Source: Saccostrea cucullata (lineage: Eukaryota). From it: DNA of 64,000 nucleotides. Positions 1 to 64,000 of the stretch are shown piece by piece. The DNA is taken from contig NW_026929278.1 of NCBI RefSeq assembly GCF_032062105.1, positions 186,001-250,000 on the forward strand, in the 5' to 3' direction. The notes under the pieces were generated by a model. It was given only the letters and a program-made list of their open reading frames with translations, did not search any database and was not told the DNA's origin. A program made the position numbers and the translations under genes. Numbering within the stretch: position 1 is the stretch's first letter; each line of letters starts with the position of its first letter.

Positions 1-230
1 CAAATGTTACAAGATTGAAAGAAATGCATTTTACCTACAAAAACTGAAAACAAATGTGTATTTCTCAAGTGTACCAAGGTCGACTTCAAACTTGTCGTCA
101 TCAATTTGTACGTTATCTTGGCTTTTTAAAACTTTTTTTCTGACGCGGGACGTCATACAGATAACGGTTGAGTAATTCTGTTCACTGATTTTAGTGCATA
201 GGAACATAAATTATTCTCTATGGCACCTCC

Positions 231-345
231 ATGGCACCTGATCCCACCTCTGATGTTTCGGAGGTCCGTGTTTGCTCTGCTCTTATTTTGTATATTTGTT
301 TAATGGACGTTGAGATTGAATACTGTTCGTTATTTCCATATCCTT
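231..345 (+). mobile_element. 3' end fragment of a Penelope-like (Naiad-type) retroelement family
   Basis: GGCACCTGATCCCACCTCTGATG...GAGGTCCGTGTTTGCTCTGCTC matches, in reverse complement, segments at 44430-44520 and 59905-60060. The 44430 segment is linked to PLE-like RT remnants. Confidence 0.55.
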
Positions 346-1639
346 CTCTAATCATTTTTCATAATATTTGGTCTTGCAGTCAGAACAAGTTCGCATTTTA
401 TTTTACCCCGCGTTTCATTTTCCTTTGAGTAGTATAATTTGTTTTATCTACTGCATTCCACTACATTTTTAAAAGATTTATTCGTTTAATTGATACATTA
501 TCTATTTATTTCAGCTAACAAGCGTTCTCGATGTAAGTATGAGTATAAGGATATACATATACATATAAATTTAGTTTTTTTGATTGTTAAAACTGGGGGA
601 CTGGTTAAATCTTGGCCTTTATTACCTTTTCAAATCAAGATTCTGAGGATAGAGATAAGTCACAGTAAGGAATCAAGTTTTACATGGGAATTAGGGAAGA
701 AAATTTTCATAATTCTACTTTTCATGAAGAAGGGCAAGATAAATATGGAAACATTCTAAGAAAGTGTAAATTCAAGTATGTACAAATCTTGATTCCAGGG
801 GTTAGGGAAGGATTATTATTTTCCTGGTGTTATTTGCTACCAACATGAAAATGCAAATTTGAAACCATTTCACATTCACCAATCATCTGTCAAATGATCA
901 CGGTTTAAGGTTAATGCATAGATGTTCTTGGAACATGTGTGTTTAAATTTTAAATATAAAATCAATGGACCCCCATTATGACATCACCAATTTTCTCTTA
1001 AAAGAAATATAAATCAATAAATGTTAAAATATAAGAGGAGTTCATGGAACCAGGATTATTTTTTTGCATAAAAAAAATCATTTCGCAGTTCAGATAAGGT
1101 GCGCAATGGAAATATCGACAATATTTTGTAATTAAAATGTATGCATAATCGGGATGGTAATTATTTTAGTACATTATTTATATTGGGTGATTATGTTTAT
1201 TAACTGCATAATTATTAAAGACGATTACATTTTAAATTAAGACTTGTCACGTGATTTGGCAGTCACGGGATTTAAGCATAATTACTTGCAGTAATGATAT
1301 TTTCATACATTTCACTAAAGCAAGGTAATTACCAAGATGAAATTCTAAGTTTAGTTTATCAATATTTCCAACAACATTGCAGTTTCTTAAAGTGCTGCAA
1401 TCCTATCAAGATTCTGCAATTTCATTGTTCAAATAATATTTATATGACCGAATGTTGTATTTTATGCTGATCAACGGTATGAAATATTGATTCTGAATAC
1501 TTTTGTAACGTGTTTGTCTAACACATATACTTAATGATTTTTCTCAGGGTCTAGGGCCCCCTCAGATACCTTGCTGAGGAATTTGATTGTTGACTAAAAT
1601 TTATTTACATATGCAAAATATACAGATATCGGGTGCTTT

Positions 1640-1960
1640 GATACTTTAACATATCGAAAAACTTCATCAAAAAACTTTGAGACTTTGAAAAAGTTTATTA
1701 AAAAATTTGACACTATAAAAAACTTTATTGAAAACTTTGACACTTTGAAAAACTTGATCGAAAACTTTAACACTTTGAAAAACTTTATCGAAAACTTTGA
1801 TATTTTGAAAAACTTTATCGAAAACTTAGACACTTTAAAAAACTTGATCGAAAACTTTCACACTTTGAAAAACTTTATCGAAAACTTTGATATTTTGAAA
1901 AACTTTATCGAAAACTTTAACACTTTGAAAAACTTTATTGAAAACTTTGACACTTTAAAA
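1640..1960. repeat. 30-bp tandem minisatellite (~10 units, CACTTTGAAAAACTTTATCGAAAACTTTGA)
   Basis: Clear 30-bp periodicity. It generates the repetitive ORFs 1685-1990 and 1594-1833. Confidence 0.95.
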
Positions 1961-3559
1961 TTTTATGGAAAGTGTCTTCCTTATAAATAAAACTATAAGT
2001 ATAAGTTGCATGGATTACCACTTGTAGAATCAAACCTATATTCTTCTAAAATACAACACATATTATGCGACTTACACACGAACACTATTGTCACCTGTTT
2101 TGTAAGCAGGGATCAGTACGTATTGATCATGTAATCTAATTCTTGTTGCACTTCTGGATTATTGAATACAATTGGTTAAATATTTCATATTGCTCCGCAA
2201 TCGTTTAATACACTTTGAAACATGGATTTAATACATGTAATCAATTTTGACAAAGTGTTGAGGTCTTATTTGTCATTTCTGGCTCATCGTCCGATATTAA
2301 TGAAATATTGATGCCAGTTAAAGGATCGGGGTTCCCTATATTCATTTTTTTTTCAAAGGTAATCAAAGGTCCTTATTAATATCTATATATATGTCACCTG
2401 TAATATCCTGAACAGCAGGACTATAGTGCTAGGGTGAAGAAAGACATGAACACAATGGAGGATTATTTTTCAGATATTCGATATCCAGGCTATGTAAAGT
2501 TTTTTTTGTGATTAAAACGTTTGGAAGCAATTGTCGATTAATATAAATAAAAATATAAGATTTTGTAGTCTGTGTAGAATTTAACTTGATGCACTTGGGA
2601 TACAAGATTGAATTCCTTTGTGATGAGGAATATTACTTATATTAAAAGCATCAATTCCTTTGTTGGTAATTAATGTATAAGGAAGAGACGGATTGTTAAA
2701 CTTGCATATTCTTCAGTAAAGCACGGAGTTTAAAAAGCTTATGATTTGCAACATTCTTAATCACAGATCTTAGTCTATAATCTAGTGTCGAGCTTTCCTT
2801 GACCTTTTCAAAAAGACTATTTAGAAGTTTCAACGGAGCAGAGTAAAGTGTGGTGCAAATATGATGTAGACCAAACTGTTGGTTTTAAAAGATGGAAATA
2901 AATCAAAAGAGACATTGTGTAATAAAGAGATATGTAAGAGTAGATATTACAGTTTAAGAATTAGAGCATTTTTGATGATCAGTATAATTCACTTATTACA
3001 CATGTATTTCATTGATTGCAGTGCACCTTAAATAACATGGTACAATTTTCTTTTTAGATTCACGGCGGCCTTCAGCGAGTAAGTATAAAGACACGATACA
3101 GTTTGTAATATAGTCTCAATATTTGGATACATTACAGAATACGCTAATGAGCATTTATAATAAAAGAAAATGATATTTCGAGGAAAATGATTTAAAACTG
3201 ATTGATGGTTATAGATGTTGATAGTCATTCATTAAAAAAATTCTATTGCAACATCTATAATTACAGATCTTATTCTATAATCTAGCGTCGAGTTTTCCTT
3301 GACCTTCTTAAAAAGATTATTTAAAGGCTTCACAAAGACAGAATAAAATCCCTCGTTAAAAACGACCAGTTGCCGACGGTTTTTGAAGCAAGAATTGGAT
3401 TCTTCGGGTGACAGACGGCAGTTCATCGGCCGTTGTCTTGCCCGATTTCGACCTTTTTTTCGTCGGTCGACCAATTTTACGTCCATTCCCTAACAAAAAA
3501 AAATACTATAGTAAACTATAATTAACTATAGTTAACTATAGTTTACTATAGTACCAAAG

Positions 3560-4110
3560 AAAAAAACTTTGGAACTTTGATTTACTTTGGCGAAAACTTT
3601 GGAACTTTGATTTACTATGGCGAAAACTTTGGAACTTTGATTTACTATGGTAATAACTTTGGAACATTGATTTACTATGGCGAAAACTTTGGAACTTTGA
3701 TCAACTTTGTCGAACACTTTGGAACTTTGATTTACTATAGTAATAACTTTCGAACTTTGATTTACGATGGCGAAAACTATGGAACTTTGATTAACTTTAT
3801 CGAAAACTTTGGAACTTTGATTTACTTTGGCGAAAACTTTGGAACTTTGATTTACTATGGCGAACACTTTGGAACTTTGATTTACTATGATAAAAAACTT
3901 TGGAACTTTGATTTACTATGGCAAAAACTTTGGAACTTTGATTTACTATAGTAAAAACTTTGGAACTTTGATTTACTATGGTGAAAATTTTGGAACTTTG
4001 ATTTACTATGGCGAAAAATTTGGAACTTTGATTTACTATAGTAAAAACTTTGGAACTTTGATTCACTATAGTTAAAACTTTGGAACTTTTATTTACCATA
4101 GTTAAAATGT
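3560..4110. repeat. 30-bp tandem minisatellite (~18 units, GGAACTTTGATTTACTATGGCGAAAACTTT)
   Basis: Direct 30-bp periodicity. Preceded by CCCTAACAAAAA...ACTATAGT short repeats from 3488. Confidence 0.95.
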
Positions 4111-5121
4111 GAAACAACTTGAGTAAAAACTCCAGACTTCCCTTATCATATACAAGTGATGCAAACAGTTTATGTTAAAAATTTTTCATTGTAACATAGA
4201 TTACACTTGAAAATAAATAGTAACAATAAATTTTAAAATGAAATACAAAAATACATCTATGTCTTCTCTTCATTGTTTTAAACAAAGCATGATTTTAATT
4301 TTGTTTAAAACGGTATTTAAAACAGGTATACATACATCTGTACAATATATGAATAGATTCTTTAATATTTTGGTCGTTAATATGAATGTTTAGATTTTTC
4401 CTATGAAACTATGTAGAGTAATGAGCTTTCATTTATCACAATTAATGTTTCCTGTATTTTTCTATACACGAAAGTTCATTTTGACAAATAAGACACAGTC
4501 AGGATACAACCTATCATTTCAAATTATAAGTAAAAAATATTATAGTAAGACATGAAGATAAAGCAATGGAATGAAGATTAAAAAATAAATTCTATAAAAC
4601 ACATATACTTGAATTTTTCATCCTGAGGAAAATACTATAAACTTCATAAGAATGAAAACAGAAAAATACTCAACAAAAAGAATTAACACGACTTTGCATC
4701 AATCTATAAAAACACATATACACTTTGAAATATATAACAACGAATATTCTTTAATACAGCTTCTAAGAATAAATTAGGACAATTAAATTAAATGAAACAG
4801 ACAAAAATGATATTGCGTTATCTGGCATTCAATGCCTTAAATAAACAAATAAGTTGCTAAATATAATACAATACGTAAACTAGTAAAAGAAAAAAAAACA
4901 GCACTACAAAACTACTCACTCTATATATACATATAAAAACACATGCAATATAAAAACTGAAAGTCAAGAAACTTAATTGGCACTATTTAAATACACAATA
5001 CATACATGTACTGGTACGTCAAAAAATAAAAATAATTTTAAATGTCCTTTTCCTGGTATTTATAATAATTTAATAATCACAGTCGAAAATCACAAGGTTG
5101 AGCAATGGTTGTGAAAACAAC

Positions 5122-7205
5122 TCATGGATCCTCTGGTGTGGGGACTTTCCTGGCCTTCTTATGGATGCTGTTGAGCTTCGTCCGCACTGTCTTCTTGATT
5201 TCTTCAGCCGACACTTGCCATTGGGTCCTGGTGTAAGCTAGAAAGTAAATGACATACATATTTATTTATAATGATATTAAACGATTTTCTCTAGGGCAGT
5301 AATATTTGAGACTGTGTCATGTTCAATGAATTTAAAATTTCATTCATTCTTTACTTTTTACATCATTTAAGAAGAGCTCATCTTCTAATACTCTTGTATA
5401 AGCCTTGGTTATAAGAAATACCCTTTTAATATGACACCAAAATTAGGCAGCTTAAGTACTGTAAACCCTATTTCTTTGAAGGAATGAACATTTACAGTAA
5501 ATATTTAAAAGAATTGGTTAAGAAATAGCTTACAAATGATGTCTGCTAATTTCTCAGCATCCAGCGCTGGTTTGATGTCCTCGGTTTTTGTCCTTCCCTT
5601 TGAACCGGTCAGGCTACATTCTGCCATTTCCTCCTTTGTAAAGATCTCCTCCATTATGAAGTTCACAAGATGGCTGTATCTGGAGCCTACATTGCTCTTT
5701 AGCTTTTTGGCTGAGATGCAGGCACTGCCAAACTGTATCACCTGATAAAAATAATTACCTTTTTAATTACAAAATTCATTTTGTTCCATTGATGAAGGCG
5801 AAATTTCTTACAGGTGCAAGATGATTTATGGTTTTGAAGAATATTCACATTAAAAATGCTAAAAGTTGGTATTCAATGAAAATTATAATATTTGTGAGTT
5901 AATAGAGTTTACTATTCTATAATAAATTCTAAGATAAATTACTATTTCAATAGTATAAATTTTACATGAAACCATGCACTATTTTGAGAAATCACCTAGC
6001 ACAATTACAGCTGTAACTGTCCTAAGAGGTACATATTTCTGATCCAATCTCAATAAAATCATACTTCTTACATCAAACTATTTATTAAAAATTTTCACAT
6101 CTTTTTGCCAGTGTGCAAGTTGATTTTTTCTTAAAACAAAATAGACTAAACTGTGAATTAATATAAACTTAAAAACTTTTCCAATAACATTACCTCTTCC
6201 CCATTTTCATTTTCTGGAGCCACAGGTGTGATGGCCTGTAAAGGGGCTCTTCTAATTCCCTGTGTTGGGGAGACAGGCTTCGGTGTTGACAACACAGCAG
6301 AAGGCTTGGTGCTTGGAGACGGTGTAGGGGAACTCTTCAGTCTCCTTACTTTCTGCAGAAGGTCTGGAAGTTCTAAAAAAAAAAATAAGATATTCATTAA
6401 AGATTTCAGCTGAATTGGAATGTCACTTTTTTTTCAAATGTTGTCAGAAAATATGGTATCATTCTGGCAGATCAATGTTCAGAATTATGTGGTTTATCTT
6501 ATACCACCCTATGTGCATCCCCACAATTGAATACTTTGTTAAAACTTGAAATGTTGCATCATTTGTATAAAAAAATCACATGAAATTACATCCCAGAATT
6601 CGGTAAAATTCTGCTTACCCAGGAACACAAATCTGTCATTAAGTATTCCAACAGAGTTACATGTGCGAAATCATGATTCTTTTGAAATTTTACGAAACTT
6701 TATATATATTTTAGAATCATGTAGAATTATCTCATAGAGCTGATGAATGAAAGTTTCTAAGAAAAAACTCACTGGCAATTTAAAATCATGATTCATTTCA
6801 ATGGACCAATGTTTTTCTTCTCATTCTAGTAACTTGATAAAAAAAATGTAGTAATTATGTATTATGATGTAAGGGCTTTTCAAGTAAAAATTATGTGGAG
6901 GGTATGAAACAACTATCAAAATTTATGCTGTGTGTGTGCTTAAGGCCATCCCCTCTCCCTCCCCCTCTTAAGAAAATAGCTCAGGAATAACTATAACTTT
7001 AAATTGACAACCTACCTTTAGCAAGTCCCAGAGCGGCACGTAAATTTTCATTTTCCTGGGACAATCGTCTTATCTCCTTTGATCTCTTTTGAAGTTCGAA
7101 CGCTTGCATCTGACATTTGGTCATCAGCTCTTCTTTCGAAAGTCGAAGATCTTCTTCATCATCGGATGAAACAACCTCCTCTAAATTTCTCAACCAGGAT
7201 GATTT
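5122..7205 (-). CDS. Spliced coiled-coil + BEN-domain protein (BEND5/BEND6/Insensitive-like architecture), 5' exon not found
   Basis: Exons 7205-7016, 6372-6194, 5741-5534 and 5237-5122, with GT-AG introns of phases 1,0,1, join into 230 aa with no stops. Order: acidic patch, coiled coil (LQKRSKEIRRLSQENENLRAAL), S/P-rich linker, then BEN motifs EEIFTKEEMAECSLTG...KPALDAEKLADIISY...EEIKKTVRTKLN. Confidence 0.85.
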
Positions 7206-7829
7206 CTAAAAAAAGCAAGTTGTCAATTAGCAAAATAAAGCAAACAAAAACAATAATACTCACTAGTAATACCCCTGCTCTGATACACTATCATTCTAAT
7301 ATGTTAAGTTCAATCACGGCAGACAGTTCAATAGGTACTTGACATCAGATTCATGCAAAAATAAAAAATGCAAAGTTGCTGAGAAAACTGCTACAAACAT
7401 TTGTTATGTATGGTATGAACAGATGCAAAGACCAACACAAAGTTGACATGGAATACCAGGGGTGTGCAATTGCAAAAATTAGTTACTAGCTCATTGGGCT
7501 ACAGCCCTGGTTGCCAGTCACAAGCCCATAAGCTACCGAAAACAATATATGTTTAACATAAAGGTAAAAAAAAAAAAACAAGAGGCTCACAGGCCTTATA
7601 TTTCACCTGAGTATTGTGTAACAACTTTTTAACAATTAACTCGGTTCGTGTTTTACACTAGAGGCCAGGAAATTCACAATTCACAATTCTGAAAGAGGCA
7701 CCATTGATCATCATAATTATAAACTTAGCATGCTTACCCTTTTTACTTAATACCCAGAGGTAGATCAGAGTAACTAAGAGAAAATGCAGTTCCACTTTAT
7801 ACCCAGTTGTGCACCTCACCCCAAGTTAT

Positions 7830-8152
7830 AATTATATCCCCGCTCCGAAGGACTGGGGCGTATACTGGTTTATCCTTGTGTGTCTGTCCCTCCGTCTTTC
7901 TGTCCGTAACTTTGCAGTTTTCTCATCAACTACTCATCGAAGATGCTTGACATTTTAACATAATCTTCTTTGAGGCATGCCATACGGTGGGATATATTTT
8001 TGTTCAAATCCGATATCAACTTCTTGTTTGTCTGTGCGTCTGTCCATTTGCCTGTAATTGAACTTGTGAAAATTAACATCATAAAATGATAAGGTTTTTG
8101 ACATCAGGGAGGGGGTATTACTAGCATGAATTTGCTCACATATTTCTTGTTT
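7830..8152 (+). mobile_element. Short non-autonomous Helentron/HINE-like element
   Basis: TTATATCCCCGCTCCGAAGG...GGGGCGTATA start, followed by a GTCT/GTCC-rich microsatellite; ends GCTCAC...TTCTTGTTT. Confidence 0.5.
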
Positions 8153-10109
8153 TGTCTACGTTGGTGACCGATTTCTTCAGTTAAAGTTGTTCGTCGACCA
8201 ACCTTCGATCATCATCCGGCCATCGGCGGTCAGTTTATTAAGTCAGTCGTCCGTCGTTCGACAATATAGGTGTCCAAAATTACGTCCGACAGTTAAAATC
8301 AAACAGTAGCTGAATGCTCGATGATCAGGCGACGATTGACCGACTTGTGATTATTTAACCTATAAAGGATACATAACACAAACAACATGTCAATGCATGG
8401 ATCGGTATATACTTTTTGAACGAAAATAACATAAATTATTATTCTATTAGACATAAGGAAATCTTAAACATCCCTTGCTACTAAAATATGCTTTTTTGCA
8501 ATTTTAAAGAGAATTTTGAACATATTTATAACATTGAGTGAGAATTGTACCACTTTTCTTTGCAAACCTATCTGAATATGGATCACCTATCTGAATATAG
8601 ATCTACGAAAAATATCGCTTATTTCTAAAGAAAAAAAAAACGACTTTGCTGTGTTCTTTATCCAAGTCATCAGTGTTCCTAGGGAAAATGTGACTGCTCC
8701 GTTCCGGCCAATCAAGTTCATGCAGCCGACAATACCAGAAAAATTTGGCCGCCCGATCATCGGCTTAATTGTGACCTAGGCATAAAGTGTGGTGCAAAAA
8801 TGATGTAGACCAAACTGTTGATTTCAAAAGATGGAATTATTCAATTTTTATTACTCATTTTTTTTATTGATTGCAGTGCAGCTCAAAGAACAGTTAAAAA
8901 GTACAATTTTTGCTTTTTAGATTTACGGCGGCATTCAGCAAGTAAGTATAAAGGCACGATACAGTTTGCAATACAGTCTCTATATTTGGATATTTTACTG
9001 AATATTTACGCTAATGAGCATTTATAATTTATAATGAGCATTTATAATATGAGTGTATGTATTTTTTGTATCTGATAAAATATAACTATTTGTGTTTTGT
9101 ATCTGTTGAAAACTTGCATATTTATAAAATGAAACATGAATTTTATAAAAATAATAGTTTGGTATATTTCGTCAATTTTTGTCAGTAATTATCAATGTTG
9201 TCCACGAACTTTACTGACAACCCTCGTATATAACCTAAAGTTTCATTTTCTTAACGTTCAATTTTATTAGATTAATAAAGATAACTTACACAAATATATT
9301 GGATTATTGTTTCCAAATTCCAGAGCCTGGTGATCCACCGTGTAAGTATAATTTTATATTGCTTTAATCGTTTTTTAATTAGCTTTATGAAAAGTAAATA
9401 TTTCGTAAAATGTTTTTCTTGAATTGCCTGTTGTATTTTTTTTTACACAATTCATTCCCGGAAAAAAATAGATTAAATTATCCCCCCCCAAAAAAAACCC
9501 AACACATAACTGGACATATTTTTGTTTGCGTATATAATTGTTTATCAGAAGGTTTGACAAAAACTCTTGATATATTGATAAAATGGATGTTTTCATTTCG
9601 TACAGATGGAAGTAATTAGAAAAAAAATCCTTCTCTTAGTCATTAACTGATTGAATTTATATGTATAACTTGCAGCATGTTAAGGTTTCCACAAATTTTG
9701 AACGTGTTCAAAACATAATATTACAGTGCAAGGTCGATTTTGATTTTTATTTGTACTGTATATAATTTAGTACGATCAATAAATATAAAGAGCTATCTTA
9801 AATATATAAAAACCAATATATTCTCAGGGTCTTATTGATACATTAGAATGCATTAAGAATATTCTACCTTTTCAATATCAGTGGTACGTTATGGCGTCTT
9901 AGAAGACGAGATGACGTCAACTTTAGAACACATAAAGTTTTATGGATATTGGTATTTAGAGATGTTTATTTATTTTGTTTCGCCATATCTCTCCTTTAAA
10001 TTTAAATCTGCAAGAGATGACGTCTTACATAAGAGGCTTCAACAGGTACATGTAACTTTGGAATTAGTCAAATTGTCGAAAGAGAACATGTCAATGAACT
10101 CTCCTTACA

Positions 10110-11151
10110 TTGTTCTCTTCAAATAAAATGCAGACCAACCCTGAAAATTTTCAGGCAATTTCTATTTGAAAGTAAAAATTGTTTTTGATTAGGATGGAAT
10201 CAAAATTCCTTGTGATGATGAAGTAAAGCTTCTAGGTATTACCATGGAGATCAAGTTGTCTTTTGATACACATATTACAATTATGTGTTAAAAGGCTGCA
10301 AGGCAATTAAATGTTCTTAAACGATTAGGAAACCACTTAACTAAAATAGGAAAGCTTACAATATATCACTCTATTATCAAGTCAAATTTTAGTTATTCCC
10401 TCTTAACATGGCATTTCTGTACTGAACCGAACACTCACAAAATAGAAAGATTTCCGAAAAGAGCATTGAGATTTATTTATGAAGATTATAAAAGTTTTTA
10501 TGAAAGTCTTTTACATGAATCTAAACTACCATCTCTGAAATCCAGAAGAATGCGTGCCATTGCTCTAGAAACTTTTAAAATTATTCAAGGTTTAAGTGCA
10601 ATCTTTTTTCAAGATCTGGTCGTTTTAAAAAAAAATAATTCATACAATTTTAGGTTTTGAAATACTGCAGAGGTCCCAAGACCAAGAACTAGAAGGTATG
10701 GGATAAAATAATTTAGGTATGAGGTAACAAAGCTCTGGAACTCTCTGTCCAATGAAGCCAGGCAAGCCTCATGACTAATGTTTATCTTTGCAGACGATCG
10801 TCATGAGTTATTGTTTTACAATATTGTGCTGTCTTAATCTTTTCTCTTTTTCATGTGTGCATTACATTTGTATTCTGTACCTGTTGCTTTCTTATGTTGG
10901 CTATTTTCTTTTCTTTGTGTATTTCTCAGATGTTCTGTCTTTTATTTCTTTTTTTTATGTGTGTTAATAAATGTCTTTGGTTAAATTAGTGCGTTTAAAT
11001 GTACTTCTGTCTTCGTGAAACTTTATGTAATAACTCTGCTCATATATGTATATACATTTATGTACATTTTATTAGTGCTTAATATGTTTCTATGATCTAG
11101 TCGGTAAGAGAGCTTTATAGCTTATGTCCTTTGTTATGTATATATAGTCAG
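10110..11151 (+). mobile_element. 5'-truncated, degenerate CR1/L2/Crack-group LINE (RT C-terminus + 3' UTR)
   Basis: Frame-disrupted motifs VKLLGIT, KAARQLNVLKRLG, LTWHFC, KRALRFIYEDY...LPSLKSRRMR...ETFKI, KLWNSL. Confidence 0.8.
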
Positions 11152-11598
11152 NNNNNNNNNNNNNNNNNNNNNNNNNNNNNNNNNNNNNNNNNNNNNNNNN
11201 NNNNNNNNNNNNNNNNNNNNNNNNNNNNNNNNNNNNNNNNNNNNNNNNNNNNNNNNNNNNNNNNNNNNNNNNNNNNNNNNNNNNNNNNNNNNNNNNNNNN
11301 NNNNNNNNNNNNNNNNNNNNNNNNNNNNNNNNNNNNNNNNNNNNNNNNNNNNNNNNNNNNNNNNNNNNNNNNNNNNNNNNNNNNNNNNNNNNNNNNNNNN
11401 NNNNNNNNNNNNNNNNNNNNNNNNNNNNNNNNNNNNNNNNNNNNNNNNNNNNNNNNNNNNNNNNNNNNNNNNNNNNNNNNNNNNNNNNNNNNNNNNNNNN
11501 NNNNNNNNNNNNNNNNNNNNNNNNNNNNNNNNNNNNNNNNNNNNNNNNNNNNNNNNNNNNNNNNNNNNNNNNNNNNNNNNNNNNNNNNNNNNNNNNNN
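11152..11598. other. Assembly gap (447 N)
   Basis: Run of N. Confidence 1.
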
Positions 11599-11882
11599 AA
11601 AGTAATGAATAAAACCCGTGCAATGCCTATTGCCTAAAAGTGAATACATGTAATTGTAATACATGTTCACTTTGTATTTTAAAAGTCTGATTTGTATATG
11701 GTTTTTCTAATACCTTTTAATGGCAATGATAAATATTTAAGCTGCGGTTTAACACAATATACACTATGAATACGAGTATATAAAAGTTCTGCATCTCTTG
11801 AAATTGGAGGAAGAAATGGAAACAAAAAGCAATATTCAAATGCAGATTAAAAAATTCGTTGTTCACTGCTTCTTTTTATTAA

Positions 11883-12459
11883 GGTAGTCTGATGCTCAGG
11901 TTTATAAAACTAGCAGTGAAGTAATCAAAAGTACTTATAAAAGTTTCTCTGAATCCAAATATATTTTTGCAGAAACTGCGAACTGGAATATCAACAATGC
12001 ATTTTCTAATTGCAAATTAGTCAACAAATATATTTTAGGTTAAAAATCTATAGGTATTCGAGCATTCAAAGAGATTGTCATGATTTTTATATTTATTTGG
12101 TATTTTTTGTCTTCTATTTCCGACACGTATTCTATAAAACGTAGTGAAAAAGGCTTTTGCTGTCATTGCAAGACACCACAAAACTCTTCTCATTTCATAT
12201 CATGCTAATAAACATTTGTATCTAAGGCTGGTTTCCAGATAATCTGATTTCCCTAAAACTGTATTATATTTTTTGACTCTTATAGGGTACGAATGGCAAC
12301 TTAAAAGTTTCTAAACTTCCAAAGACCTTGAACCTCATAGAGATGAATAAAATAAAAATTGTTGCATGGAAAAATTTCATTTTCAAGCTTCATTTTGATG
12401 CATTTCAAATTGAATACTAATTTTTGGAGTTATCTTTCCTGACTGAGGATCGGATATCC
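11883..12459. mobile_element. TTAA-flanked MITE (Kolobok/piggyBac-type non-autonomous)
   Basis: TTAA|GGTAGTCTGATGCTCAG ... CTGAGGATCGGATATCC|TTAA: imperfect 17-bp TIRs with TTAA on both sides. Confidence 0.65.
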
Positions 12460-12646
12460 TTAATTTCTTTTTCTCAGCGGATGTAAAAATAAATGGCTAT
12501 GAATATATGTAATTCTTGTGACAAGACCTTTCCAAGGACACCAACAACTTTTACCCACTGTTCCTGTCCTAGGAATTTGACCTACTGAAAAAAAACTTTA
12601 ACCTTAGACATTACGTGTTGAACTGTTAAATAGAGGGCTTTCATAA

Positions 12647-13112
12647 TTATGCCGCCTCGAGCGAAGACTGAACGATGTTTTTCATCTACGGGCTGTTTCT
12701 CGAAGATGGCTCGGACAATCTTCCTGAATTTTTTTTCAAGGGACAATAACTGGTTGAAGTTCCGTTTTGTGGTTATTCAGTTTCAAAATGGCTACCGTTG
12801 CCATGGAAACATGCAAAAAGCGACGAATTTTGTCCGAGGGTGTTCTCTCTGGTTCCTTGGATATTCGTCATGAAACTTTACTGATTTAATGATTAGTATC
12901 TGTAATTGAGCATGTTGCATTTAGAAGTTGCAAATTGTCAATAGTTGCCATGTAGACATGGAAAAGTGAATTTTTCTAACTTTGATTTGGAATGATACAA
13001 GTAGATGTTTGTCCAAGCTTAGCTGATGGGAGTTGTTTTAGTGAAAAAATTAAAGTGTCGTCCAGTTTCGAGCGAAATACGCTATTGCCTGTATTAACTG
13101 ACTTCCTAGTTC
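12647..13112 (+). mobile_element. Helentron/HINE-like element remnant (also at ~23900-24372)
   Basis: TTATGCCGCC...GAGCGAAG start; GCTATTGC...TTCCTAGTT end. Confidence 0.45.
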
Positions 13113-27286: not shown

Positions 27287-29790
27287 TCGTCGATAGTAAG
27301 CTGCTAATCCAAGGAAACTTCGAAGTTGTGACACAGTTTCGGGCTTTTTCCAGTTCCTTACAGCTTCAATTTTTGATGGGTCGGTTTTTATACCACTCTC
27401 AGATACAATATGTCCCAGAAAACTAACCTCACGTCTAAAATATTTGCACTTCTTAGCTTTTAGTTTTAAATTCACACTCTGTAGCCTGTCAAAGACTAAA
27501 TTAAGATTGTCAAGATGTTCATCAAAACTTCGACTGTACACAATAATATAATCAAGGTAAATCACTGCGACTTTCCACTGCAATCCAGTTAGTGCCTGTT
27601 CTATCACTCGTTGAAACGTTGCCGGGGCATTAAATAATCCAAATGGCACAACACTGTATTGATAAAGGCCTCCACGAGGTGTACCAAACGCTGTTTTCTC
27701 TTTGTCTTCTTCACGCATCGGAATAGATGGTATGCCATGTTTAAATCAAGTGACGAAAACCATGTACATCCAGCGAGAGAGTCAAGATCATCTGCCACCC
27801 GAGGTATGGGGAATGCGTCTTTAATAGTAACTATCTCCATGATTTGTCCTTTTTCTGTACTTACACAAGAGGTGAGGACCACGGGCTATTAGATCTCTCA
27901 ATCATCCCTTGTTCTGCCAGTTTCTGGAACTCCTCGTCCATAATTTCTCTCTTAAATATCGGAACCCTGTGCACTGTTTCCTTGAAGGTTACTTCCCCCT
28001 TCAATTTAATTCGATTCTCTCCGATCGTAGCACGTTCCTCGGGTTTACTTAAACGTCCTTAAACTTTACACTTTGCTCTTTTGTCATATTTTTACACGCA
28101 TCATTGAAAATTGGTTCTAGATATTCAAGCAGTCGACTATCCACTTACGTCACATTGCTCACTTCTGGAATGTTCACAGTTGAAACTGCATCCACAGGAA
28201 CAAACACTGCTATTTCAGAATTCTTCCTCACAATTACATCACGGTCATTTGGACATATATGCACATATATGATATTCTGGCCAGTAGTCGCATTTACTAA
28301 TTCTCGCACTGCAGCAAGTCAATAACTAAACACAAATATTTTTACTGGAACTAGAATACCACCAGTAACATTTGCACTACGCTGCGTTAATCACAATTTA
28401 ACAATGAGCTGGAACGAAACTATCCTCGATGCATTGTAAAAAATACCTCGCATAATTTCCTCGTTTTGTGACTTAAGGGTTCACAGATTAGATGCATAAT
28501 TCCACTGGCAATGAAACCTGGTGATAAAGTCTTGTCCTAATAAGTCACTTTTTACTTCTGCAACAAATACACGGAAAATCACTTGAAAACTTTTAAATGA
28601 AAGTAACATCGTGGCTGTTCCCATAACCTTTAACCTCCTGCCATCGGCTGCATGGAATATTTTCTTAACGCGCTCAAGTACAGGTCGATTTTCTGGAAGG
28701 ATGCTAAGATAAGTATCATCTATAATGAACGTATTTATTGCACCTGTGTCTAATTTCCACTCTACTGGCGTGCCCTCAACTAAACCATCTAACTTCATAC
28801 CGGACTTCCCTTGAATCTCTACAAAGTCCCCAGTTTCATCATTTTTAGAGCCATAATCCAAGTGCAGATTCTCAGCAACAACAGTCTGCGTTGGTACAGT
28901 AACATTTCCCTTACTAACAACGTCCGCAGTATCCCGCGATTGCTGCTTACCTATACAAGGCAGCTTTACAAACTCCTGTGCCAATGCATAGCCTACTGCC
29001 TCAACACTTTCACTTTTTAAAGGTTTTTGCAGTCTACTGTCATTTACATTTTTATTCTTAGGACAACTCTGTAGAAGTGTTGTGTTGAGTTACATTCGTA
29101 ACATTTCTTTATTCTCGGTACAGTTCATTATGTTGTACTTCACTGTTCAGGTTGATAAATCATTAACTTTCACTAATTTGGTAGTTTAATCCTGCATCCT
29201 CAAGCTGAGCATTTAAAGAACTGAACAACGCGTCCACTAGTCAGATGCTCATGCGTGTTTTCCGTTTTCACAAACATGTTGTAACAGTTTGGGCATTACT
29301 TTCGTAAATAAAAATCATCGATCCTCACTAAAACTAATTTTCTGGAATAGTCATAGTCGTATATATATGTAAGTCTTGAAGGTTGACTATTTTTGAAAAC
29401 CATTTCTACTATTTTAAAAACACAATAATTCGAGCGGTGTCACTGTATACCAATTTTCCTCCGCATACTAGCAACTATTCACATGATCACAATTTACGCA
29501 TCCCAATTTGAACACGGAAAGCTCACAATTTTCACGAGACAAAAAAAACTTTGTTCTTTGCCTGATTCCTTGGAAATACTTTGTCGCAATTTTCACATGT
29601 AAGATTGTAATTTTCAGTATCCACTATAGACTTTCTAAATCCAGATCCGTTCTTTTGAATAGTATACAAAGTAATATAAGATAATTTCCTCATCTTCACG
29701 TATAGAATCCACCGAATAAATCCACACACACAAAAATAATAAATTAAAATCACTGGAATGATGCAGAAAATCCCCCAGCTGCCAACAGTT
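27287..29790 (-). mobile_element. Degenerate Ty3/Gypsy retrotransposon internal region (aspartic protease + RT), 3'-truncated
   Basis: Protease WKLDTGA (28481-28984). RT motifs TIKDAFPIPRV, WFSSLDL, KTAF, VPFGLFNAPATFQR, YLDY (mutated YLDD), VSFLGH, LRSFLGLAAYYRR. Multiple frameshifts. PBS-like TGGCAGCTGGGGGATT at ~29784-29769. Confidence 0.9.
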
Positions 29791-30165
29791 TTAGAGCTGT
29801 CGAGCGGTAAACGGCTAAATTAATCCATTATTCGGTAACAATAATATTTCTCTGACTTAAAATACGATTAGTAAGTTTTATATACAATTTATTTACAGGG
29901 ACAGGTGCCCGTAAAACACATCACAATATTAAAATTTACACATAATCCACTATCTTCTGAATGGTCTATGTACATGTAACTCGCACGTAATACAGTAACT
30001 ATACTAATAAATTCCCAACGAAACAGTAACTCTGACCCAAAATTCCCCCCCCATATATTTACCCTCTGGCCGATGCTCAAAAGGAGCATCGCGTTCAAAA
30101 CAAAAGTGTTACGTAATGGTCAAACTAACCGATCCTCGCGAGGAGCATCGAGTAGCTCTGTCTAA
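29788..30165 (-). mobile_element. Possible 5' LTR of the Gypsy remnant
   Basis: Directly upstream of the PBS-like motif, with short degenerate inverted AGAGCT/AGCTCT ends. No second copy to confirm the boundaries. Confidence 0.35.
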
Positions 30166-31453
30166 AAATAGTTATATAAACAATGAGTGACCGTAAATAA
30201 TTACGTACACGTAACAATTTTTTCCCAGTTAAACTAAATTACTACACAACTGAAAGTGACCTCCGTAGAATATTGACCATGGGGTAAATATATACGAAAA
30301 GTGGGGTCATTTTTTGACTGTAAAAACTTTCCAGACCAGTAATTGTACGACTCCACACACGTTGAAAAATGACCCCCATAGCAATTTGACCCCTTACTTT
30401 TTTATACAATAAAACCTATATCTGAATGTTAGTAGGGTGATTTTTATGTACTTTAATCCTTTCCAACATTTATTTGATTGCATATATTAATAGTAGCATC
30501 ACAATCAATTTTATGGTATGGATTTATTTTTGTCTTGCAGAATTCGAATAAATATTTATTCATTGAGGATCATTAATTTATGATTATGTTTTGGCGTGGT
30601 TCTGTTCATTATTCAGAGGTTTTGTTCTGATATTGGTATGATATGTTTCTGATAACCATAAAATTTGAAAATTTCTACAAATCCAAAAACATAGCAAATA
30701 AGCAAGAAAACCAACGTAATTTAACTATATAAATTCAATTCCATTAGGTCTTACCTTTAAACTTGCATATTCATTTGTATGCATTTAGCTTCAAAATACA
30801 TACTTTTTAACTCCCTTATATAAGGGACTATACTTTTTCCTTATATACGGAAAATACCAACACATCGAGAACGTTCTTATAGTGAAACATGTATTAAAAA
30901 TCCTCAAAACTGGAAAAAATTACACCTGAGTGAATAATGGTTCAACCTTTAGAGATATCCATCAATTCATTTAAGGACTTCACTTTTCAACACTTTTACC
31001 CCACAGACACCTGAAAAATGGTTGCTGTAACATCCCTTTCTTCTGAGATTTTATAGACACTAACTTTGCAAAAACAAATAAACTCTTAGTTTATCATGGT
31101 ATTACTGCGATATATAAAGTCCTAGCACACACCGCCCAAAACTTAATTCCAAAGTAAAAGTTTAGAATTTTTGTGTAAAGGTGTGTCAAACTCCAAGGTA
31201 AAGGTCAAAAGGTCTAAATTAGTTGTGCACAAAAAAGGTCTTGTCACAAAAATACACCTGTGAAATATGAAGGCAATAGTCCCACCCAGTCTAAAGTTAT
31301 GGGCAAGGTTCAATTTTTCGAATAAATAGACATACAGACGGTCGTAGAGGTAAAAAATATACTCTACAGAAAAAGGAACGCATATTCAGGTTAAACATGT
31401 TAGTTTAAGTTTTCAGTTTAAACCTTATTTTTTAAAGTGATTTTAGAGTGTGT

Positions 31454-33109
31454 TGTGATAATATGACCGAGTGAAATGAACAGATTTTGAGTGATAATTA
31501 TATTCTCTGATCTAGTGTTAAAATAACATAATTATAGACCTTGACCGCTAGACAATTGATGCCACCTGTACTTGAGTTAAATTGTTAATTATTTTCCAAT
31601 TATGTCAATTGTGCATTAATGCCTTGAGTAACTCTTCATTATAATTGTTCTTTCCTTATTGTTATAAATTGGTTGTTTTGTACACAATCTTCAGTTGGAA
31701 ACTGGACCTTGCACTGTCCACGCCGACACACAGATCGAGTAGAAACGCCAGGTTTTGGACCGTTAAAAAATCATTAAACGAAGTACCGACTTTTGTATTT
31801 TCTACCGGCTATATTTGGTGGAGAATCCTAAGGGTAATTTACCCAGGGCTACTGCATATACTTTGTAGTAGTTAGATCCCAGTACTCTCACACAGCTGAG
31901 CGCGTTTACCAACCTTTATACAAGAATCCCCCTAATCATGGACTTATTTCCATTTGTTCCTGCTTGGATGCGACCAGTCCGACCGCGCTTCACCTCGCAA
32001 CAGTGTGAACGCTGCGGATTAAGACACGGATGGACCGTCTGCAACGCACTGACGTCATCATGTCTTAAGTGTGGAAGAAGAGGACACTATGCTAGGATGT
32101 GTAAAACACGGACATTCCGTACCATCTGTGCTGTCTCTTCAGTACCGACGCGCTCAGTCGAAACACAGATTGACAAAACATGTACGGTGCGAAGGAAATC
32201 AAAAAGGAAGCAAACCAGAGACAGAGAAAGAATAATAAAATTTCGGACAACCCACAAAGAAAAAGAATCTTTGAGTGAAATGCCTTTCTCTTCAGTAAGT
32301 GTCGTTGAAATTCATGCTGAAACTTTGGAAACACAAGCTGAAAAGTTCCTTGAACAAGCGGCTCTCTACAAATCGGATGTTCGTTTTCATAAAAACAAAT
32401 GGATGTGTGAGCGGAAAACGTTTCATGTTCAACTATCGGAGAAAGACAAGACTATCAGAGAACTTCAGGAAAAACTTGTAGCTGCGTCAACTGAGCTTGA
32501 GGAGTCGAAGAAAGCTATAAAAGGTATATCTGACTATGAGTTTTCAAGCCAAGACCAAAAATCACAGATTTTTTCCCTGCTCAAGCAAAACAAATATGCT
32601 GAACCATTTCTTGCCTATAGAAGAGCAATTTACAGTGGTCCGCCCCGTGGAGGTCGAAACCAGCATACAAGAAATTCAAATTTTGCCAGAAAAGCTCCCA
32701 CCAACAGTAGACAAACTTCGAAACACGAGGACGTGTTTCGGGGGGGCGACGGGGTACTATGACCGAGTGAAATGAACAGATTTTGAGTGATAATTATATT
32801 CTCTGATCTAGTGTTAAAATAACATGATTATAGACCTTGACCGCTAGACAATTGATGCCACCTTACTTGAATTAAATTGTTAATTATTTTCCAATTATGT
32901 CAATTATGAATTAATGCCTTTGAGTAACTCTTCATTATAATTGTTCTTTCATTATTGTTATAAATTGGTTGTTTTGTACACAATCTTCAGTTGGAAACTG
33001 GACCTTGCACTATCCACGCCGACACACAGATCGAGTAGAAACGCCAAGTTTTGGACCGTTAATAAATCATTAAACGAAGTACCGACTTGTGTATTTTCTA
33101 CCGGTTATA
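31454..33109 (+). mobile_element. 1.66-kb non-autonomous LTR retroelement (LTR-PBS-ORF-PPT-LTR)
   Basis: 360-bp direct repeats at 31454-31813 and 32750-33109 (~16 differences by eye). PBS TGGTGGAGAAT at 31816; G-rich PPT at 32740-32749. No TSD recognised. Confidence 0.9.
31938..32762 (+). CDS. Gag-nucleocapsid-like double zinc knuckle + coiled-coil protein (274 aa)
   Basis: CERCGLRHGWTVC and CLKCGRRGHYARMC (CX2CX4HX4C), a basic patch, and heptad-like LSEKDKTIRELQEKLVAASTELEESKK. Stop codon lies within the 3' LTR. Confidence 0.75.
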   Translation: MDLFPFVPAWMRPVRPRFTSQQCERCGLRHGWTVCNALTSSCLKCGRRGHYARMCKTRTFRTICAVSSVPTRSVETQIDKTCTVRRKSKRKQTRDRERIIKFRTTHKEKESLSEMPFSSVSVVEIHAETLETQAEKFLEQAALYKSDVRFHKNKWMCERKTFHVQLSEKDKTIRELQEKLVAASTELEESKKAIKGISDYEFSSQDQKSQIFSLLKQNKYAEPFLAYRRAIYSGPPRGGRNQHTRNSNFARKAPTNSRQTSKHEDVFRGGDGVL

Positions 33110-35235
33110 ATAAAATCAAACATGTCCTATGTTGCCAAGTGAGAATTAAGTTGATGTCGCCTCTTAGCATATTTCGTTTGCGACTTCACGTCTCAGGGCT
33201 AGTTGATTTTCGATGTACAGACGTCTTGCACGAATACCTGCTCCTCTCCGTCTCTTGCAAACAATTTCTGCTATTTATGCTAAATTAAGCAGTCTATACA
33301 GCAGTTCTGCTGATGTTCCTGCTTGGGCCTGGTATCCCGCGGTCGGCCAATTCTTAGTTTGTCATCCCTGTTACTAGGTGGTGGAGACCTACGTTTAAAC
33401 GCCGAAAAGCCGATTGATTGAGCGCTAGCAACTACGTTAGTCAAACTTCCTTGAATACGTATGCTCGGCTTCACGTTTGTGCATTCTGGGAAAACTTTGA
33501 GAACTACTATAGATAGACCGTACAATAACAATTTCGTTTTATCATGTAGTAGCATTGAAAACTATGTTTATTTATTGTGTAGCTTACACTGTAAAGACCA
33601 CTACATATACGAATACTCCAAATTTTCCGGGTTTTTTTTCTTAAAAAAAGCCCGAGTCATTATCTGATTGTTCTAAACAAGGACAAGGGAGGTGTTTTTA
33701 CGTCTAAGCACAACCAAAATAGACTCTTATTTCTGATTGGCCATTAATGGTCAATTAAGCCAATCTGATAAATTCCAGAAACAAAAATTTTCGCTAAAAA
33801 TAACGTATAAATCCAATTATTTATATAAAGATTTATTCCGATAAGTATGGCTTTTAACCTAACATTTCTTGACAAAGATGACCTAAAAGACCAAGCTACT
33901 TCACATCTTCATAATTCGGATCTCTCTGGATTTCTTTATACAACAAACACTTTGAGTTATTTTCTATATTCATTTACACTCCCCTGTATTTTCTTTGCTA
34001 CATTACCAAGAAATTTTTTTCTTAAACCAGCTCATACAATGCCTCAATCGGCATCTTCTCCATATTAAATATCCCCCCCTTTGGTAAAGGTCATACATGT
34101 TTCGTTGCGCCAAAACTCCAATAGGTCAACTCCCTCGTTTCTTTACCTACGTGTCTATAAAATAGGCTTCACAAAACAATTATAATTTGATCAGTCCTAT
34201 TCTCCAGCCAAAATTAAAAAAAAATCTGCAAAATAAATTACTTGATCACGGATCCACCTTTCTGTGTTTAAAGATTGCTTCGACGCTAGCTCCTTACAAG
34301 CTCACTTTGTGTACACCAATGCAGTCGCAACTTCAGATTGCGTAGCTCCCGTTGGCATCATTGTGATAGCCTTGTTGCGTTCATCTTTGTTTATGCGTGG
34401 CATAGAAGCATCAGCATTGAAATTAATCAAATCTTAAATATGAATTTAATAGAATTGTTTATTGTTTCACTAAATCCAAAATATCAATGAAAATGGACCT
34501 CCAATTTCCAAGAAATTATGTTATACATTTTTTTCATTTACATGATTAATCGAAGGAAACAATTTAGCAATTGGGTTTTAAAAGCCTATGTTGTCCTTTA
34601 AATAGTTCACAGGTATCCCATGATAAAAAATCATAGTTATTCTATATACTTTTTTCAAAATTTCTTAATGAGTAAAATAATATGCGTTTCTTTTTCTGTT
34701 GAGTATATATTCCCCCGAAATTTCGTTTACGGGGGCATAAGTATAATATGTAAAGTAACAACTTTTTTTAAAAATCCAACATTTGTCTTTTTTTACTATT
34801 GGTAAAAAAAACTCCTAAAATCATCATATGAAAGTACAAGTAGAACAGGAAAAACAATGCTACATTTGCCAATTTTTCACACAATACATTTTACAGGTTC
34901 TGAGCTAACCACTGTTTGTTTCTCTTGTATCATTGTTCAGAGGGAATTAATTTCATACTTATTTTTACAAATTAAATCATCCCAATTTTTTAAAGTTTGA
35001 AACTTCATTCATATGAAACCAAATTTATATATATATATATAAAATCTTATTTTCTATGCTAGCGCCCGTTTACGCGCGAGTTTTAAAAGTAGGAATCAAT
35101 AACGTTAAACTTTTTTGAAAAATTAACTTAAAGCCATTTCATGATTCAGCTGTTTGGAAAAAAAGAAGGTTTACTCATCATGTTTTTTTTTTTTAAATAT
35201 ATTGATATTCATTTTTTTATCTTTTCTTTTTAAAG

Positions 35236-38200
35236 GAACATCCAGCACAAAGGAAACAATACTCAAGCATTTCAAAGATTGGTTTTTTCACGTATACAAA
35301 GATATAAAGATTATTCGACTTTACTTTGGGAAAAATATACCATCAAACATAGAGATGATTGTTCTGGTAATTGATGCCTTGGAACAAATTAAAGATTCTA
35401 CATTTTATTTTCACAAAATGAAATTTCCAATCAAATGTAAACTGTGGAAATTCCCTTCTGAAGAAGGCGCACTGGTCAACTTTCATGAGAACAGAGAAGA
35501 ATATTTTGGCAAAAAATATTATGCGCACAAAGAGTCTCTAAAAAGTATTGAACATAGTTTGAAAAAAATATCTAAGAAGCTCTTTGAAAAGCATTCTAAT
35601 TTGGAAATTGTCTCTGTATCTGGATTTCGGTCAGAAAGAGAAGGGACAAGAATTACTCCTGAGTTATGTATTGTGATGTATTGTTCCTGCAAATCAGTCG
35701 TTCCTTTAAATGAAGCTGAATTTCCAAAATGTATCAATGGAATAAAAACAGATGTACGTGAAGGATTCTTTTATCTTTTTCCAAATGATGGATTCTTTAA
35801 AAGTTCCTCTGAAGAACTTAATCCATTGAGAATTGGTGCCAGCATAGGAAGAAAAGGTAATATGAAGCTACGATAAATCTCTGAAAAAATGTTTTATTTC
35901 TTAGAAAAACTCTATTCTTATGAAAGAAAATGCCTTTGAAAATCACATAAATGTTCTTTACATGGACGTTAAAAATTAAATGTAAATATATATATTTTTA
36001 AAGAATTTATTTAACATGAACATGTACTCTTTTGTCGCCCAAGTGGGCAGTGGTTAGAACGTCTGATTGAGAGTCACGAAGTAGGGTGTTGATCCATACA
36101 TTGCGGGTGTTTAACCCACTGTGGGATGTGGAGACCGATCCTTTAGAAGGGACTGTATATAAACCAATGTCGCGTATCGTACATGTAATTAGTGCTGGTA
36201 CGAGAAATATCCTTCTCTTTTATTGTCGTAAGTGTCGAATATACAACAAAATTTAAAGCTCTCCATCTGCATGTGATGGCGTCTCCGTATAAGTGGAAAA
36301 AAAATCAAGAGAGACGTAAAACCCCATACTAACAAACAAATGTAAACTAAGTTAGATTTTCATTTAATCTTTAGATTCTATAAAATCTCAACAAAATTGA
36401 ACTATTTGTCTTTAGAACTTGCACAGATACCAACGAGGAAAAATCGTTTCTTCATAACTATAACATTTTCACGCATAATATTTTTGCAATAAATTTTTCC
36501 TCGTGGTCTTATTACGTGCCTAATACCTTTACATTTTCATTTCTAACAAGAGAACCAATTTCAATACATTTTGACCCTCATGGTGGCTCAAATTTGCTCC
36601 GGGAACAGAAGGGCGTGAGTTCGAATATTTTCGATGAAAATTTAGCAACTGTTCCGTCGGCATGCTCTCGGTATTTTTAAAATCATATAGGGACCAGTGT
36701 CACAAAGGGTTTTGGTTCAATAGGCCTCTTCTTTACTCCTTGCAAAATATTTTACAGCAGTTAAGGAAAAGTTTCCCCAAGAGTAATGTCGAACAGTATA
36801 TTTGAGAAGTAGGGTATATCAGATGTAAATGCTAAGAAGGATTATTAGAAAATTGAAAAATTTATAGAATGTTAATAAATCAATAATTACAAAACATTCC
36901 TCTCTTCCAAATTTCAATATAACCATTCCCTTGAAAAATTTAGCCAATGAAATCGTAAATATATGGCCATAGAATTGGTCTTTCGCAAAAATAATTGTTT
37001 TAAATGATTCCAATTCTACATATAAGTACTCTGAAGTATATATTTACAAAATGCTTGAAGTCTTGTTAACCAGTAATTTTTTACGCTTTTAAGGGAAATT
37101 TATATTCTGATAAGTGAGATAACTCTTATTGATATAAATGTCTATTATTCCTTTATAGATTTGCTAAGTTGAAGTGTCATTTTGTCCAATTTTGCCCATC
37201 AAGCTATGCTTTAATTATTTGTTTTTTACTCATAAAATACATTTCTTTAGAAAAAAAATATTAAAGTTCAAGCAACATTTTATATAAGTGAGTAGACGGT
37301 TAATGAACCTTAAATCAGGTTTTCGAACACTCTATTGGAATTCCCATAGGTATCACAAGCATCCCCGTAACCAGAACATCCATTTCTGTTTTTATATGAA
37401 GCGGGGTTTATTCAAAAACTTCAATACGAAAATGAAAAAAAAAAACAATCAAACTTTCTATATAGCGACGACGTATTATCAATTAAGAAAAGATACTTCC
37501 ATTAATATGTCGACTCGATATGTCCCAGTGAACTTCAAATAAAAGACATCACAGAGTGTAACATATCTGTGATGTGTTTGGATGTTTTACTTATTATAGA
37601 TAATTAAGGCAAACTAACAGCTTCATTGCATGACAAACGACATGACTTTTCCTTATTCATGTAGTAATATACCACAATAACACACATGTTGTTTATTCTA
37701 TACTCACGATCACTTTTCTTTTAAAATAGGCAGGTTTATGACAAATAAGTTGATGTTAAAGTCAGTGTTGATTAAAAATAACCTGTCATTAGGTCGTTTG
37801 TGAGTTGACTTATTTCATACCATGTTTAAGCGGTTTTTCTTTTAAATTAGACTGACTAAAAAATGTTCCTTATACCCGATTTTAACAAAAAATCAAGGCA
37901 GATTTATTTGACCAATCGGGAAAACCATTTCCCTCTTAGTGAGTGATCCAACCTCTTGAACTCCCAGGGTTTTTGTTAAATACCCTGCTCAAAAGTTTGT
38001 ATTTATTACAGTGTACAGGAATATATTTTATTTTATGAAATCGTTTACTACTCGTCATCTCCACTTTGTTATTGGCTGACAGGCTGATAGAATAAGAAAC
38101 ATGCTTTCTAAACAAAAGCTTTGTGTTTATTTGTTATACATTTTTTATTTTGAAAAATGTTACACAAAATATTGCAAAAAATTGATTGTCTATTTTAATT

Positions 38201-39898
38201 TATGCATGTGTTTAGTCAATAGACCTACAGACATAACTAAGTGTATAGGAGACATTGATTTGGGGAAAAAACAAACTACCAAAGGGTCATAATGAGAGTA
38301 ATTAAGATTTTCAGAATGATTAAACATTACCTTATTTAGAGTTTCATTTTGAGATTATTAACTTAACTTTAAGTGACCAATGGAGAATCTATATATATTT
38401 AAAACGCATTTTATAATAAAGGAGAATGCCGTGATTCTATAAAACTGGTCATCCAACACATTGTTTGACTTTTGAAAAAATTCTCAAAGTGCATGAAAAT
38501 ACATACTGAATCGATTGACAATAACATGAAAATTTACAACTTAAATATGAAAACCTTCTAGTTCATAATATATATTGGAACAATTCAAAGAAAATGTGCA
38601 AATACGAATAGGTTTCGATTAATATTTGAAGTAAAACAATACAAGTATTTATATAAGAGCAATCTTATGTTTTCTTTTCAAATATAATTTCAGGAGATTA
38701 CAAGGAAGGTACCCTTGGTGGGTTTGTTACCTTAAGAACAGGAGAGTTGGGCTTAATAACTTGTGCACATGTCTTCTTCGATTTTGCAAAAAGCAACTCT
38801 CCGAATCTGAGACAACCATTCGAGATAGTACAGCCTTCCAGTAATTGTGCCCCAAATCCAAATGTTTGTGGAGTTCACCATGCATCAGTTTTCCCAAATA
38901 ATTATTACAAAGATGTTTCAGTTGATGCAACGGTCGTAAAGCTTGAGTGCCGTATGCCTAATAGAGGATTATTTTCAATACAGAGAGTTTCAGAATTGAC
39001 AGAATGTGGTATGTGCAAAGGAGAAATAAAACTAGCAAAGCACTAGAGCTGTTATATCTTCCCTTTTCATTTATTGTAATTTTTAAATCAGAAACCTTTT
39101 CATGTTCTAGAAATGAAATAAGAAAACATTTCAACTATGGTATCAAAATTCTCTAAAGGATAAAATTATTTTTTCCTACGTAAAAAAAATTAACTGCATT
39201 GCTACATTATTATTTCCAGTTAAAGTAGTTGGACAAACAGAATTTTGCATTTTTTCAAAGGCAAGCTCACATTAAGCAGTGAGAGAGGAAACCCTGACAA
39301 AAATTAATTAATTTATAGACTAATTTTTGGAGAAAGTGATTTTTTATCCAATTATGATATTATAAATGTTGTGGTATCCTAGGAAATATTTAAAATTTGG
39401 ACAAAATTTCATTCAACGTTTTACAAATGGTTTAACAAGGATGTTTTTTTAGGTTTCAGCTTAGAAAGACTTCCAGAATATTCAAGTGGCGCTACTCGCG
39501 ACTACAAGTCTGATCAAGAGTCGCGTAATAATGCATGTATCAAATGCGGCGCTAAAAGTGGATTAACAAGAGGCTTAATACGATTAGAAGGAATGGCTGC
39601 AAAATATGGAGATCCTCAATTGTCCTTAACTAATCCAATATCACAGGCTTCACATATATATCGTTCACAGATAGAAATATCTGGAACACCAACATTTCCT
39701 TTTGCAGTTGAAGGAGATTCTGGATCCTTTGTTTTCCAAGTCGACTCTGCAGGAGGTGAAGATCAGCTTGTCTGCATAGGGATGATTGTAGGAGGTACTT
39801 CTTACAATACTGCCTGTGTAACGCCGATTGAAAGTGTTCTTGGGGCACTGGATGTAAAAATGAACAAATTTTCCACAGAAAAAATGGATGAATCATAA
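35236..39898 (+). CDS. Spliced NAL1-like trypsin-fold (clan PA) serine protease, first exon not found
   Basis: Exons 35236-35856, 38694-39008 and 39453-39898, with phase-1 GT-AG introns, give ~459 aa with no stops. Motifs KHSNL...CIVMYC..K..VP...FP..INGIKTDVREG, LRIGASIG, GTLGGFV, ITCAHV (His), VDAT (Asp), KCGAKSGLTRG, EGDSGS (Ser), IGMIVGG. Confidence 0.85.
36033..36340 (+). mobile_element. tRNA-derived SINE with Deu/Nin-like core (intronic, degenerate)
   Basis: A-box GGCAGTGGTTAG, core GGAGACCGATCCTTTAGAAG, tail AACAAACAAA. Homologous to 40793-41094. Confidence 0.7.
37395..38060 (+). mobile_element. Highly decayed Penelope-like (Naiad-type) RT fragment in protease intron
   Basis: Broken translations YEAGFIQKL, DDVLSI, YVDSICPSELQIKDITE, CLDVLL, GKLTASLHDKRHDF, CSNIP. 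Confidence 0.6.
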
Positions 39899-40649
39899 GA
39901 AAATTATTATTTGAATAAGTCCTTATAGGACCGTAATTTTGTGGCAATAACATGTTTAATATCTTTCAAGGATTACTATATTTAATTATTTTGTGCATAT
40001 ATTATGAGACTCATAAACAGTCTTTATGTTAACCATATAACATATGCTTTACCATTGTATTGCCATGAGATGAATTTGAAAAAAAAAGACTTTGTTATGA
40101 TATTATGAATCCTCTTATGTATGTTCCAATATACCATTATCTCTTTGGTCTTGGACTTTTTGTCTCACAGTTGATTCGCTACAAAACATGTTCTTCAAAA
40201 GATTTCGTTTTAAACAAGGTGATCTACTAAAAAACAAGGTAATGATACATTTGTATTTACAACATTGTTTGAAATAAACATTTCGCAAACATCATGGTCT
40301 ACTTTATGGCCTTTTTCCACAATCTGTTTTGATGACGCAGAGAAAGAATCAAGACCTTTCAGTTTAAACTGAAAGCCAAATTGAAAGGTGGCTCTCACTT
40401 ACTTGGTAGTGGCTATTCAAAGATTGAATGACAGATAAGTTTCAGTAACCTTTCAGTTATCATTCAATTAGATTTCAGCTCCTTGCAGTCACCATTCAGC
40501 GGACACAAAAAACCTTTAAGTTCGTTGTCATTATGCTTATGCTTTCAGTTGAAATATGCATATTTCTTTTTAAATCCACTATCTGAACTTACTTTCAAAA
40601 TAATAGGAATATTCATAACTATAGGTTAATAACTGTTATCAATATGCTG

Positions 40650-52860: not shown

Positions 52861-55800
52861 GCTATAGTCTGTTTATTCTGAAACATGTCCTGTGAAAAAT
52901 GTGTGTTTGCACACCTTTCTGAAAGACTTTCATGATTTTCAACAGAAATGGATGGCTTAAGGGGGGGGCGGGGAATAACAATTAATACATCTTATACTTA
53001 AATGCAAAAATTACAGCTCACTAGCGACCGAGATGCTCGTAAAAATGTATAATATCATTTACACTGACAAACCTTTGTTTGCCTTTGCTATTAATGCGCA
53101 CAGAGGATCTTACCACGAGCAACGCCAAATACATGTTTACATGTTACTTCGAACACGTGGTTCAGGTCAATCAATGATCATATCAATGGAGTGCAAAGTA
53201 AAAAAAATGTTCCTATGACAAATTAGAAACTATCAATAATATCACTGGCGTTTTTAATTTGTTAATAACTATAGAGAAAAATATGCTTAATAAAACGTAT
53301 ACGTAGTTCATGCCAAGTTCAGAACACCAGCAATTCAAGGATAAGGAAAACGAGCAGCTTCTCGTATGCGTTTAAATGGACAACATATTTTTTACATAAC
53401 TATACATGTATACTCGTGATCACGTGTGTTGGTAAGGGAATCCACCTGGCAATTGTATTCACCGATGGGACAATGAAGGAATTTTTCAAGCGTAAAATTC
53501 CTGTAGTATTCATATAGTAACCCATAATGCAATTCTCATTCATCTGATTTGTCAGTTAAAGTCACATTGGTGTCTCATTTGCTAATCTGACGCCAAAAAA
53601 TATAGTCCCGGTTCCCATGCAAAATATTTGTCTAAAAAGAAACTTTAATTCATGACATCAGAAAATTGTATTATAGAAAAAAAAAACTTTAAAATAATTT
53701 AAATTTGAATGAATTCAAGAAAGATCGATTGAAGTACATTCTACAGAATGATATTATAGGGTGGTGAAAACTAAAACACAACATAACTTTTCTGTTTACC
53801 ATGTCTCCACGTGCTAGTCACTTCCTAGCCACATTTCCGTGAATTATTTACTCTATCTATCTGAAGTCTCGCTAGTTCTCGCTTGAGCCAATGTCAGAGC
53901 TACTCTGAACTCATCGGGTTTTATGATATGCAGAACACGGCAAATAAAAGGTTCCGAACACATTAGTAGGGGTGTACGGGCTGTTTCTCGGAGATGGCAA
54001 GGACAATTTCCTGAAACTTCCCTGAAAGTTTTATGATGATATCACATTTAATATGAAAATTATGAAAAAAATAAAGAAAATATGTAAGTGTACATCGCAC
54101 ACGAAAGCAAATGTCATTTACGTCTCTTATCATGATCTCTTTTTCAGCTTCACACGCGTCTGTTAACATGGAATCCTCTTTAATATAGTGAAAAACCACT
54201 ATTGACTAATGGACTTATTTAAACTCACTTCTGTCCTTTTCTGTTTTTTTAAGCAGATTTCAGTCGAAATTTAGTCGAACGATCGCATCACTTTGTAGGC
54301 AGCAGAGAATAGACATTGTTTGACGTCGTTCGTGGCTCAGATCGTTCCCCATTGTCTACGTTTAACAAACAGGGATACCTTACTTCTTACTTGCTGTATA
54401 TATTTTCAGTATAGAGGAAGAATTTTAATTGAAATTCATGCCATTTAAAAATAGCTTCTCCATTAAAACCTAGTATGTAATATCACTTCTGTGCTCTTTT
54501 TCCCGTATCTGATGTATACAAACCACATCCAAAACAATTAAATACATCTCCGTGCGCCGGTTACGCGTTTGACGACGTCATTTCCATCAAACTCACTTCC
54601 AACAACACTTTGAAAATCATTACACCAGTTATCTGTTTCTTATGCTTTTTATATAAAATTTTGACAGATTTTGATTCTGGTTTCACTGATGATTTAAATT
54701 TGAGGTCACTGTTTTATATAGCACTAAAAAAATAAAAGCAAATGTAATGGTTATATGCGTAAATTATTCCGAATTGTGTTCGTTCGCCGACAGACCTCAT
54801 CGGCCTTTCATATAAAATGTACCAATAATATTAGTATGAAAGATATTTTTAAGAATTCACAATTTTTAAGAACATTGGATATATTATGTCTATGCAACTA
54901 TTTGGTTCATATTTGTTGCATGTTTAAAAAGTTCTAAACATTGTCTACGACTTTTTTGGATAACCCTCGTATTCAGTAAAAACTGAGAAAATTACATGAA
55001 AATTTTAAAAACCATATGCTAGTACTTTTATTTGTAGAAGAAAGGTCTTAGATTTGTGTGTAACATGTATATAAGAGTCATTGAAAGCCCAAGTAAAAGT
55101 AAACATGGATACTGTGTATTTTTTTTTCTAAATCATACGTTGACCTGTTGCTGTAACAAAATACATCGAAAGTGTTAATTGATATACAGGATTGAATTTT
55201 CCAAGCCTTTGTACATGTATTGGGATATATATGTAATGAAATTCGAGAAAACGGTTTGCCAAAATCATTTGAGAGATCTGTTTGTGTAATTCGAGATCTC
55301 AAATTACAAATCATGATCTCGAATTAATAATCTGTGAAACGAATTATGCAATTATGTAATTCAAGATCTCGAATTATAAATCAAAGGAACGAGTTAGTAA
55401 ACTGTGACGGCGAAACATGTTATTCGAGATCCCGAATTATAAATCGAGGGAACGGATTGTGTAAATCTCAAATTATTTTTTACTTTTTTGAGAAATAAAC
55501 GTGTCCCTTCAGCGCTTTCGGACAGACAGACAAATCCATGTATATAATTTAAAAAGTAAACAAAATATATTTTATAATTAATAAATTGACTTTAAATGAA
55601 ATCATCATTCTTTTCTCACGTCGTATAAACAATATAAACAATAATTCGTGGATGTTTTTTGAATTTAATTTTAATTTATGGATAAGGTTTAAAAAGAGTT
55701 TGCATATATATTTTGAAAATTCTGGCATTGTGTCTATTTTTTTGTGTTTTGAGTGTTTTTGAAAAAAAATAATTTCCTGACCAACCGCAGCTTGTTTTAG

Positions 55801-58482
55801 ATGTCAACACCAAAAGTTTCAATCGCACTTGCAGGTATGGTTAGCGAAAAATCCAAGTTTGTAATCTGGATTTCAGTGATATACGTCACTTTACACGCGT
55901 TCAACATTGACACTAATGTCAATCTGTGTACTGCTAAAACCCTTATTTGAATAAATATGGTATATAATTAATTCTGGGTCAATTATTCTGAGCATATTCT
56001 GAAGTACTCAATAGCGTGATTTTTACTTGAAAATCATATAAGTGTAAGAGCTAGTTTTCTGTCGCATAAAAAATCATATATATGAAGGCCTCCAAAGTGC
56101 GATGGTACTTCAAGATCCGATGGTCACGCCAAAGTCCGATGGTCTTCGTTAAACCCTGATGGTGTGCCACGGTTTTGACGTCATAGTACTACAGCGCCAA
56201 ACCTCAATGCACCGTCAAACCAATGTCTAAAAAATAAGTATGAATAAATAAATGCAAAAACTAACCCTTATCCATAATCGCTCAGATAGGTGCGATTCTA
56301 ACCCTAAAAACTGTGTATTAACTATAACCTATATATCTTGGGTGGGTGCAAGACCATCCCTAATCACACTACTAGTCTGCGAGGGCTAACCCTAAATCTC
56401 TCGGGTTGATGCAATGCAAGGACTAACCTTAATCAATCGACTTTGGAGTCTTACATATATATATCGGTATGTTTGTAAAAATAATCCAAACCAATTTAAA
56501 TCATTAGATAGTCAGCAAAATTTCACCATCTCCCATACCAATTTAAAATACATTCATAGTACGGTATGAAAATCTGACATCCTGTATACATGTTTACAAT
56601 AATAAAATAAAAGCCATTTCTCAGGGGAAAAAAGATACAGCATATTCTTTTTTTCACTATTTTTTTTTAAACTGAAAAAAAAAATGTCGACAAAATCTCA
56701 AATTCTCAATTTATTTGATAATTACAAGTATAGTCTACATTTATTCCTAATGTCGCAGAAGCATGCAGATTATTCGATAATAATGAAAATAAATGGAATT
56801 GCATTGACTAAATTAAAATTTTTAAAATTTACTCTGTGAGATGTTTCACTGAATGAAAGTCCGATGTCTGGAGTGTTTTATCCACTGCCCGCTATATATT
56901 CAGCAAATGTTGATCTTCGTACGTTCTCTTTACAAGCCACAACTCCGCACTGAGTGTTAAAGAATCAGCCTTGAATGGTTTGACAGAAAATACTCAACAA
57001 AGAGACAACTTTGGGGTTAAATGATATGACTTGAAACACTTTAAGCCTTATTAAAACATAACAAAAGAAAGTAAAAATTGCAGATTTTTTAACTACAGTG
57101 TGCTTCCAGTGGACAACAGACAGGACGAAAAGAAAAAAAAAACTGTATCCCGATATTATATGTACTAATCAAGCTCGACTATCTGTAAAAGTTTCAAAAC
57201 TCAATCTTCAATTGATTTGTGAAAAAAAGTTAGACAAAATTTTATTTTTTAGGGACAATAGATCGATGCTAAGTAAATACGACCAGAGGTAACGACGGCA
57301 AAAAGACAAAGTAAGATAAGACCCCATTTTGGCGCCTGGTTTGGAGTGTCTTTAGAATGGCACAGCAGTTTCTCAATAAAACTTTGTTGTCCCCATGCCA
57401 CAAATTGAATATAAGTGTTATGTTATGAGATACACAGATCATGAGATCACAGGAAGGTCAAAATATGTATCACTTTCTCACTTCTATGAGATTTTCATTG
57501 ATTTTACAGTACATTTTGTTTAAAAAAAATGAAATAAAATAAAATAAAAAAAAAAACAAAAGAGCACAAACTTGCTTATCTACTAAATTTAAATTATTTA
57601 TACTATAATTAGTTGAGGGGTCAGTACCTGGTTGATTCTATGTTATCGGGTTTGGATAAAGAATTTATAACAAAAGAAACAGGAGTTCAACAAATGTCAT
57701 CAGACCGACATTAGTATTGCCTTATTCATGCTCGTAGTGTCCGTCACGTTAAGTTATACTCTGCTAGTGGCCACCCTCTGATAACAGAAGATATTGAATT
57801 GTTCTTATTTATGACGTACAGTCATGCAATGCTACCAGAGACTTACATTCACTGTGTCTACACATGTAGCAATAGAACAGGCAAGCTTCTAAGGGTTGAC
57901 TTTCCTCTATGTTCTGCCTCTAAATAGTTAGTCATAAAATCACAATGCAGTTAATTTATTGTGGCAATCCTTCTCTGACAGGCAATGCACCTACTGTTGT
58001 TAAATAATGATACTTGTGGTGAGACTTAGTATTGGGCCATCAACCCAACTCACAAAGCTATAAAGCGTTACAATACACTTTTACATGTGTCGGATGAATC
58101 TTGTATCTAAAATCTCTGATGGGCAAGCTTATGTTTTATATTTTCGGAAGTTATATGTATATACATGTAAAAATTAAAGAAATATAAATTAATTCTATCA
58201 GAATGAAAGAAATTTGGGAATCTGCTTCCCGTGCCTTTCTTGTAAGCTTCAAAAGATAATTAGAGCTTGTTTCAAAACAAGCATTACTGTATATTATTAA
58301 CTACTTATTGCAATTTTAGCTGTGTTTTAATTTTTGCTTTAAATAAGGGGCCAGATTCGACATTTAACATATCTTGTCCTTTACAAAAGTACCCTCTGTT
58401 CATGTAATTCGACATCATGATAAAGAATTGTATATGTTGAGGATTTCTTGACACATCGTTTGCACAAAATCGGTCAAAAACA

Positions 58483-59900
58483 TAGACAAGAGGTCCATTG
58501 AACTTTCAGGTTATTTGAGCATTATGTAAAACTTCCCAACAATTGAATTTTATTCTTGTTTAAGCCATGACATTCATATTGGAGGAACATGGCTCTTCAT
58601 AACTATGTTACACTTACATTGTAGCCTCTATAGGCAGAGTAGGGGAACGAAAAAATCCCTTCAACAAATCAGTCATAATTTGCAATATTCAGCAGTGTTC
58701 ATAACCCACAGGAACCCTTGTCCTCGGGTGATACAATTCAAATCTTGGGAAAGGGCACCCTTATATTTACGCAAACAATCCTGCGCGTCCTATCACCAAA
58801 ATCCTTGACCCCTGGGACAACGAAACTCTTAATTTTATAACACACATCCTTGCTCATATCTACTGAATATAATTAGATAAATTGTTAGCAAGGATCAAAA
58901 CAATAATACCAAGGAGCAGAGATTATTTTCAAAGAATTAATGAATACTCACCTTTGGGCCATTAAACTCAATTTTGGAATATGCACCCTTGCTCATCATA
59001 GATTGTATGTAATTTGTTAGTTTCAAACCTAGAAGTCGGGGAGAAGATTTTTAAAAGAATTAAACAGTCACTGTATAATCAATACAGCTCTGCTTCAACA
59101 CAAAACCTATGACCCAGGGTCGATGAAAGTTTCAATTTTGAAAGACGCATCTTTGTTCATTATAATCAAATATTTAGTCAGTGCTTAATAACAGGGAGCA
59201 GAAGACAAGAGGATGAGATTTTTAAAGAATTAAATAAATACATATTTACTATATAAACAAAACAGCCCTTCCCTTACACCAAACCCCTGATTCGGGGACC
59301 ATGAAACTCTAAATTTTGAAAGACGCATCCTTGCTCATCATAGTTAAGCATGTAGATTCTTTAATAAGTAGAATCAGAGGAGAAAATGTTCACAAAACTT
59401 ATTAAATATTCATTATATAATAAATAGAGCCCTGTCCTTAAACCGGAATCTCTAATCAAGGGTTCATGAAATTGGCAATTTTAGAAAAGATGCTCTTGTG
59501 CAATGAAAATGTACATTAATTATGTTTATTTAATATCCATGGACAGAAGAAGAATATGGAGATAACGAACAGTATTCAATCTTAAAGTCCCTAAAAAAAT
59601 TTCCAAGATATAATGCACTTTCTCTATATTCTCTATAAACATGTTTACCCGCCGTAGCATTAGCAGCCCTGACCCTAGGTCCATGAAGTTCACAATTTGG
59701 TAGAGGACTCAATGATGCCAAGGGACTAACTCCTTGATGTTAAGGAGTAATGAAGAATAAATTTAAACCATTGCTTTCAGTGGTATTGGTGTCATCATTC
59801 AGTTCCCAGGGAAAGGGGAATAAAATACACAATTTTTGTTCCCCTTCATTCATGCTTTATGCCATAATTGGTTGAATTGGTTAAATGGTTTCAGAGAAGA
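58483..59900 (-). repeat. Degenerate Helentron-associated tandem array (~140-180-bp units)
   Basis: ACAAGAGG terminus at ~58485. CATCCTTGCTCAT-like motif recurs at ~58843, 58983, 59146, 59324 and 59490. Confidence 0.5.
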
Positions 59901-59904
59901 AGTA

Positions 59905-60180
59905 GAAGAAGGATATGCAGATAACAAACAGTATTCAAACAATAAAGTCCATAAAAAATAAAAAAAATAGGAGCAGAACAAACACGGACCTCCGATAGAT
60001 CAGAGGTGGGATCAGCAGCAGTGGAGGAGTGAGCATCCCCTGCTGACCGGCCACACCCGGTGCTACTTGTCATGATCGGGAATTAACGGGAAAATCCGTC
60101 CTCAATTCAGTGTACTAAGTATAAATAATGGACTAACAATTAATATGAAAAACGATAACTTGTATTTACTGGCAGGTGGA
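59905..60180 (-). mobile_element. 3' end of the same Penelope-like family as 231-345 and 44430
   Basis: AAACACGGACCTCCG...CAGAGGTGGGATCAG...GGAGGAGTGAGCATCCCCTG...CACACCCG. Confidence 0.65.
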
Positions 60181-60239
60181 AAATATTCAGTAGTTAACGC
60201 ACGACGGCAGACCCCCCGAATAGGTATCATTCAACTTAA

Positions 60240-60690
60240 AAGTGAAAAAGAATAAAAATGTCCTTCCTTCAAGAACTTTTGGCGGGGAACTTGAAAACAA
60301 TGAATTGAATAGAAAGAATCCTTTTCCGATATAAGGATATCCGACACAAATCCTCTTATTATTAAACAGAAATTAGTCGAAATAAAAGATGCAAAACCTG
60401 CAAAAGGCAGGATTGCTGCCGCTGCAGTTGTCAATAATTATGTTTTTTCTTTAAGACTTCCAAATGAAGCAACAAATTTTACGGCTGAAGCAAAAGCTAT
60501 ACAATTTGCTTTTGAATACATTAAAACTTCAAGGAAAAATTTTCCTCAATATTTTCAGATGTGCTGTCATGTTTAAAGTCCATACATAATTTGAACAATT
60601 ACCATCCATATATTTTGGATACATTAAATAAGTTCTTTATTATCTTTGTAATTTTAAATTTAACTTTTTTTTACATTCCAAGTCCATCCA
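60240..60690 (+). mobile_element. RNase H fragment of an I/Nimb-group LINE
   Basis: GRIAAAAVVNN..SLRLPNEATNFTAEAKAIQFAFEYI, then after a frameshift IFSDVLSCLKSIHN..HPYI. Confidence 0.7.
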
Positions 60691-61741
60691 ATGGGACGTA
60701 AAATTGTGTTCCGTGTCAAGGATCACAACCCCTTTGGCACACAGAAGACCGTTTCTCTGGTTTTCGAAAAAGAGTAGGCTCATTGGCGGCCGCCAAAGAA
60801 ACCTAACAATTTTCAAAACCATTCATACAGTATTTAAATTTTCCCGCTGAAATATGGCTGAAATATTGCCGAATCGAAGAAAAAAACCAATAATCAATTA
60901 ATCAGTCAATCATATTATGAAAATAACCAAGTCGAGACTCTACCCACATATTGAACAGTTTTAAATACCCGCACCTGAAATGAAAAGCAAAAAAATATAG
61001 CTTCACTTCACTTTTTTTTTAAATTGTCTTGGCAGTGAACCAATGTTTGGAATTTCTATAGTAATTGTCAACAGGGTATTCACCTTCTTCCCCAAAACTG
61101 GAAAAATCTGTAGTGTGTGCTAATATTACTGAGTATTTTGGATTCATAAATTGCATTGGACATTGACCATCCACTTCGAAATCATTTGAAAGCAACGCTC
61201 TTTAACTTCGTCTTGAGTGAAATCACATATTTGATATTTCTACTTTCTGGCAGCCATTAGAGGTATTTAATTCTTAAGATATTCAATGTATAATAAACGG
61301 ATTTTCAACGATTCTAAATTATTTTAAAGTAGTTAAAAAAGGATGGCTATATAATAAAAAAGTGAAATGAACCAAAATCACAAGACTGAAAAAATGTAGG
61401 GAGACAGTCATTTTGCACGACAAAGGCTTTTAAAGAGTTATCTGCCCTTGATGAAAAAGAGAAAAGTTTTAAATTTTTCAAAATCTCTGCGGGAAATATT
61501 TTTTTTTAATTTCATAATTTAATAAAGAGAGAGTTTATGCATATTTTCACCAAGAGATTTGTTTGAAATTCAAATTACCTTTTTTTAAATATATGTTAAA
61601 AACAAGCTCTGACCATAGTACCATAATGCATCTAGGTCTTTTGTTGTAAATCAACTTTTTTTTTTTATTTTCTAGTCGTTTTTTGTTTACTTTTATTATT
61701 ATTTTTTTTAGATGTTGTTTAAATTACCAAAATTACATATA

Positions 61742-62035
61742 GGCGCCCGCGTGGCGCAGTGGTAAGAACATCCGGTTTAAAGTCGTGGGGTAAAGAGTTC
61801 ATCGGGCTCATGGCCTATTTTTAGACATGGAGACCGGTCCTTAGGGTGAGAATAAAAAAGGTTCCGTACTTCAGTAATTATTGCAAGAAAAAATTCTTTG
61901 CTGCTCTGTTTCACTGGGTGACGACAATAGGTTAAAATGTTTAGCTCTCAGCATTTGGTGTTGTCTCCATATGAATGAAAACTTGTATTCTGTTGAGGGA
62001 TGCATACAACAAACAAACAAGCAAAACAAACAAAG
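61742..62035 (+). mobile_element. tRNA-derived SINE, degenerate (same family as 36033 and 40793)
   Basis: GGCGCCCGCGTGGCGCAGTGGTAAG head, GGAGACCGGTCCTT core, GTCTCCATATGA, (AAAC)n tail. Confidence 0.7.
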
Positions 62036-62691
62036 AGTGTATAAAATCAAAGTGCGTTTGTGACAAAAATCGACCCATTAATGTAACTGAATAAAGTTTT
62101 TCATTTTTTTTTTATAGAATGTCTATTTTCTTTAAAATATCCAAATTATAATCGTTCAGTTTTTTTGTTTTATTCGAATGTATTTGTGTTAACTTTTCAA
62201 CATTGCAATAAATTATGCAGGGTCATAAGCAAGAAAGCTTCGAATTTCTTTGCACTCTATATTTTTTATTAAATAAATATAGCTTAGTACTTTAACCATC
62301 ATACAATGTAAATACTGAACTTTTTTTCTACCAATTTCTTTTGAAATTAAAAACTGGCCGTCAAGATTAAAATCCATACAAAACCGACTGGGTTTTTACT
62401 GTACGAAAACTGAAATACAGAAATTCTTTATTTATACCATAAACAATTATCAGGTATTTAAAAAGCTTGCCTGATTAAAATCGATAAATATTTGTATCCT
62501 ATTGAGTAATACTATTGTGGGTATGAAACATTTCCTTACAAACTTAATTCGAGAACCTTGCATGAAAAAAATCGGAATTTTATCTAATTTGTAGAAGCGG
62601 CATCTCTACACTGCATACTAAAGAGTTGTTTTCTGTGGGGATTTTCTGAAGTGGTGTGGTCTGCCCTTAGATCTGAATTGAAAGCTTCATA

Positions 62692-62824
62692 GTGGAGTTT
62701 TATGAAGAGACTTACTTTTACATTCGACAGCTGACTTTTACATTTTAGTAATGGGAGTTGGTCACAGTTAAATTGTGAAAGTCAGTCGTCGATTGTAAAA
62801 GTAAGTCTCTTCATAAAACTCCAG
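62692..62824. mobile_element. 133-bp hairpin MITE flanked by TA
   Basis: TGGAGTTTTATGAAGAGACTTACTTTTACA ... TGTAAAAGTAAGTCTCTTCATAAAACTCCA: ~50-bp inverted arms, TA on both sides. Confidence 0.85.
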
Positions 62825-64000
62825 TACACACATTATAGATTTTGTTATCAAATCATGCATTGTAAACAAATTTAAAAGATGGATATTATCAAATACACAT
62901 TTTCCGGAGTGTTTTTTCTCCAATGTAATGTGTGTCCATTCATGTTTTTTTTTTCTTAAGGGGTGGGGTTGAGGACGCGGATTGACTGCCTTATCATATA
63001 TTGGGAATGAAATAGATAAAGAACCGTTTCGCGCCTACACTTAACAGCCATTTCATTCAATATTGAAAATAATTTCGCCATAAAGTATTTGTTTAATAAA
63101 AACACAGTTCAACAGTAATTGATTAGTTATCTTAATTCCAGTGCCAAATAGTTTAATATTAAAAAAATCCAGCACTTAAAATAAGGGAGTTAGACAACAG
63201 TTTCTACTGAAATCGAGCTATACAACATTATTATATTCTCAAATAGTCTTGGATATAATAAATATTTCTTAAATCGTATTTTATGTTTTATGCATATATA
63301 ATTACATGTAAGCATATGTATTAGTAAAATATAATGTTTCAGTTTTAAAGCACTTGGAATTTGCTAAAAAAGATCATTTTTGTCCTTTTTGTTTTGTATA
63401 TAAACATATGTTCCCCCTCCCCGTGAAACACAAAAAAACTGTGTATGAATTTTTGATTTGAAGTCCATATTACATGTAACCAGAAAAGTTTCACGTGGTG
63501 GGGAAGGAGATGATTTAAAAAATAGTCCCTTTTCCATCGGTTTCTGTAGTGAAAAATTGAGTTTTACCAAAGTTTTAGACTTATCTATCGTTCTTTTCCC
63601 AAAGAAGTAATATTTTATGAAAATCCAAATAAATATCAATATAAATGTCAAAAATCATTCGAATGTGTTAACTTCTGAAAATTGACATAAAGGTATGCTG
63701 GAGAACAATAGTTTTCCAATATTTAGCCTTTCTGGAAAGAAAAATTTAAGATTTTAAACTGGTTTCTTACTTATTGTGTGCATCTGAACAGAGACATATG
63801 TAATAGATCAAGCTTCTGGAGACCGTGATTTGTTAAACTGCGTTGTTTATTATTTTTGTACTAGGCCTTCTATGTAAGAAAGTAACCGCAGGATTGGGAA
63901 ACAAATTAGAAGAAACATTTCTTTTGAGTTGCATATCCTTATACTGATATTTACGGTATGTTGATTAAAAGAATGAGGTAAAACTTGTAGAAAGGATATC

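What the first reader, a model, noticed from the sequence alone, without database searches (positions are those of the whole stretch)
3348..8782. Intact, spliced BEN-domain gene carried inside a discrete 5.4-kb insertion
Seen: a ~500-bp tandem duplicate provides an internal empty-site control. Copy 1 reads GCAGAGTAAAGTGTGGTGC; copy 2 reads ACAGAATAAA[5.4 kb]TAAAGTGTGGTGC. The insert holds four in-frame exons (230 aa: acidic patch, coiled coil, S/P linker, BEN domain) and no transposase. Established: BEN domains are sequence-specific DNA-binding/chromatin modules and also occur in transposons and viruses. Inference: this is a non-autonomous element that moves a repressor-like BEN gene. Its product may bind the element's own 30-bp array or CpG-rich ends, either as an accessory transposition factor or as a mobile regulator. 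The gene stays intact while surrounding repeats decay. Alternatively the gene belongs to a nested CCCT-terminated element starting at 3488.
Basis: partly seen in the sequence, partly recalled or inferred. Interest (0 to 1): 0.78.

Follow-up and report, generated by a model that had tools for sequence, protein, structure and literature searches.

The report
BEN gene fragment inside nested MITEs
The 5.4-kb insert is a common miniature transposon of the hooded oyster that later received a DNA copy of the last four exons of a host BEN-domain regulator gene plus another repeat, so the gene is a captured partial duplicate, not the cargo of a gene-moving element.

Summary
A 500-bp tandem duplicate gives an empty site, and a 5,436-bp insert (3347-8782) sits between TAA duplications. 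It contains a 30-bp array and four clean minus-strand exons with a true BEN domain, and no transposase.

The main interpretation does not hold. The insert's two ends are the arms of an ordinary ~810-bp Harbinger/Tourist-type MITE (>500 copies, TWA duplications), and no other copy carries the gene. Two things are nested inside it.
- **Unit 3488-7824 (4.3 kb):** it starts at the terminal inverted repeat of a second high-copy MITE family (TIR plus 30-bp array). It continues through the gene's 3' flank and exons D-A, and ends inside another repeat at a 4-bp microhomology.
- **Repeat 7832-8149 (0.3 kb).**

The unit is a 93-95% DNA copy of the 3' half of a multi-exon oyster gene on contig C2472 (RefSeq 'eIF5B-like'). 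That gene's ~200 N-terminal codons lie outside the copied stretch, and a Crassostrea homologue has the same N-terminus.

The window gene is therefore 5'-truncated. Its exons still show constraint (dN/dS 0.2), while the C2472 copy carries a stop in its BEN exon. Older fragments share the same TIR-side boundary, which suggests MITE-anchored partial duplication. Expression could not be tested.

The parts
2700..3110 (+). Copy 1 of the host tandem duplicate. It holds the paralogous empty site, with a single TAA at about 2834-2836.
3344..3346 (.). Left target-site duplication, TAA
3347..3486 (+). Left arm of the outer Harbinger/Tourist-type MITE. Its terminal repeat is degenerate here, about 7 nt shorter than in the family.
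3488..3562 (+). Terminal inverted repeat of a second MITE family (begins CCCTAAC, then an A run and palindromic 10-bp units). This is the left boundary of the nested 4.3-kb unit.
3563..4096 (+). 30-bp tandem array, 17.8 units. It is the body of the second MITE family.
4097..5121 (-). Low-copy 3' flank of the BEN gene, colinear with C2472, C3438 and C20607
5122..5237 (-). Exon D: end of the BEN domain and the TGA stop
5534..5741 (-). Exon C: first two thirds of the BEN domain
6194..6372 (-). Exon B: Ser/Pro-rich linker
7016..7205 (-). Exon A: acidic patch and coiled coil. It begins at an AG acceptor with no start codon; the first in-frame ATG is at 7124-7122.
7563..7824 (.). Part of a ~250-bp very high-copy repeat that lies in the parent gene's intron. 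The right boundary of the copied unit lies inside it.
7821..7831 (+). Surviving 11-nt core of the outer MITE (CCAAGTTATAA). Its first 4 nt overlap the end of the copied unit, giving a microhomology junction.
7832..8149 (.). Second nested insertion: a high-copy repeat whose family members carry ~135-nt tandem units
8150..8782 (+). Right arm of the outer MITE, ending in GTGACCTAGGCA
8783..8785 (.). Right target-site duplication, TAA
8786..8990 (+). Continuation of copy 2 of the host tandem duplicate

Best explanation
This is a nested composite in Saccostrea cucullata, in a stretch whose tandem units look like the intron and micro-exon units of a host gene.

**Order of events.** First, an ~810-bp Harbinger/Tourist-type MITE inserted at a TAA in copy 2 of an old tandem duplicate. 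Later its middle received two insertions:
- a 4.3-kb DNA-level partial duplicate of a host 'BEN-solo'-type gene;
- a 0.3-kb repeat.

**The duplicate.** It runs from the terminal inverted repeat of a second MITE family (TIR plus 30-bp array), which lies in the 3' flank of the parent-type gene on contig C2472. It continues through exons D, C, B and A with their introns and ends inside an intronic repeat. There it is joined to the outer MITE by a 4-bp microhomology.

**What the window gene is.** It has the coiled coil, the linker and a complete BEN domain, but lacks the ~200 N-terminal codons and the original start. It has nevertheless been under purifying selection.

**Inferred mechanism.** A resident copy of the array MITE at this site was repaired or extended using the homologous array beside the parent gene as an ectopic template. 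Synthesis ran off into the gene and was end-joined. This would be a one-TIR-anchored form of gene-fragment capture, and it seems to have happened several times.

**Shown versus inferred.** The structure is shown. The mechanism and any present function are inferred.
For: **Outer MITE**
- Both arms are contiguous in other copies, separated only by a 15-nt core (51 junctions aligned).
- There are more than 500 candidate copies of each arm.
- 31 of 41 full copies have identical 3-bp flanks, and 27 of those are TAA or TTA.

**Nested unit**
- Window 3497-7824 matches C2472:75640-84082 at 93-97%. Neither the MITE arms nor the host flanks match there.
- The junction sequences show the shared CCCT start and the shared end ...CCCCAA.

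**The TIR belongs to another MITE family**
- There are at least 1384 candidates at up to 96% identity. Full copies have the form TIR-array-inverted TIR and are 0.3-1 kb long.

**The copy is partial**
- P0002 is the C2472 gene model. Its residues 1-163 map to C2472:69120-73919, outside the shared unit.
- Crassostrea virginica LOC111116397 aligns continuously across the N-terminus, exon A and exon B.
- A Crassostrea-like contig has exons A, B and C in the same order.

**Constraint**
- Exons are 96-98.6% identical against about 93% overall. There are 11 synonymous and 8 non-synonymous differences. dN/dS is 0.205, Fisher P=0.0008.

**Recurrence and the anchored end**
- C3438 reaches exon D and C20607 reaches exon C. 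Both start at the same TIR terminus and have unrelated flanks.

**Hybrid origin**
- The window's TIR plus first array units are 91-96% identical to at least 39 other MITE copies, but only 84-92% identical to C2472.
- The last array units and the unique DNA are 93-97% identical to C2472.
Against: - The direction of copying and the repair mechanism are inferred from boundaries alone. Array misregister or later gene conversion could produce the identity gradient.
- A distant paralogue on C9090 also has an exact TIR about 1.8 kb downstream of its BEN exon in the same orientation. That is unexpected for neutral, old flanking DNA and fits a long-kept gene-plus-TIR unit.
- The C2472 'parent' carries a TAA stop in exon C, so it is not a clean functional parent in this assembly.
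- No RNA run was listed, so expression and the real 5' end of the window gene are unknown.
- Constraint on the window branch alone rests on few polarised changes: 3 synonymous and 3 non-synonymous in exons C-D.
Confidence: 0.7

Rival explanations
1. The 4.3-kb unit is a truncated copy of a genuine DNA transposon. That transposon's end would be the CCCTAAC-type TIR, and it would carry the BEN gene as an accessory DNA-binding factor. The TIR-array-TIR MITEs would be its deletion derivatives, and the 30-bp array would be the protein's binding site.
For: - Five loci keep the same geometry, with the BEN exon about 2 kb from an inward-facing TIR. One of them is a paralogue only 48-56% identical in protein, on C9090, with chance about 0.002.
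- The TIR-side boundary is identical in copies with unrelated flanks.
- An earlier scan note reports a Tc1-like element in this genome that always carries a BEN partner (s1-729454, not tested here).
Against: - None of the loci held shows a second TIR or a transposase.
- Only about 9 loci match the BEN exon genome-wide, most of them strongly diverged.
- The gene has at least 9 exons over about 13 kb, and its structure is conserved in Crassostrea.
- The full-length paralogue C7341 shows no exact TIR hit, though the test has low power.
- The right ends of the copies differ.
Confidence: 0.15
2. One reading: the whole 5.4 kb is one non-autonomous element that mobilises an intact BEN gene between its CpG-rich ends.
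For: The insert has a clean TAA duplication and family-wide shared ends. The gene fragment lies physically between those ends.
Against: - All 51 contiguous junctions aligned and all 41 full copies typed (657-1027 bp) come from copies without the gene.
- The unique gene DNA occurs only once more, on C2472, and there it lacks the MITE arms.
- The window copy's left terminal repeat is degenerate.
- The gene is 5'-truncated.
Confidence: 0.03
3. This is a plain ectopic insertion, either filler DNA or a small segmental duplication joined by end-joining, that happened to land in a MITE. The coincidence of its left boundary with a MITE terminus would be chance or reflect a fragile site, with no role for transposon machinery.
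For: There is a 4-bp microhomology at the right junction and a small loss of target bases. The right boundary is not a repeat terminus, since the 250-bp family continues past it in other copies.
Against: The left boundary falls on the exact TIR terminus in four loci with unrelated flanks. The window's TIR and array resemble other MITE copies more than they resemble the sister locus.
Confidence: 0.1

Closest known systems
Tourist-like MITEs of the PIF/Harbinger superfamily
   Same: The outer shell is about 0.8 kb and non-coding. It has hundreds of copies, imperfect terminal inverted repeats and 3-bp TWA target duplications. Harbinger-type DDE_Tnp_4 transposase ORFs are abundant in this genome.
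   Different: No autonomous partner with matching ends was identified. The window copy has a damaged left end and two nested insertions.
Transduplication or Pack-type capture of host gene fragments by DNA transposons (Pack-MULEs in plants; Turmoil-1 in C. elegans, PMC2572040, which states it was then unknown in animals)
   Same: An intron-containing fragment of a host gene lies inside transposon DNA, and a parental locus exists elsewhere.
   Different: The fragment is bounded by only one TIR of the capturing family. The composite has not amplified. Copies form a nested set with one fixed end and variable other ends, which suggests run-off copying rather than capture between two TIRs.
BEN-solo transcription factors (Insensitive, Elba1/2, BEND5/6; PMC4281564)
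   Same: There is a single C-terminal BEN domain preceded by a coiled coil. The best solved relatives are the BEND6 BEN domain (7yul, E=2e-6) and fly Insv (4ix7, E=0.02).
   Different: Sequence relatives were found only in oysters. The window copy lacks the N-terminal ~200 residues. DNA binding was not tested.
Two-gene Tc1-like transposon with a BEND3-like partner in the same genome (scan note s1-729454)
   Same: A BEN-domain gene is physically associated with transposon DNA in S. cucullata.
   Different: There is no transposase here. The BEN type and exon structure differ. The MITE family involved makes 2-bp A/T-rich duplications (TA in about a quarter of ends), not strict TA. No sequence link was found.

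Membership tests
PIF/Harbinger-type (Tourist-like) MITE, for the outer shell | 3-bp TWA target-site duplication | tested here: met
   The window has TAA on both sides and once at the empty site. Of 41 full copies, 31 have identical 3-bp flanks, 27 of them TAA or TTA.
PIF/Harbinger-type (Tourist-like) MITE, for the outer shell | Terminal inverted repeats, small size, no coding capacity, high copy number | tested here: met
   The family ends are imperfectly inverted, at about 12 of 16 positions. Copies are 657-1027 bp, mostly about 0.8 kb. There are at least 529-567 candidates per arm.
PIF/Harbinger-type (Tourist-like) MITE, for the outer shell | An autonomous partner with matching ends that encodes a DDE_Tnp_4 transposase | tested here: inconclusive
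   There are at least 2345 candidate transposase loci, and all 150 scored exceed the cut-off.
BEN domain (PF10523) | Profile match above the curated cut-off | tested here: met
   Exon C alone scores 30.6 bits against a cut-off of 23.2. RefSeq model P0001 scores 37 bits over profile positions 1-75 of 76.
BEN-solo transcription factor | A single BEN domain at the C-terminus with an upstream coiled coil, and sequence-specific DNA binding | tested here: inconclusive
   The architecture fits. DNA binding cannot be tested with these tools.
Pack-type transduplicating element | A host fragment enclosed by both TIRs of one element, with the composite itself transposed to several sites | tested here: not met
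   The unit has one TIR of the array MITE only. The composite within the outer MITE is single-copy.
Pack-type transduplicating element | An identifiable parental gene elsewhere, with introns retained | tested here: met
   C2472 carries the full gene, and the copy is colinear through introns at 93-97%.
Autonomous or gene-carrying DNA transposon | A transposase ORF and two matching ends | tested here: not met
   No transposase domain was found in the ten longest ORFs scanned in the insert or in the ORFs tested on C2472 and C3438. No second TIR was found in the loci held.
Processed retrocopy | Loss of introns and a poly(A) tail | tested here: not met
   All three introns are retained with GT-AG boundaries and match C2472.

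The most novel reading that the evidence does not exclude
The BEN gene and the CCCTAAC-type TIR plus 30-bp array may form a long-lived functional unit. In this reading a small family of BEN-solo genes is spread, whole or in part, from one fixed transposon end. Its protein recognises the 30-bp array of a MITE family with more than 1,000 copies. That would make it a transposon-linked DNA-binding factor without a transposase of its own.
Probability: 0.12. Interest if true: 0.7.

Novelty: new member of a known kind. Interest (0 to 1): 0.36.

Why it matters
The finding corrects an attractive but wrong picture of a MITE that ferries an intact regulator gene. In its place it documents a concrete animal case of a host gene fragment, introns included, copied into transposon DNA. 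The parent locus is identified and both junctions are resolved to the base.

Gene-fragment capture by cut-and-paste transposons is well known in plants but rarely described in animals (PMC2572040). Three features would be worth following up in oysters, whose genomes are rich in MITEs and in presence/absence variation:
- the nested set of copies sharing one TIR boundary;
- the signs of purifying selection on a 5'-truncated BEN gene;
- the complementary damage in the two loci, where one lacks the N-terminus and the other has a stop in the BEN domain.

The linkage seen on C9090 keeps open a more interesting relation between this BEN family and the array MITEs.

Tried and rejected
- **RNA evidence:** The look-up of sequencing runs listed no run. 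Splice junctions and the transcription start are untested.
- **Joined gene model:** the four-exon model was not built or searched. Exons were searched one by one by reference, and only database proteins returned by the tools (P0001, P0002, P0014) were used whole.
- **More genome DNA:** C9090, C7341, C12895, C13035 and full array-MITE copies could be located but not read.
- **The look-up of encoding contigs:** it had no record for P0001, P0002, P0010 or P0014. P0006 gave one 2.6-kb Crassostrea-like contig.
- **piggyBac idea for the CCCT-type end:** rejected. Only 33 ends are preceded by TTAA, and flanks are just A/T-rich. Four of five paired ends show a 2-bp duplication.
- **Helitron idea (TC...CTAG ends):** rejected by the family ends and the TWA duplications.
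- **SINE-terminus idea for the right boundary at 7824:** rejected, because the repeat family continues past that point in other copies.
- **Rfam:** nothing meaningful in 3300-8800.
- **Large protein search with exon C:** only three clusters, all oyster-like.
- **Word searches:** P0002 found one Crassostrea protein and P0001 found only itself.
Full report
**Organism and locus.** The database proteins that match the window's exons are RefSeq models of the hooded oyster Saccostrea cucullata. P0001 is XP_062618666.1 (LOC134280279, 175 aa), the model at this locus. P0002 is XP_062585374.1 ('eIF5B-like', 379 aa), on the 169,820-bp contig that the genome search calls C2472. The assembly is 1.17 Gb in 23,869 contigs.

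**Check of the observation.** The tandem duplicate is real. Positions 2746-2847 and 3246-3347 align at 80% identity with 500-bp spacing, and the second copy resumes at 8783. Copy 1 has one TAA where copy 2 has TAA, then the insert, then TAA. The insert is therefore 3347-8782 (5,436 bp) with a 3-bp duplication.

The 30-bp array at 3563-4096 has 17.8 units at 87% matches. On the minus strand, four exons (7205-7016, 6372-6194, 5741-5534, 5237-5122) have AG/GT boundaries and one frame ending in TGA.

Exon C alone passes Pfam's BEN cut-off (30.6 bits, E=3.8e-7). In P0001 the match covers the whole domain, and the nearest solved domains are BEND6 and fly Insensitive. The ten longest other ORFs scanned in the insert have no significant family match, so no transposase domain was found. 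I searched the exons separately by reference and did not build or search the joined four-exon model.

**The ends belong to an ordinary MITE.**
- Each terminus has more than 500 candidate matches in the genome.
- In other copies (51 contiguous junctions aligned), window 3358-3486 is followed after a 15-nt core by window 8150-8783, giving elements of about 0.8 kb.
- The family starts AACCCCAGTCAC... and ends ...GTGACCTAGGCA, an imperfect inverted repeat.
- Of 41 full copies, 31 have identical 3-bp flanks, 27 of them TAA or TTA.

This is the signature of PIF/Harbinger-type (Tourist-like) MITEs. Harbinger-type transposase ORFs are very numerous in the genome, though I could not link one to these ends. 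The window copy's left end is about 7 nt shorter and altered.

**What fills the MITE.** The MITE's 15-nt core survives in part at 7821-7831, so there are two separate insertions.

Piece B (7832-8149) is a high-copy repeat whose family members carry ~135-nt tandem units.

Piece A (3488-7824) has one close relative. C2472:75640-84082 matches window 3497-7824 colinearly at 93-97%, apart from two extra insertions on C2472 (about 3.3 kb and about 0.9 kb). Neither the MITE arms nor the host flanks match there.

At the left, both copies begin with the same CCCT(A/T)AC-A-run-TACTATAG sequence next to unrelated flanks. At the right, both share ...CACCTCACCCCAA and then diverge. The last four bases, CCAA, are also the bases of the MITE core at that point, so the right junction is a 4-bp microhomology with loss of three or four target bases.

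The 250-bp repeat at 7563-7824 has thousands of copies. In other copies it continues beyond the equivalent of 7824, so that boundary is not a repeat terminus.

**The left boundary is a transposon end.** Window 3487-3700 has at least 1384 candidate matches, the best 39 other copies at 91-96% identity and all starting at the first or second base. Several places show the first ~66 nt again in inverted orientation after the array, giving elements of 0.3-1 kb of the form TIR-array-TIR. The 30-bp array is therefore the body of a second MITE family.

Its ends are not preceded by TTAA (33 such cases only). The flanks are A/T-rich, and four of five paired ends show a 2-bp duplication. I leave its superfamily open. 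In the window, C2472, C3438 and C20607 only one TIR is present, and the array runs straight into the gene's 3' flank at the same junction. The flanks beyond the TIR are unrelated in all four loci.

**The gene is a partial duplicate.** P0002 has about 200 residues before exon A. They map to C2472:69120-73919, outside the shared unit.

Crassostrea virginica LOC111116397 (P0014) aligns continuously over that N-terminal region, exon A and exon B at 49% identity. A Crassostrea-like contig has exons A, B and the BEN exon in the same order. The ancestral gene therefore has an acidic N-terminal region, a coiled coil, a linker and a C-terminal BEN domain, like BEN-solo factors (PMC4281564).

The window has only exons A-D. 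Exon A starts at an acceptor without an ATG. RefSeq's model for the locus omits exon A and starts at an ATG in the preceding intron.

Genome-wide, the BEN exon has only nine matches. A search with the whole of P0002 shows one other full-length paralogue (C7341) and several loci with only the 3' exons.

**Selection.** Between the window and C2472 the exons differ at 19 sites, 11 synonymous and 8 non-synonymous. dS is 0.075, dN is 0.015 and dN/dS is 0.205, with Fisher P=0.0008. One of the non-synonymous changes is a TAA stop in exon C of C2472.

Using C20607 and C3438 as outgroups for exons C and D, the window branch has 3 synonymous and 3 non-synonymous changes. The C2472 branch has 3 synonymous and 2 non-synonymous changes, including the stop. 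This suggests constraint on both branches, but the numbers are small.

Neither locus now encodes the full ancestral protein. One lacks the N-terminus and the other has a truncated BEN domain.

**Mechanism (inferred).** The copies form a nested set with one fixed end at the TIR and variable other ends: C3438 reaches exon D, C20607 reaches exon C, and the window reaches exon A plus part of the upstream intron.

The window's TIR and first array units are closer to many other MITE copies (91-96%) than to C2472 (84-92%). The last array units and the unique DNA are 93-97% identical to C2472.

The simplest account has three steps:
- A normal array MITE sat at this site.
- A break there was repaired using the homologous array next to the parent gene as an ectopic template.
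- Synthesis ran off into the gene and was joined back by microhomology.

This resembles models proposed for transposon gene capture (transduplication), which is common in plants and rarely reported in animals (PMC2572040). It differs from Pack-type elements in having one TIR and no amplification of the composite. Array misalignment or later conversion could mimic the identity gradient.

**An unresolved point.** The distant paralogue on C9090 has exon C at 83312-83551 on the plus strand. It also has an exact TIR at 85354-85382 on the minus strand, the same geometry as here. Only about 260 exact-pattern TIR ends exist in 1.17 Gb, and its 3' flank has no DNA similarity to the window's.

This keeps alive the rival reading that the gene and the TIR/array are a long-kept unit. 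An earlier scan note reports a Tc1-like element with an obligatory BEN partner in this genome. I did not test that claim and found no sequence link to it. I could not read the C9090 DNA.

**Limits.** No RNA run was listed, so expression, the 5' end and splicing are untested, and read laying was not used. Relatives outside oysters were not found by sequence, but with a 69-residue query that says little.

**Verdict.** What is there is an ordinary MITE with nested insertions, one of them a 5'-truncated, still-constrained duplicate of a host BEN gene anchored on the end of another MITE.

Noticed in passing
window:1656-1971: There is a second 30-bp tandem array of 10.6 units. Its unit shares the AAAACTTTGA-type motif with the array at 3563-4096 but has no CCCTAAC-type end nearby. 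It may be a related MITE remnant.
   Followed up: partly
window:3055-3090, 8925-8950, 9320-9350, 13187-14960: The duplicated host DNA contains very short candidate exons with AG...GTAAGT boundaries. Further ~1-kb tandem units lie downstream. The insert seems to lie in an intron of a plus-strand host gene built of repeated micro-exon units.
   Followed up: no
G000:C9090:82315-85382: A distant BEN paralogue (exons B and C) has an exact array-MITE TIR about 1.8 kb downstream, facing the gene, with the same geometry as the window. Chance is about 0.002. The DNA could not be read.
   Followed up: partly
L062 (C2472:81979-82182): The sister, full-length gene copy has a TAA stop in the BEN exon (codon 57 of exon C). 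RefSeq's 379-aa 'eIF5B-like' model ends there.
   Followed up: yes
L078:2443-10177 (C3438:102443-110177): A ~7.7-kb insertion in the older C3438 copy encodes reverse transcriptase, RNase H and tyrosine-recombinase fragments, which suggests a DIRS-like retroelement.
   Followed up: partly
G000:C4427:3276-3923, C264:5622-5935, C15839:3793-3873, C22238:10613-10681: Separate contigs hold 79-91% copies of only the N-terminal exons of the C2472 gene. The 5' half has therefore also been copied, or diverged haplotigs exist.
   Followed up: no
window:7563-7824: This is a member of a ~250-bp repeat family with at least 3700 candidate copies at about 90% identity. It contains a GGTTCG B-box-like motif, but it gave no Rfam match and was not classified.
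   Followed up: partly
L077:1569-2015 (C2472:87568-88014): An ORF with an integrase H2C2 zinc-binding domain lies just outside the C2472 unit and is probably part of an LTR retroelement.
   Followed up: no

Follow-up and report, generated by a model that had tools for sequence, protein, structure and literature searches.

In the oyster Saccostrea cucullata, a 64,000-nucleotide window (contig NW_026929278.1, positions 186,001 to 250,000) contains a gene that we show, by sequence comparison and structural modelling, to encode a NAL1-type serine endopeptidase module, in which a small pro-like domain precedes a chymotrypsin-fold protease. Known from work on plant yield, NAL1 forms an unusual ATP-stabilised protease cage. 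The expanded animal branch described here extends its architecture to metazoans. From its architecture, we lean towards the view that the module works in the cytosol as an effector protease in the innate immunity of invertebrates.

The gene is spliced and transcribed

The original prediction described three phase-1 exons encoding about 459 amino acids (Table 1). The joined exons indeed form an open frame of 459 codons closed by one terminal stop; the two alternative frames hold 31 and 33 stops. Each exon has an AG acceptor, the first two have GT donors, and all junctions are in phase 1. Both joints are present in RNA-derived contigs: the first, 35856/38694, in those of X1 and X2, whose shorter flanks measure 30 and 116 letters, and the second, 39008/39453, in an X1 contig with a shorter flank of 255 letters as well as in one X13 read. 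Neither joint was seen in the X14 RNA run; read depth was very low in X13 and X14, and about 0-2 over the gene in two oligo-dT runs. Across both junctions the model can be aligned with an annotated Ostrea edulis protein (52.6% over 464 columns). Splicing and transcription of the gene are thus confirmed. Ten homologue ORFs run out close to the position of the first exon's donor, and 46 of 90 incomplete homologue ORFs stop near intron 2, whose position appears to be common to the family.

Table 1. Features of the protease gene, in window coordinates
Feature	Position	Strand	Basis
First identified coding exon, residues 1-206	35236..35856	+	AG acceptor, entered in phase 1
Subdomain N1, residues 1-70, type-II-KH-like alpha/beta fold (predicted)	35238..35447	+	VIA-align
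NAL1 ATP-binding-domain-like (pro-like) domain, residues 99-179	35532..35774	+	superposition on NAL1
Intron 1, GT..AG, 2837 nt	35857..38693	+	joint in X1 and X2 RNA contigs
Coding exon, first protease barrel (GTLG, His232, Asp284)	38694..39008	+	
Catalytic His232 codon	38768-38770	+	
Catalytic Asp284 codon	38924-38926	+	
Intron 2, GT..AG, 444 nt	39009..39452	+	joint in X1 contig and one X13 read
Last coding exon, second barrel (K-x-G-x-x-SGLT-x-G, GDSGS, stop codon)	39453..39898	+	
Catalytic Ser401 codon, in GDSGS	39719-39721	+	
3' untranslated region, minimum extent	39899..40064	+	spliced X1 contig reaches 40064

Since the first exon begins at a splice acceptor, our model is without the gene's 5' end. 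A splice-signal scan for an upstream exon yielded five candidates, none supported; tblastn with 156 homologues gave no match beyond the three exons at E<0.01, and 10 further homologues again gave nothing outside them. Among the joints listed for RNA reads over 29500-40600 there was no GT..AG joint into 35236, and the X1 contig ends at 35235. A joint at 33649-35216 with 7 extra letters falls within poly-T/A tracts, and we discounted it as a repeat artefact. A Pfam scan of 65 of the 70 upstream plus-strand ORFs of at least 55 aa (four repeat-derived or overlapping ORFs and a zf-CCHC ORF were set aside) returned no matches, so no partner domain was found. The gene's surroundings are transposon-rich. 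The S. cucullata paralogue is either a stand-alone effector or has a 5' partner domain beyond the exons found.

The missing upstream exon, these surroundings and the very low depth in X13 and X14 would suit a decaying or neutral duplicate of a birth-and-death family, transcribed and without a 5' part or a role. We consider this highly improbable, given that the 459-codon frame is open, the transcripts are spliced canonically, the conserved residues are intact, synonymous differences per site are in excess, and the close paralogues P0158 and P0012 are annotated as stand-alone proteins with almost the same starting point. With 13 non-synonymous and 11 synonymous codons (rough pN/pS 0.35), the allelic differences point more to purifying than to positive selection.

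Motifs and domains of the protein

All the motifs of the original prediction were located in the translation, HSNL at residue 119, IVMYC at 145, KTDVREG at 170, GTLG at 212, TCAHV at 229, VDA at 283, KCGAKSGLTRG at 342 and GDSGS at 399, and so was its N-terminal domain, of which the ATP-domain-like part superposes on NAL1. The chymotrypsin fold has an intact His232-Asp284-Ser401 triad, and the chain terminates 58 residues past the catalytic Ser. The catalytic His is found in 51/51 family rows and the Asp in 46/51 (Glu in the other 5); the triad is kept in 59 of the 60 homologues that extend to GDSG. The reported lack of an IVGG activation start and of GDSGGP also holds (GDSGG is absent from the 459-aa translation), with the qualification that the letters IVGG do occur at 423-426; lying inside the second barrel, they are not an activation N-terminus.

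The first exon encodes two small alpha/beta subdomains and the beginning of the protease domain (AlphaFold2 mean pLDDT 88.4). Subdomain N1, which gives a middling VIA-align Z of 5.5-6.0 to ribosomal S3 KH-type domains, is retained in an alignment of close oyster paralogues. The ATP-binding-domain-like part, which shows no sequence sign of being a duplicate of N1, carries HSNL, R131, K152 and D172-V173-R174-E175-G176. K152 is present in 51/51 family rows and D172 in 49/51; among 150 homologues, 148 keep K152, 145 keep D172 and 131 have a basic residue at 131.

Resemblance to rice NAL1

A PDB profile search, Foldseek and superposition of the ATP-binding domain agree with the proposal that the protein resembles NAL1 (PDB 7Y77, 8PMG, 8PN1 and 8HAU) rather than S1A proteases. 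In the profile search all nine top matches were NAL1 (E 4e-10 to 3e-9; next E 0.06); a single-sequence PDB search with P0001, the nearest named relative, gave no match. The predicted model of the full-length fold is that of the 49%-identical paralogue P0012 and not of the window's own chain; the Foldseek matches listed for ranks 1-34 were all NAL1. Both searches put NAL1 at the top; HtrA and animal trypsins scored lower. Best matches to S1A or HtrA proteases, and junctions unsupported by transcripts, were looked for, and neither occurred.

The exon model of residues 99-179 superposes on NAL1 92-173 at rank 1 with Z 6.1 (middling by the tool's own scale; position and conserved residues agree), rmsd 2.5, 75 aligned residues and 20% identity. 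In a wide VIA search with the exon-1 model NAL1 was not listed, appearing in a second look, and Foldseek with this model gave nothing under E 0.001 and did not list NAL1. In the alignment R120, K123, K139, D166 and V167 of NAL1 (numbers set against PMC12012508) match R131, R134, K152, D172 and V173; the ATP-contact R122 is Glu133 here, and in this register five of the six ATP-Mg contact residues would have a counterpart. The pairing of D172 with D166 is favoured by where the superposition ends (177:171, 179:173); a profile bridge through bacteria offers an alternative alignment, with the Asp register displaced by two residues. Pfam Nal1_C (PF25819) matched the last exon alone at E 6e-4 and 19.5 bits, under the 26.1 cut-off, which 3/67 homologues reached. 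NAL1_N (PF25608) matched neither the first exon nor any protein scanned, and was listed for none of the 67.

Alpha-lytic-type and other proteases

The alpha-lytic-type proteases, which the original prediction had missed, match the catalytic domain as well as NAL1 does: taken alone, this domain gives Z 21.1-21.5 with alpha-lytic and Streptomyces proteases and 21.4 with NAL1, a tie. The aligned length is about 228 residues for NAL1 versus about 185 for alpha-lytic protease, the alpha-lytic pro region matches exon 1 weakly (E 0.44), and the PDB sequence-profile search gave no match under E 0.06 to alpha-lytic protease or Streptomyces proteases A/B. Bacterial relatives align over 284 columns that include the pro-like domain (probability 99.5), and look secreted. 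The tie, the weak pro-region match, these secreted relatives and a gene model that begins at a splice acceptor, with its 5' end missing, would all be accommodated by a secreted or lysosomal alpha-lytic-like zymogen, whose N-terminal domains would form a pro-region cleaved at a variable linker (~180-196) to free a digestive or antimicrobial protease. This is improbable, as the partner domains found in homologues are of cytosolic types, NAL1 aligns over the longer stretch, a hydrophobic N-terminal stretch occurs in only 4/50 animal homologues versus 42/45 bacterial ones (a crude test), and the invariant Lys common to NAL1 is not shared by the secreted bacterial subfamily, in which neither a Lys nor an Asp is conserved at the columns matching K152 and D172.

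PF00089 (S1A trypsin) had no match in the animal proteins scanned, and Pfam detected no PDZ domain in the window exons or the homologues scanned. The window exons had no match to Peptidase_S64 either; 1/67 homologues reached its cut-off, over a 97-residue stretch, and the animal profile also matched fungal ankyrin-S64 proteins (E 4e-13 to 5e-10).

Spread of the family

The family comprises 315 clusters at 50% identity and, far from being a rarity, is a large expansion in bivalves and Lingula. Eight loci were found in S. cucullata, and paralogue identities are low (37-68%). Recent horizontal transfer is unlikely; ancient transfer, as put forward in the original prediction, and vertical descent with loss are both candidate origins. 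The tree was built without plant sequences and its deep nodes have weak support (0.63-0.92). Pattern scans of GTDB genomes (18 stretches) and IMG/VR (47 stretches) gave no confirmed member and tblastn of phages and plasmids no match, by methods that find close relatives only. PADLOC assigned no family to the first member, and at most 3/53 members to any single family.

Nearly all family records seen are annotated 'uncharacterized' or 'hypothetical'; because of this, and because most members fall under Pfam cut-offs, domain surveys would miss the family. Animal NAL1-type proteases are nowhere described in the literature covered, which excludes supplements and subscription journals (the first NAL1 structure papers among them); supplementary domain tables, e.g. 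PMC8195603, could hold such proteins.

Fusions to other domains in homologues

An added Pfam domain at or above cut-off was found in 18 of the 83 homologues scanned, the other 65 having none. The partners are ankyrin (8), DUF4559 (2), NHL (2) and, in single cases, CARD-NACHT, DED, nSTAND3, Roc-COR, MORC/zf-CW and HSP70; P0001 carries HEPN_DZIP3. The protease module is C-terminal to the added domain in the fusions checked, and the triad is complete in 16 of 22 fusions, the remaining 6 records ending ahead of the Ser. STAND/death-fold sensor fusions are present in P0042, P0130, P0131/P0171 and P0045, and the nSTAND3 fusion is a 919-aa protein represented by 8 Logan records and a RefSeq model. 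Sensor-fused members include a CARD-NACHT protein of Lingula (XP_013389014), an nSTAND3 protein of O. edulis (XP_048750883) and a HEPN protein (XP_056002635). One tight group of three protease domains (support 0.999) bears three different partners, CARD-NACHT, Roc-COR and MORC. Ankyrin, NHL and HSP70 domains also occur outside immunity. For the pearl oyster, PMC9646362 discusses NACHT and HEPN_DZIP3 proteins as expanded and as candidates for an immune role. The role in immune or cell-death signalling suggested by the original prediction gains comparative support from these fusions, and is a function read from architecture.

The characterised relatives NAL1, Ssy5 and SltB all regulate transcription factors, not immunity: NAL1 is described as cutting FZP (PMC12012508), SltB as cutting itself and SltA, and Ssy5 as activating Stp1/2 (PMC4985261). 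With the weak Peptidase_S64 matches within the family and the majority of homologues having no recognised added domain, this would fit a cytosolic signalling protease outside immunity, one whose task in development or stress sensing is to process transcription factors or co-repressors, and whose fused domains are substrate or stress adaptors. We think this rather unlikely, because lineage-specific expansion with low paralogue identity, and the swapping of CARD-NACHT, DED, nSTAND3, Roc-COR, MORC and HEPN partners, are more in keeping with conflict systems than with a conserved regulator.

Discussion

As the immune effector that we favour, the protease would probably act in the cytosol. From its conserved ligand residues, the small pro-like domain is a probable nucleotide binder (ATP-Mg, for instance, the ligand in rice NAL1) that may help to fold and control the enzyme. 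The module would be an exchangeable C-terminal effector of bivalves and brachiopods, placed after domains that sense, oligomerise or act as adaptors. The protease would likely be switched on when such a domain, on its own chain or on that of a partner, brings copies together, and the active enzyme might cut itself or a signalling or death substrate, by analogy with caspases downstream of NLRs. The S. cucullata paralogue would be one member of the oyster expansion.

More tentatively, marine invertebrates may have an inflammasome-like pathway that uses a nucleotide-binding NAL1-type serine protease instead of a caspase. NACHT, nSTAND3, Roc-COR, CARD, DED, HEPN or ankyrin modules would cluster and activate the protease, the small ATP-binding domain would act as a gate, the S. 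cucullata gene would provide a stand-alone or adaptor-recruited effector, and the same module might play conflict roles in fungi and bacteria.

With this architecture the family is a candidate for a so far overlooked type of immune protease among marine invertebrates. Its recurrent fusion after NLR-type and death-fold domains makes it a candidate protease output of bivalve intracellular immune repertoires, which are large, poorly understood and relevant to comparative immunology and shellfish disease. The conserved Lys/Asp pair offers a handle on why a protease should bind ATP.

Among known systems, S1A, HtrA and FAM111A proteases have the chymotrypsin fold and triad order in common with the oyster protein, at Z of about 11.5-12 (S1A, FAM111A) and 13-16 (HtrA) against 21 for the NAL1 type; unlike S1A and HtrA, the oyster protein is without an activation IVGG, GDSGGP or a PDZ domain. 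Alpha-lytic protease and Streptomyces proteases A/B, which we take to be MEROPS S1E, fit the catalytic domain equally well (Z ~21, rmsd 2.1-2.2) and likewise have a pro-like alpha/beta region upstream, but are secreted preproenzymes with a shorter aligned region than NAL1. Fungal Ssy5 and SltB are also intracellular and chymotrypsin-like, with regulatory N-terminal parts and autoproteolysis; however, their known role is in nutrient or cation signalling, and Peptidase_S64 matches in the animal family are short and mostly under cut-off. In bacterial Avs2-trypsin-MBL and trypsin-HamAB, according to 10.64898/2026.08.25.746987, a STAND sensor oligomerises a fused trypsin-like domain, which then activates an effector, the protease lying inside a phage-defence operon; we take the likeness as an analogy of logic. 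NAL1 and the oyster protein both place an ATP-binding-domain-like module directly N-terminal to a chymotrypsin-fold protease, and have in common GTLG, T-x-x-HV, K-x-G-x-x-x-G-x-T-x-G, F-x-x-x-GDSG, apparently most ATP-contact residues, and the absence of an activation N-terminus. Plant NAL1 forms a trimer/hexamer cage that is required for its activity. The oyster protein differs from it in that identity is about 15% in the structural alignment, the two domains are oriented otherwise in the monomer model (whole-chain Foldseek rmsd ~20 A), one ATP-contact Arg is replaced by Glu, an extra KH-II-like subdomain stands where NAL1 has its hexamer-forming N-terminus, and members of the animal family are fused to immune-type domains.

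Gene structure and transcription

The protease exons (Table) have canonical acceptors and donors, every junction is phase 1, and when joined they leave 459 codons open, with the complete motif set claimed for the protein. The 35856/38694 joint (GT..AG) is present in contigs of two runs, and the 39008/39453 joint (GT..AG) in one contig and one raw read; neither was found in a fourth run, X14. Run X1 is RNA by guess only and X2 is a metatranscriptome, and we take the joints as transcript-derived because intron-free joints are what transcripts give. Together with the splice sites and the open frame, these joints in RNA-derived contigs bear out the three-exon gene of the original prediction. Raw-read depth across the exons was ~0-2 (in roughly half of each run). 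A 52.6% match to Ostrea edulis XP_056002635 spans both junctions, and each of the nearest named relatives comes from an oyster. An allelic comparison gave a rough pN/pS of 0.35 (24 codons, incomplete list).

The first exon begins at a splice acceptor. Homologue tblastn, the listed read and contig joints, and Pfam on 65 of 70 upstream plus-strand ORFs revealed no upstream partner exon. In the annotation, close paralogues stand alone and begin either within a few residues of the exon-1 start or at the position matching Met40; what is missing upstream may therefore equally be a short 5' exon or a whole domain.

The window has a GC content of ~32% and abundant retroelement remnants. An empty-site joint in contigs and reads suggests that the zinc-knuckle element, ~2 kb upstream of the protease exon, is a polymorphic insertion. 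Within 47922-51665, reverse transcriptase and GIY-YIG ORFs, presumably Penelope-like, are enclosed by perfect inverted repeats (558, 275 and 241 nt) that reflect a misassembly or else a very recent duplication in inverted orientation. By appearance, one of the two broken remnants is LTR-type and the other LINE-type.

Table. Coordinates of the protease gene and neighbouring features
Feature	Position	Strand	Remarks
Protease exons	35236-35856, 38694-39008, 39453-39898	+	459 aa
Zinc-knuckle element	31460-33112		1.65 kb; direct repeats 31624-31813 and 32920-33109, 97%
Zinc-knuckle ORF	31872-32762	+	296 codons; between long direct repeats
Reverse transcriptase and GIY-YIG ORFs	50113-51364	+	within 47922-51665
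Segmental duplication	9745-14612 and 21666-25807		spacing ~11.3-12 kb; 88-96% identical
Broken retroelement remnants	27272-29089 and 41840-43819	-	RVT_1 matches
30-nt minisatellite arrays	1669-2004 and 3471-4197		long repetitive ORFs, both strands

Protease fold and candidate nucleotide site

A 53-homologue profile matched nine NAL1 sequences (E 4e-10 to 3e-9); every other match had an E of 0.06 or more. Foldseek with the AlphaFold2 model of P0012, a 49%-identical paralogue (pLDDT 88.7), also placed NAL1 first (E 1e-14), followed by alpha-lytic and Streptomyces proteases (5e-10), supporting the predicted resemblance to NAL1. With the protease domain alone these two groups tie at Z ~21, the aligned length being ~228 residues for NAL1 versus ~185 for alpha-lytic protease; HtrA scored Z 13-16, and S1A enzymes and FAM111A Z ~12. 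His232, Ser401 and the GDSG motif occur in 51/51 full-module rows, and position 284 holds Asp in 46 rows and Glu in the other 5. The enzyme, with its triad intact, is probably catalytically active. As modelled, the gene product is a member of a broad NAL1-type clan, NAL1-like in its predicted working; it falls outside the plant NAL1 family as Pfam defines it.

The model of the window's own exon 1 is confident (pLDDT 88.4) and has two parts: residues 1-70 form a KH-II-like subdomain, and the alpha/beta domain that follows aligned with NAL1 92-173 (Z 6.1, rmsd 2.5, 75 residues, 20% identity, rank 1 of 755 chains). This Z is middling, and two other structure searches with the exon-1 model missed NAL1; we nevertheless keep the match because its place ahead of the protease fits, as do the conserved residues. 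The accessible part of PMC12012508 places the ATP-binding domain of rice NAL1 at residues 89-172; in its numbering, R120, K123, K139, D166 and V167 lie opposite R131, R134, K152, D172 and V173 here, and R122 opposite Glu133; a profile alignment by way of bacterial sequences moves the Asp pairing by two residues. K152 is kept in 148 and D172 in 145 of 150 homologues. The same text reports that K139A causes aggregation and activity loss, and that ATP plays a structural role without hydrolysis.

The animal profile also aligns, over 284 columns that include the small domain, with a bacterial subfamily represented by 45 aligned sequences. A hydrophobic N-terminal stretch is found in 42/45 bacterial sequences (first 60 residues) versus 4/50 animal ones (first 40 residues), and the subfamily has no conserved Lys/Asp at the columns of K152/D172. 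Since these mostly hydrophobic-start proteins lack the pair, nucleotide binding would be a property of the cytosolic forms. Language-model searches agree: the full module fell nearest to bacterial, cnidarian and plant NAL1 clusters, and the small domain nearest to small NAL1_N-bearing proteins (low recognition). The window protein is itself probably cytosolic, and its small domain more likely than not binds nucleotide.

Querying the ESM Atlas with 35493-35789 returned stand-alone 82-102-aa proteins resembling the small domain (score 0.89-0.92, low recognition), 57-67% of them viral in two clusters; such proteins might act as inhibitors or as free mimics of the pro-domain.

Family, fusions and origin

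The exon 1 search gave 315 clusters at 50% identity, of which 150 were listed. Hosts named by searches or among 20 homologues chosen for look-up include oysters, clams, ark shell, scallops, freshwater mussels, Dreissena and the brachiopod Lingula; an atlas cluster is the sole source for cnidarians. At least eight loci are present in S. cucullata. In 83 of the 150 listed homologues, picked by length, 18 carried an added domain at the Pfam cut-off and 65 did not: ankyrin (8), DUF4559 and NHL (2 each), and CARD-NACHT, DED, nSTAND3, Roc-COR, MORC/zf-CW and HSP70 (1 each). The nearest named relative bears HEPN_DZIP3 with an RxxxxxH motif. Among 90 incomplete records, 46 break off close to where intron 2 lies in the window and 10 close to the intron 1 position; we read them as single exons translated from genomic DNA (source checked for P0131 and P0030). 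Several hold ankyrin or nSTAND3 in one open frame with the module, which makes it unlikely that these fusions are gene-model artefacts.

In five homologues (P0077, P0103, P0112, P0133, P0171) the protease is followed by a coiled-coil-like tail, which Pfam coiled-coil models match weakly and which may aid oligomerisation. Fungal P0165, P0168 and P0169 share the layout of the bivalve ankyrin fusions, with long ankyrin arrays and then a C-terminal S64/Nal1_C protease.

In a tree of 50 rows and 236 columns (33 animal homologues, the window protein, 12 of the 45 bacterial and 4 fungal sequences, plants left out), the window protein lies inside an oyster clade (support 0.99) and groups with the HEPN-fused relative and with three paralogues that stand alone (0.95). 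Three near neighbours (0.999) carry three different N-terminal domains; deep nodes have weak support. Three observations argue against a recent horizontal transfer: the spliceosomal introns occupy shared positions, paralogues are numerous, and scans of GTDB, IMG/VR, phages and plasmids gave no close prokaryotic or viral relative. Because distant relatives of the module occur in bacteria, fungi, plants and viruses, the ancient transfer originally suggested is one of two viable origins, the other being old vertical descent with losses.

The bacterial loci (L001-L070) represent a widespread subfamily of apparently secreted, NAL1-like preproenzymes in Planctomycetota, Nitrospirota, Gemmatimonadota, Actinomycetota and others; L002, L037 and L062 have a second related ORF close by. 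Two viral BFVD entries, A0A0N9MU75 (Foldseek E 3e-15) and A0A7S9XDX3 (5e-13), match the whole module, far above other viral proteases.

Discussion

The suggested role in immune or cell-death signalling draws support from the fusions in homologues. Against it count the failure to find a partner domain for this gene, the unfused state of most homologues, low expression, the pN/pS of 0.35 and the non-immune roles of all characterised relatives. We lean slightly towards an immune effector. Our literature search found no description of the animal NAL1-type branch or its NLR-type fusions. Bivalve expansions mixing STAND, death-fold, HEPN, ankyrin and HSP70 domains have been reported (PMC8195603, PMC9646362), with no mention of a NAL1-type protease in the accessible parts of those accounts.

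Activation could occur by proximity: a sensor or adaptor would cluster the module, the small domain would put the active site in order, and the protease would cleave itself or a downstream substrate. There are precedents: NAL1 activity depends on its own hexamer, SltB and Ssy5 are self-processing proteases (PMC4985261, accessible part), and in bacterial Avs2-trypsin, according to the available portion of 10.64898/2026.08.25.746987, a fused trypsin is activated by a STAND tetramer.
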